A stretch of DNA of 63,839 nucleotides, filler included, from Sphacelaria rigidula (lineage: Eukaryota), in the NCBI GenBank assembly GCA_964200075.2. It is 11 parts of 11 records of this genome, joined end to end, with 100 filler letters (N's around TTAATTAATTAA, not from the genome) between each part and the next. Parts side by side here need not be neighbours in the genome. Positions count along the whole stretch, not along the records: positions 40,692 to 46,403 come from CAXNAA020025047.1; 10 more parts are not named here. One strand, given 5' to 3'. The first letter of the stretch is position 1. Every line of letters starts with the position of its first letter. The notes under the pieces were generated by a model. The model made no database searches and had not been told where the DNA came from. It saw nothing but the letters and a program-made list of their open reading frames with translations. This document shows positions 1 to 63,839 of this stretch, one piece after another. Both the position numbers and the translations under genes were made by a program.

Positions 1-12361: not shown

Positions 12362-13178
12362 CTGGAAAAAATTGTTCATCACCCCCCCCCGACATACACA
12401 CACGAAACATTGTATGCGCATTCGAATAATAAAAAAATGATCACATCGATTGCATGCGCGTGAGCTGATTGACGCACACACACACCCGCAAACCCGGCGA
12501 CAATGGATGGATGAATGTAACTGATTGTTGGGTTTTCCCACATGAACTGATTTCCGAAAGGATTCATTCGGCCATCATCATTGATCGGGCGTACCCAAGC
12601 CAATAAAAACGGTTTGCTTTTTTTCTTCTTGCTTTTTTTCGTTTGTCACTTCTAAATGTTGCCTTCTCTCGTGAAGAGCTCGTGGCGTCAAGTTCCAAGA
12701 GATTAACCCATCTCACCTCCCCCCCGATACAGTAGACGCCTCATTATATTTCACACATCAGACAGCTCATGAGCCACCTAAAATTACTTCTTAGTGTACT
12801 GATCCGGATTACGACCTATAGCTCATTTGCCGCCCCTCCCCCCCCCACATATTTCCTTCTTCTCTATTCGCTCCCTACAGGACGGAACGCGGAGAACGCG
12901 GAGAAGTGGCGCAAAGGTAGCGCTTTGGCTTCTCAGACCCCGATGTCACGTATTTCTTGTGCTCTTTGGACGACGGGTCTGAGAGTATTCAGGTCGCTCA
13001 TGAACTGTCCGACGTGTGCTACTTCGTGAATCTGTTGTGATGCTTCTACAAGGACAATAATACCACATGAAGGGGGAAAAAACAACAACGATAGGGCAGA
13101 AAGCACGTCAAAAACCGTTTTTGTCTTCTTTATCCTCATCTCTACATCGACAGCGAACATATCAACAAAAGTATTCAC

Positions 13179-13358
13179 CTCGGCGTTCAGCTTGTGGTTC
13201 TTGGCCGCGAGGCCCTTGAGCGTCTGGTTGAGGGCGTGGTAGCTCATGCCGGAGGCCTCGTGGTTGTTGAGAGCCTTCTGCTTTTCTTGCTGCCGCTCTC
13301 GCCGAAGAGATTCGTTGGCGTTCTTCAGGTTGAGGTTGTCCTTGCGAAGCTTGTCTCT
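13179..13358 (-). CDS. Coiled-coil protein, exon 3 (RDKLRKDNLNLKNANESLRRERQQEKQKALNNHEASGMSYHALNQTLKGLAAKNHKLNAE)
   Basis: AACAG acceptor, GAG|GTGAAT donor, 180 bp, phase 0, open frame with coiled-coil composition. Confidence 0.75.
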
Positions 13359-13837
13359 CTGTTTTATTTGTTAATAAATTTGAAAAGTACAAAATCATCA
13401 AATCATGGGGTGAAAAATACACTCAAACACACATACATACAAACGAGGAGGGAAAGAAAAAAAGTAACATAAAAAAGAAAAAAAAAACAAGAAAATAACA
13501 AATAAACAAAAAAGAAGGGAAAATAAGAAGAAAGAAGGGGAGCTGAGAGCGGAGTAGGTGTTCTTTAATGGTGGCGGCATGAACGACGTATGATGGCACA
13601 CGGCACAGCACCCTAGTAGCTCGTCCCATTTGAAAAGCGATCGGTTATTGATTAAACGAACGGCACGACGGCGTAACCGATTCCCTTCAAAGAGAAAAAA
13701 GGGGAAACAAATCTGTACAAATCGTAACCCCGTTTGAAATCATACCGTAACCAAAACGTTTTCGACAACAACTACAATGATTATAACTTTATTTTTTATT
13801 CAGATACTTTCTTGACTGTCGACGGATATCGCAAAGG

Positions 13838-13917
13838 GGTCGAGTGGCCGAGTGGTCTAAGGCGCTAGTTTAAGGCACTAGTTCGAAAGAGCGTGGGTTC
13901 GAATCCCACCTCGATCA
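13838..13917 (+). tRNA. trnL: tRNA-Leu(AAG)
   Basis: Acceptor GGTCGAG/CTCGATC+A. D arm GCC-GAGTGGTCTAA-GGC. Anticodon stem CTAGT/ACTAG with loop TT-AAG-GC. Long variable arm, T loop TTCGAAT, T6 Pol III terminator at 13923-13928. Confidence 0.95.
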
Positions 13918-14244
13918 ATTCATTTTTTATTTCACTACCGGTCTAACACCCAGCAACCACTGTCACTCAAAGATCAGACAGCTGTGTGGACCCCTTCCAT
14001 CATGAGCACATAGTCTTCAGCAGCTTTTTGTTTTCAAGCATTACCCCTCAGCTGTTCATCGTACAGGAGAACACGATCATCGCCTCCCTCCACCGGAATG
14101 GAAAAAACATCCCTAGACGTCATGGAGGTAACCAATCACAGGGTCCACCAATCAGACCCGCAAACCCACGATCCATGAACCAGCCGTAAACGCCCACTAT
14201 AATATTCGCTTCACCTACATCATGTCCCTAACCTAGGTGACAAG

Positions 14245-14660
14245 GGTGTGACTAGAGTCTACATACCCCTGGAAATCCGGCTGCCCAGGGCGTGGACGGC
14301 TGTGACGTACGTTCGAATCTCGGTGAAGTCACCCGACGATCTGGGATTTTTTTCTTTATTTCTCACATCATGTTCAATACTGGAGATTGACTATGCCGTA
14401 AGTACACACAGTTCGACTTCACGGTCGACGAAGGAAAGGGACCGCTGAACGCTTCTCACGATAAAAAGGAAGGCGAGCACCACAGAAGGAGTAGGATGCA
14501 GTAGACAACACAAAATAAGGTGTGTTCACCTTCCTTCTGTGCGACCCCGAAAGGTGTAGACTGGCATCCAGAGTAGACGGGGTGACAATACACACACGGA
14601 CACGGACACGGACACGGACACGGACACGGACACGAATACGAACACGAACACACATACACA
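14245..14660 (+). mobile_element. tRNA-derived SINE with (ACACGG)n microsatellite tail
   Basis: B-box GTTCGAATC near 14311. Body homologous to 21445-21804 and 15495-15700 (both reverse). 3' end runs into ACACGG repeats (14594-14650). Confidence 0.65.
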
Positions 14661-14670
14661 CAATCCCCAC

Positions 14671-14805
14671 CTCTGCCTTGAGGGCGGCGATCATCTCGCT
14701 GCTCTCTCCTATGATGTCGCCGCTGGCGACCCGTCGCTCATCCTCCTCGTCCATGAGTTTTTTTGCTTTCGCCAAAGACTTTGGGCTGAAGAAGGTAATG
14801 GCTCC
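14671..14805 (-). CDS. Coiled-coil protein, exon 2 (GAITFFSPKSLAKAKKLMDEEDERRVASGDIIGESSEMIAALKAE)
   Basis: GGCAG acceptor, GAG|GTGGGG donor, 135 bp, phase 0. Confidence 0.7.
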
Positions 14806-15011
14806 CTGCCGTGATTTTTTGTTCGTTACCGCACCAGAGCAACAACAACAACAACGGGGGGGGGGGGGGGGGGGGGGGGGGGAAAAAAAAACAAAACANN
14901 NNNNNNNNGGGGGGGGGTAAAGAAAAAAAAAGAGTAAAGTACCAGCGCAGACAAGAGAAAATGGAAACACCTTTAGTACAGTAGTAAAAGTAATCACCGG
15001 CAGACATACAT

Positions 15012-15084
15012 GGGGATGTAGCTCAAATGGTAGAGCGGTCGCTTAGCATGCGACAGGTAGTGGGATCAATGCCCACCATCTCCA
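15012..15084 (+). tRNA. trnA: tRNA-Ala(AGC)
   Basis: GGGGATG/CATCTCC+A acceptor with the G3:U70 Ala identity pair. Anticodon stem GTCGC/GCGAC, loop TT-AGC-AT. T loop ATCAATG has the A54 typical of eukaryotic tRNA-Ala. T6 terminator at 15089-15094. Confidence 0.95.
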
Positions 15085-15339
15085 CAACTTTTTTAACCTC
15101 AAGCCACCGACGGGTGGTAAAACAGTGCATCCGAGACATTTTGAGGGGAAAGAACGCGTGTCCGATTCCCGACGAGTACGCTTCGGTATTTCTTCAAATG
15201 AGTACCGTGTAACAATGTTTTTGCGACGTTGGGAGTAGGGGGTGTTGATTGAAAGTGTTTTTTTCTCCAATCATTCACTCTACCTTGACCGTCTTTTCAT
15301 TTTGGGTGTGCGTTTTTTTATTGTCACGCTGGCGTGAGC

Positions 15340-15480
15340 TTAGAGCTACTACACGTCGATATCCTACTCAGGAATATCAAAGGCTTCAGCGGCGAGCTAC
15401 TACAGAAAGTGTATTGGGCCTCGCGGAGGGGAATTTCGGAACTGAAACTACTTCATTCATTAATTGACCCGCTTCTCACT
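15340..15480. repeat. Dispersed repeat, second copy at about 48093-48230
   Basis: Shared ACACGTCGATATCCTA..AGGAATATC..AGCTACTAC..ATTTCGGAACTGAAAC blocks. Confidence 0.7.
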
Positions 15481-15494
15481 CTCTCACGAATACT

Positions 15495-15830
15495 CGTGTG
15501 CGTGTTGTCGTCCCATTCATTCTGGGTACCAGTCTACACCTTTCGGTATATGTGGGCGCATCAGCCGGGGTCACACAGGAGGGAGGTCCCATCACAGGAG
15601 CTTCTTCTTCTTTATTTGTTTTTAATACCCCACCTTCCTTCTGCGGTGCTTGCCTTTATTTTTTATACCGAGAGGGGTTCGTCACTGTATCCGGTTCACT
15701 TCCGTCGTTAAAACCGGCAGGACGCGAGCAGCAACAAAGAGTTCTTGTTCGACTGAGGTCGTGTCTAATCAAATATTTTTTTACTCGAAAACATGCGGTT
15801 GAATCGAACTGGTCGTTACGAGGCCGATTC
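15495..15830 (-). mobile_element. SINE copy with degraded head
   Basis: CCAGTCTACACCTTTCGG..GTGGGCGCATCAGCCGGGGTCACACAGGAG body shared with 21465-21660 and, reversed, 14420-14590. Confidence 0.6.
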
Positions 15831-16972
15831 TGATACGTCCGCGGCATTTATGTTCCTAGATGACTTCAACTCCATTTTATAATTAGTTGCGCGCGACGGG
15901 CAGGGTCAAAACAGAAAAGCTTAGCTTTTTCGAGCGAAACGAGCGGCGGAATGAACGAAGCGGCACGTAACTCCCATGTTGCAGACAACCGTGCCAGATA
16001 CCAGATACCAGATACTACCCTTTCACAGAGGTACGCAAAATCCCAAATGGTTCGTTCGCAGCTGTTGAATACCTACTCACCCTTGCGGCACAGATCACGA
16101 ACTGAGCGCAGGGACACATACACTGCAGTGATAAAAACTGACACCACAACTGTTTGGCGTCATGTGTTGATTTTCTTAGCGAAAACTTAGGCATCATTTT
16201 TTGTGGAAGGGTCCACCCACGGAGTTGCGTGTTGGGGTGGGCGATCGAATTGCCAACGCGTTCATGGACAGTTGAGGCGGTGCAAGACTGCATGGTTCAA
16301 ATCTGCTTTGCATCCTCCTGTATGCAGAGAGTCAGAAAGCTGTGCTGTCTGTCAAATCTGCTGTGTGTCGCGTTGCTCGCTTCTTGTCCACATCGCGCCC
16401 GCATGATGCGCGAAACACACACCATCTGGACAGTACAGCCCGCCACTGTTATGGGTGGAACTGAAGGGCCTAACGACCAAAAATCAGCGGCAAACTAAAA
16501 AAAAACAAAGTGCGGAGGAATAATGAACACGTCAGTAGGTGGTCACACCTGTGCCGAGGCCCTCTCGAGCAGAACGCACGCTCAATCGCTTATAAACTTG
16601 GTTTACTATGGGACAGCTCTAGCACGGGAGATCGCGCTGTTCTCGACACAGGAAGCAAGCCAGCCCACGGCACTTCACACCCCCCCGCATACACACAAGA
16701 TCTAGGGGGTTAAAATTCACATTTTCCTGGCGTCGCGCCAGCAGCGAGAAACCCCCTTCCAAGAGCACAAAAAACCTCAGTTTTGTACGTTTGAGTTTGT
16801 TGCGGCTCAGCATCACGCTTAAACCACAAAGTAAAAAAGCTTGACCTAGATTGGGTGTGTGGGAAGCGCACGCAAGAAACTGCAGTCCAATCCTCTGCTT
16901 CGTCGCCGAGTTCTAACGACAAAGGCAAGCAACAAATGAGTACCCCTTCCCCCCCCCACTAACCATGCCCAC

Positions 16973-17221
16973 CTCAAGCAGTCCCGCAGCACTAGCAGTG
17001 ACCGAGCTCGAGCTAGCACCACCAGCAGCAGCCTCACGGAGGGCACGGCCACCACCATGCGCCAACGCTATTTCCTCTTGCTCCGCCACAACACCGGCAA
17101 CGCCGCCGCCGGGAGCTGGCACCGCCACGACGGATGCTTCCGAGACGGTGCCGGGCAAAACAGTACCCGCTGCGGCCGCTGCGGCCGCGGCTTCGGCCTT
17201 TAGAGCTAGCTGCCTGTGCGC
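16973..17221 (-). CDS. Probable upstream exon of the coiled-coil gene (Ala/Gly-rich, AHRQLALKAEAAAAAAAAG...AAGLLE)
   Basis: TTATAG acceptor, GAG|GTGGGC donor, 249 bp, phase 0 like the other exons, high GC. Confidence 0.55.
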
Positions 17222-17439
17222 CTATAACAATGGACAAGCCGGTAGGACGACAATATTGATGATTTCATCGTAGACATGGGGGGAGCAGAAAAGGGCGGGC
17301 GGGCGGGGGGGTACTCATGATCATGCATGCCATAGTCATNNNNNNNNNNNNNNNNNNNNNNNNNNNNNNNNNNNNNNNNNNNNTTAATTAATTAANNNNN
17401 NNNNNNNNNNNNNNNNNNNNNNNNNNNNNNNNNNNNNNN

Positions 17440-17520
17440 CTCGAAAGGGATGCGTGGTCAATTGTCAAATGACTAAGGCAAGCAACAAATAAGTACCCCC
17501 CCCCCCCCGCCCACCATGAT
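17440..17520. repeat. High-copy short repeat (CTCGAAAGGGATGCGTGGTCAAT..AAGGCAAGCAACAAATGAGTAC-polyC)
   Basis: Copies or fragments at about 16913-16960, 17300-17339, 18010-18040, 23255-23350, 24100-24200, 45760-45800, 46220-46330, 62870-62920 and 63660-63770. Confidence 0.85.
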
Positions 17521-17749
17521 TATCCCTTTCTCAAGGGCTGGCATCGGTTGGCAACGACGCTGTAACACGCTACGCAATGCGTGAGCTAGGCAAACAGGTT
17601 AACATTTCTTCTTCGCTTTTGTTTTTTTTCGGTAGCCATGACGGGTGATCGAGCTAAATCGTATTGTTTGGGATGGAAAACCTGAACTCCACGCAAAGGG
17701 GATGATCGTACGACGTAGTGTTGAAACGGTGAGACATCCACGAGGCAGT

Positions 17750-18050
17750 TTGTAACCCGTGGCTATCTCTGGGAGTGAGGATACTAGAAAATGAAGCAAC
17801 TCATTCGAGACTGTCATCGGTATACAAAATGAGCATGATGCTTCGAGCCGAGCAATATTAGCAGGGCGCAGATCACCCTTCATGTGACTCGCCGAACACA
17901 TCGCGGTGCTACGCCATTGACGATTGCGAGCCTGGTCCGGCGAGAACCCGGCCTGCTACGTCCCGGCTTTGCAGGGATGCAAAGTGAACGGTCTTATGGC
18001 TACGCCATGCAATATCATGAGTACACCCACCCCCTCATCATGATTGACAC
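17750..18050. repeat. Dispersed repeat, reverse-homologous to 45760-46040
   Basis: Shared GTGTTCGGCGAGTC.CATGAAGGGTG and TCGAATGAG.TGCTTCAT blocks. Confidence 0.65.
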
Positions 18051-20333
18051 GATGCTGCCCCTGTCATTGCCCACGGACAGGCACCCTGCGTACCGCGCAC
18101 CTGTCATCTAGGAGTCCTTTCTCGTGTGCTGTCTGTTCTCGGTATGCAAGTCAAACATCCAACTCTGGTGCCTTGAGTGATCCTCCGATCGTCAATTCAG
18201 CCACACCAAACCTCACCTCATCGACTCCATCGCTCCCGCCACCTCTCCTGCGCGCCGCCGTACTTACAGAATAGCTCTGACACAGCGCTTCCAGCCAGCG
18301 CCCTCTGTTGTTCAGCGAGCGTCCTCGCTGTGTAGAGACTGGACACCCTGTAAACGGAGAGACAGAGATTCTCCGTAGCTGCAGAAAACCTCATCCAGAC
18401 GCTTGTCCGATGGTGATCTGTAGGACCCGCTTAAGTTGTACATGTTTGCCGAGCGATGAGTTGTACGACCCGCTTCACACACGTTTCTGTGTGCAACTGA
18501 TCTGCACAACTGTGTCATCTCTAGAACATCACATAGTTGTCATCTATATAACTCGGCTCAGGCAAACGCGGCAGATTCTCATCGACCCGCGCAATTTGAA
18601 AATCATAATGCCAAAAGCTATCTCTTGCCCGTGGAATGCGAATCTAGAACAGTGTAAACAAGAAACAGTTTCCCGCATCCGTAAGATCCGGATCAAATAT
18701 TAAAGAAGCAGTATTCGGTATTCCTCACCTACTAACCTGTATGGCGCAGGTACATTGTGCATGTTTACAAGTCCGTAGGCTGACCGAGAGTGTAGCAGCC
18801 CGGGCACATGAAACATGACGTATGTATATTTATTCCGAGTGCTTCCACGGTAGGGGTGCAGATATTTTTTCTGAGGCTCTGCACTGCCGGAGCCTGCCCA
18901 TGATAAACATCTGGGCCTTAGTGTGCAGCCTCGGAATATTTTCGGACTGAAGAGTGCACCCCTACCGTAAAATGCATGCGCAGGACTGACTGCTTGATGA
19001 AGTGTACGAGTATCACTGTGAAGCTTTGACCCGCTCGCATGCTCAACACAGTGTAGACGTGTGGAAGAAACGGGATATGTCATGAACCTAAGGAGCGAGG
19101 TCATCTCGCACAACAGGCATCGCTTTGCTCATAGCAACACCAACCCTGTTCACACTCAAATAGTAACTTCAGCAGCGGCCTCTGAGCATTAGCACGAGCT
19201 TCACTTGGTAGCGTTATTTTCGTGTGCTCTTAGCGGTGAGCGTCGTGGCGGAACGCAATTTGGACTGCTTCACTCCGGTAGCAGTAGCAGTAGTGCTGAG
19301 GAATAATTGTTGTGATTTGCTTAGATGAGACGTATGTTCAGTTGTGCCAGTAGCAGTATGGACGACTATTTTTGTATTTTCTCGTTCAGGGTGTGCACTC
19401 ATGCGCCTCGGGAAAAGGAAGAAACAAGGTATAGCTATATGCTCAATTGACTCATTCTAACGCTGTTTGGCAAGCGTCTGGCAAAAACTTCCGGGGAAGA
19501 GTCATCCACGTGTACATTGCCGGCGTTGATGAAACACGGGTGGCCCCCGCAAGCCTGCCCGACGATCAGCCGTATCACCTTTGCGATCTGCGATTGATCT
19601 GTATCCCTATGACCCACTTGACCTATACACATTTCTCGGCTGGTGACCTGAAGAACCCGGTTGCTCTGTACACATGGTCTGATGACCGATCTTTATGACC
19701 CTGTGATCCGTGCCAGTCCGCTTGATGATGATCGGTATGACTCGAGTATTCGTACCAGACCCGGGTTTCCATAGCTGATTTATCTACTTCGTTTATCTGT
19801 ACATCATCACCTCCTTAGGCACACCTGTGTAATCTGAATCAGGTGTGCTCGAAACGCCAACAACAACGTGAATATCCTCATAACTCGTACACGATACTTC
19901 CCTCGTGATCGATGATACCCGGAACACGAGGACCGTTCCATAAGTAGTTGCAGTGTGCCATTCGAAACGTGTACACTAATGTGTTCACACTCTACCTGTA
20001 TGACGTGGGTGACAAAGATAATGATCTCTCCGACGTGTGCTTCTTTTACCCTGAAAAACACTTGTTCTGGATGTGGACGTACTGGGCGAGTTGACACAGC
20101 TTTTTTCAATGGATCTTATCTATCGCGACAAGGTCCAATGCACTGTGGTCGTTCGATAGTGATGCATTGCAATGTATGACGGCATCGGTTATTGTATGTA
20201 CGGTAAACGTCATGGCTCGGTCGCGCGTACTCGTGCCGTGCGCGCGCATCCTCGGGGGAGGGGAAAGTTTCGCCGGGTTTCGCGGTTTCAAAACCAGTGC
20301 GAGTCTTGCCGCGTTTTGAAAGTCTTAAATTTC

Positions 20334-22598
20334 CAGGGGTCTACACGTTATACGTTCACGTTCACGTTCACATTCACGTTGACGTTTACGTTCATCACGT
20401 CTGTAAAGTTTACCGTTCACGTTACGTTTCGTTCGGCACGTTGAAAACATTTAGTGTGACACTAACGTTTCATTTGAAAAAAATAACGTTACGTTCACGT
20501 TACATTCATCACGTGAAAGAAAATTAACGTTACGTTACGTTTCGTTACATGTTACGTAATATGTAAAGTTTCATCAAACGTGTAACGTCTAATATAACGT
20601 TTCGTTGAAACGTGTAACATTCGAATATAACATCTCATTCTGTGCATGTCGCGGCTCATTTACCAGTGTTTCAAGCGTCTTAACGTGTCACGTAACGCGT
20701 GACGTTACCATGTACGTGACGCTGAAGGTGGCCCATCGTATGTTTGAGCGTAGGCGCATTATCTGGTTGTGTAACGTTACTTTTTCTACAGTGCATCGTT
20801 CATTCGTCTTCGACCGTAATACTTTCATATTTCCTCTTTGACTTTCGTCTTCTTGTTCTCAATTTTCAATTTTCAAATTCTTGGTCATTCGCACGACAGC
20901 ACATACTGTACACAACAGATCCTGACATGATTGAACGCTGGCTTGATTGAGTCATCCCGGCATTTCGCAGACATAATTATTTCGGGTACTCTTGGTTCTA
21001 TACATGTATACATGTATACGCGGACAAATAAGATACGAGCAGTTCATCACGGCCGTCAAATTAAGGCAGGCGTACGTATGCATGCATGTATGACAGGTTA
21101 ACACCGCGGTCCAGGCAATCAATGCATTTTCCACCCACACCTTTCAATATGACCGATCTCGCGTTTTTTTTTTTTTTAATTCGGGAGCCCACGTTTTTTT
21201 TTAATCTGAGACAATTACGGGTGTTTGAAAACAAAGTAAAGAGCCCGCACGGGTACCGTCGTGCAGGCAGAAGTCGTATCCTCTGCATCTGCATGCACTA
21301 CCATGTCCGTGCATCTGCATGTAGCTTTGAACCTTACAGTCAAGACGGCTTAGAACTAAAGACATGGATTGCCGACATCATGCCTGCCAAATGCGAGCCT
21401 GCCTCCCGTTGTCGCGAACAAATGGTTGACTATCTCGTACTATATTACTGTGTTGTTGTGTTGTTATCCCATCTATTCTGGGCGCCAGTCTACACGTTTC
21501 GGTGAATGTGGGCGCGTCAGTCGGGGTCATACAGGAGAAAGGTCAACACAGGAGCTTTGTTTTTGTTTTTGTTTTTAGTACCCCACCTTCCCTCTCCGGT
21601 TCTTGCTTTTTTGTTTTATCGCGAGAGGGGTTCAGCAGTCCCTTTCCCTCGTCAACCGTTCGGTCGACTTTTGTGTACCCACGACATAGTCGCTCTCCAC
21701 TGTTGCGTATGGTGTGAGAAAAAAATCGACATCACTCCGAGAATTGAACCCACAATCCAACCGTTAGAAGGTTTCGAAGATGTCAACTTAGCCACCGGGG
21801 CGGCCGGTGATATATACCATGTGTCCAATTAACAGTACAGGGTGTTTATATCCTTGTAGTACTACAATACTGTCTGTTGTATTTGCAAAGTATAGCAACC
21901 ACCTCGTACTATGTTCGCAAAAATAGCCTGTACTTGTCATCTTGCACTGAAATACTGTGTTTGCGAGTACAGTTGTGTTCGCAAGTACAGCCTGTACTTG
22001 TAAGCTTGCATACTGTACTTGCAGAGTACGCTTGCAGGTTACAGCCTGTAGTCGGAAATACAACAACAGTTCAAGGTAACAAGTACAGCCTGCACTTGTA
22101 ATGTGTTCGCTAGGTACAGCCTATGCTTAAAACCTCGTACTGTTGATAAAATACACGGCCTATACGTGTACCATTGAATAGTACGTAGTTACTTTGTCTT
22201 CTGGGATTTCGAAATTCATAGCAAAACTTGAAGTGTGCACCGTTTCATGTAACGTGTTGATGACGTTTCATGTAACGTGTGACGTAATATAAAGCGTTCC
22301 ATGTAATGTGTAATGTCTAATGGATACGTGTAACGTGTAATGTATGTTACACGTTTCATGGAACGTTTCACATCACGTCTTTTGAACGTTCGGGCAATTT
22401 GCCGTTCGCGTTACGTTTCGTTTGGCACATTAAAAACAATTTGCGTTACGTCAACGTTTCATTTGAAATTTGACGTTACTTTCACGATACATTCATCACG
22501 CAAAAAGAAATTAACGTTCACACGTAACGTTTCGGCCAAATGGTAACGTGAATGTGACGTGTAATAACGTTGTGGCACGTGTAACGTGTCGACCCCTC
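20334..22598. mobile_element. 2.27-kb non-autonomous hAT-type element with ACGT-rich subterminal arrays and nested insertions
   Basis: TIR CAGGGGTCTACACGTTA / TAACGTGTCGACCCCTC. Perfect 8-bp TSD TAAATTTC (20326-20333, 22599-22606). AACGT/ACGTT arrays at 20340-20720 and 22240-22590. A related end lies at 59565-59731. Confidence 0.85.
21445..21804 (-). mobile_element. Full-length tRNA-derived SINE nested in the hAT element
   Basis: Minus-strand head GCCCCGGTGGCTAAGTTG (A-box) ... GGTTCAATTCT (B-box), tRNA-like around CTTCTAA. Shared body. (CAA/CA)-rich tail. Confidence 0.7.
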
Positions 22599-24215
22599 TA
22601 AATTTCAAGCAGCAGTCTCTTTCGCCGCAGCAGCTTTACTTAGTTCAAGTAACTTCACCACCCCAAGCATCGACTGTAAGTTCAAGTAACTTGCCCCGGC
22701 TTGTCTGCGATCAAGTGACATGGCTTCGCTATCCCCACTTCAACTAACTTACCTTCCCAACTGTAGGATCAAACAACCTGCCTCAGCTATTCTAAGATCA
22801 AGTGACTTGGCTGATGAGACCCAGTTCAAGTAAGATGTTGCCCCAGATAGTGTAAGATCCAGCGGCTTGTCTTGCATATGGAGCGGTGTCGAAATAGTTC
22901 CGCGTTGGGGTTAGCATATACCTCTGCCCTCCCTGGAGGGCGGAAAGCGAAAAGCATGGGCCATATGTCCTGGAGCTTCTTGTTGCACCTTCCCACGGGC
23001 CATCATCAGCTGCACAGCCTGTGACGTACGCCACCGCAAACTTGTGATCGACCTGCAATGCCTCTCGTAAACGGGTTAAAATCGTGTTTTTGAAATGCGT
23101 TGCTGTATCACTCACCCAAACTCGGGGTACCCCCAGAGTTTTGCACCACTGCNNNNNNNNNNNNNNNNNNNNNNNNNNNNNNNNNNNNNNNNNNNNTTAA
23201 TTAATTAANNNNNNNNNNNNNNNNNNNNNNNNNNNNNNNNNNNNNNNNNNNNTCCCCCGTTTGAAAAGGGTTGGGGGTCAATTGTCAAAAGCCCAAAGGA
23301 AGCCACAAATGGGGACCCCCCCCCCCCCCCCCCCCCCCCCCCCGTTCCCCTTCACCTCCTGCCCACCCAGCGTGGGTTGATTTGTTGTCATTGTCGTTGA
23401 AACATCCTCCAGAAGCAAAACCACGGATGGTTATCTGCAGTGTTGCGCCTGAACACTTTATTTGTTTTTTTCAGTGTGATCATTCACGCCTCCGTCTAAG
23501 TGAGACATACGTCGAGGTGCTTGTGTTCCGTCTTTTCAGCTGACCCGATTTAAGTAGATCAAACTGCATCATCCCATGAGTGCACGCGACTGTGAAAACA
23601 GTTGGTCCGTGCTTATGAGTGCGGGCCTTTTTTTTTTTTTTGCCTTGGGAATATCTGATTTTCGTCTTCGAAAGCGTCAGGACGTACGTGACCAGCAAAC
23701 AGAGTTTAGTTGACTTGGATGGTTTGACGAGAGTCGTCTACGCAATGCGGGAGTACTGAATGGTCATTATTCAGTCCGCGATACCAAAATGTGGGGCGTA
23801 TGCCAAGAGAGAGGCATTTTGATCCCTTGAGATCACGGACTTGTCTCTCAATGTTGTTTTTTTGGGGGAGGCGAGAAAAGAGCGCATGACACGTGCGTGT
23901 GTGTTGGCGTAGAAATGTCAATGCGTTGTGTACTGGACTACTGTATTTCAGTGTCTTGAATTTTCTTGTGAAATAAAAATATGAGTGGACGCTCTTCTCT
24001 TGAGGTCTGTCATCGATCTTGCAACAGTCGCATGGCCTACAGTTCTACAGATGAGCAGTACCGTGCGTGCCCCCCCCCTACAGGATAACCGCTCTGTACG
24101 AGCATGAGTACACCCCCCCCCATCCGTCTCGAAAGGGATGCGTGGTCAATGGTCAAACGACCATGGCAGACGACAAATGAGTGTACCCCCCTCCCCCGCT
24201 CGTCCTCCCCTACAG

Positions 24216-24506
24216 ATGTGCACGCCGGATATGACAATGGCAACGGGTACGGGGATGCCACCGGTCGATGGCGAACTTACTGCGCGTCATGTTTCACGCG
24301 GCGCGGTTGCAGGGCCTTTTGTCCGCATGCTGAGCGGGCCTGCCGCGGTCGTGTTTTCGGAAAGGCAGGTGGCTCGCCCCGGTGGAGATGGAGAGGAAGG
24401 TGCGGGTGGTGAGCTGGTGACGTTACAGGAGAGTAGGGTGTGGGAAGTGCACGAGGGGCGCTGGAAGTGTGTGCACTGTCACGAGTCTTCGGAGGCGCCA
24501 CTGTGA
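24216..24506 (+). CDS. Terminal exon encoding a CaMKII association (hub) domain-like / NTF2-SnoaL fold
   Basis: After a CCCCTACAG acceptor: MCTPDMT...GPFVRMLSGPAAVVFSERQ...TLQESRVWEVHEGRWKCVHCHES*. This parallels CaMKII_AD motifs MCDPGMT, PHVHLxG..AC, EETRVW...GKWQNVHFHRS. Confidence 0.7.
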   Translation: MCTPDMTMATGTGMPPVDGELTARHVSRGAVAGPFVRMLSGPAAVVFSERQVARPGGDGEEGAGGELVTLQESRVWEVHEGRWKCVHCHESSEAPL

Positions 24507-25387
24507 TGGAAAGAGGAGGACAAGGCACAATTTCTGTATGTTTTTGTTTTTTTTCGGTAGCGGTAATTTTCGGCGGTGGGGGTTGTGTTTTTTACTGGCT
24601 TGTCGTGTTTTGTATTTTTTTGTGTGTGCTCGTGTTTACCCCGTCTTTTTTTCTAGTCTACACTACACACAAAGAGTGAGCTAAGCTAGAGTCTGTGTAC
24701 TAACTACGAAGTTCTGCGTTGTGTGCGTTGTGTGCGTTGTGTGCGTTGTGTGTTGAGTCATGATCTTCAATTTGACAAGAGTTTTTTTCGTGGAGAGAGT
24801 GAACATTCACGGGAAAAGTTGGGGAGAAAAAAAATGTTCTCGTGTTTTTTTTCGTACGTATAACAAATGTAGAATAACCGTATTTTCCTTTTCTTTTATT
24901 GTTCTCGTTTGTTTTCTGCAAGGTTGGTGTCGCTTTTGAGCGTGTTTTTTGTCGTCCATGAAGACGATGGTTTTTATTAGACTACGCGTCGCATATTTCC
25001 TAGTAAGGATGCCCCTGGCTTTGTGGTATTTGGTAGAATAACAAAACAAACGCCGTCGTGAAATTGCAGCGAAACACGCGCGACAACACGGCGGGTGCTC
25101 ATCTTTCCACTCGATTCCTCCGAAAGTGTCTTTCGTTTTGTATGTGTAGATTGTTCGTTGTGTTTCCTTCAGGAAGAGAAGGAAATGTTTCACTGGGTGA
25201 TATTCTTGGAACATTTTTTTTAATTACTGTTGTGCGTATGTGCACATAAGGAACGAACTAGAACCATGCACCAAGGTGTACTATGAAAAAAAGAAGTTCA
25301 AACGGTACTACAAGAAAAGAATTGAAAAAAAAGTGATCGTTTTTTTTACATTCGTCAAACAGCAGCATCTCAACGTTCGGACGCGGA

Positions 25388-25745
25388 CTGTGGGTTTACC
25401 TCGACCCGTCGCCCCGAATCCATGGTCAAGCAAAAAGGCGCTTGTATTTGCTCAGCCTTAAGACTACCCCTACTCACTGTATCCCCCAACACGAGCTAGA
25501 CGGGGAACCCACGGGCGGGGGGAGAGGTGTGCAGCAAGTAACCCAGGCAAAGTTGGCGTTGGTAGAACTGTGGGTGCACCTCGACCCGTCGCCCCAAATC
25601 CGTGGCCACGTAAAGATACGCTTGTTTTTGTCAAGCCTTGGGACTACCCCAACTTACCCTATCCCTCAACACATGCTAGACCGGGAACCCACGGGCCGGG
25701 GAATGAAGCAAGTGACCTAGACAAAGGTGGCGTTGGACAGAACTC
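25388..25745. repeat. ~180-bp tandem duplication (2 diverged copies)
   Basis: CTGTGGGT..ACCTCGACCCGTCGCCCC.AATCC..GACTACCCC..GCTAGAC.GGGAACCCACGGGC at 25388 and 25568. Confidence 0.8.
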
Positions 25746-26537
25746 GAACTAGCGCCGCAAGCGCCGATATTAGCCATAAGGGTATTCGTTTTCCCTACTT
25801 TTTGTACGTATACGCACCGAGTACCGCGGTTCGACTTGTGCCGATAATTTTTTTCTGTCAGTCTGGCGGACGACCTGTACCGACTCTGAACTATGGACTT
25901 CGAGTTTATATTTGTCCGCCGCTTGGCGGCGGCTATCTCCGGAATTTTTGACCATTTTGACCGCCACCAGCGTGAAGAGTCTACAGTTAACCTCATCTGA
26001 CCAAAGTGTGTCCCGGAGTAGCACTTTCCATGGTGATGGCATTTAGGGTGTAACCTATTGCGGCTATGGTGGTATATACCTAAACGCCTCCTGCGAACGC
26101 GAGCGCGCACACGGGACTGTCGGTTCCCGCGTGTTAAGATCCGAATCTGATGGTCCACACGAAACGCAAATTTGTTCCTCATCATGACTCTGAGGTAAAG
26201 GGGTTCGCGCAAAGTGTGCCGAGTGCACTTGCCTCTCGAGTCCCGTGGGAACAGAGTTCGTCATGGCTTCTTTGAGAGGAGAGGGAGCCGAACCCGCACG
26301 ATACTGCTGCGGGAGATCGAATCGATCGGGGTGTAGGTAGGGTGCGTGTCATGATGCGCAAAGCTCTTTTGTACCCGATGGCGCCGGATGGATGTTCGAG
26401 GATGTCGTGCGGTCGGTAGGGAGCACGGAGTGGCGAGAATTTCAATTTCGGGCTACAGGGAGTTTTTTTTAGCACAGATTGCGGAGCGAGTAGTGACTCA
26501 AAAATGGGTTGACGAAATTAACTTGGTTGAGAGATCA

Positions 26538-26769
26538 GAGTAACGCTACGGTGGGGGTGCACTTTTTGCGCAAAATCTTGTTTAGTTCGGGGGCTCCTAA
26601 AGATTCTAGAGGCACGAGAATATTGATCAGGGCATCCCCGTTTGAAAATTTCATTCGGTAACATTCCTAGCACATATGATTCATGATAAGTCGTGTTTTG
26701 GATGAGATTGAGGGCTCCTCATTAATTCTAACTTCAGAGTATTTGTGCACCTCTACCGCAGCGTCACTC
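26538..26769. mobile_element. MITE with GAG...CTC termini and 4-bp TSD (Sola-like)
   Basis: TIR GAGTAACGCTACGGT / ACCGCAGCGTCACTC, flanks ATCA/ATCG. Homologous copy at 54923-55179. Confidence 0.65.
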
Positions 26770-27390
26770 ATCGAAACAATGGCGTTGGAGTTATACCCGA
26801 TGATCAACATTTTTGGCTTGAAGGTGACGTAACGGGACTATCGTTCGTTTATTATTGGATAAAGGTAGAGCGAGGGAGGGGGTTGTTGCCTTTTGTTGAC
26901 ACTCCGAAAATACACAAAATAGGCGGAGATTTGGCTTTTTTGTGCCTCCACTGTTGACCTTGTGAACACGTCGCATGTCGTCCTTCAACACGCAACCTTC
27001 ACACAGGCCAATTATGTTCCTTGAACTATTTGACCGCCAGGGTGGGCAGGTTGTCTGTGGAATCGGCATACGTTTCATTCACTTGAAGGATAACCACTCG
27101 TACCCAGATCGCTCACCTCAGCCTTTGAAAATCGAATCGCATGACCTACGCGTGTACGGTCAGAAGCTGTGAAGCTACCCGTGCTATGATCCTGTGCCAG
27201 CAAGCACGAGTGTTATCGCTTGGGGCGGCGAGTGCGGCTGCTGTATTTCTCATGATGGCAAACGCTACTCATGGTGTCATTGCGGTTGCTGCAAGCGTAT
27301 ACCTCCTTCTCGATTTGTAGAAATCCTCTTCATACTCGTACTATTATACTTTCTTTTCTCAATATCTTCGCTTCAGTTTACAGTCCTACA

Positions 27391-27834
27391 AACAGCCGAA
27401 CATCGACATTGAGGATGGAGCTTTTCATTGACAAAGAGAACCCACAGGGTGAAAATCTTCGTATCTACAACATATGATCGAAATATGGTCCCATTCCTTC
27501 ACCTACTGGTAGCTATTGACAACTACTACAAGCCCTACAAATTGTGATCTCTAAGACCGAAATGTTGGGGTCCTACATGAAGGAACAATTTTGGGGAATT
27601 AAGGCGATTCGATCGGATTGCCGAAATTCCCCGACATCGGCTTTACGCGTAGAACCCCAGCATTTCGGTAATCGAAATCACAATTCATAGGGCGTGTAGT
27701 AGTTGTCAATAGCTACCAGTAAGTGAAGGAATGGAACCGTTTTTCGAAGATTTGGTGTGGATAAGAATTTTTTAATCCTCCGGGTTCTCATCCTCGATGA
27801 AAAGTTCCATCCTCGATTTCGATGATCGGCTATT
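27391..27834. mobile_element. Diverged 444-bp foldback MITE (family of 5054-5496)
   Basis: TIR AACAGCCGAACATCGA / TCGATGATCGGCTATT, flanks TACA/TATA. Shared internal CTTCACCTACTG.TAGCTATTGACAACT. Confidence 0.75.
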
Positions 27835-28625
27835 TATACTTGATCCTCCCCCCCCCCCTTCCCCCCTCCCCCAACTGTTGCCCTCCTCAAGTTTTTCTTG
27901 AAGTACTGCACTTTAGATTAATTCATGGATTGGTTGTGTTTATTTACCTTGGGTACATACGTTCATCTTGCATTTAATAACCACGGCTACATTCTTAACG
28001 GATCACCAGCAAGTTGTGTGACGGAGCTTCATCAACCAACCAACAACGGTGGATCCTAGAAAATGGGGTTCATACAAAATATGGGGTTGAAGTGGCTTCT
28101 ATTTTGCAGGGAAGACGCGAAACACTTGCGACCGNNNNNNNNNNGGTGCACCTAACGAATGCGGTGTACACGTGTGTCGATGACGATATCACCAGAGAGA
28201 GAAGCAGCGACAGAGAGGAAACTCCTCGCCCGTGTCCTTTGTATCCTCACTCGGCGATTACCAATCGCTTGAGAAACTGGCATCATCGATGTCATTATAC
28301 CAGCATGTGCCATTTTTTTCGTTTGCCAGAAAAGCGACGTGCGGAGAGATTCCGTCGTCTCTTCTTGCCTGTCGAGCTCACGAATGCGAAGATGGATTCC
28401 TCTCTGTCTCTCCTTTTGGACAGGACGCGCCTCTGTGCGCTGAAAAATAGGGCAATGTTCCCGTCACCGCTACTACTGTTCTCTGTCACACACATGCCAG
28501 GAAGGGCGGTGCTACGGCAATAACAGATATATCCAATTTGAACTTAGGGTGTGTTACTCATCGTTGATTTTCGCCGACCTCTCCCGACGGGGTGCCCGAG
28601 CAGAAGGACGTGGCACACGCCAGTT

Positions 28626-28965
28626 GAGGGGGGTGTATGAGAGATCAAACACTTGTAGAGACCTTTTTGACATGCGGAGTGAAAAAATATACCTACGGTG
28701 GTGACCTAACTGTTGCTAGCGTGACGCATAGGTAATCTGCAGTACACACACGCTGGTCGCGTGGACAGCTCGGTACAGTACGAGTAGCTTCCCATGAGTA
28801 ATAATTATTCCGATATCAGGAGGTCATGGATTATCACAAGTTGGGAGGAGAGATGAGAGTGCTCTACGATCAACAACATGTCGTTGTATTCGAGACCCAC
28901 GCCATCAACCGCCGACAGCAAGGAACAGGGTTGCCAGAAAAATGAGAACGTATTTTGAAATGATA
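28626..28965 (+). mobile_element. Possible polypurine tract and start of a 3' LTR
   Basis: GAGGGGGG immediately followed by TGTATG..., the same pattern as 47552-47566. No coding remnant confirmed. Confidence 0.3.
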
Positions 28966-29703
28966 NNNNNNNNNNNNNNNNNNNNNNNNNNNNNNNNNNN
29001 NNNNNNNNNTTAATTAATTAANNNNNNNNNNNNNNNNNNNNNNNNNNNNNNNNNNNNNNNNNNNNCCAAAAAATACTCCGTGTTACCTGGTTGTCGATTA
29101 CCACTAATCAACCCCAATGACTACCTCACTTACCCCCCCCCCCCCCAAGTGCTAACTTGATATGGTGCTTCTTACTATAGAGCTTACGTTGGCACGATAC
29201 CTGATGGGAAATCAATGTCAATGTACCAAGCAAGTTTTCAATTGCTTTTAGAATTTTCACCTGCTTGCCATGAGTCAAACCAATTCCATTTCTACTACGA
29301 CAGCAATGAATGCTGGTTGTTGAATAATGTGCATACTATGCATGGGTTACAACTGCCTCATGAAGAATACAAACTACACGCGGATGTTGTCGTACCTTCA
29401 AAACGTCTACTTGTACTCTCTCTGCAATACCGGTACTGCAAGAAAACCTCACGGGATTCTTGAAAACCATAACAAGAAGACGATCATGCAACAGATCTAG
29501 CAGCACTTGCAATGATTTTTATAAAACAAACTCGATAATGATTCATGAAACCGCCATTTACATATTCCAACGCAGATTGATGCGCTCCGAGTACTTCTAA
29601 CTGACGTCAATCGTTGACACAGATGCTGAGCCTCCCCACTTCATTTTCTGTGATGATGACGTGCTTGACGTCGAAGATTCTTGACCAAGATTATTATCGC
29701 TGT

Positions 29704-30344
29704 TCAGGCTCCGAAGTTCTTGATTTTGTTGATGCGGTACCGGTGCCGCTTCTCGTTGAGGTGTTTCGTTCCGATATCAGTAAGATGGTCTTCCGTGGAT
29801 ACGTAGTGGATCTTGATCCTGCCCTCCTTCACCATTTCGTGGTTGTAGAAGCAACGTAAGGCTACGTGCTTCGTGCAAGCGCTGAATTTCCGATTGCCAA
29901 TTACATGGAGCGTAGCCGTGTTGTCGATGTATAGTGGCACGCTGTCGAACTCCGCCTCGGATCCCAACGCCGTCATCATATTCGAGCAGAACACCACCTC
30001 TTTCATCGCTAGTGCCGCAGCCACCACCTCGGCTTCCATCGTCGACATGGCCGTGAAACTCTGCAGCCCCGACTTGAAGCTCACCGGGGCCTTTGCGATC
30101 ATCATAAATTACGGTGACATCGACTTGCCGTTGTCGGGGTTGTTGCCCCAGTTGGAGTCCGAAAACCCTGTGAGGGCGAATCCTCCCTTCTTGCAGGTAA
30201 TACTGAAATCCGCCGTGCCGGCGAGGTAGCAAAGAGATGCTTTGCGGCAGCCATGTGATTTTTTGAAGGTTTCGACATGGCCCGAGCAAGCTGGCTGGTG
30301 CCGTACATGCAGTCGCAGCGAGTTACCTGAGAAAGATACATCAC
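29704..30344 (-). pseudogene. Copia RT C-terminal tail + RNase H remnant
   Basis: SVMYLSQVTRCD..QLARAMSKPSKNHMAAAKHL, then a frameshifted RNase H region. Confidence 0.85.
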
Positions 30345-31024
30345 TGACCCCCCTTAAAAGTGTTCGGGATTGTGGTCACCTTCTCCCCCTCCGAACGATA
30401 TTATAGTTGGGTATTGGTGGCGGCAAGGGCGTACTCTACAAAACTTTGGGCGTCCTCGTGGTGGGCAACGTCCGCCGCCACCTCCTTGGTTTAGTATGCT
30501 AGTGAATTGAGTTCGCGCAAAGTTGCCGCGCTAACTCCGTCGTCGGGCGTGATGGGACTAGCGGGAAATTTACCCCTGGATTGTGTCGCCGGGCGTCCCG
30601 GCGCACTCGATGTTCGGGTGGAAGGGGTGATCCGCGCCTTGGAACGAGAGGCACCTGCCGCAGTAGACGAAGATGCCTCTTCTGAGGCATTTGATGATGC
30701 TCCTCCTGATTCTCCACTCGGCATAGCTTCCGCCGGCGAACTTTTCCCTGGTGATGTAGGCCCTAAACCGGCGCGTAAGCGCAGATCACGAGCAGATTTT
30801 CTCCACAATGCTCCGAAGTTCGTCGTTATCCGATGCCGATAGATCGATCCCCGCGGTGTGGTTGGGCGGCGAATTGAGCTCAAGGCGTGAAATGCAGTTC
30901 CTCACGTCTCTCACAAGTTGGTCATGGTCCCGGTACGTGAAATCAGTGTCGTTGAAATCGCGCGTCAATTCCGGAGCCCGCAGGGCAGACGGTGTCTCGA
31001 TAAAAATGACGTTCCTGCTCTCCC

Positions 31025-31834
31025 TCACGTTCTTCTGTGTTGGATTGTAGATCCAAAACGACTTGCTGTCCACGCTGTATCCACAGAGCCGTCCTTCTGG
31101 GGGTCGAGCTTCTTGGTGTGTGTTTCAAGGTCAACACACGCCCTGGCCCCGATAACCCGGAGATGCCCAAGGTTTGCCTCCTTGCCGTAGAAGCCTTTGT
31201 ACGGTGTGACATTCCCCAGTGCTGCATGCGGCACCCGGTTCGCTAGGTATACCGTGGTTTGCATAATAAGTTCTCCCCACAGAAAGTTCGGCAAGCCGGA
31301 GTCCGCGAGAAGGCAGCGCGCCATCCCGGCGAGAGTCCTCCCGTCACGCTCGCAGGCACCAATCTGCTGTGGTGTGTTTGTTGAGGCGAACTGGTGTCGA
31401 ATGCCAGTCTGAAGACAGTAGTTCTTAAACGCATCGCCGGTGTACTCTCCGCCTCTATCCCGGCGGAGGCGCTCGACTCGAAACTCACTGGGAACTACGA
31501 GCCCTTGCGCGAGCATTTCAAGAGAGTCGAGGGGGTCGCTTTTGTCCTTGATGAATATCTCCCTCCACTTGGTCACCTGTTCGGTGAACTTGCGGACGTA
31601 GTTGTAGCCCCCCAACGCGGGAGGAGTGATGGGCCCCAAAAGGTCGGTGTAGATTAGTTGAAAGGGACGGGTGACGTTGTAGGTAGCTTCCGTGGGGTGA
31701 GATTGTTGTGTGCTTTTCCCGATGGCACAGACATCGCAAGCTGACACGTCCCCGTCGTAGTTGGTGCCGTTGCCGTCCACCTTCTTCAAGATATCCAGAC
31801 TCCTGCGGTTGACGTGTCCCAAACGCCGGTGCTA
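31025..31834 (-). pseudogene. Copia integrase remnant (rve core)
   Basis: HHCC and DDE motifs. The conserved Trp of LWHRRLGH is mutated to TAG at 31832-31834. Confidence 0.9.
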
Positions 31835-34800
31835 CAGATTCGCCGACTCTGCTCGCATGGCTGTTCCCGTTGTTCCACCCCTCAGATCCAACGAAAAAGA
31901 GTACAACAATTCGTCGCCCCCAAGCCGTTGTAACGGCAGAGTGATGCTTTCCATCTCCATGCGCGATTGAACAGAGTCGAAAATGGTAACAGTCCCCATG
32001 TTTGATGCCGCAGCTACTGAAAAGAGGTGCCGTCCCAGACCAGGCACGATGATGACCGAGAGTGAAACCGAGTTCTTTCCCCCGTCTCGTTCAGTAACAG
32101 TACCAGAATGGTGCCCGTCGCGACGCCTTCCACGATGTGTTTACCAGCGGTAACAATCCTGTGAGGCTACTTCCGCTTCGCTAGGTTTGTCATCCGGCGT
32201 TGAATTCCGGGAGCGAGGTCGCTGCCCAGGTAGTGCGCAGATGCACCGCTATCCACCAGCATGATCAGGGATGTGCTGTTGATGTCGTCCCTATTGTGCC
32301 CCACCGAGCCCAAAGCCGTTGGCGTAGCCACGTATGACTCCCCATCCGGAACTTCGCCAAATACCCCAAATAATCCCCGTGTATCTACAGTTCGTTGCTC
32401 AAGTGTTTTCTCCGGGGTCGGTTCAAGAACGAAGAATAAATTGTCGGGCTCTTCCAGCTCTTGGACTCCTCTGTCACCTTCGCGAGCGTAGTCCCGACAA
32501 ATGTGAAGGAAAAACCAAACGTTGGCTGTTCGGGGTCTGCTGTCTGGGCAATTCGCGCCCTGCCGGTGTTGACAAAGTTGATGCTACGAGCTTGTTCCTT
32601 CTTTGTAGGCTTCTGCTTGAAGCACTGCTCGTCGCTGTGACTTTTTGTCTTGTGTGAAGAACGCCACTTGGAATTTCCGTCTCCTCCTTCTTTCCAGTGC
32701 TTCGTCTTTTGCCTCTGCTGTTTTTAGTGCTCCTGTGATCTCTGTCGCAGAGGTTTAGGGCATGTGCTGCGACGGTGCCCATATTTGTCGCAGTTAAAGC
32801 ACTGGATGCTGCTGAGGTCGCAGTGCGCCGCCTGCATGGCCACGCCGCGGCCCACAACAAATTTTGTGGATACGCGAGCAAGGTTGTCGATGAACATGTT
32901 CCGCATGGTGGACTTGATCTCCTTCAACCCGTAGTTGCGGTCACGGAAGCTGGTCTGTCGTACAAAGTCGTAGTCGTTCGTGATGGAGTGCAGAATGATG
33001 TTCTCGTAACGCTCGTCAGAGACCACCTCTCCCATGCCATGCAGCCGGGCCCGCAGGTTGTCTATTTTATGCAAGAAATCCTCCGGATCCTGTCTATGCT
33101 GCATCTTTGTATTGCACAGCTCGTCGTGGCATACTCGTCGCGTCTCTTTCGTGTCATATTTGCCCGCAAGGGCTTTCCAGACAGCAATCCCATCGCCGAG
33201 TCCCTCCTACTGCCTCCGGCCCTCGTACTCTACAGATGACAGATGACCCACCAGGGCGCTCAAAGGGTTGGACACAATATACAGAATGGATATACGCCTC
33301 ACAAATCGGTTTCAAAACCAAGTCAGACCAACAAATCCCTACCGAATGGTGAAACTCACTGCAGCAAACACTCATTTTCCGTATATGTTGTGCTGGGCAT
33401 GCACCCTTACAAGAAGGTTACGAATTACGAAGAGACAGACGATGCTGTTCGTGTACCCAGCTGTGCAGTGAACTCAAGGTGATCGGTGTGGCTCGCTTAA
33501 CCCTTAGACCGCGAGATTAGTTTTTAGTCTTTTTTGATCATGCATACTTTTTCCCACTTGAAATTGATGCCGATTCAACAGAAGACTAAGTCCTGTTGAG
33601 TGCAGCTGTTCGCTGTGCGGTTCCCGGAGCCGTCGCGGCGTCAAGAGGTTTGAATCGGAGTTACTTTTGTGCGTGTCCTCATGCATCATGTGTGATGTGT
33701 ACCCAGTAACACAGAAGCAACAGCATGGCGACTGGCGGAGGTATAGGGTGTGGCGTGTACTGCAGAAGACATCACCATGCCGACCGTAGTATGCCGTTCT
33801 GTTTGTTGCAATTGTGTGTGTTTGGTCGCGTAAATCATTTGTGAAGGTATAACGTCGTTTATTCATCTCATTCTGTCACCCCCGTAGACATATCCAGACC
33901 TGTCTCCGACTGCGGGACAATCACCCGTGTTCCCGGAAAGCGGTAGCTGGTACACACACACTACAGTGCAGCTGGTTACGATGCAGACCTCACAGCTGGT
34001 TCGAACGGCGGTCAGTGCAAAAGTGCAGTGCAGTGCAGTACAGTACAGTATCGAGGTCGTGCATCTCGCGGCGTTGTCATCGGCACTGTCTGTTTCACAC
34101 CGTCGTGACTCAGGGGTTCAAGGACACTTCGTGAATGGTAGATCTCGGACACAATTTGCAAAAATTTCCTTTATATTTTGGCCCCGATTAGCCTGTATCA
34201 CACTACAGTGCAACAGTACAACAGTGCAGTAGCAAGGTGGTGAAACATGCAGGGTGAAGTATATACAAGGTGGTGAAACATGCAGTACCAAGGTGGTGAA
34301 ATAGAATTGGGTTCAGGCGAATTTTGAGGTTTTCGATCGATAGAAGCAAGTGAAATTCGTGAAGCGGTACTTAGTCGCTTGTGAACAGCACAGTCTGCGG
34401 TACTTCGTAGCTTGTGAACAATACAGTCTGTACAGTCTGTACTGTCTGCACTGTTAGCATGCAGGGTGTCTGGATGTGTCCGTGCGTATTTCGTACGGTA
34501 GGATGTGAACCAAAAGCAGGCAACGTGCAGTACAAACAGCGCGAGACTATCTGTTCTTCTTGAAATACAATGAGACGTGAAAAGGACTCGGACACCGAGC
34601 AGTCATTCACTTTTTTCACAACATCGCACAGTAGTACCACGTATATAGAAAATAAACTGGTACGCTTTTCTGATGAGACCCACAACATATGGGAACACGA
34701 AACACGATGATCGAAGTTTGAACTCTTGAAGTCTGAAGCCTGTCGGCCTATCTGGTGACGAATCACGCCGCATGGAGCNNNNNNNNNNNNNNNNNNNNNN

Positions 34801-35502
34801 NNNNNNNNNNNNNNNNNNNNNNTTAATTAATTAANNNNNNNNNNNNNNNNNNNNNNNNNNNNNNNNNNNNNNNNNNNNCAATCAGCGCCCTTCAAACTGT
34901 TCCGAGATTTAAATTACGAATACCAAGCCCAGTTTTCAGCTAATCTCTACATGCTTCAAATCGCAGTAACCGTCATCGACACGGAAATCCAATGAAAAAA
35001 TCATATTTTTAAAACGGTTACTACGGGGGTCGAATTATACCCGAAACCATGATGTTCCGGTGATGTTGGGTGTTGGCGTCCTCTAACTTCCGCTGATGAT
35101 ACGCACGGAAGACCCAGGGAGCCTGATGACGGTGTCCCCTATATCTGTTGTAGAAAAGCCCAGATCGCCCTCAAACTCGGCAGTTCCGTAGGTGGTGATG
35201 CTCAAAATGGAACAACTGTATTCTTGACAATATATCATGGTTTCTCCGTTCTCTACCGGCTTCCGGCGGTTCCGGCATGAAGATCCCCGGAAGGCGGTAC
35301 AGAATGCCCTAAAAGAAAATAATTAAACGATGCGTCCCGGGAGAGTCCAAGGAACACATGTACAAAGTTGTGGTGGAGAAACTCGAAAACCTCATACCGT
35401 TTTTCTTGCCTTGACGTCAAATTCATCCCAAAAGACGTTTCTACACTAAAACCAAGTAGTTAGGAGTTGCAGGTTTCAAGCCCACGTCCTCCACAAACGC
35501 GC

Positions 35503-36140
35503 AAACTTTCACGCTGTCATTAGGAGTTAGATCCTGAAACTTCGCATAAATATGCTGTGTATCATTACGCAACTTTCTACGGACGATGTTTCTTGTACTT
35601 GTTGAGTTTTTCACCGTTTTTCGGGGGTCCGACGGGACCGAAGTCGTTTTTCGAAGTAGTCTCCATGGTGGGACCCCAGAAAAACGGCACTATAGTATTT
35701 TTCCTTCATTTTTTCGCGAACTATCTGCCTCCGCATAATCCAAGGATGGGCTCCACAAAATTTTGTCGCAAAACTCGATCAACTGATGCTTGAATTTCCA
35801 TGTTCACATCAAAGAGGGCCCAAAAACGCCGATTTAGTACTAAAATCAAGTAGTTTGCGGTTTCACGGCGGTACGGCAAACTTCATCGCACGACAGACCC
35901 TGAAAGTTTGCACAACTGTGCTTTGGGACATTACGCACCTTTGAAGGAGGTTTTTTTCTTGAGTTTTTTTTGTTGCCGTATTACGGGGGTCTGATTGGGT
36001 AGAGGTTTCCCCCCACAACTGGGACCCCCGAAAAACGGTGAAAAGTTGAAAAAAAAGTTCCTTCACAGTTGCGTAATGACCCATAGAACATTCGTGCAAA
36101 GTTCAGGGTCTCACTCCTTAAAACGGCGTGAGGTTTTTCC
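35503..36140. mobile_element. Degenerate inverted-repeat element
   Basis: TTTTCACCGTTTTTCGGGGGTCC (~35608) vs GGACCCCCGAAAAACGGTGAAAA (~36022). CATTACGCAACT vs AGTTGCGTAATG. Confidence 0.55.
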
Positions 36141-37326
36141 GATTAGTGTTTTTTGGGTGATAAGCGTGAACCAGCCTAAAAATGGTTGCTTGGTTGAAGT
36201 CATTGACGCACTTGAACTGAACCCCTAGGGATTCGGAGGTGGTCGCATGATGGACGAGCCCAAGACACAACAAAAGTCGAAACCGACCCTACAAACCGTT
36301 AGAAACAGCAAAACAGTAGAACAGAACGATATCATAGTAAAAGACGTACAAATGATAGTGACAAAAGATAACTGGAAATGTAGCGAATACCCGGGAAAAC
36401 GCCTCGAGTATACAGAAAACCTTACCCCACAGAACACGGCCTTCGAAAACTGCACGGCGAAGAGAGGAGGCGCGCGCGCAAGTCATGGACAATCGCCACA
36501 GATGAGAATATTTACGAAAATCCCCGACAGTAGTGGACATTGCGACTGCTATAAAGCAGCTTCATGCTGAAATATCACCAGAATTGAAGATGCCACACCA
36601 CTGTCGTGCGCTCTTATTACTAGGACTGGCGCAGGTATTCACGTCGGGCAGGTGTAACGTTTTCTGGTTGTCCATGGGACGAAGGGCGCCGCAGGATGGC
36701 AGGACGCGACGGCTGACCGCAGGAAGTGCGGCCGTAGGGACGGGCCGATGAATTTACGCTGTGGTAACGCCGGTCACCCAGTGGTTTTGCCGCGCAGATC
36801 CCAACGTCGGGACTCGGCGCGAGTCTACTGGACGGCCGTGCCGAATGTGTCACGGTCCGCTCGTGGCGATCGCGACGACAGACAAGGACAATTTGTGTGG
36901 AAGCGCCCAGAGTCGGGGGCTGTACGGTGCGACGGCATTTGTGCGGGGGCGGGGGCAGGGGCGGGTAGAAGCGAGGGTTTTTATGTAGCGCAATGGCGCC
37001 GCCGTGCAGGGGCGTCGTCAGTATTTTTGGCGCGATGCTGTACGGTAACACTCATTCCAGGTTGTATCCATCATCGAGCGGTGCGATGCATTGAGGTTTA
37101 GGGCGGAACGTTTTCACGGCACGCAGCGGTTGGGAGATGAGCGCGAGGGACGGCGGGGCACACAAACCCTTTGTGGCGTTTTGTGACATGTATGCTCGTG
37201 CGGTGTGCACGGCTTGCGACCGCCAAGCGATGGCATGCGCACCGACAATCCCCTCTCTTTTTTTTTCTCCTTTTTATATTTGGTGTATTGTTACCACTTT
37301 TATTCGATTTTTTTTCTGTTTTGGTA

Positions 37327-39976
37327 CGAGCTGGGCTAGCCGAAAAGCGACTTTGTAGTTTGCAGGTCCATTATACGGCCAACACCTAAGAGTTGGACCC
37401 TGAGATCTGATATGGACAATGAATAGGGCATAATAAAAAAGTACGAGTGCATACAAGTTTGTTTGTTTTTTCCATGAGTTAAGGGCATTTTACCGATATC
37501 TGAAAACCGATGATTGCCCTTAAGGCCGTTTCTTCCGGTTCGTTTCTTGTTTGGCTCGTATTTTCCAGTTTGAGGACATTTGACAATGTTCTTGACCCCC
37601 AAACAGGGAAAATCGCCACCACACGTCTTGGACACTTTGTATCACCCCACCGAGAGGGGCCTAGCCCACTTTTCCGATTCGCTTGGGTCAGAGATTTCGA
37701 GAGCGGCCTCTGGACAACAATACGAGGAAAACATATACTGCACTACTATACTGCAGTATATGTTTTCCTCGTATTTTTGTCCAGAGGCCGCTCTCTCTGA
37801 CCCAAGCGAATCGGAAGAGTGGGCTAGGCTCCTCTCGGTGCGGTATGCGGTGGAAATACCTACAGACTGTGCAGTATATTTTTCCCCCGTATTTTTGTCC
37901 AGAGGCCGCTCTCTCTGACCCAAGCGAATCGGAAAAGTGGGCTAGGCTCCCCTCGGTGGGATGATACAAAGTGTCCAAGACGTGTGGTGGAGATTTCCGC
38001 TGTTTGGGGGTCAAAAACCTTGTCAAATGCTCTACAAGTGGAAAATACGAGCCAAACAAAATACGTATAGGAAGAAACGGCCTAACTCATGGAAAAAACA
38101 AACAAACTTGTGTGCACTGGTAATTTGTTGTATTACAGTGTGTGGGGGGGGTCTCAGTAGTGCCGGTTGAACAGTGCCAACGACCTGTATTATGCCCGTA
38201 AAATCTCCGGGCAAAGCCAGAGCTCGCAGTAGTGCCGCCCGGCACTACTGGCAGATGATCCTCCGTAATGCCGGTTTGAACGGTTTTGTACCCTCAACAG
38301 TACCATTTTCCGGACACATTTACGCACGCCTTACCCCCCACCAACCAAGCACAAGTAGGGGTACAGCAGGGTACGTGCTGGTGCAGACCTTACAACTAGG
38401 GATACAATATGCCTTGTGCGGAAGGTGAACTGTGCCTGGTGCAGGCCACGACGCCAGAAGGCCGTCATGGCCATGGTTGCCAAGGGACATGTGGCTGATG
38501 TTTTCTATCGGGTAGCCCGTAGCATCTACGCCCTAGCACAGCCGCGGGAGGAGTCGTGTCTAGTTTGCTGCATCGGTGTGTTTTTTTCCGAGGTCGTTTG
38601 TTTCTCTCCTTGTCCCGGTAGCCGGTAGTAAGTGAAAAGGAGTGTGGTTCATTCTTTCTCGCTCACTCCTTTTGGTGGGCGGTGTACTCTTGCGTGAGGT
38701 TTTTTCCACACCAGATGCCGCACCTTCATAGTTGCGTTGAGTGCAGATGTGTCCTTGTTATCATTGTCGGGAAGGTCTTTTGGTATGAGCAACTTTTGTG
38801 GCCGTACTGCTGCTGTTGTGCTAGTAGGAAAGGAAATTATCAACCTGTGAACAGGATTAATCAAGCTGAATGTGGGACATCGAGTTGAGTCCTGCTACCC
38901 CGAAACCTCACGTGACGTATCCTATCGAAACCCCTTGAAACAGGTCCTCGTCCATTTTGTGCTTCCGTTGGTCCCACGAAGGGCAAGCGTAGCACTGTAC
39001 GAACGGACGGTCGTCAGTAGTGCCAGAACCGGCACTACTGAGGTATTCAAAGCCCTCAATTGCACCTGTTTTGGCACTTTTCAGAGTAGTGCCGGTGTCC
39101 GTGGTGGGCACATACCGGCCCACGTTTTGTATGGACAATGAATAGGGCCACTTACCGGCCCACGTTTGGTGTTTGTGTATTGAAACTTTGTGTGGGCCGT
39201 GGCTAGAGCATAATTGACGAAACAAGGTGGGTCAGGTTGCTTTTTTCTTTTTTTTCACTGGTTTAGGGCGTTTGGGTATGGATTCGCCACTGTTTAACGA
39301 GAACGCCCGAACCTCTCCCCTCCATAAAAAAAATTGAGGGCCCATTTTTTCTATTCAGCATACCTCTGTGGTTCTTGATCCTGAGTTTCAAATTACAATT
39401 CTAAAAATTGCGCTCAAAAATTGAGATAAGGCCCAAAAGCAGTGTTCATTTATCCTCAAAACTGCCCCAAAAACCCGAATAAAATGAAAAAGCTGTGTTT
39501 ACAAGCTTTTTTATGCACTAGCGGTTCTCCTTACTAAATTTCATAGCACAACTCTCAAAAACTGAGACGCGATATCCAGGTTCGGCTAATCTAGCGCATC
39601 TGCTCGTAATATACTGATTTTAGTATGGATATTAATGTGCGCCATATCTGAGATAGATTACGGATTAGGTGAAGGTGAGGGTATTTATCGTCTCCCCGTG
39701 CTCCAGGAAATGTCCACACCAAAATTCGTCGTCATCCGCTGAATGCATCGATCGGGATTTCATAGAGATTTAGTATTGGCGCTATCTCCGTTAGGTAGAG
39801 GAATTACTAGACATGGGGTTTATCAACGAGAAAATATGGACCCAACCTTTTGAGCATATGGGCACCTTCCCCTTGGTTAGACCATTAATACAATATGCGG
39901 ATCATGGCCCAACTCGTCCGTGTCCACGAGATGTTGCTTTGAGAGCTTAAATGCGTGTCTAGGCTGGCTCAGCCCG
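37327..39976. mobile_element. 2.65-kb TA-flanked element of the CGAGCTGGG family carrying nested repeats
   Basis: TA|CGAGCTGGGCTAGCC...GGCTGGCTCAGCCCG|TA. The right subterminal region resembles 11632-11688 and 40543-40591. Confidence 0.55.
37432..38135. mobile_element. ~700-bp foldback element
   Basis: Near-mirror arms GTGCATACAAGTTTGTTTGTTTTTTCCATGAGTTA...TAACTCATGGAAAAAACAAACAAACTTGTGTGCAC. Internal ~119-bp duplication (CGTATTTTTGTCCAGAGGCCGCTCTCTCTGACCCAAGCGAATCGGAA at 37770 and 37888). Confidence 0.8.
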
Positions 39977-40741
39977 TATCGCATCTGTGTGATTTCTTCT
40001 TGTACGATAAGTGATTATAAATGATTTCGCTCCATGTTCGGGTCATTTGTCTTTCACCACGGGAAGCGTCCGCGTGATGTGTCTGGTACAGAGCAATGTC
40101 CTGATGTCGGTGCGGTTCAAACTGTGACGACAACAAAAACAACAACTACAACGACAAACTGGGCACACGGACCGTGCTTTATCCCCAATCCACATCCCCG
40201 CGAGTATACAAACACCCATCAACATACTTTTCGCCACAAATATTGGATCCCGAGCATTGGCGGGTCATGATAATGCGAGGGGGCAAGGATCATCCCCCCG
40301 GGAGCAATGCAACGGCAGTGGCGCGCTTCTTACGCAAATCTTGTCCGGTTCAGGGGCTTTTAGCGATTGTAGGCGCAGAAGAATATGGATCAGGGTACCA
40401 CCGTTTGCAAATGACTGCGGGATGTTCATAGCATATTGGGAAATAATCCTGGTGTACTCACATATTTCATAGGCCGTGTTTTGGATTAGATTAAGGGCTC
40501 CTGACAATTCCAACCTCAGGAACAAAAAATGTGAATCCCCTACGAGCTGGGCCAGCCTAAAAACGGATTTAAGCTCTAAAAGCAATATCTCNNNNNNNNN
40601 NNNNNNNNNNNNNNNNNNNNNNNNNNNNNNNNNNNTTAATTAATTAANNNNNNNNNNNNNNNNNNNNNNNNNNNNNNNNNNNNNNNNNNNNCTCGTCCCC
40701 CCCAAACCAAGGCGGTGGGGGGGGGGGGTGCTGTGGTGTCG

Positions 40742-40773
<32 letters not shown>

Positions 40774-41813
40774 ATGGATTCGGCCTCGGCTAGAGTTGTC
40801 TCCCCATATTCCCCCTGCCGTTGACAGATATGCCCGAGTACTTGTACACTGGAGTAGAGTTCACCAACACATTATCAGCCTCTCCGTCGGACTCCCTTTC
40901 TCGCGAGTATTTATAAACGTATCGAGCATAAAAAATGTTTTTGCTGTTCGAAGCAAGGCAGCGATACGTCGTCGTTACGCCGAAACACATGGAAAAGCAG
41001 AAGAAGGGGGATCCCGTGGTGAAGAAAACAGGTGTGTCAAACTACACGCTCCCGCTGCACCCGTGAATGTGTCGGTCACTCATCTTGCCACGGTGTAAAC
41101 TGTGCGCACAGAACAGACCTGTTCCATACTTGTATCGGAGATTCATTTCCACGCTCAGCATACCACCTTTCCACAACCAAAGTAAAACGTGTGAGCAGTA
41201 TGTTGCTGTTCATCCATTTCAAGACAAAGAAAACATGCTTTTTCACACCTTCCTCCAAAGTTTCGGAGAACCGCGCGAGCGAGTGAACCCGGAGATATGC
41301 CCGAAGACGGCAGCCCGCCAAAATGTACACCCGGGCCATCGCCAGTGCGGCAGCCTGACTCAGCCTGGCTCCTGGTCGATACAGCATGTTTCTCCGGAAG
41401 ATTGGAATGTAGACCGCGTGATCGGAAAACCCTGCATTGCTTTTCAACATCCTTGTTGGTGTACGCAGATTGTTTCGTGCAAGTCTCTGCATCACCCCAC
41501 CGCGAAACAAATGCACCTCGTATGGTAAGATTACCGTGTCACAAGTGTGTTTCTGTTTTTCCCCTGTTTTCTCCTATTTGTATTCGTATTATGACGCGAA
41601 AGGTTCTTCTCTCTTCGACCCGGTCATGATTTACCGCAAACTCGCTTTCATTTGAAAGGGCACTGCCAGCACGGCCGCAACGTTGCCATGTACGGACTCA
41701 ACGTAGAGTGTGGGCACCAATCACCTTTGCTCGCCATTACTATCTTACAGAAGGCGCAGCGAGCGCCACCAGAGCTACAGCACACGAGTTGCGAGCGCCA
41801 GAAAACGACTCGC

Positions 41814-41973
41814 CTTCCGATCGATTTCACAATAGCGTAGAAGTCCCGCAGTCCCAAGAAGTCTGGAAGTTTTTGCTGCTCGTACACCGCACAGTACGCC
41901 CGTGCCATTCCTGCCAAGATATCGGGATGAGCCGCCCACCCACGAGGGTCCTCGCTATCGCGGAGGAGCATAC
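41814..41973 (-). CDS. RNF213: RNF213-like AAA+ ATPase exon (…ARAYCAVYEQQKLPDFLGLRDFYAIVKSIG)
   Basis: Matches the RNF213 motif FFGLRDYYSLIK. Phase-1 CCAG acceptor is compatible with the preceding exon. Probable GC donor AAG|GCGAGT. Confidence 0.8.
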
Positions 41974-42348
41974 CTGGTTTCAGGTGGACAAAGCGAGTAA
42001 TTATATATATATTATCTTTCGGCGGGAAGTTTGTGGTGTTCTCTCTGTCATGGATATAATTTAAGAATCGGCTGCACGATGCTGAGGTTGTTACGCAAAC
42101 AATCTGTTGTACCAGGTACCACCAGCGTGCTGGGCACCATTTTTACCGCTCTATTCTGTAGACCCCTGTAAAACGTAAAACCGCAACCACGTCGCCGTGG
42201 TGTCGATACGTGACAACCAAAACGAGTAGTTGGCATCTCAAGCAAACATGAAAACCGACATTTAGCCGTGAGTACTGTCTAATAATGCCCTGCTCCAACT
42301 ACCCCAAAGAAAAAAGCGATAATGGTAATGCATTCCACCACAGGGCAC

Positions 42349-42496
42349 CTTTCGCCGTGAGGGTGAGATCCTCTACAGTCGGCGCTGGACGATGAAGGTG
42401 AACAGCCCTGTTCATCTTGGCGGAGTCAAGCTCCCAGTTGGAGATCCCTACCACAGTTTCACCTTTTTCCGCCTCGTCCAAGATCTTGTGCAAGAC
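42349..42496 (-). CDS. RNF213: RNF213-like exon (VLHKILDE..VVGISNWELDSAKMNRAVHLHRPAP)
   Basis: GISNWxLDxAKMNR is a hallmark RNF213 sensor/Arg-finger motif. AATAG acceptor, AAG|GTGCCC donor. Confidence 0.9.
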
Positions 42497-43079
42497 CTAT
42501 TTCAATCAATAAAAATGTAGCTTTGGTTCAGCCACCATCCAAAAAAATAGCAGAGCGCTACCACTACCTTTCGCATATCCTCGTTTCGAAGTTTCTTGGC
42601 TTGCTCTACAACGTCTTCCCAATACTGCTTGTGATAGTGACGGACAGCTTGTTGCACTAGAATTCCTTTTTTACGTGTATTCTGCCCAAGCATCTTGTTT
42701 TGTTATCCCATCACACTACGTATAGATAAGTGCGATGGTTTCGCAGGCACGCGGAGATGGTGCGCGCAGAAAAGGGAAATTGACGATCAGCGGGATGACG
42801 AATAGGTATTTGTCAGGGGTATAACGTGAAAACCACAATGAGAAGGATGTCTACCCCGGGAATTAGCAGCGCAGGCGTAAAATAACTTCCCAAACGACGT
42901 GCTTCCAGTCATTCTCGAAATGTCTTCGTCGGGCAGTCGCATGGAATTTGCCTTGAAGGTCTCAAGGCATTGGTCGAGCCACGAAGTTGAGGTGCTGCTT
43001 GACACTAGGTTATTTGACTCACGCCGTGAAAGGGAACACCGTTCAGAGCTTCTTCTGCGTTCTGCGTTCGGTCACCCAC

Positions 43080-43187
43080 CTTGAGCGGAAGGTGCGGGGA
43101 TTGCTCAGCAAGACCGACCTCGTCCAGCAACACGAGTACCACCGTGTTGGGTGCCGTCTCGCGATACCTCCTGGCGAGGTTAAATGT
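43080..43187 (-). CDS. RNF213: RNF213-like exon with Walker B (VLVLLDEVGLAEQSPHLPLK)
   Basis: Matches the RNF213 motif VVVLDEVGLAEDSPxMPLK. TACAG acceptor, AAG|GTGGGT donor, 108 bp, phase 0. Confidence 0.92.
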
Positions 43188-43483
43188 CTGTATTTCGCAG
43201 CAACGGTTCATCATATTTGACGATACAAGAATACTTTCGTGGGTGCTCGATTTCCCGCATATCGGGGAAGAAGCTGGAATGTCTACGTGCGCCTACTCGT
43301 ACTGCAAGTGAATGGCATGCCTTCCCTGACACTCTACCCATCAAAGGGAGATGGCGAAGCACTTCGGAGGTCATTTCTTTTCAACGGTGTCGCGATCACG
43401 ACTCGGTTGAGAAATCTGGCGTTTTATGCCCGCATCATCAGCAAAGTATGCTCGTTCGGAGGTGAGCTCGAGAACATTCGCAC

Positions 43484-43743
43484 CTGCAGGATCCCGTGGC
43501 TAGTGCTCTGCGGCGAGCACTGGTGGGAGAACATTTCCACGGCCGGGAACGATCTCAGGAACGCATTCGAGCTTTCTCGCCCCTTCAAGCTCCTCACGAG
43601 AATGGTCACGGCCAGCGATTTTGAAGACCCAGGCTTGCCGACCACGAAGACGGAAAAGCTGTTCAGAACGCTCACTAGCAGGACGAACAGGTTTTCGCAT
43701 AGCGCTTCGTTCCGGGCCACCCCGCGCCCAAGGTCCATGTGCT
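43484..43743 (-). CDS. RNF213: RNF213-like exon with Walker A (ARNEALCENLF..VVGKPGSSKSLA..QCSPQSTSHGI)
   Basis: Matches the RNF213 motifs AxNxALxENxF, VGKPGSSKSLA and QCSPxSTxxGI. TCCAG acceptor, CAG|GTGCGA donor. Confidence 0.92.
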
Positions 43744-44824
43744 CTGGACGCACAACAAGAGTGCCGATTCAGGGGACAGAGTCAGTTCAACGATAGTAGA
43801 GGGGGCTAATATCATCCGTTGTTTGGGGTGTTTCCCTTCTAGCTTGTTCCTATAATACCCACCACCTTGAACGTGTACAGTACAGAGACTGAGCTGGAGG
43901 GGGCGGGGGAAGACTGTAAATTCCTCTCGCCCTTTCATCGTTGAGCGAGTCTTCACACAATGCACCGCGTGATACCGGTGGTGTAAACCTTTGCTTCGTG
44001 CTATCACAGACCGGCGTATGTCTCGTTACAGATGTATTGAAGTTGATAATTGAATGAATTACGCACAAAGCGAATCATGGTTGTCTGGCGCGGGGAATGG
44101 CCGAGGTCGTCACTTTCCTCACGGCACTCATATGAGAATAATGCCGAGTCATGCTACGATAAGGGGGGGGATGTTCGATGCTACGAAGAAGAGGGCTCAT
44201 ATTTGTGTCATAAAATCCACCACACTCTCGGCGTGCTTCTGTTTGGGTAAAAATGGCGTCGCGCAATATGCATGGGCGTTATTTATCGGTAATAAGTGCG
44301 TTCGAACAGCTGTTGCTGCTTTCAACGACGAGTTGAAGTGGAGTTTCGCGAAAAGCATGGCCCAAATTACCCCTTCCCCCATCGTAGTATCAATCTACCA
44401 TACAAATTCCAATCCAAGTTGGACATGGCTGTCGAGTTCCGGAGAAAGCGAGCTCGTCAAGCCAGGTGACACCCTGTGTGGCATGACAACATCTATATCG
44501 GTTTTATTTGGAAATAGGCTGCGAAGAACACCCTCGTGATTGACATGATACCACATGTGATGGGCCTTTCATTAACTTGTATCTTCATTAACTTCATTAC
44601 ATTATATACCTTCAAGCACTTGTGTAGTATGTACCTGGTGGTAACCGTTTTCGGTGGAGATGCGTAGCGCGCCCTTCAACCATTTGTTTCTGATAGATAT
44701 CCTTACCTCCCTCTGTCTATGCACCCCTGGGCCTACGAGAACATAGTTCATATTCAAGACAGCGGCTTGGATGCTAACTCTGTGTAATTGCGGCCTCCTC
44801 CGTTGCAACATACTGTATGCACAC

Positions 44825-44955
44825 CTGCCGTGTTCTTGATGATGCGGTGCACAGTGACATGGAAGTATCTCTCCGGCATGTTCAGCCACCCAGGGACATG
44901 CTGCATGGATGTGATCGCCCGACATAAATCCCTCACCAGCGTAATCCGGTCGTTC
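44825..44955 (-). CDS. RNF213: RNF213-like exon (RNDRITLVRDLCRAITSMQHVPGWLNMPERYFHVTVHRIIKNTA)
   Basis: TTACAG acceptor (phase 2) and CAG|GTGTGC donor (phase 1) bridge the flanking exons exactly in frame. Confidence 0.65.
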
Positions 44956-45129
44956 CTGTAACCCGTCAGGTCGGCCCATGATGTAGATAGCAATGCATAA
45001 AGAACACGGCATCAAATTATATCCGTCAGATTGAAGCTTACAAAGAGCTCAGTTTTACCCGTTGAGGAGTGCAACCCTATTCCCGCTGTAAGCACCGTCA
45101 CGTGGGGACCATCCTTGTCGTTCAATCTC

Positions 45130-45420
45130 CATCTAGGATATCATACCTACGTGGGATGCCCATCGGGAACATCATATTCCTGTTGGATGCTAATCTACGA
45201 TACTATTCCCACGTGGGATGTCCGTCTGGGATATGGATACCCATCTGGGATATCTATCGGAGACATTGATATCCATCTGCGACGTCCATCTGGAAGATGC
45301 ATCCGGCATATCCATCTGGGATGTGGTGAGATAGAGACTGGATATTATTCATTTTACTTTGACGCCCATATCCTGGATGCACATTCCACGCGAATATGAT
45401 ATCTCAGATGGACGTTGCAC
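45130..45420. repeat. CATCTGGGAT/GGGATG-rich degenerate repeat in RNF213-like intron
   Basis: Multiple CCATCTGGGAT/GTGGGATG motifs in both orientations. Confidence 0.55.
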
Positions 45421-45551
45421 GATGACACAAGACCGTAGAACGTCCAAAATCTCATTTGTAAAGCGTAGAGGAAACAGTAGCGTTTTTTCCGAGCTGTGCT
45501 GCGGATGACTAAAAATGAGTGGATACGACAAACATAATCTGAATGCCTCAC

Positions 45552-45650
45552 CTGTGAAGGCGGACTAGGTATGAGTATGCCAGGGCCAAGATCATTGCTT
45601 CCCTGGCTGCAGTCCTCGCCGGTCGATCATCACACCGAAAGAATCTGGCC
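45552..45650 (-). CDS. RNF213: RNF213-like exon (…AREAMILALAYSYLVRLH)
   Basis: Resembles the RNF213 helix SLxLAxGxCY. CAG|GTGAGG donor, phase 2. The 5' boundary is uncertain. Confidence 0.55.
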
Positions 45651-46503
45651 CTACTCCTCTCTCGCCAGCCGTAGTCTACGCCACCGACGACCCCTCTATG
45701 TCCATGTACCACCCACATTTTCCCGGTCCATAGAAAAACCTTGGACGGAGAGGGCGTGGGGGGTGGGTGGGAGGTGTACTCATGATCTTGCGTGCCATTG
45801 TCATTCGGCCATTGGCCTCGCATGCCTACAAAGCCGGGACAGAGCACGTCGGCTTTCCGCTGGACCAGGATCGCAACCACCACGCGCGAAGCGCTGTGAC
45901 GTGTTCGGCGAGTCGCGTGAAGGGTGCGCTATCTCCTGCTACAATTATCAGGTCCGAAGCGTACGGATTATCTTGCATATGGATGGCGACATCGAATGAG
46001 CTGCTTCATATTCCGGTGTCACCACTTCCAGCCATCTCCTTTGCGCGGAGTTCAGGTTCTCCCGCCCCACAGGATATGACGTAGCTCAACCACCGGTATG
46101 GTTACCGCGAAAAAATGCGAGCGAAAAAAAAGGACTGGTATCCTGGTTGCGTAGTTTCGCGTAGAGTGGCGTGTTGTACAGCGGCGTCATTGCCAACAGA
46201 CGCCAACGCTCAAGGTCGGCGGGAGGGGGAAGGGGGGCGTACTCATTTGTTGCTCGCTTTAGGCGTTTAACCATTGACCACGCATCCCTTTCGAGACGGA
46301 GGCGGCGGGGGGGGGGGGGGGGGGGGGGGGCCCCCATTTGTGTGTTCCTTGGGTTTTTTGCCCATGTCCCCCCCCCCCCCGTCGGGGGGGGCCCCCCGTC
46401 CTCNNNNNNNNNNNNNNNNNNNNNNNNNNNNNNNNNNNNNNNNNNNNTTAATTAATTAANNNNNNNNNNNNNNNNNNNNNNNNNNNNNNNNNNNNNNNNN
46501 NNN

Positions 46504-47736
46504 AATTCTGTCGATCTACTTCCTCCTCTTTTCGACGACTCTTGCTTGAGGGGGGGGGGGGGCGATTCAGGGTTGGGGGAGGACATCACATCCGCGCCAC
46601 TACTAAGTACTCTCACGGATAGGAAAGCAGTGCTGGGCCCAGGATGGTCGTGAGTGGGAACATCGATGGTTGTTTCACGACGGAGCTGAGACACACTGGC
46701 TTTCAGCGGAGAGGCTTTGGACAGTTTTACTGGGTTATAGTTGGACGTGTTTCATGTCTTGTGGGAATTATACCACCCGCAAACCAGGCCACGTCCATCT
46801 GATACACTATCTCGAGAAGAAAGGGACTCAATTTCTGGAGATGACGCGTTACGGCAGATTCCCCGAAGTACCAAGATTTGTGAACGGCTTTATGACAGCC
46901 AGGCACGGTCAACAAGATCATAAACTTCTCTGGACTGGATAGGATCGTTCCGCTACGGTCTTTAAATTCCCTACGTGGTCTAACCCGGCGGAGCGGTCAG
47001 CAAGATCAAGAACTTCTTCGGACTGGATAGGATCGAATCTCTACGGTCTTTAAATTTCCTACGTGGTCTAACCCGGCGGAGCGGTCAGCAAGATCAAGAA
47101 CTTCTCCGGACTGGATAGGATCGTTCCTCTACGGTCTTTAAATTCCCTACGTGTTCTGACCCGGCGGAGCCGTCAGCAAGATCAAGAACTTCTCCGGACT
47201 GGGTGGGATCGAATCTCCACGGTATTAAAATTCCCTACGTGGCCTAACCTGGCAGAGAGGTCTACAAGATCAAGGACTTGTCCGGACTGGATGGGATCGA
47301 TTCTGTATGGTGTTCGAACTCCCTACGTGGTCTGACCCGGCAGAGAGGTCTACAAGAGCGGGAGTTACCAAGACTGTTCGAAATCGTCCTGCACGGTGTT
47401 AAAACTCCCTACGTAGTGTAACCCGGCAAAATGGTTACCAAGATCGACGGCTACACGAAGCAACGTCGACTACTCGGGGAAGAGGAATATGGTGACGCGG
47501 CTATCCATCGTCGAATCACGTTCAGTCCCAGGGTTTTTTAACCCTAGGTTTGAGGGGGGTGTTATGGATCGCGGCGGAATGATGGGAGGGTAATACGAGG
47601 ATGAGCCCAGCTATTTGACTGACGGGCTAGGAGAGCTAGTTGATGTGACCTACGGGTATTCCAACTAGAGGAGAGGGAGAGTGTCCGTTTCTAACGGTTA
47701 CAGACACGCCTCCGTGCGCACCATGGTTACATAACC
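46504..47736 (+). mobile_element. 3' end of an LTR retrotransposon (probably Ty3/gypsy): decayed pol tail, 88-bp tandem array, PPT, short LTR
   Basis: Broken frame EALDSFTGL*LDVFHVLWELYHP... PPT GAGGGGGG (47552-47559) followed directly by TGTTATG (47560). Near-inverted CATAACC at 47730-47736. Confidence 0.55.
46906..47445 (+). repeat. 88-bp tandem repeat, ~6.2 copies
   Basis: Units begin at 46906, 46994, 47082, 47170, 47258, 47346 and (partial) 47432. Consensus CGGTCAGCAAGATCAAGAACTTCTCCGGACTGGATAGGATCG...CCCTACGTGGTCTAACCCGGCGGAG. Confidence 0.95.
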
Positions 47737-48503
47737 CGGCGTGACCCTTGGTTTTACTCCCTCTCTACGTGAGCAAAATGCAAAGGCACTTATCATGTGA
47801 ACATATTGAGGCATAAAAAAAACACCAAGACAAGAGAGAAATATCATCGCCTGAACCTGTGATCAAGACACCCTGACATCCAGGATGAGCTGTTCTGCGT
47901 TAAAGTGATCATCCCTTGTGCCGGATACCGTTTCTGCCATCACTCTGCGTGTTGCTGTCCGATAATGAACAACGTTTTCATGAGATTGAGAGTTGAGCGC
48001 TGCTTGAGAGTGGCGTTGATAATTCGCTACAACTTGCCCATTTTTTCATTCCGTGTGTGCTTTTCTTCACCTCCATCCCTGGCGTCTGCTTACAGCTACA
48101 CGTCGATATCCTAGCCAGGAATATCGAGGGCCTCAGTGGCAAGCTACTACGGAAGCATATTGGGCGTCGGGGAGGGGCATTTCGGAACTGAAACGATTCA
48201 TACGCTCATTGACCGCTTTTCACTCTCAATCTTATCCTCTACTCTCTATCTCACAAATAAACTGTTAATGGTGAACCAGTATATACAGTCGATGTATGCT
48301 GTACTGTACGTGAACAAATATGCCGCAGGTTTATTTGTAGTAGCTAAATTTCATGTTATACCCCGTCCTGTGATGATCTGCCATCACAGTGTTTGCGCAG
48401 TTATTATGGTAACCAACGCAATTGAGACAACAGTAAAACCGAACTAGTGCACGGACAAGCCAGAGAGGCTACTACCCAGTCTGTCCCTAACGACTTTGCC
48501 CTA

Positions 48504-49058
48504 AACACGGGATCTTACAAATTGGGTATGGATCATTTATTGGGGATGAGAAACCCGGAGAATTGAAATATTTGTATCATCACCAAATCTTCGAAACATG
48601 GTTCCATTTCTTCACCGACTGATACACGGGTGGCCACGGGGGTGCCTGCAACCTCAAATCTGGATGTTTCAGGCCTTGCACAATGTCTGTAACGTCCAAA
48701 TTTGAGGTTGTAGGCACCCCAGTGGCCACCCGTGTAGCTATTGACAACTGCTACACGCCATAAAAAATTGGATTTTGATCACCGAAACGTGGGGGTCCTA
48801 GGTGAAAAATCAATTTCGGAACCATTTTGGCGTCCATTCGGACACCCGGAATTCCCGAAAATTGTTTATTCACCTAGGACCCAACATTTCGGTGATCGAA
48901 ATCCAAATTTGTATGGCGTGTAGCAGTTGTCAACAGCTTTCAGTAGGTGAAGAAATGGAACCATATTTCGAAGATTTGGTGTGGGTACGAAGTTTTTTAT
49001 TCTCCGGGTTTCTCATGCCCAATAAAAGATCCATCCCCAATTTGTGAGATCCCCTGTT
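48504..49058. mobile_element. Foldback MITE (AACAC...TGTT family) interrupted by a 110-bp MITE
   Basis: TIR AACACGGGATCTTACAAATTGGG / CCCAATTTGTGAGATCCCCTGTT, flanks CCTA/CCTT. Confidence 0.85.
48625..48734. mobile_element. 110-bp Stowaway/Tc1-mariner-type MITE with TA TSD
   Basis: Almost fully palindromic CACGGGTGGCCAC...GTGGCCACCCGTG. TA duplicated at 48623-24 / 48735-36. Other family copies have the empty site ACTGATAGCTATTG. Confidence 0.9.
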
Positions 49059-49499
49059 CCTTGCCCGAGAGTTGTCAATCTGCCTATGGTTGGGGCTTGG
49101 GTCAGGGTTTCTTCGCGAAGGTCCGACGTGGTGTCAACCATGAACTATTTTTGACGACGAGCCCGGGTAAACCCCCCAGTATCCTCGATTATTGTTGGTA
49201 GTTGTTGGGGGGCAGCGATGGATCGCCCCATGTTATCGTGCCATTAGTTCGATAGGAGACTCCGGGAGGAAACTGGGCTTACTTACAGAAGTCGTCGTGT
49301 GTATATTGTGTGACTCGGAATGTTGGCCCGGAGCGGGGGGGTGAAACGGTGCGCGCATGACGCGGCTTTTGTCTTCTTGTCCCTTTGCTTCGTCTTTCTC
49401 GCTTGTAATAGCTTGATTATACTCGTTCCAAACTTTCACTCGTATTCACCAAATAATGGCAAGTAGCGGGATGATGCAGAAGAATGTCCTAGGTCAGAA

Positions 49500-51250
49500 T
49501 AGTGGGCAAGGTGGGGTGGGGACACAGCCTGCCTCCATCGAGCCTCTATCCCCAGCCGAGGCATTGCAGCTTCTCGGGGCGGGGGGGGCATCTATCTGAT
49601 TTGCTTACTGGTCAGACCCGAGATCTCAAGTTCTCAGTGATTATATGCTTCTACTGCAAACCATAAATCTGCACAAACCACGTGACTTACGGGTCTGGGG
49701 AGGGGATACTGCAACCGCCTCTCCACCTCATGACACCGTTCAGTAACATGCCGTATCAGTCGTGGAGGAGAACAAGGCAGACAACATGACGCGCCGTCTA
49801 GCGTAAATGCTCGACAGAGGGGCGGCTCTACTGGTCGACACGAATTTCAGGACATCGAAGACCTGCCTTTCTTATTGTGTCGTGGACGCCGACCTGGAGG
49901 AGTTGGCCTGGACGCGGGCCGATCACGGCGCACTATGGACGTCGGAGAACGTCATACAAATGCCGCGAACCCCGGAAGCCTAATGGTACGATGGCACCCC
50001 CTTCCCCCCCAACAAAACAGCCCAAAACTGTCACGAAGAAAATGATCACACAGCGCACGATGTCTGATTTCAGGTTGAATGAAGCGCGTCATATAGGCGA
50101 CATTGGCGAAAACGATTCCAGCTGCTCGTGCAGGTGGGCTTTGTTCATCTCGATTCATCTGTAGATCTGCCTCTCCAACCAGCCACGTTTTGGGGGGAAG
50201 GGGGCTGTCGTAGCAGCATTAGTCGGAAGGACAAAGCATCTTCGATACCGGCTTCTCCCCGGAACGCGTTTAGCTTCTTCCCCCCACTGATAACTCCAGG
50301 TCATGGGTACACCACTGATAACTCCAGGCCGCGATACTTACCGATCTCAGTCTCACCTGGCACAGGCCCCCGGTTGTGGGGAGATTTGGTGGCATGCTGC
50401 CGCCGATCATCGCAGATTCATCAAATCGACTATTGGGGAGCTGCTGAGGGTCAACCTCTTGCAAACTCCACGATAAATTCGGAGCGAAACCCTCCGGAGT
50501 TCGACCGATCAAGGAGGGATCGGCGCTGAAACGGCAACCGACGATACTGCCGCTAGGGCTAATCGCATGGGTCCACGGGGCTCAGGACGCAGCCGGAATG
50601 CTACCAGCATCAAACGTCGACCTGCTCAGTGGGACTCGGTACTGCTCCTGGTAGTAATTCACGCCACCTGTAGGGCAAGTTGGGTCACCTCGTGCACGAA
50701 ACTAACACTGCGGCCCTGTTACGACAAGTGGACAGCGTTTACCCTCTGCTGGTCGGTCACCCAGTCCGGGCGACCCGTTTGGCGGAGGCGAAACGGCGGC
50801 GGAGGCAAACGCTCGATATCGCAACTTGTCGAGAAATGGGCCTGCTGGAGAGAACGCAACCGCAGTATGACGCCGCCAAGGTGATCCCACCACCGGAGTT
50901 CGTATTTTGGAACGTAGGCTCCTTGTCATCGAGCCGTGTTTGGCCACAAGATGCCAATCACGCCGTGCGATCGATGTCACCACCCGCCACGCGCGCACTT
51001 ATCACAGAGCGAGAGCCCTGGTGAAGCAATATCTGCCGCTAGCCCACGCACTCGCGGCGCTTTTCAAGCTGGTGGAAATCAAGACTGCCGCGAGAGATCA
51101 GGGCCCCTCCACGGCAAATGAGGGACCAACGGATTGCTGGATATCCTTGCCCTGGAGAGGGAAGGTAGGGATGACCCCAACTACAGCTACCGGGACAAGG
51201 GGACGCCATTCGTCATGCAGGGTGGACTGCACAAGTAACACGCGGGTACC
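49500..51250 (+). mobile_element. Degraded non-LTR retrotransposon, C-terminal zinc-knuckle/restriction-like endonuclease region
   Basis: Broken frames KVIPPPEFVF..RRLLVIEPCLATRC..DVTTRHARTYHRARA..LAHALAAL resemble the Cys/His-RLE region of RLE-type LINEs. Many stops and frameshifts, and a MITE inserted near 50005-50200. Confidence 0.5.
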
Positions 51251-52531
51251 ATCTACCCATGCACTCACTCCCCTACACCAGAACAGCAGGTGTTCGACAT
51301 TTGTCTTTCTGACCGCTTTATATTTATCCGAAACAAACGGCAAAGCAACAGTTCGAACACGATGAACACCTGCAGCAGCGTCAAGGGGGCGCGGGAGGGC
51401 GAGTGTCGCATGCACATGGGAAGATCGAAAAACGAACACACAACTTCCTGTCTCCAGATTCCATCCGCGCTCTGCACGAAAAATCACGCCTCACACAACA
51501 AAACGAAAAAGAGAACCCCTCCCGCTTCCTAGCCCCGCCCCTCCACGTAACGCCGGTCGGCCGCACGAGACATACCACACATAGGTAATACACAGGGTGT
51601 ACCACCCATGGGGACAACAACCCAAAACTCGACCCTTTCAACCGCCCACCCTTCTACGCAAGCACCCCACAAGGCAGCAAGACACCTCAAACACGACTTC
51701 CACAGGGAAAGCACTGTCCATTTCCCATCTCCACTCTCTTGCGCGTGCCACCCACGGTGACGACAAATCTTGAGCTCACCTCACTCAACGTAAACGCCCT
51801 CTCCTTTCCCCCACTCCCACTCCCACGCATATCCAACCGAGAGCAGCACCAAATGCCAACTTCGACTTCCCCAGCCGGCATGGTCTTTCCCTGCCCCGTT
51901 CCCACTCTCACTAGTACTCTACTCAAGGCGACAACGAGCACCAAGCTCATTTTCTCAGCGGGTAACCCATCCCCCTTCCCGACTCGCTCTACAAGCAAGC
52001 TCTACCCCTCGTTTCCTGCCCCCCTCCCCGTCTTCACAAAACCCGCCAGCCACAGGGCATACCAGAGGTGATTGATGGAGTGTAAAGGCCAGGACGACTA
52101 ACAGACTGCTGCCGAGATACCCCCCCCCCCCCCCACCCCCCCCCCCCCGCCCCAACAGGGCGCGAGCCGCAATGTCAAACAACCCAAGGAAACACCCACA
52201 GGGATCAACAACACANNNNNNNNNNNNNNNNNNNNNNNNNNNNNNNNNNNNNNNNNNNNTTAATTAATTAANNNNNNNNNNNNNNNNNNNNNNNNNNNNN
52301 NNNNNNNNNNNNNNNAAAACGTCGATCCTGAGGTGTTTTGAACTACGGCGCGGTCCTCTAAGCACGCGGTCCTCTCACGCATCACACCGGTTTCAAAGTG
52401 CTGGATTCAGCACTCTGTTCATGTACTTACGTTTCCACTATTTTTCTTGACACAGGTTTTATTGTAACACGTCGCCGTGGTGATGTGATGGGTGGCTCCA
52501 TCACGCCGTCAGGTGCCGATGTATCGTCAGA

Positions 52532-52776
52532 GACACTTTCCACGATAGACCCCCCAAAAGGGCATGATTTTGGGAGGCAAAATCTTCACGTAAATCAAAA
52601 TGGGAAAAGCCGAGCACAACGAGAAGCTGGGAATCCCCACGCTTGGGTTCGTTCTAGCCAATGTCGCCAATATGAGGCGCTTCATACAGCCTGAACCCGT
52701 ACATCAGGCGCTGTATGTCCATTGTTTTCGTGACACTTATAGCTAGATTGGGGAGGGGGCCATCGTAGAAAGTGTC
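52532..52776. mobile_element. 245-bp MITE, GACAC...GTGTC termini, exact 4-bp TSD CAGA
   Basis: CAGA|GACACTTTCCACGAT...ATCGTAGAAAGTGTC|CAGA. Confidence 0.85.
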
Positions 52777-52934
52777 CAGACTCCGTACGAGATATGGGTA
52801 CTAGATAACCAGAATTCCGTCCCGTGCTTGTATGATGTTACCGAGATGTCATAGCTGCCATGCCTATATGCTGAGAGCGCCCGATATCTTCCAACCGATG
52901 CCACTGTTGATTGAACTCATCGTTCACGCTGCAG

Positions 52935-53032
52935 CAATCGAGACAGGGGTGTCCAATCAGGACAACTTGGATCTAACTGAGCCTGTGGTGCACCGCGAAC
53001 TCCGCCGCCGCGGCGGCCGGCGGCGCAGCAAG
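52935..53032 (+). CDS. Cys-repeat protein, propeptide-like exon (IETGVSNQDNLDLTEPVVHRELRRRGGRRRSK)
   Basis: CTGCAG acceptor and AAG|GTGATG donor. Ends in phase 0, in frame with the first Cys-module exon. Confidence 0.65.
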
Positions 53033-53261
53033 GTGATGACCATGTGCTCGCGGATGTACGGTAGGACCGTGTGTTCGATGGTGCAGGAGTATCTGTTTCA
53101 CAGTCCGGCTGCAAAATATTTGATGTAGCCTAGTCTGACCGACTTGCAAAGCATTTTATACAGGAACGCCCCTTCCTTGTCCTCACGATGTAGCAATGTA
53201 CCACAAAAACAAGACTAATGAGTAGTACTACTCGCCTGCCGTTTCCCCACGCAAAATTCAG

Positions 53262-53367
53262 CGGGACAAATGCAGGCACTACTACTGCCCTTCGGGCTGG
53301 ACGCCCATCGATGACTACTGGAAGAAGTGCCGCGGCAAGTGCGACACGTACGAGTGTTGCTACCAAG
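53262..53367 (+). CDS. Cys-repeat protein, module 1 (RDKCRHYYCPSGWTPIDDYWKKCRGKCDTYECCYQ)
   Basis: TTCAG acceptor, AAG|GTGAGC donor, six-Cys motif. Confidence 0.85.
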
Positions 53368-53600
53368 GTGAGCGAACAGTGTCTCTAAGCGAAAGTTTAC
53401 CCTTCACTCCATGGCCAGGTTGTCAACTTTCATGTTTACAATGCATGAAGAGTGAAGGTCGACAAAACGGATCCATCATGTTTTTATTTTTTCTCGAACA
53501 GGAGTTTTCTAGCGTTGAGCCGGAGAAAACTACGAAGTGCGAAGCCGCATGGTTCTCTTGCACGCGATGACCAGTTCTCTCTCGTGCACGCTTGTCGCAG

Positions 53601-53708
53601 AGAGAAAGAAGACCTGCAAGGACGACTACCACTGCCCGGCGGGCTACGTAAACCATGGAAAAAAGGAATGCCGCGGCGAGTGCGACGAGTACGAGTGCTG
53701 CGAGAAAG
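53601..53708 (+). CDS. Cys-repeat protein, module 2 (ERKKTCKDDYHCPAGYVNHGKKECRGECDEYECCEK)
   Basis: GTCGCAG acceptor, AAG|GTGAGG donor, 108 bp, phase 1-1. Confidence 0.9.
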
Positions 53709-53937
53709 GTGAGGGAGCTCTTCCGCTGTGTGTGGATTTCGCATCTACCCTCTCGTGAAGACCAACCAAAGACAAGAAGGCACAATTGGTTTCGACGGCA
53801 GGTCATGAGGAGGTGACACGTTATGAGGTTCGGTCACTGACTCTACGTTAGACTGAGTCGCAGCATCCACATAGTATTGCATGTATTTTCTCGCCAAACC
53901 GTTATAGCTAATTCCCTCACTTGCACGCTTGTCGCAG

Positions 53938-54045
53938 AAGAAAAAAAGACGTGCAAGGACGACTACTACTGCCCGGCGGGCTACATAACCCTCGGTAGCA
54001 GGGAGTGCCGCGGCGAGTGCGACGAGTACCAATGCTGCTACAAGG
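53938..54045 (+). CDS. Cys-repeat protein, module 3 (EEKKTCKDDYYCPAGYITLGSRECRGECDEYQCCYK)
   Basis: GTCGCAG acceptor, AGG|GTGAGC donor, 108 bp, phase 1-1. Confidence 0.9.
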
Positions 54046-54266
54046 GTGAGCAGAACTCTGCTTCTAATATGTAAATATCGCATCGCCCCTCACGCGAAGA
54101 CCGACCGTCGACGATTCGGCACACTTCTCTTGTCATAGCCGGAGATCAACACGTATGTGTAGTCTTTGATTTACCCATGGACGTGGTCGTAGCATTTGAC
54201 CGCAAAAGACTGCATGTTCTTTCGTACACGCCGTGAGCAGTTCCTTCGTCTGCATCCCTTATGCAG

Positions 54267-54371
54267 AGAAAAAAAAGACGTGCAAGGACTACTACTGTCC
54301 CTCGGGCTACCAAAACCGCGGCGCTAAGGAGTGCAGCGGCGAGTGCGACACATACGAATGCTGCAAGAAGG
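54267..54371 (+). CDS. Cys-repeat protein, module 4 (EKKKTCKDYYCPSGYQNRGAKECSGECDTYECCKK)
   Basis: ATGCAG acceptor, AGG|GTGAGC donor, 105 bp, phase 1-1. Confidence 0.9.
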
Positions 54372-54647
54372 GTGAGCATCTAACGATCTCCGTAGTAGAT
54401 TGCTCTAGTATCAACCTCCCCGGAAGTACTTCACATTTCGGCATGTGATACGGCAGCGCACGTCGTCCTCGTTGGATGCTAGCTCCCACATCACTCCGGG
54501 AGTTGTGCGGGCTACCGTCTCACGGAGGAACCCGCTCGGGATAGTACGCGAAACATCTCATGCCCAGGAAGCCTGCGAATCTACAAAAACCTCGAGAAGT
54601 AAATGTACCGTGCTCTTTTTATGTCGCCGCCTTTCCGTCCATTGCAG

Positions 54648-54784
54648 AGGATGAGACGTGCAGCGACTTCCACTGCCCCAGGGGCTGGAGAGACCTGTAC
54701 GGCAATATCAAATGCGACGGTGAATGCGACAAGTATGACTGCTGTGAGGAGAAGCCCCGCCGCCGTTCGAGGAGCGACGACTAA
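54648..54784 (+). CDS. Cys-repeat protein, module 5 and C-terminus (EDETCSDFHCPRGWRDLYGNIKCDGECDKYDCCEEKPRRRSRSDD*)
   Basis: TTGCAG acceptor, phase 1, ends at TAA 54782-54784. Confidence 0.9.
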
Positions 54785-54922
54785 GTCGACTGTGAGTCCT
54801 GCATCGAATAGCTCGTTGTCGAGGTCACTGGGATAATCGAACGGCGTTTGCACGTTCGCAGCGTAAAATACCAGGCAAATCAGAAGGGCCGAGGTGGCCG
54901 ATCAGGAATGGGTAGATATGAC

Positions 54923-55179
54923 AAGCGATGCTACGGTAATGGTGAACTTTTTTAGCAAGATCTTGTCCGATTCAGGGGCTCCTAACGGTTTAAGATGCAC
55001 AAGAATATGGGTCAGGGCATCCCGTTTGCAAATTTATTCGTGATGTCCCCAGCACAATGGAATAGTGATCCTGGCGGACTCTCATACGTTTCATATTGAT
55101 CGTGATTTGGATGAGACAAGGAGCTCCTGAAAATTTCAACCTCAGAAAATATTTTTGCACCCCTAACATAGCGCTACTC
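54923..55179. mobile_element. MITE (family of 26538-26769) with exact 4-bp TSD TGAC
   Basis: TGAC|AAGCGATGCTACGGT...ACATAGCGCTACTC|TGAC. Shared internal GGGGCTCCTAA..AGAATAT..TCAGGGCATCCC. Confidence 0.75.
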
Positions 55180-57649
55180 TGACTGGTCCTATAAAAAGAG
55201 TGCCTTCGAAAATAACTTCGCGCACATTCAAAACGAGGTTCAACTGCCAGAGAGTGGTGTCCCCAGGGATGCGCGGAAGAAAGTATCCGTACACCTACGC
55301 CCCCCCTGGACGGCCGAAAAAAAGACTCTCAGCTTACATACTCTTTCTTCGCCTTTCTCCTCTCAATTCGTGTGTACAATGCACGTTACCCCTCGAACCC
55401 GTCATAAATACCTACTTGTTGGAAGCACGTCCATTCTGCTGTTGATTGGCTTCGGTCTGGGGTTAGTGGATGGAGACGGTCCCCTACCAAGACCATCTCC
55501 TGCGCCGGCAACCTAACCCCGACAGCTACAAGAAAACGCCCGCAACTCACATTCAAGCTTTCAAGGGTCGGACAAATAATGACTCGTCTGGAAATTACGT
55601 GGTTTTATTATCATGACTCGACTCGTGACGAATCAACCACTAGGCTTTATTTCAGCGTTGCAATCCAGGTAAACGCAGCCCAGACACGTGGCATGGTGCA
55701 AAGGTTGCGTGGATACCCCTTGGACCAGCGATCAACTTTGTTCCTATTTTTGGGCAATCAGGTCGAAGAATTCGTGAATTTGGTGATTTCTAGTGGTGGT
55801 GATTCGTCCTAACCGTGCAAGCTTGTGAAAATGGGAGTAACCAAAGGGACTCATGATGAGCCTACAACGGTGGTAGTGTAAACAGCGTTGTGGATAACTC
55901 GGTATGAGACAGGTTCTCGAAACAAGATAGAGGGCTTGGTATAGGATACAGTATAATCTTTTTCGATGATGATCTCCTCGAGGTGGCTGGTTCCTTCTCC
56001 GAAGAGAACCATAGTACTACGCCACCATCCAAAACTTGTTGCATCTGTTTCCTTCGTTTTCCTCCTACTCGTATCTATCAAAATTGCCTCATTATATTGC
56101 ATCATTATTTGATGAACACATCATTTGACTTTTTTCAGCACGGTTTGCTCGGCAATGCAGTGTCACACCATCGTGAGTAATGCGAGCGATGGTTCTACTA
56201 GGTACCTTGTCCATGCCTGCACACACGCGGTGCCCCTTTGTGCGTCGCAATGCCTTGCTAATGATTGTTCACCGACCGCCCCTGCCCCGCCCCACGCTGT
56301 CAACAGGAACCAACAACAGGAACAAGAGCATCACCAGACAAAGGCCGTGATCGGGTCGAGGTTGACGTCGAAATGCGACGGATGTAGGGGGGCGGGGGGG
56401 GGGGGGGGAATTTCGTTGGGGGGAACTGAGGAGGGGGACGGGGGGTCTTGGGCCCGGGGGAGAGGGCGGAAGCTGAGGCGATGAAGGNNNNNNNNNNAAA
56501 AAAAAAAAACAAGAGACTCCCAATAAAAAGCGTGGGTTGGGTGGGGGGTTTCGTTCGAAAGGCGTCGGAGGGGGGGGGGGGGGGGGGGGGGGGGAATCTC
56601 GTCGTGCGGAACTCATGAGAGGGAGCCGGTCACTTGGCCCTCCGGTCGATGTCCGAAGCAGAGACAGTGAAGGAGTATTATAAAATAATACGAGGACAGA
56701 TTTTTAGCAGTGCTGGAAGGATGCCGTCCCCATAATTGATTTCCTAGGTAACACCTGTTCTCAACATGTTTTTGGAGCGAAGCCGCGTCCACGTTGTACA
56801 ATCGTATGTGGCAATTCCATCCGAGACTTCTGGAGCTTATGGGTTCAATCGTTCATCTCCCGGGTTATACTGGAAGAATGGAATAGAGTTTATAGAGGTC
56901 AATGTGCTCTCTGTGGTCGGTAGACGGTCCGCATGTACGTTCGGCATAATATAGGCGAGATGACATGCTGCGATGAGGGTCCGACCAACTTGGATGAGTA
57001 CCGTCGGCCGATTCGGCAGAATAAATAATGACCGCGCCGCATAATGCGGCAAAGTGTGAACGTTATTGATGGCGAATGACGGTACAGCTTGCCACAACCG
57101 TTCCTATTTTCATCTACCGTTGAAGTTGAAGGCAGTGTAGACGTGCAGATCGACAGCTACGACACAGTTTGGTTAGACGTGGAGGTCTCGAGTCACGAAG
57201 ACTCTGTTTTGTCCCGAGAGATTTACAGCCGGGGTTCCCCCCTTACGGCTCTTACCCTGCCTCCCGACCTACGCATTTTCAGCTATGTTTTGAGGAGAGA
57301 CATGAGTGTTTGAAGTGAGTCCCTGTCTATCGAGCAATTGAGCCTGTCTGTCTTGAATGGGACCAAGCCACAATACCCCGGGGGTTCGCGAACCTCCCTA
57401 GTGCCTTCGGGTGACGCTGCGACAGCCCCTTCTCAAACATGCCCTAAACATTCACGAAGAAAATTACCTTACAGCGCATGATCGTTACGTTCAGGCTCGT
57501 CGAAGCCGCTCATATGGGCGACATTGGCGGAAGTGATCCCGATAGTGGCGATAGCTCCCCGTCGGTGTTCTCGAGTTTCGTAACTTTGATTTGCGTGAAG
57601 GTGGCCTCCGCGGTGGGCTAACCGTTCTCGCGGGTGGAATGCGCCAATC

Positions 57650-57860
57650 ACAAATAAATACCATACTGTACCCCGACGCTATTTTGCTTGTCAGCGCCCG
57701 AGTCTACCGCAGTTTACGCAGTTAGTTCCTTCACCGCAAATTCAGGCGCAGAAGAGTGCATCTTGCGAGGAGGCTCCCACGTACGTTCCTCAGCACCGAA
57801 TCCTTCCCAATTGACCAAAACAATGATATCACCATTGTCATTCTCAGCGACGTGCATCAT
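57650..57860 (-). pseudogene. Chromodomain remnant from the pol C-terminus of a Ty3/gypsy (chromovirus-like) element
   Basis: IIVLVNWEGFGAEERTWEP..MHSSAPEFAVKEL fits the chromodomain LVxWxGF...TWEP pattern. No introns or other gene context. Confidence 0.6.
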
Positions 57861-58274
57861 GTTCGTAGGATGGCCTGGGATAGTCAGTAAGATACACCTT
57901 GTCAGGACAAGGTACAACAGTCTACACTGCTGCCGAGATAGCCCCCCCCCCCCGAACCCGCCAAAAACCTACACGGAGGGCATGGGCAGAAATGCCGGTA
58001 GAGGTGGTTTCGGGCCACACGACGGCANNNNNNNNNNNNNNNNNNNNNNNNNNNNNNNNNNNNNNNNNNNNTTAATTAATTAANNNNNNNNNNNNNNNNN
58101 NNNNNNNNNNNNNNNNNNNNNNNNNNNGATTGATTGATTGATTGTCGCGCTTCAACTGACCCCCCAGGGGTCCAGCCGTGGTCTCATGATAGACGTACTC
58201 CACTACACCTCACATTCCAAGTTATCGTTGCAGCACTGCATCATGAACATCATAATCATCTCGACCATATTCAA

Positions 58275-59536
58275 GGCCACTTTTCATGTATAAAAAAACA
58301 CGTTGTCAGAAAAGCCGTTTTGCAACAGCGCGAATTTCCAGATAATTTTTCAAAGTAGCCCTTCTCACGTGATCGACGCACTGTCAAAATTGGAAACGCA
58401 GTGTTCATCGTTTTCAATAAAGTGTGCAGGCAAAATTTCAAATTCTGGGGCGCGCGAGAGAGACGCAGCACTCTGCTGTCGTGTCGTGGTGTACGGTCCG
58501 TACTGACTGTCTGTACTACTGTGATACATTGCCTGAGCAATACATGGTGGGCTGCGTGAAGCATGATGATCAATATGAACACCACCTTACTGCACTAACT
58601 TGCTGTAGAAGTGACGGTTGTGCTTTTTCACTGCACGGTAGTATTTGACTGAAAAGACAGCACGGACAACAGTACACACAACAGCACCATATTGTATGCA
58701 TTGGCTTTAGGGATGGCTTGGCTGCCATCACCACTGCTGTCGCTGGTGCTCGCGGGCAGTCAGCGTATTGCTTTACTGCCCTTGGCTCGCCAGTAGCGTG
58801 ATGGTCCTTACCCCCATGGGAACAGAAGAGGGCAGGGTGATGACGAGTGCTGTACACACACTCTGTATGTAGTTTGCACAGTATAGTAGCTCAGTTCAGG
58901 TCTGTGCATGCAGCGTGTTGCAAACAGCACTCGAATACAGTACAGATTGTCCAAGCACCCAAGCCCTGTAGACATTACAGCAGTAGCACTGCTTATACTG
59001 TGGTCTTGTGTGTACAGTCAGTGCGGTCCTGTCTCTACAACTCTTGGGTGCGTGGGCAGTCTGTACTGCATTGCAAGTGCTATTCACGACACGCCGCATG
59101 CACAGGCCTGAACTGCGAGGTACAATACTACTGTCTGTGCCTACTACATACAGAGTGTTTGTACAGCGCTCGTTATCGACCCTGCCCTGTGCTGTTCTCA
59201 TGGGGTAATGTGCCATGATACTGGCAAGCGAGGGACAATGAAGCAACACGCTGATTGCCCGCGAGCACCAGTGACAGCAGTGGTGATGACAGCCAAGTCG
59301 TGGGCTAGAGGGTGTGTTGGCGTGCGGCGGGATTTCAAACGCGTTTTCAGTAAAGGTTTCGATAGCCCAAAGCTACCAGAAAATCCTGAATTTCTGATGA
59401 ATTTGGGCTATCGGAAATGTTATCAGGAAATGTTCGATAAAAAAACGCGCTTTCTGATCATATACGAAGTGAGTGCTTGGTCATTTATCGGAAAACGCGT
59501 TTTTTCTATAGGTTTTTTGATACATGAGAAGTAGCC
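58275..59536. mobile_element. TIR element (GGC...GCC ends) containing a ~580-bp foldback (58716-59299)
   Basis: Outer GGCCACTTTTCATGTAT / ATACATGAGAAGTAGCC. Inner arms TTGGCTGCCATCACCACTGCTGTCGCTGGTGCTCGCGGGCA / TGCCCGCGAGCACCAGTGACAGCAGTGGTGATGACAGCCAA. No TSD evident. Confidence 0.6.
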
Positions 59537-59564
59537 GACGGGTCACCGTCAGCACCGCCTACAC

Positions 59565-59731
59565 AGTAACATCACGCGTTAGCCCACACGTTGCATAACG
59601 CCTTAAACACTGGTAAATGAGCCGCGACGTGCACAAAATGAAACGTTACATTCGAGCGTTACACGTGACATTTTCATATTACGTTACATGTAACGAAACG
59701 TAACGTGTAACGTGTAACGTGCAGACCCGTG
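59565..59731. mobile_element. One end of the 20334-22598 hAT family
   Basis: Reverse-homologous to 20334-20700 (AAACACTGGTAAATGAGCCGCGAC; TAACGTGCAGACCCGTG terminus). Confidence 0.7.
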
Positions 59732-60899
59732 GTAATTTTGGAGAATATGCCGGGTCCGACATATGTGTTCGAGGAAGCGTATAGCCCCGAGTGCAATGGT
59801 AAAGGAAAGCGCGCCGAGTGCTGACCCTAGAGATGTTTGTCCCGTGACCGTCCATGAGTAGTCTATTGCTCTCCAAATCATCAATGTCCTACCAACGTTT
59901 TAGGCTGGCGGGCGTCAGCAAGCGTGCGTTGATAGCGTTTGTGTCGAATGCCGAAACGTGCGCCATTCCGCGGCAGGGCTCTTGCTGCGTGATAGTTCCT
60001 AAAACATCTGGATATTCAGAGGTACGGGATTCTGCTGCGGGTCCAAATGAAAGCAGGGAAAATGGTGAGGGTTCATATCGAAGAGCATTTTCCAACGGCG
60101 ATTCTATGTACCTCTTGTTATAAAAAAAAGGGATGGTTGTGCACTTTGTCTTGCAAACTAAAATGTTGCTATCGAGTTGCTGCCTGGTCCCATTGTGTAT
60201 CCCCTCTCGAGTATCACTGTAGTAGGGACATGTTTGGGCATCCGCTCGATATTCGACGTTGTTACGTTGCTGGTGCCACTTGCTGATGCCAGGCTGTGAC
60301 TTTTGTAACTCTGTTGAGAACTTTCGTCTTCGGTTCGTGTCCTTACGAGGCCGTGCCGACGGAATCCATTTCCGAACGCTAGGTTGATTTCTGCGACCGC
60401 TGAGCTCCTGTGATCTTGTTACGAAGCCGTCGAATCAAGCGTTTCGTGGTTTTGACCGATGGCGGCGGTCTGAGTACCATGTGAAAGTGTACAGCGGACC
60501 CGAAATCGCGCCTCAAGTTCTGGAGCACCGTCATGCAGTCCGACAGCGCGGACTCGCAAGCTGCGAGACCCACATAGCCCATAACAAAGAGTAGCTCATC
60601 GTACAGCAAATTTCGTAGTTGGTGTCCTTCCTAACCGCTTCATGCGGGTTCTGAAGCGTAAACTTCCAATGGGAATACGCGATTACATATGCTGTAGTGC
60701 TGTTTACGTCCACGTAGAGCTCGTGGGTGACAGTTCATGCCCAAATAGTGTAGCTCCCAAATAGCTTCCGCGTTACTTTTTTTTCGCTATTTCTCGCACG
60801 TTTTTTAAAAACTGAGGCCACGCTAAAGAGACCGGCTATTCTTGTCCCTTGTTCATTTTTCTCTCATTTTGCGTATTTATTTTTTCCTTACTAGTAAGC

Positions 60900-62590
60900 T
60901 TTGGGCAACCGATAGATCCAGGTATTTCTCGACGTATTTCCGCCGCATTCAGGTATATAGTGTACGAGTAGCATAAGCTGGACAGATTTCCAGGCACGTG
61001 ATCGGTCGAACCGCCGCATACCCGAGCGTGGCGGAAAAGCGCTAGGTACACATGAACGTTTCATTTCAACAAAATTATGCGCTAATTTCTGAAAGAACCT
61101 GAACCTGGCGGAAATCAGACCTGAGGCCGTTTCTTCCGGTTCGTTTTTTCCCGTCGTATTTTGCAACAAATTATGAGGAAGAAATACTGCTAGGAAAGTA
61201 CGTTGAGAGATGTTGACCCTACCTTACGGTTTCAGATATATTTTTGAGGGAGGTGGGGTAACAAAAGAGCGGGCAGGTACCAAAGATACGGTCAGCGGAA
61301 TTCAAAGAGGTGTGCACGCCAAGGCTAGGTACAAAGACCTAAAGACTTCGCCATGCCAAGCTTCCTGCGTTGGTGTAAGAAGACGTGAAACATGGACCTC
61401 CCCCGATCGTTGTTGGCCCAGGTCGTACTGTGTGCAAACTGACATTTTCATCCTATCATACTGCCGTATACCGTATGCGGCAGTACAGACAGACAGGGGT
61501 ACTGTCTAGTAGTACTGTCTGTACTGCACTCCTCCACATCGGTTTTAGTGCAGTCGTTGTATGTTACCGTCTGCAACGTGACATGCGCGCATGTATACTG
61601 CCGTATGCGGCAGTACAGACAACACTGTACTGCTTAGTTCTGTCTGTACTGTACTGTCGAATGCGGCAGTACAGGCCTTTTAATACTGTCTGCGCTGCAC
61701 GTTGTCTAGATCCTTTTCGGCAGCCGTTGGATGCAGCATGGCAATGCGCATCCTACTGTTCAATGCGGCAGTGCAGACAGTACAGTACTGCCTAGTGTTG
61801 TCTGCATTCCACGTTGTCCACATATCTCACGATTTTTACTCCAGCCATGCGTAGTACTGTACTGTTGTGTACATCTACAATTCACTGCATGATACAGCAC
61901 AGACAGTATCCTGTAATCTCTGCGCTGGGTACTGTCTGTGCGGCAGATTTTCGAGAGCACGGTCGATCCCAATAGACGATAAACCCCTGGCGATATCTCG
62001 CGTACGCCGGGATGGCGAAGCGAAGTTTGGTCTAGTGTGTAAACGGCGCTGGGGATGTTCGACATTCCTGTCGGGAGAGCCGCGCAGATGGCGAAGGGCA
62101 CAAACATATTCAGGGCTGGCGGGTGATGCTAGTCTCGCCGCGTCTCGAATGAAGAATACAAGAGAAAAATACAAGTCGATCTCGTCTTGTATTAAAAAAA
62201 AAACACAATCCAGGAGGGCCCATCTCGTAAGATGTTCCTCGTCTTGTATTTTTTCCCGAGAATCTTGTGAAAATATGAACGGTGAGTAGGCATCTTGTAT
62301 ATTTCCCTCGTTTTTTTTTCAAAATACGAGGGGAAAAAACAAACCAGAAGAAACGGCGTGAATGTGGCAAATTCCAAGGAGATGAAATGCTACATGCTAG
62401 TCCCTCCAAAAGCTGCAAAAAAACGATGGTCGTGCACTTTTACCTAGCACATTTCCCATCACACACTCAGGTATGTGGCGGTTCGACTAATCATGTAGCT
62501 GGTTATCTATCCGACTTTGTGCTACCCGTGCACTACAATATGTAAGCTGGCAAAAACACGTGGAGGTATACCTCGATCTGTCGTTTGCCC
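60900..62590. repeat. Two diverged inverted copies of a repeat (60900-61165, 62320-62590) around a CAGTAC-rich low-complexity tract
   Basis: GTCGAACCGCCGCATACCCGAG..GCTAGGTA vs TACCTAGC..CTCAGGTATGTGGCGGTTCGAC. GGCCGTTTCTTCCGGTTCGTTT is shared with 37523. Confidence 0.55.
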
Positions 62591-63740
62591 CTTATTTGTT
62601 CCCGCCTTTTTTATATTCTGTATTGAGACCGGTCTTTCGTGTTCTTCTCCTTTCCTTTCCATTTTCTTCCTGCTTTTCCCCCGCTTCATCTCTCGTTTTT
62701 GTCCATTTTACGTCATTTGATCCGTCTATCTTCGTTCGTCGTTCCCCCCGTTCTCGAGTTCCCTGCAGCGAGTATTTCCATTTTGTGTACCACGGGTACG
62801 TCTATTTGGTGACCACAGCTGGACCCTCCCGAGATCAGTCAATGTGTGATGACCAAATCGAAAGAGATCGAGGGGGGCGTACTCATTTGTTGCTTGCCTT
62901 AGTCGTTTGACCATTGAGATCGAGGGAGGGCTATCTGTCTTGCCCAGCCAGTACTTTGTCTTCGTTTCGACCCATCAACAACACGAACTTGGTGAGTCCG
63001 CCTCTGGCATGATGATTCAAATCTTTGATCGCCATGGTGATTCATGTGTTAATTTGGCACTCTCTTGAATAATGACCCCAGGCCCAGATGACCCGTCCAG
63101 CTGTTCAGAGGGTCAGGGCTGGGAAACGTGTTCCGAAGCTGCGATCACTACAGAACCGTACGAAAATTTTAACGGTACATTGCTTTGTTGAACGGTAGGT
63201 CGTGCGACCCGGAGGACCGCAGGACAAGTGGATCGCCCAGCTCTGGCTGCGCGAAAGCCGCTACACACCAACGGTGCCCAAGGGAAACCAACACGGCCCC
63301 GCTGAATCGATCGTGACCGACTTTGATCAAGCATGGCGGAAACGAATGTTGTCGCGATGAAAAAATATCTTCAGTTTTCGTCGTTCGTGCTGCATCGCGT
63401 CAGCTCGGTAAATGTGCCACACTCAACACGTTTTCCCGCGATTTCATGCGACACTGTTGCGATACACGCTGTGAGCTCGCTAGGTGGGTAAGTGTGGGTG
63501 GCACAGACAAAGCTTGACGTGAGCAAGTGTGTTGCTCTTTCCGCATCTACTGCATTCCAGTGCATCAACATAAGAGTAACAACATCGTCGTATCGTTGTC
63601 GCGCTAGTATTAATATATATCATTGCATTGTGGCGCGTTACGCGGCCATCGGGAGACGGCGGGGCAGGGGGGGGGGGCGTACTCATTTGTTGCTTGCCTT
63701 AGTCGTTCGACCATTGACCACGCATACCTTTCGAGACGGC

Positions 63741-63771
<31 letters not shown>

Positions 63772-63839
63772 TTTTTTTGCTTTCCTTGCAAATCTGCCCG
63801 TGGACCCCCCTCCCCAAATCGGAGGGGGGGGGGGGGGGG

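What the first reader, a model, noticed from the sequence alone, without database searches (positions are those of the whole stretch)
41814..45650. RNF213/mysterin-like giant AAA+ ATPase in a non-animal (probably brown algal) genome
Seen in sequence: six minus-strand exons splice in frame with compatible phases. They give NEALCENLF, Walker A GKPGSSKS, QCSPQST, Walker B LLDEVGLAEQSP, GISNWELDSAKMNR and FLGLRDFY in the RNF213 order. Established: vertebrate RNF213 is a dynein-like AAA+/E3 ligase that ubiquitylates bacterial LPS and acts in cell-autonomous immunity. Inference: an intron-containing, apparently intact homologue points to a little-studied intracellular pathogen-sensing or ubiquitylation system in this lineage. 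The RING/RZ-finger region is not in the window, so E3 activity is unproven.
Basis: partly seen in the sequence, partly recalled or inferred. Interest (0 to 1): 0.72.

Follow-up and report, generated by a model that had tools for sequence, protein, structure and literature searches.

The report
RNF213-like ATPase gene fragment, brown alga
A short brown-alga contig carries seven intact exons from the ATPase core of a relative of the animal immune ubiquitin ligase RNF213, but such relatives turn out to be widespread in non-animal eukaryotes, so this is a modest addition.

Summary
On the minus strand of window 41249-45739, seven exons join in phase through GT-AG introns into 371 codons without a stop. 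The three core exons match only RNF213 among solved structures (9 of 9 hits, best E 1e-33). They cover the second active ATPase unit (AAA4), with the Walker A lysine and Walker B glutamate kept.

Three qualifications:
- **The window is not one locus.** It is 11 contigs of about 5.7 kb joined by spacers. The gene sits on a 5712-base contig (40692-46403) and runs off both ends. About 7% of a protein expected to be about 4900 residues long is visible. Neither its giant size nor its intactness can be judged from the window.
- **The core exons are already public.** They are in NCBI as an unnamed partial protein of Sphacelaria rigidula.
- **Non-animal relatives are common.** They occur in Thecamonas, Naegleria, dinoflagellates, Cercozoa, Physarum, a fungus and Ectocarpus fasciculatus. 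They keep the AAA core and the RZ finger and usually lack a RING. One subclade has a U-box there instead.

No expression data were available. An immune role is inference only. This scan noted RNF213 relatives before, in Naegleria.

The parts
40692..46403 (.). The 5712-base contig that carries the finding. The rest of the window is other contigs joined by 100-base spacers (44 N, TTAATTAATTAA, 44 N).
   Evidence: The N runs recur every 5812-5813 bases. NCBI protein P0006 is recorded on a contig of 5712 bases.
45552..45739 (-). Exon A, the end of the lid before AAA4 (VFLW...LALAYSYLVRLH). It has a strong polypyrimidine AG acceptor and a GTGAGG donor, and ends in phase 2.
   Evidence: It is weak alone (E 0.4; tblastn E 0.045 and 0.26) but collinear, and it is included in BLASTP alignments that run from residue 1.
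44825..44955 (-). Exon B, a variable linker before AAA4. AG acceptor, GTGTGC donor; phase 2 in, phase 1 out.
   Evidence: It has no significant match of its own. Support comes from the phases, the matching length of this stretch in relatives, and the continuous alignment.
43484..43743 (-). Exon C, the start of the AAA4 large domain, with NEALCENLF, the Walker A motif and QCSPQST.
   Evidence: Solved-structure hits to RNF213 at E 3.4e-14. Profile E 5.8e-43.
43616..43639 (-). Walker A codons, GKPGSSKS. The lysine aligns with residue 2815 of chain 8s24, which is human K2775 if the construct carries a 40-residue tag; that numbering is recalled.
   Evidence: Alignment and sequence.
43080..43187 (-). 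Exon D, with the Walker B motif.
   Evidence: Profile E 1.8e-20.
43119..43142 (-). Walker B codons, VVLVLLDE. The glutamate aligns with the RNF213 AAA4 Walker B glutamate, which is human E2845 by recalled numbering.
   Evidence: Alignment and sequence.
42349..42496 (-). Exon E, with GISNWELDSAKMNR and HLHRPAPTVEDL. It ends in phase 1.
   Evidence: Profile E 6.8e-31.
41810..41973 (-). Exon F, with ARAYCAVYEQQ and FLGLRDFY. The donor is uncertain: GTCGTT after 41810, or GTGTGC after 41786. Both are phase 0.
   Evidence: Profile E 5.8e-11. Both models are open and score alike.
41249..41364 (-). Exon G, new here, with LARAVLRNFGG. AG acceptor, GTGTGA donor; it ends in phase 2, so the gene continues beyond it.
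   Evidence: Profile E 0.011. tblastn gives 65% identity over 20 residues to the Thecamonas protein. Sequence.
44130..44511 (.). Dispersed repeat inside intron B-C, at about 80 times the depth of the unique parts.
   Evidence: Depth bins: 5502 against about 70 in X1, 1319 against about 14 in X3, 2676 against about 30 in X4.
45773..46403 (.). High-copy repeat upstream of exon A that runs to the contig end and probably caused the assembly break.
   Evidence: Depth reaches 88730 against about 70 in X1, with many joints and loose ends from 45773 onwards. It is 71-84% identical to stretches on window contigs 4, 5 and 11.
40743..40772 (.). G30 homopolymer near the other contig end. A G24 run lies at 46307-46330.
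   Evidence: Similar runs lie on several other contigs of the window.

Best explanation
This is a middle piece of a nuclear, intron-rich gene of the brown alga Sphacelaria rigidula that encodes a member of the RNF213 family of giant AAA+ ATPase / E3 ubiquitin ligases.

Shown here: seven exons (371 codons) encode the tail of the preceding lid, the whole large domain of the fourth AAA unit (AAA4), and the start of its small domain. AAA4 is one of only two catalytically competent units in mouse RNF213. The Walker A lysine and the Walker B aspartate-glutamate are kept.

Inferred from relatives, not shown:
- The full protein has about 4000-5000 residues.
- It has a six-unit dynein-like ring followed by an E3 module that ends in an RZ zinc finger.
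- It may or may not carry a RING or a U-box.
- ATP binding at AAA3/AAA4 acts as a switch for ubiquitin transfer through the RZ finger.

Its cellular role in the alga is unknown. A part in ubiquitylating intracellular invaders or lipid surfaces, as in vertebrates, is the most likely guess. I give that about 0.3.
For: 1. Family.
- Exon C matches 9 RNF213 chains at E 3.4e-14 to 2.9e-13. The only other hit is a GTPase at E 0.38.
- Exons C-E (P0006) match 9 of 9 RNF213 chains, best E 1.1e-33, with Walker A and Walker B aligned.

2. Gene structure.
- Seven exons, six GT-AG introns of 296-1081 bases, compatible phases, no stop in 371 codons.
- One profile domain at E 2.8e-134.
- Identity is 42-49% to relatives over single alignments. 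For four of them the alignment spans all 371 residues; for the Thecamonas protein it spans residues 32-371 (its residues 2397-2748 of 4928).

3. Host.
- The identical protein is NCBI CAN0062103.1, filed under Sphacelaria rigidula, on a 5712-base contig.
- The upstream repeat is shared with three other contigs of the same assembly.
- The ratio of repeat depth to unique depth is similar in three DNA runs from two studies, about 1270, 1520 and 1430. This fits one genome rather than a contaminant.

4. Architecture of relatives.
- P0047 matches RNF213 AAA4-AAA5 at E 2e-88, and also part of the E3 module and the RZ region.
- 7 of 7 long non-animal relatives scanned carry AAA domains plus an RZ finger.
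- 7 of 7 in a second set carry an RZ finger, and 6 of those 7 a U-box.

5. Competence of AAA3/AAA4 and dispensability of the RING in mouse RNF213: passages read in PMC7311170.
Against: - Only about 7% of the expected protein is visible. Both ends lie beyond the contig, so truncation or decay elsewhere cannot be excluded.
- No RNA run holds the stretch, and the four runs laid behave as DNA (even depth over introns, no splice joints). Neither splicing nor expression is shown.
- The fragment sits on a long branch (0.6 and 1.12 changes per column).
- Differences between the reads and the assembly in exons are 3 synonymous and 3 non-synonymous. The synonymous ones are two in exon F in X5 and one in exon D in X4. 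The non-synonymous ones are E>K in exon D in X4, and R>K and T>I in exon A in X1/X3 near contig ends. This gives no clear sign of constraint.
- No annotated orthologue from another named brown alga appeared among the listed hits. The one named brown-algal relative (Ectocarpus fasciculatus, P0142) is only 36% identical and falls in another clade.
- Pfam gives no significant family for single exons.
Confidence: 0.85

Rival explanations
1. It is a decaying gene relic (pseudogene fragment) stranded between repeats. The seven exons are the last well-kept part of a gene that is no longer functional.
For: - High-copy repeats lie in one intron and directly upstream, and the contig breaks in them.
- The terminal branch is long.
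- The public annotation calls only three exons as a partial product.
- Exonic differences are 3 synonymous to 3 non-synonymous.
Against: - 371 codons without a stop or frameshift, and six canonical GT-AG introns with matching phases.
- Walker A, Walker B and the most conserved family motifs are intact.
- Repeats in introns are normal for a repeat-rich algal genome.
- The long branch may simply be the undivided brown-algal lineage. The closest unnamed relatives (75-76% identical, P0007 and P0008) were too short to include in either tree.
Confidence: 0.1
2. The contig comes from another eukaryote living with the alga (an endophyte, epiphyte or protist), not from Sphacelaria itself.
For: - The contig is short and unplaced.
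- The nearest full-length relatives are unnamed environmental or protist sequences, and the Thecamonas protein is the most identical named one.
- The named brown-algal relative belongs to another clade.
Against: - The upstream repeat family is shared with three other contigs of the assembly.
- That repeat stands at more than 1000 times the unique depth, with a similar ratio in three runs from two studies.
- The stretch is held by 5 runs, 4 labelled with one organism and 1 an algae metagenome that carries 18 substitutions and one 4-base deletion.
- Intron sizes of 296-1081 bases fit the intron-rich genes of brown algae; that comparison is recalled, not tested.
Confidence: 0.04
3. It is an AAA+ protein of another dynein-related family (midasin, dynein heavy chain, MoxR) and only superficially RNF213-like.
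For: The only Pfam signals for exon C are sub-threshold bpMoxR (E 0.0051, 16.4 bits against a cut-off of 27) and the dynein P-loop family AAA_7 (E 0.059). The Atlas feature search also lists dynein-type clusters at scores of 0.87-0.89.
Against: - All 9 solved-structure hits at E <= 0.01 are RNF213.
- Relatives that are 64-73% identical in this region carry the RZ finger, the Pfam domain shared by RNF213 and ZNFX1.
- Pfam has no model of the RNF213 AAA4 unit itself, which explains the weak generic hits.
Confidence: 0.01

Closest known systems
Vertebrate RNF213 (mysterin); solved structures 6tax/6tay, 7oik, 8s24, 9g08, 9jw1
   Same: The AAA4 large domain aligns over about 165 residues at E 1e-33 with Walker A and Walker B conserved. 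Close relatives of the algal fragment also match AAA5, part of the E3 module and the RZ finger in the same order.
   Different: Identity is only about 35-45%. The animal proteins form their own clade (SH-aLRT 100). The RING that names the family was not found in any of the 7 long non-animal relatives scanned. The N-terminal stalk, the E3 module and the RZ finger of the algal protein are not in the window.
Unnamed protist or environmental RNF213-like proteins with a U-box and RZ finger (P0047, P0054, P0056, P0061, P0063, P0064, P0173)
   Same: They are the most similar long proteins in the core exons, at 67-73% identity over 169 residues. They fall in the same 61-row group in the longer tree (SH-aLRT 94).
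   Different: The algal fragment is not nested in the well-supported U-box cluster, and its own C-terminal part is unseen. Whether it has a U-box is open.
Thecamonas trahens AMSG_01915 (P0174, 4928 residues: AAA, RZ finger, RanBP zinc ribbon, CBM20)
   Same: It is the most identical named full-length relative, at 49% over 374 aligned columns. It has an AAA core and an RZ finger.
   Different: It has no Pfam RING or U-box, it carries extra N-terminal domains, and it belongs to a distant lineage (Apusozoa).
Ectocarpus fasciculatus partial protein P0142 (2173 residues, RZ finger)
   Same: It is another brown-algal RNF213-like protein with an RZ finger.
   Different: It is only 36% identical to the 7-exon product and lies in a separate clade with SH-aLRT 100. 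It is a different, anciently diverged lineage, not the orthologue.
Naegleria gruberi NAEGRDRAFT_79490 (P0205), noted earlier in this scan
   Same: It is a giant protein (4953 residues) with AAA domains and an RZ finger and without a Pfam RING.

Membership tests
RNF213 family (giant AAA+/E3 ligases) | Best similarity is to RNF213 rather than to other dynein-related AAA+ proteins | tested here: met
   9 of 9 solved-structure hits at E <= 0.01 are RNF213, best E 1.1e-33. The only non-RNF213 hit for exon C is a GTPase at E 0.38.
RNF213 family (giant AAA+/E3 ligases) | Catalytically competent AAA4 unit (Walker A lysine, Walker B glutamate) | tested here: met
   GKPGSSKS and LLDE align with the RNF213 AAA4 motifs. 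Competence of AAA3/AAA4 is taken from passages of PMC7311170. Sensor and arginine-finger residues were not mapped.
RNF213 family (giant AAA+/E3 ligases) | Six AAA units in one polypeptide of about 4000-5200 residues | not testable with these tools
   Only 371 codons lie on the contig, no genome is held, and the other 10 contigs of the window carry no further pieces. Relatives reach 4928-4956 residues.
RNF213 family (giant AAA+/E3 ligases) | C-terminal E3 module with an RZ-type zinc finger (PF20173) | not testable with these tools
   It is not in the window. It is present in 14 of 14 relatives scanned.
RNF213 family (giant AAA+/E3 ligases) | RING finger in the E3 module | not testable with these tools
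   It is not in the window. Among relatives, 0 of 7 long non-animal proteins show a Pfam RING or U-box at E <= 0.1, and 6 of 7 in the other set have a U-box instead. Mouse RNF213 is active without its RING (PMC7311170).
Dynein heavy chain / midasin / MoxR AAA+ | Pfam AAA_5, AAA_7 or bpMoxR match above the curated cut-off; best structures are dynein or midasin | tested here: not met
   bpMoxR scores 16.4 bits against a cut-off of 27, and AAA_7 scores 13.3 against 25.8. No dynein or midasin chain appears among the structure hits.

The most novel reading that the evidence does not exclude
RNF213-type ligases are an ancient, pan-eukaryotic machine whose working core is the AAA ring plus the RZ finger. 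The RING would be an animal-side feature. One protist subclade has a U-box at the same place instead. [quoted passage not shown] Brown algae would keep two anciently diverged lineages of this machine. The Sphacelaria gene would be an active one that marks intracellular invaders (bacteria, oomycetes, integrated or lytic phaeoviruses) or lipid surfaces with ubiquitin, placing this branch of cell-autonomous immunity before the origin of animals.
Probability: 0.2. Interest if true: 0.7.

Novelty: new member of a known kind. Interest (0 to 1): 0.35.

Why it matters
RNF213 is studied almost only in vertebrates, as the moyamoya disease gene and as a ligase that ubiquitylates bacterial lipopolysaccharide. 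The structure paper I read describes it as expressed in all vertebrates (PMC7311170).

My full-text searches found no paper that deals with RNF213 in these groups:
- RNF213 with 'stramenopiles': 0 papers.
- RNF213 with 'brown alga': 1 paper, unrelated.
- RNF213 with 'Naegleria': 0 papers.
- RNF213 with 'diatom': 13 papers hold both terms, 10 were listed, and none of the listed titles or abstract openings concerns algae.

A brown-algal member adds one more lineage to a family that the databases already show to be spread across eukaryotes. The wider point comes from the relatives rather than from this window. The AAA core and RZ finger travel together everywhere, while the RING does not. That agrees with the finding that mouse RNF213 works without its RING. 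For brown algae, whose immune systems are poorly known, the gene is a candidate worth testing under infection, but nothing more than a candidate.

Tried and rejected
- **Whole genome.** None is held, so paralogue counts, the rest of the gene and the depth of other algal genes could not be obtained.
- **RNA evidence.** No RNA holder is listed. The four runs laid are contigs with even depth over introns and no splice joints, so they behave as DNA. This says nothing about expression.
- **Pfam on single exons.** Nothing reaches a cut-off. Exon F alone gives no hit among solved structures.
- **Other contigs of the window.** tblastn with 8 and then 9 relatives found only chance-level hits outside the contig (E 0.09 and 0.42). 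Long ORFs of the other contigs gave only Ty1/copia pieces.
- **Viral origin.** 11 pattern matches in viral contigs were found, and none encodes a relative. A single-protein query reaches only close relatives.
- **Protein Atlas.** It returned only generic AAA and dynein-type fragment clusters, mostly from animals, which was not informative.
- **Earlier notes of this scan.** There are none on this genome or on this sequence.
- **Polymorphism as a test of constraint.** Six exonic differences, 3 synonymous and 3 non-synonymous, are too few to decide.
- **Placement in the U-box clade.** The short tree puts the fragment in a polytomy with the U-box forms. The longer tree puts it on a long branch beside another long branch at the base of the group. 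This is unresolved.
- **An upstream frame at 45826-46005.** It has a vague likeness to the preceding lid motif. I rejected it because it duplicates the FLW motif that lies in frame in exon A, and because it sits inside the high-copy repeat.
- **Supplements.** The supplementary alignment of PMC7311170 is a PDF and was not seen. It may list invertebrate orthologues.
Full report
**What the window is.** The N runs come in pairs (44 N, a 12-base all-frame stop spacer, 44 N) every 5812-5813 bases. The 63.8-kb window is therefore 11 separate contigs of 5713 or 5712 bases laid end to end, not one locus. The finding lies on the eighth contig, window 40692-46403. Nothing outside it is genomic context. 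No whole genome is held.

**The observation.**
- NEALCENLF, GKPGSSKS and QCSPQST
- LLDEVGLAEQSP
- GISNWELDSAKMNR
- FLGLRDFY

I located the splice sites in the sequence and joined the exons in a script. The model is A 45739-45552, B 44955-44825, C 43743-43484, D 43187-43080, E 42496-42349, F 41973-41810 (or 41786) and G 41364-41249. All six introns (296-1081 bases) begin with GT and end with AG, and five of the seven donors begin GTG. The phases fit, and the product is 371 codons with no stop.

A profile built from nine relatives matches the product as one collinear domain at E 2.8e-134. BLASTP gives single alignments spanning residues 1-371 to four relatives at 42-46% identity, and 49% to the Thecamonas protein over residues 32-371. 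Exons A and G are weak alone, and exon B has no match of its own. Their order, their phases and the continuous alignment carry them.

**What it is.** Exon C alone finds nine RNF213 chains among solved structures (E 3.4e-14 to 2.9e-13), and otherwise only a GTPase at E 0.38. The public three-exon product P0006 finds only RNF213 (9 of 9 hits, best E 1.1e-33). In that alignment the Walker A lysine and the Walker B glutamate match those of the second active ATPase unit, AAA4. By my recalled numbering these are human K2775 and E2845. The structure paper states that only AAA3 and AAA4 of mouse RNF213 are catalytically competent (PMC7311170, passages read). Pfam gives only sub-threshold generic hits for the exons, and no midasin or dynein chain appears.

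**Whose gene it is.** The top database hit is 100% identical. It is filed at NCBI as CAN0062103.1, 'unnamed protein product, partial [Sphacelaria rigidula]', on a contig of 5712 bases. That protein is exons C-E, starting at an internal methionine.

Five sequencing runs hold the stretch. Four carry one organism label and one is an algae metagenome from a second study. The four I laid cover introns and exons evenly, at about 65-75, 10-18, 25-35 and 2-6, with contigs running across exon-intron borders and no splice joints. They are DNA and say nothing about expression.

The same table shows a repeat at about 80 times the unique depth in intron B-C (44130-44511). It also shows one at more than 1000 times the unique depth from about 45773 to the contig end. 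The ratio of that repeat's depth to the unique depth is about 1270, 1520 and 1430 in three runs. The repeat is 71-84% identical to stretches on three other contigs of the window. This argues that the contig belongs to the main, repeat-rich genome and not to a minor contaminant. It also explains why the assembly broke here. A scan of viral contigs found no relative.

**How much of the gene is here.** In the Thecamonas protein the 371 residues correspond to 2397-2748 of 4928. Exon G ends in phase 2 at a donor site, and exon A begins at an acceptor. The conserved blocks that flank this region in relatives are absent from the remaining contig sequence. The gene therefore runs off both ends, and about 7% of it is visible. 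'Giant' and 'intact' are inferences from relatives. Differences between the reads and the assembly in exons are three synonymous and three non-synonymous (my codon reading). That is too few to show constraint.

**The family outside animals.** Searches with a 2011-residue relative (P0047) found 951 proteins of 1106-3520 residues and 1099 of 3521-5000 residues at E <= 1e-10. The best 120 of each set were listed. Named non-animal members include:
- Thecamonas trahens
- Naegleria gruberi and N. lovaniensis
- Amoebophrya
- Prorocentrum cordatum
- Polarella glacialis
- a cercozoan
- a Physarum transcript
- the fungus Entrophospora
- Ectocarpus fasciculatus

My own Pfam scans show an RZ finger in 14 of 14 relatives. 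Among seven long non-animal proteins, none has a RING or U-box at E <= 0.1.

A subclade has a U-box instead: 11 of the 120 listed and 2 of the 120 by precomputed Pfam, and 6 of the 7 that I scanned. In P0047 the U-box (1368-1440; E 2e-14 to a RING-type E3 ubiquitin transferase chain, 7c96, and about 1e-13 to U-box protein 12) lies between blocks that align with RNF213 on either side. Linear interpolation between those blocks puts it where the mouse RING (3941-3999) sits. That placement is an inference, not an alignment. [quoted passage not shown] A common core of AAA ring plus RZ finger with a changeable E2-docking domain therefore looks plausible.

**Placement.** I built two trees.
- *Tree on 169 residues (123 rows).* I left out hits covering fewer than 150 residues and five near-duplicates. 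The fragment falls in a 29-row polytomy (SH-aLRT 84) that holds the U-box forms, apart from the animal clade (SH-aLRT 100) and from the clade with the Ectocarpus fasciculatus protein (SH-aLRT 97).
- *Tree on the 371-residue region (87 rows).* I left out rows covering fewer than 300 residues, rows under 38% identity that were neither named nor U-box forms, and 17 rows of one cluster. This was a quick search under LG+G4. The fragment sits on a long branch (1.12) beside another long branch at the base of a 61-row group (SH-aLRT 94). That group contains the U-box forms, Thecamonas, the cercozoan and the dinoflagellates. The fragment is again apart from the Ectocarpus fasciculatus clade (SH-aLRT 100) and from Naegleria.

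Brown algae therefore appear to carry two anciently separated RNF213-like lineages. Whether the Sphacelaria protein has a U-box cannot be told. The closest relatives (75-76% identity, P0007 and P0008, unnamed) share the lineage-specific HQCSPQSTS and break off at the same exon end.

**Literature.** The full-text searches are listed under Why it matters. In addition:
- RNF213 with 'last eukaryotic common ancestor' found 4 papers, of which 2 were listed, and their titles and abstract openings do not concern its evolution.
- The search was too loose to be informative.
- The search returned only two ZNFX1 preprints.
- Subscription papers are not covered.

This scan noted RNF213 relatives in Naegleria before. 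My Pfam scan of the Naegleria protein agrees with that note on the RZ finger and on the lack of a RING.

**Verdict.** It is a new, fragmentary member of a known and widely spread family. Its interest is modest and lies mainly in what the relatives show about the family.

Noticed in passing
window 1-63839; spacers at 5714, 11527, 17340, 23153, 28966, 34779, 40592, 46404, 52216 and 58028: The window is 11 contigs of 5713 or 5712 bases joined by 100-base spacers (44 N, TTAATTAATTAA, 44 N). Any finding that relies on linkage across these points is void. Five 10-N gaps also lie inside contigs.
   Followed up: yes
window 40743-40772 and 46307-46330: G30 and G24 homopolymers lie near both ends of the contig. 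Similar runs occur on at least seven other contigs of the window. They may be assembly break points or sequencing artefacts.
   Followed up: partly
window 45773-46403 and 44130-44511: Two dispersed repeat families stand at about 1000 times and about 80 times the unique depth in the DNA runs. The first is shared with contigs 4, 5 and 11 of the window. No Pfam family was found in their long ORFs.
   Followed up: partly
window 31028-31831 and 32727-33206 (contig 6): Pieces of a Ty1/copia retrotransposon: integrase core and GAG-pre-integrase domains, copia-type gag and a zinc knuckle.
   Followed up: no
window 45214-45319 (intron A-B): Degenerate tandem repeats of 32 and 13 bases.
   Followed up: no
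relatives P0047, P0054, P0056, P0061, P0063, P0064, P0173 and P0184 (not in the window): A subclade of RNF213-like proteins carries a U-box (PF04564), by interpolation where animal RNF213 has its RING, together with the RZ finger. The full-text search of RNF213 with U-box, RZ-type and unicellular returned only two ZNFX1 preprints.
   Followed up: partly
relative P0142 (Ectocarpus fasciculatus, not in the window): A second brown-algal RNF213-like lineage exists. It is 36% identical to this one and lies in a separate, well-supported clade.
   Followed up: partly
window 45612 and 45615 (exon A): Runs X1 and X3 differ from the assembly at two nearby bases. Both changes are non-synonymous in my frame (R>K, T>I), and both lie close to the ends of the read contigs. 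They may be assembly or contig-end errors.
   Followed up: no

What the first reader, a model, noticed from the sequence alone, without database searches (positions are those of the whole stretch)
52935..54784. One-exon-one-domain array of six-cysteine modules behind a polybasic pro-region: candidate new secreted peptide/polyprotein family
Seen in sequence: five consecutive exons each encode one C-x4/5-CP-x-G[YW]-x7/9-C-x-G[EK]-CD-x-Y-x-CC module. The internal exons are symmetric phase 1-1 (105-108 bp) at 329-381 bp spacing. Introns around modules 2 and 3 are still homologous (identical GCACGCTTGTCGCAG acceptors), so the exon+intron unit was tandemly duplicated. The Cys scaffold is fixed while the C2-C3 loop differs in every module (WTPIDDYWKK, YVNHGKKE, YITLGSRE, YQNRGAKE, WRDLYGNIK). 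An upstream exon ends in HRELRRRGGRRRSK-R, and KK/RKK motifs separate most modules. Inference: a secreted, convertase-processed, disulfide-stabilised protein whose module number could vary by exon skipping or shuffling. Possible roles are defence peptide, adhesive or cell-wall cross-linking through its many Tyr, or metal binding. I cannot assign the motif to a named Pfam family.
Basis: partly seen in the sequence, partly recalled or inferred. Interest (0 to 1): 0.8.

Follow-up and report, generated by a model that had tools for sequence, protein, structure and literature searches.

The report
New brown-algal secreted cysteine-repeat protein gene
This is a real, spliced and transcribed gene, most likely from a brown alga, that encodes five tandem 30-residue six-cysteine modules, one per exon, from a small family with no Pfam match that is probably an extracellular wall or adhesive protein.

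Summary
Six exons at 52935-54784 (+) encode a basic pro-region and five six-Cys modules. All five introns appear as GT..AG joints in RNA-like contigs and in no DNA contig.

The gene is cut at its 5' end. The window is a chain of ~5.7-kb contigs, and the upstream exon is not in it. An RNA contig shows that this exon ends in L-L-G-I-A-S-A-E-Y-E, which looks like the end of a signal peptide.

No known family fits. Pfam, PDB sequences, Foldseek and VIA gave nothing. A profile search of 1.84 billion proteins gave 30 hits. The only named ones are two unnamed partial Sphacelaria rigidula proteins.

Distant relatives carry the module between a signal-like segment and a membrane segment. Linker dibasic sites are not conserved in relatives, and four of five module cores are acidic. 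I therefore favour a secreted beaded wall or adhesive protein over a peptide polyprotein. Exon skipping is not shown.

This is a new domain family of a familiar kind, of moderate interest.

The parts
52316..58027 (.). The single assembled contig that holds the gene. It is bounded by N44-TTAATTAATTAA-N44 linkers, so DNA beyond these points is not physically linked to the gene.
   Evidence: N-run map; sequence
52935..53032 (+). Exon 0 (98 nt, starts in phase 1, ends in phase 0). It encodes an acidic stretch followed by a polybasic stretch that contains an R-x-L motif and an R-S-K-R site. An upstream exon carrying the start codon and a signal-peptide-like segment is absent from the window.
   Evidence: Acceptor CAG at 52932-52934. 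RNA-like contigs in X5 and X6 stop matching at 52933 and carry 73 foreign letters upstream. That 30-mer has 0 matches in the window at up to 3 mismatches. Motifs.
53033..53261 (+). Intron 1 (229 nt, GT..AG).
   Evidence: Joint in X7, depth 1840, side 46; absent from DNA run X1
53262..53367 (+). Exon 1, module 1 (106 nt, phase 0 to 1). This is the Trp-type first module.
   Evidence: Relative P0003 carries the same type with the same acceptor read-through.
53368..53600 (+). Intron 2 (233 nt). Its 3' end is homologous to that of intron 3.
   Evidence: Joint in X5; local alignment z 8.9
53601..53708 (+). Exon 2, module 2 (108 nt, phase 1-1).
53709..53937 (+). Intron 3 (229 nt).
   Evidence: Joint in X5, X6 and X7; similarity to introns 2 and 4
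53938..54045 (+). Exon 3, module 3 (108 nt, phase 1-1).
54046..54266 (+). Intron 4 (221 nt).
   Evidence: Joint in X5, X6 and X7
54267..54371 (+). Exon 4, module 4 (105 nt, phase 1-1).
54372..54647 (+). Intron 5 (276 nt). It resembles none of the other introns.
   Evidence: Joint in X5 and X6
54648..54784 (+). Exon 5: the terminal Trp-type module 5, a 12-residue Arg-rich tail ending in D-D, and the stop codon TAA at 54782-54784.
   Evidence: Relatives P0002 and P0030 have the same terminal type followed by a basic tail.
54792..54797 (+). GTGAGT just after the stop codon. It may be the donor of a 3'-UTR intron.
   Evidence: A 578-nt contig of X7 matches only 54727-54792, and RNA-like depth is 0 at 54846-54955. 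Not followed up.

Best explanation
This is a transcribed nuclear gene, 5'-truncated by the end of its contig, of a stramenopile alga. The alga is most likely a brown alga of or near the Sphacelariales. The gene encodes a secreted protein made of five tandem three-disulfide mini-domains.

Proposed route of the protein (inferred):
1. It enters the ER through a signal peptide encoded on an upstream exon that is missing here.
2. It loses an acidic propeptide at the R-x-L or R-S-K-R site.
3. It is exported as a bead-like rod of about 22 kDa.

Make-up of the rod: each bead is a 28-30-residue module of the form C-x4/5-C-P-x-G-[YW]-x7-9-C-x-G-x-C-D-x3-C-C. Four of the five module cores are acidic. The beads are joined by 6-7-residue Lys/Glu linkers and flanked by Arg-rich ends.

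My preferred function is an abundant structural or adhesive protein of the extracellular matrix. On this reading the Arg-rich ends and Lys linkers bind the polyanionic wall polymers (alginate, sulphated fucans). The acidic Cys modules and the 19 Tyr provide Ca2+-mediated or oxidative cross-linking.

The array grew by tandem duplication of an intron-plus-exon unit in phase 1. It belongs to a multi-copy, lineage-restricted family.

Shown: gene structure, splicing, transcription, family membership, absence from known families.
Inferred: secretion, likely. Processing and the matrix role are plausible but untested.
For: Gene structure and transcription:
- All five GT..AG introns are present as joints in RNA-like contigs of X5, X6 and X7, and in 0 contigs of DNA run X1.
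- Exon contigs have word depth of about 1000-7000, against 2.5-4.5 for the intron-bearing contigs of the same runs.
- X1 covers three introns where the RNA-like runs have depth 0.

Secretion:
- The RNA contig upstream of 52935 translates, in the exon-0 frame, to a peptide ending L-L-G-I-A-S-A-E-Y-E. That is a hydrophobic run followed by a small-x-small site (my translation).
- There are 30 Cys in five modules, and all six Cys positions of the module are invariant.
- Distant relatives P0019 and P0020 have an N-terminal hydrophobic segment, Thr-rich spacers, three modules and one 19-23-residue hydrophobic segment near the C-terminus.

A rod rather than a polyprotein:
- Linkers are only 6-7 residues.
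- In 12 internal-type relatives the linker is E-V-K-T, E-K-K-T, E-K-E-T, E-R-E-T or D-K-K-T, so it is mostly not dibasic.
- Module cores have pI 4.3-5.0 in four of five modules.

Composition of the 219 residues present: 30 Cys, 19 Tyr, and 46 K+R against 46 D+E.

The family is real and multi-copy:
- The profile search gave 30 hits at E<=1e-3. Of these, 17 carry the strict six-Cys pattern and 3 a variant with C3-x4-C4.
- DNA run X1 holds a 1363-nt contig about 97% identical over 53567-53975, and a contig with a Phe-type module variant.

Selection: purifying selection acts on internal modules (Nei-Gojobori dN/dS 0.27, 0.13 and 0.57).

Fold: the AlphaFold2 model of one module is a small hairpin-based fold at mean pLDDT 73.

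Precedents from papers:
- Extracellular adhesive proteins built of tandem three-disulfide EGF modules exist in mussels (PMC9314366, passages read).
- Acidic Cys-rich Ca2+-binding wall proteins with a C-Q-G-D-C-D motif exist in diatoms (PMC4712521 and PMC4557024, passages read).
Against: - The start codon and most of the signal peptide were not seen. Only the last 10 codons of the upstream exon are known, from a contig consensus.
- The runs are labelled RNA only as a guess. Contig depth is a poor measure of expression.
- No localisation, binding or cross-linking data exist.
- The Tyr before the C-C pair is invariant here but is R or E in most relatives. Tyr cross-linking therefore cannot be a family-wide mechanism.
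- The whole protein has no net charge, so polyanion binding would rest on the termini and linkers alone.
- R-S-K-R plus three dibasic linkers in this gene would also fit a processed polyprotein.
- No structural match supports any fold class: Foldseek gave 0 matches, VIA gave 0 at Z>=2, and the 97-residue model was poor at pLDDT 46.
- Organism identity rests only on the two named relatives.
Confidence: 0.5

Rival explanations
1. The gene encodes a polyprotein precursor. After signal-peptide removal, a kexin/furin-like or R-x-L-specific protease cuts at R-S-K-R and at the K-K or R-K-K linkers. This releases five separate disulfide-knotted peptides of about 35 residues that act in defence or signalling.
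For: - An R-S-K-R site stands directly before module 1.
- Dibasic residues occur in three of four linkers.
- The module size and three-disulfide content are typical of released peptides.
- mRNA contig depth is high.
- R-x-L processing of repeat precursors is described for diatom wall proteins (PMC4557024, passage).
Against: - Dibasic linkers are not conserved in relatives, which have E-V-K-T, E-K-E-T and E-R-E-T. The fourth linker here, K-K-E-D-E-T, places its pair right after the C-C.
- Four of five module cores are acidic (pI 4.3-5.0), unlike cationic antimicrobial peptides.
- First and last modules are conserved positional types. That suits an ordered multidomain protein better than interchangeable peptides.
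Confidence: 0.2
2. The gene encodes a secreted multi-headed protease inhibitor. Each module presents its C2-C3 loop, which carries a conserved Lys or Arg just before C3, as a reactive-site loop against microbial or grazer proteases.
For: - It is a tandem array of small rigid disulfide modules.
- The loop changes at non-synonymous sites 3-4 times faster than the scaffold (loop dN 0.35-0.51 against 0.09-0.13).
- A basic residue sits one or two positions before C3 in all five modules.
Against: - No similarity to Kazal, WAP, Kunitz or any other inhibitor family was found in Pfam or PDB sequences.
- Loop dN does not exceed dS.
- The loop consensus x-N-x-G-x-K-E is conserved across internal modules and relatives rather than hypervariable.
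Confidence: 0.1
3. The protein is intracellular and binds metal. On this reading it is metallothionein-like or a zinc-ribbon repeat, the Cys are metal ligands, and the polybasic stretch is a nuclear signal.
For: - Cys makes up 13.7% of the residues, including C-C pairs.
- Arg-rich stretches can act as nuclear signals.
- Brown algae have amplified another Cys-rich motif, EsV-1-7, which is thought to be a zinc finger (bioRxiv 10.1101/2024.02.19.579948, passage).
Against: - The upstream exon ends like a signal peptide.
- Relatives place the module between a signal-like segment and a membrane segment, with Thr-rich spacers.
- The module has conserved Pro and Gly and is rich in aromatic residues, unlike metallothioneins.
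- There is no Pfam match to EsV-1-7 or to any zinc finger at E<=10.
Confidence: 0.05
4. The locus is not a working gene of the alga. It could be a dead paralogue whose expressed sisters account for the RNA contigs, or a contig from an associated organism.
For: - The contig is short, unplaced and flanked by high-copy repeats, and the first exon is missing.
- Many RNA contigs differ from the window at 1-5% of letters (311 of 438 laid contigs in X6 are 95-99% alike). Variant ends are also seen.
Against: - The reading frame is intact through all six exons, with canonical splice sites.
- Several RNA-like contigs match exons with 0 differences: exon 0, 100 nt; exon 4, 73-80 nt; and 54727-54792.
- DNA contigs of X1 match with 0 differences over 291-322 nt.
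- The named relatives are brown-algal.
Confidence: 0.07

Closest known systems
Unnamed partial proteins of Sphacelaria rigidula (CAN0019027.1 = P0002, CAM9170217.1 = P0004)
   Same: They carry the same six-Cys module with the same spacing. P0002 shows the same order of internal module, terminal Trp-type module and Arg-rich tail ending in D-D. Profile E-values are 4e-26 and 2e-18, and P0002 is 73% identical to module 5.
   Different: They are partial, unnamed and uncharacterised, and they are not identical to this gene. They add no functional information.
EGF-like / cEGF modules of extracellular proteins, including mussel adhesive proteins (Pvfp-5beta, Mgfp-2)
   Same: - Modules of about 30-40 residues with six Cys, too small for a hydrophobic core.
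- A C-P-x-G-[YFW] hairpin motif.
- Tandem arrays in extracellular proteins. The mussel adhesive proteins are also rich in Tyr and Lys (PMC9314366, passages).
- Phase 1-1 exons are the classic metazoan module class (recalled knowledge).
   Different: - No Pfam EGF or cEGF match for any of the 5 modules at E<=10.
- The C-x-C pair of EGF is replaced by C-x4/5-C.
- The module ends in C-x-G-x-C-D-x3-C-C, which EGF lacks.
- No structural match was found.
Acidic cysteine-rich (ACR) domains of diatom frustulins
   Same: - Stramenopile cell-wall proteins with repeated acidic Cys-rich domains.
- A C-Q-G-D-C-D hexapeptide that fits the C-x-G-x-C-D core found here in 5 of 5 modules.
- A pre-sequence, and R-x-L processing sites in precursors (PMC4712521 and PMC4557024, passages).
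   Different: - ACR domains are about 50 residues and have a second motif, V-P-G-C-S-G, which is absent here.
- Frustulins also have polyglycine or proline-rich domains and a Trp-rich domain, none of which is present here.
- None of the 10 hits that carry a C3-x3-C4 core and were printed reads Gln-Gly-Asp between those two Cys.
- No frustulin sequence was available for a direct comparison.
One-exon-one-repeat genes of Ectocarpus (ROCO-LRR and NB-ARC-TPR loci)
   Same: They are brown-algal genes in which each repeat is encoded by its own exon of fixed length with symmetric phase, expanded by exon duplication (PMC3341825, passages).
   Different: - Those repeats are intracellular LRR or TPR units in 72-nt or TPR-sized phase-0 exons.
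- Spare or inactivated repeat exons lie in their introns and on the opposite strand. No spare module exon was found here.
- That paper reports very few loci of this kind outside the LRR and TPR genes.
Beta-defensin-type peptides (Cys order C..C..C..C..CC)
   Same: They share the order of six Cys ending in a C-C pair and a similar size (recalled pattern, not tested by any search).
   Different: The spacing differs. Four of five module cores are acidic rather than cationic. There is no Pfam or PDB sequence match.

Membership tests
EGF-like / cEGF (Pfam PF00008, PF12662) | A match to the family HMM | tested here: not met
   0 of 5 modules match at E<=10. P0002 has no match at E<=0.1. Only bacterial-type bottom hits of the profile search match cEGF.
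EGF-like / cEGF (Pfam PF00008, PF12662) | A C-x-C pair followed by x2-G-[FYW]-x4-8-C (PROSITE-type pattern, recalled) | tested here: not met
   The sequence shows C-x4/5-C-P-x-G-[YW]-x7-9-C in 5 of 5 modules. No C-x-C is present.
Frustulin ACR domain | The hexapeptide C-Q/E-G-D-C-D | tested here: inconclusive
   C-x-G-x-C-D is present in 5 of 5 modules, but as R-G-E, R-G-K, S-G-E or D-G-E. The motif definition comes from a PMC4712521 passage.
Frustulin ACR domain | The second hexapeptide V-P-G-C-S-G, a domain length of about 50 residues, and accompanying polyglycine, proline-rich and Trp-rich domains | tested here: not met
   None of these is in the 219-residue product. Modules are 28-30 residues from first to last Cys.
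Frustulin ACR domain | Ca2+ binding and cell-wall location | not testable with these tools
   This needs biochemistry.
[quoted passage not shown] | A match to the Pfam/InterPro model | tested here: not met
   No Pfam family at E<=10 for the 5 modules.
Convertase-processed polyprotein precursors | A signal peptide | tested here: inconclusive
   Only the last 10 codons of the upstream exon were seen, in an RNA contig. They end in a hydrophobic run followed by A-S-A.
Convertase-processed polyprotein precursors | Conserved basic cleavage sites between all released units | tested here: not met
   Dibasic residues occur in 3 of 4 linkers here. The linkers of 12 internal-type relatives are mostly monobasic.
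Convertase-processed polyprotein precursors | Released single units detected | not testable with these tools
   This needs peptidomics.
Brown-algal dynamic exon-shuffling loci (ROCO/NB-ARC type) | Each repeat on its own symmetric exon | tested here: met
   E2-E4 are 108, 108 and 105 nt in phase 1-1. Read-through ORFs of relatives keep Gly-Glu after the C-C-x-x in 11 of 13, which fits a G|GTGAG donor.
Brown-algal dynamic exon-shuffling loci (ROCO/NB-ARC type) | Spare or inactivated repeat exons in introns or on the opposite strand | tested here: not met
   An HMM scan of all six frames of the window found only the five coding modules (E 1e-19 to 1e-25). The next hit is E 0.004, on another contig.
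Known protease-inhibitor modules (Kazal, WAP, Kunitz, antistasin) | A match to a family HMM or to a solved inhibitor | tested here: not met
   Pfam gave none. The PDB sequence profile search gave 0 at E<=10.

The most novel reading that the evidence does not exclude
Brown algae, an independent multicellular lineage, invented their own phase-1, one-exon-one-module extracellular domain and expand it by exon duplication. This would parallel the metazoan 1-1 module class. The product would be a major Tyr-, Lys- and Cys-rich wall or adhesive protein that haloperoxidase and Ca2+ cross-link into the alginate and fucan matrix. It could underlie wall chemistry peculiar to the Sphacelariales, whose bleach-blackening walls I recall from memory and did not check.
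Probability: 0.15. Interest if true: 0.7.

Novelty: new variant of a known kind. Interest (0 to 1): 0.45.

Why it matters
Few protein components of the brown-algal extracellular matrix are known. Most genes unique to brown algae have no assigned role. This gene offers three things:
- a compact module that can be expressed for study;
- a clear duplication history for the exon-plus-intron unit;
- signs of abundant transcription.

If the protein is a wall or adhesive component, it gives a handle on how brown-algal walls are cross-linked. It would also be a second, independent example of extracellular proteins built from phase-1 exon modules. If single modules are released instead, it would be the first disulfide-rich peptide family described in brown algae. 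In either case the gene is missing or only partial in current annotation, so the module profile would help re-annotate these genomes.

Tried and rejected
**Known families**
- Pfam on the five modules and on 14 hits gave no family for the module.
- A PDB sequence profile search gave 0 at E<=10.
- Foldseek against PDB gave 0 at E<=10.
- VIA wide gave 0 at Z>=2 among 48,161 chains. The 35-residue model may simply be too small for this search.
- A fold of the 97-residue P0002 came out at pLDDT 45.9 and was not searched.
- The ESM Atlas search with P0002 gave a best feature score of 0.77 and TM<=0.40, all below the bar.

**Searches for more relatives**
- A word-index search with exon 0 found no candidate.
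- A search with distant relatives P0009 and P0017 returned only themselves.
- The metagenome scan gave 2 loci. Both are out-of-frame chance matches inside a bacterial gene.
- The viral scan gave 1 locus, a 7-residue chance match beside a stop codon.

**The window and its genome**
- The in-frame ATGs just upstream of 52935 are rejected as start codons, because RNA contigs splice at 52934|52935.
- The 30-nt consensus of the upstream exon and that of a variant 3' end are both absent from the window.

**RNA runs**
- No listed holder is on record as RNA. The RNA nature of X5-X7 is my inference from exon-only cover and spliced joints.
- Exon skipping: the joints 53701>54266 (six extra letters between) and 53706>54266 (one differing letter) have sides of only 23-24 letters. 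They cannot be told apart from paralogue transcripts.

**Literature**
- Six searches found no description of this module. 'CEGDCD' occurs in 0 of the papers held.
- Kroger et al. 1994 (PMC395402) is not held.
- Supplements of the Phaeoexplorer preprint were not opened. They may list this family among orthogroups.
Full report
**1. The observation**

The region 52935-54784 on the + strand reads as six exons with canonical GT..AG introns.

| Exon | Coordinates | Length | Phase |
|---|---|---|---|
| E0 | 52935-53032 | 98 nt | 1 to 0 |
| E1 | 53262-53367 | 106 nt | 0 to 1 |
| E2 | 53601-53708 | 108 nt | 1-1 |
| E3 | 53938-54045 | 108 nt | 1-1 |
| E4 | 54267-54371 | 105 nt | 1-1 |
| E5 | 54648-54784 | 137 nt | 1 to stop (TAA) |

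- Translating E1-E5 in frame and aligning them gives 11 invariant columns: six Cys plus P, G, G, D and Y.
- The junction codons between modules are GAG, GAA, GAG and GAG, so a Glu bridges each pair of modules.
- Only E2-E4 are phase 1-1. E1 runs from phase 0 to phase 1.

**2. Duplication history**

- Introns 2 and 3 end in the same 16 nt, within a 26-nt stretch with 22 identities. The local score has z 8.9, and 0 of 200 shuffles reach it.
- Introns 3 and 4 share a 32-nt stretch with 27 identities near the donor (z 8.0). Introns 2 and 4 score z 3.3.
- Introns 1 and 5 resemble none of the others.
- Exons 2-4 are 76-83% identical to each other at the DNA level, against 61-68% in every pair that involves exon 1 or exon 5.
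- The three internal modules therefore arose by tandem duplication of an intron-plus-exon unit. Modules 1 and 5 are older types.

**3. Splicing and transcription**

Logan contigs of four coded runs were laid on 52316-55600.
- Runs X5, X6 and X7 cover the exons at word depth of about 1000-7000 and have depth 0 in the bins that lie wholly inside introns.
- Their only intron-bearing contigs have depth 2.5-4.5.
- All five introns appear in these runs as GT..AG joints:
  - intron 1 in X7;
  - intron 2 in X5;
  - introns 3 and 4 in X5, X6 and X7;
  - intron 5 in X5 and X6.
- None of these joints appears in DNA run X1. X1 instead covers introns 3, 4 and 5 at depth of about 66-77.

Caveats:
- The runs are labelled RNA only as a guess.
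- Contig depth is not a sound measure of expression.

**4. The gene is cut at its 5' end**

- The window is a chain of contigs of about 5.7 kb joined by N44-TTAATTAATTAA-N44 linkers. The gene's contig is 52316-58027.
- In X5 and X6 a contig that matches exon 0 stops matching at 52933 and carries 73 foreign letters upstream.
- The printed 30-letter consensus has no match in the window at up to 3 mismatches.
- Read in the exon-0 frame, it encodes a peptide ending L-L-G-I-A-S-A-E-Y-E. That is a hydrophobic run followed by a small-x-small site, which looks like the end of a signal peptide. This is my translation and my inference.
- The in-frame ATGs just upstream of 52935 are therefore not the start codon.
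- A phase-1 intron close to a signal-peptide cleavage site is a known regularity (PMC1626468, abstract seen in the listing).

**5. The product**

Counts below exclude the missing exon.
- It has 219 residues: 30 Cys, 19 Tyr, and 46 K+R against 46 D+E. The pI is 7.0, and there is no N-x-S/T site.
- After the R-S-K-R site it has 186 residues and a mass of about 22 kDa.
- Module cores have pI 7.8, 5.0, 4.3, 4.5 and 4.8.
- Linkers are 7, 7, 7 and 6 residues. The tail is 12 residues, Arg-rich, and ends in D-D.
- An R-x-L motif (R-E-L) lies ten residues before R-S-K-R.

**6. Relatives**

*Search results*
- Pfam has no family for the module.
- A profile of the five modules was run against 1.84 billion representative proteins. 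It gave 30 hits at E<=1e-3, of which 3 are at E<=1e-10.
- By pattern, 17 of the 30 carry the strict six-Cys module, and 3 (P0009, P0017, P0019) carry a variant with C3-x4-C4.
- The other 10 are unrelated repeat proteins that share only the C-P-x-G-Y part or are low-complexity.

*Close relatives*
- The only named hits are two unnamed partial proteins of Sphacelaria rigidula.
- Thirteen single-module hits are ORFs called on short genomic contigs that read through the exon borders. Eleven of the 13 continue with Gly-Glu after the C-C-x-x, as a G|GTGAG donor would. Eleven of the 12 internal-type ORFs have a small residue followed by Glu before the module, as a CAG|AG acceptor would.
- The one-exon phase-1 structure therefore appears conserved in relatives. 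This is an inference.
- Module 1 and module 5 recur as positional types in P0003, P0030 and P0002. P0030 and P0002 also show the basic C-terminal tail.

*Copy number*
- The family is multi-copy in the source organism. DNA run X1 has a 1363-nt contig with 11 differences over 53567-53975 and a contig with a Phe-type module.
- The RNA-like runs show a variant polybasic region and a variant C-terminus.

*Distant relatives*
- P0019 and P0020 have an N-terminal hydrophobic segment, Thr-rich spacers, three modules and one hydrophobic segment of 19-23 residues near the C-terminus.
- This places the module outside the cell in those proteins.

**7. Structure**

- AlphaFold2 on one module with 19 aligned sequences gave mean pLDDT 73 and short hairpin bridges.
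- Foldseek and VIA found nothing, which means little for 35 residues.
- The 97-residue model was poor.

**8. Selection**

- Among modules 2-4, Nei-Gojobori dN/dS is 0.27, 0.13 and 0.57.
- Loop dN (0.35-0.51) is 3-4 times the scaffold dN (0.09-0.13) but does not exceed dS. The counts are very small.
- The loop is not hypervariable. Internal modules and relatives share x-N-x-G-x-K/R-E.

**9. Interpretation**

- I read this as a secreted, disulfide-stabilised, bead-like protein of a lineage-restricted family. A structural or adhesive role in the polyanionic brown-algal matrix is the most likely function.
- The short, non-conserved linkers and the acidic modules argue against a polyprotein of cationic peptides. 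The R-S-K-R site and this gene's own dibasic linkers keep that rival alive.
- Processing at R-x-L, as described for diatom wall-protein precursors (PMC4557024, passage), is an alternative to furin-type cleavage.
- The Tyr-based cross-linking idea can hold only for the Tyr-rich subfamily. Most relatives have R or E at the position of the invariant Tyr.

**10. Comparison with known systems**

- *EGF-like modules.* The module works like other small three-disulfide extracellular repeats, such as the EGF modules of mussel adhesive proteins (PMC9314366, passages). It fails the EGF membership tests.
- *Frustulin ACR domains.* It shares only the C-x-G-x-C-D core with these domains (PMC4712521, passage). 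It lacks their second motif, their size and their accompanying domains.
- *Ectocarpus LRR and TPR genes.* A one-exon-one-repeat architecture is already known in these genes (PMC3341825, passages). It has not, to my searches, been described for a Cys-rich secreted module. No spare module exons lie in the introns here.

**11. Verdict**

This is a real and correctly described feature. It is a new domain family of a familiar kind. Function and processing are untested.

Noticed in passing
window 1-63839 (linkers at about 5714-5813, 11527-11626, 17340-17439, 23153-23252, 28966-29065, 34779-34878, 40592-40691, 46404-46503, 52216-52315, 58028-58127): The window is an artificial chain of contigs of nearly equal length (about 5.7 kb). 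They are joined by N44-TTAATTAATTAA-N44 six-frame-stop linkers, so neighbouring segments are not physically linked.
   Followed up: yes
window 31025-31831 (-): An ORF with weak matches to the integrase core (rve, E 2e-5) and the GAG-pre-integrase domain, both below Pfam's cut-offs. It is probably a decayed LTR-retrotransposon fragment. It was the only one of 27 long ORFs with any Pfam match.
   Followed up: partly
window 52316-52425, 52536-52755, 54956-55065, 55506-55600: These stretches flank the gene and have summed word depth of 1e5-1e6 in DNA run X1, against about 60 for unique parts. They are high-copy repeats and probably explain why the contig breaks inside the first intron.
   Followed up: no
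window 54792-54797 and downstream: GTGAGT lies 8 nt after the stop codon. A 578-nt RNA-like contig matches only up to 54792, and RNA-like depth is 0 at 54846-54955. This suggests a 3'-UTR intron, or else a paralogue whose sequence diverges at that point.
   Followed up: no
window 53014-53032, 54780; run contigs: Contigs in the RNA-like and DNA runs reveal sister copies. One has 19 different letters in the polybasic stretch. One ends with an extra Tyr before the stop and has a different 3' UTR. One DNA contig has a Phe-type module loop. At least two loci or alleles are therefore expressed.
   Followed up: partly
window 8925-9293 (+): A weak module-like stretch (HMM E 0.004) resembles the D-D-F-x-C-P-x-G-F part of the module but lacks the Cys. 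It is either chance or a decayed relic, and it lies on a different contig.
   Followed up: partly
window 52120-52150, 56390-56600: Long C and G homopolymer runs lie next to the contig end and to an N10 gap. They are likely assembly-breaking low-complexity DNA.
   Followed up: no
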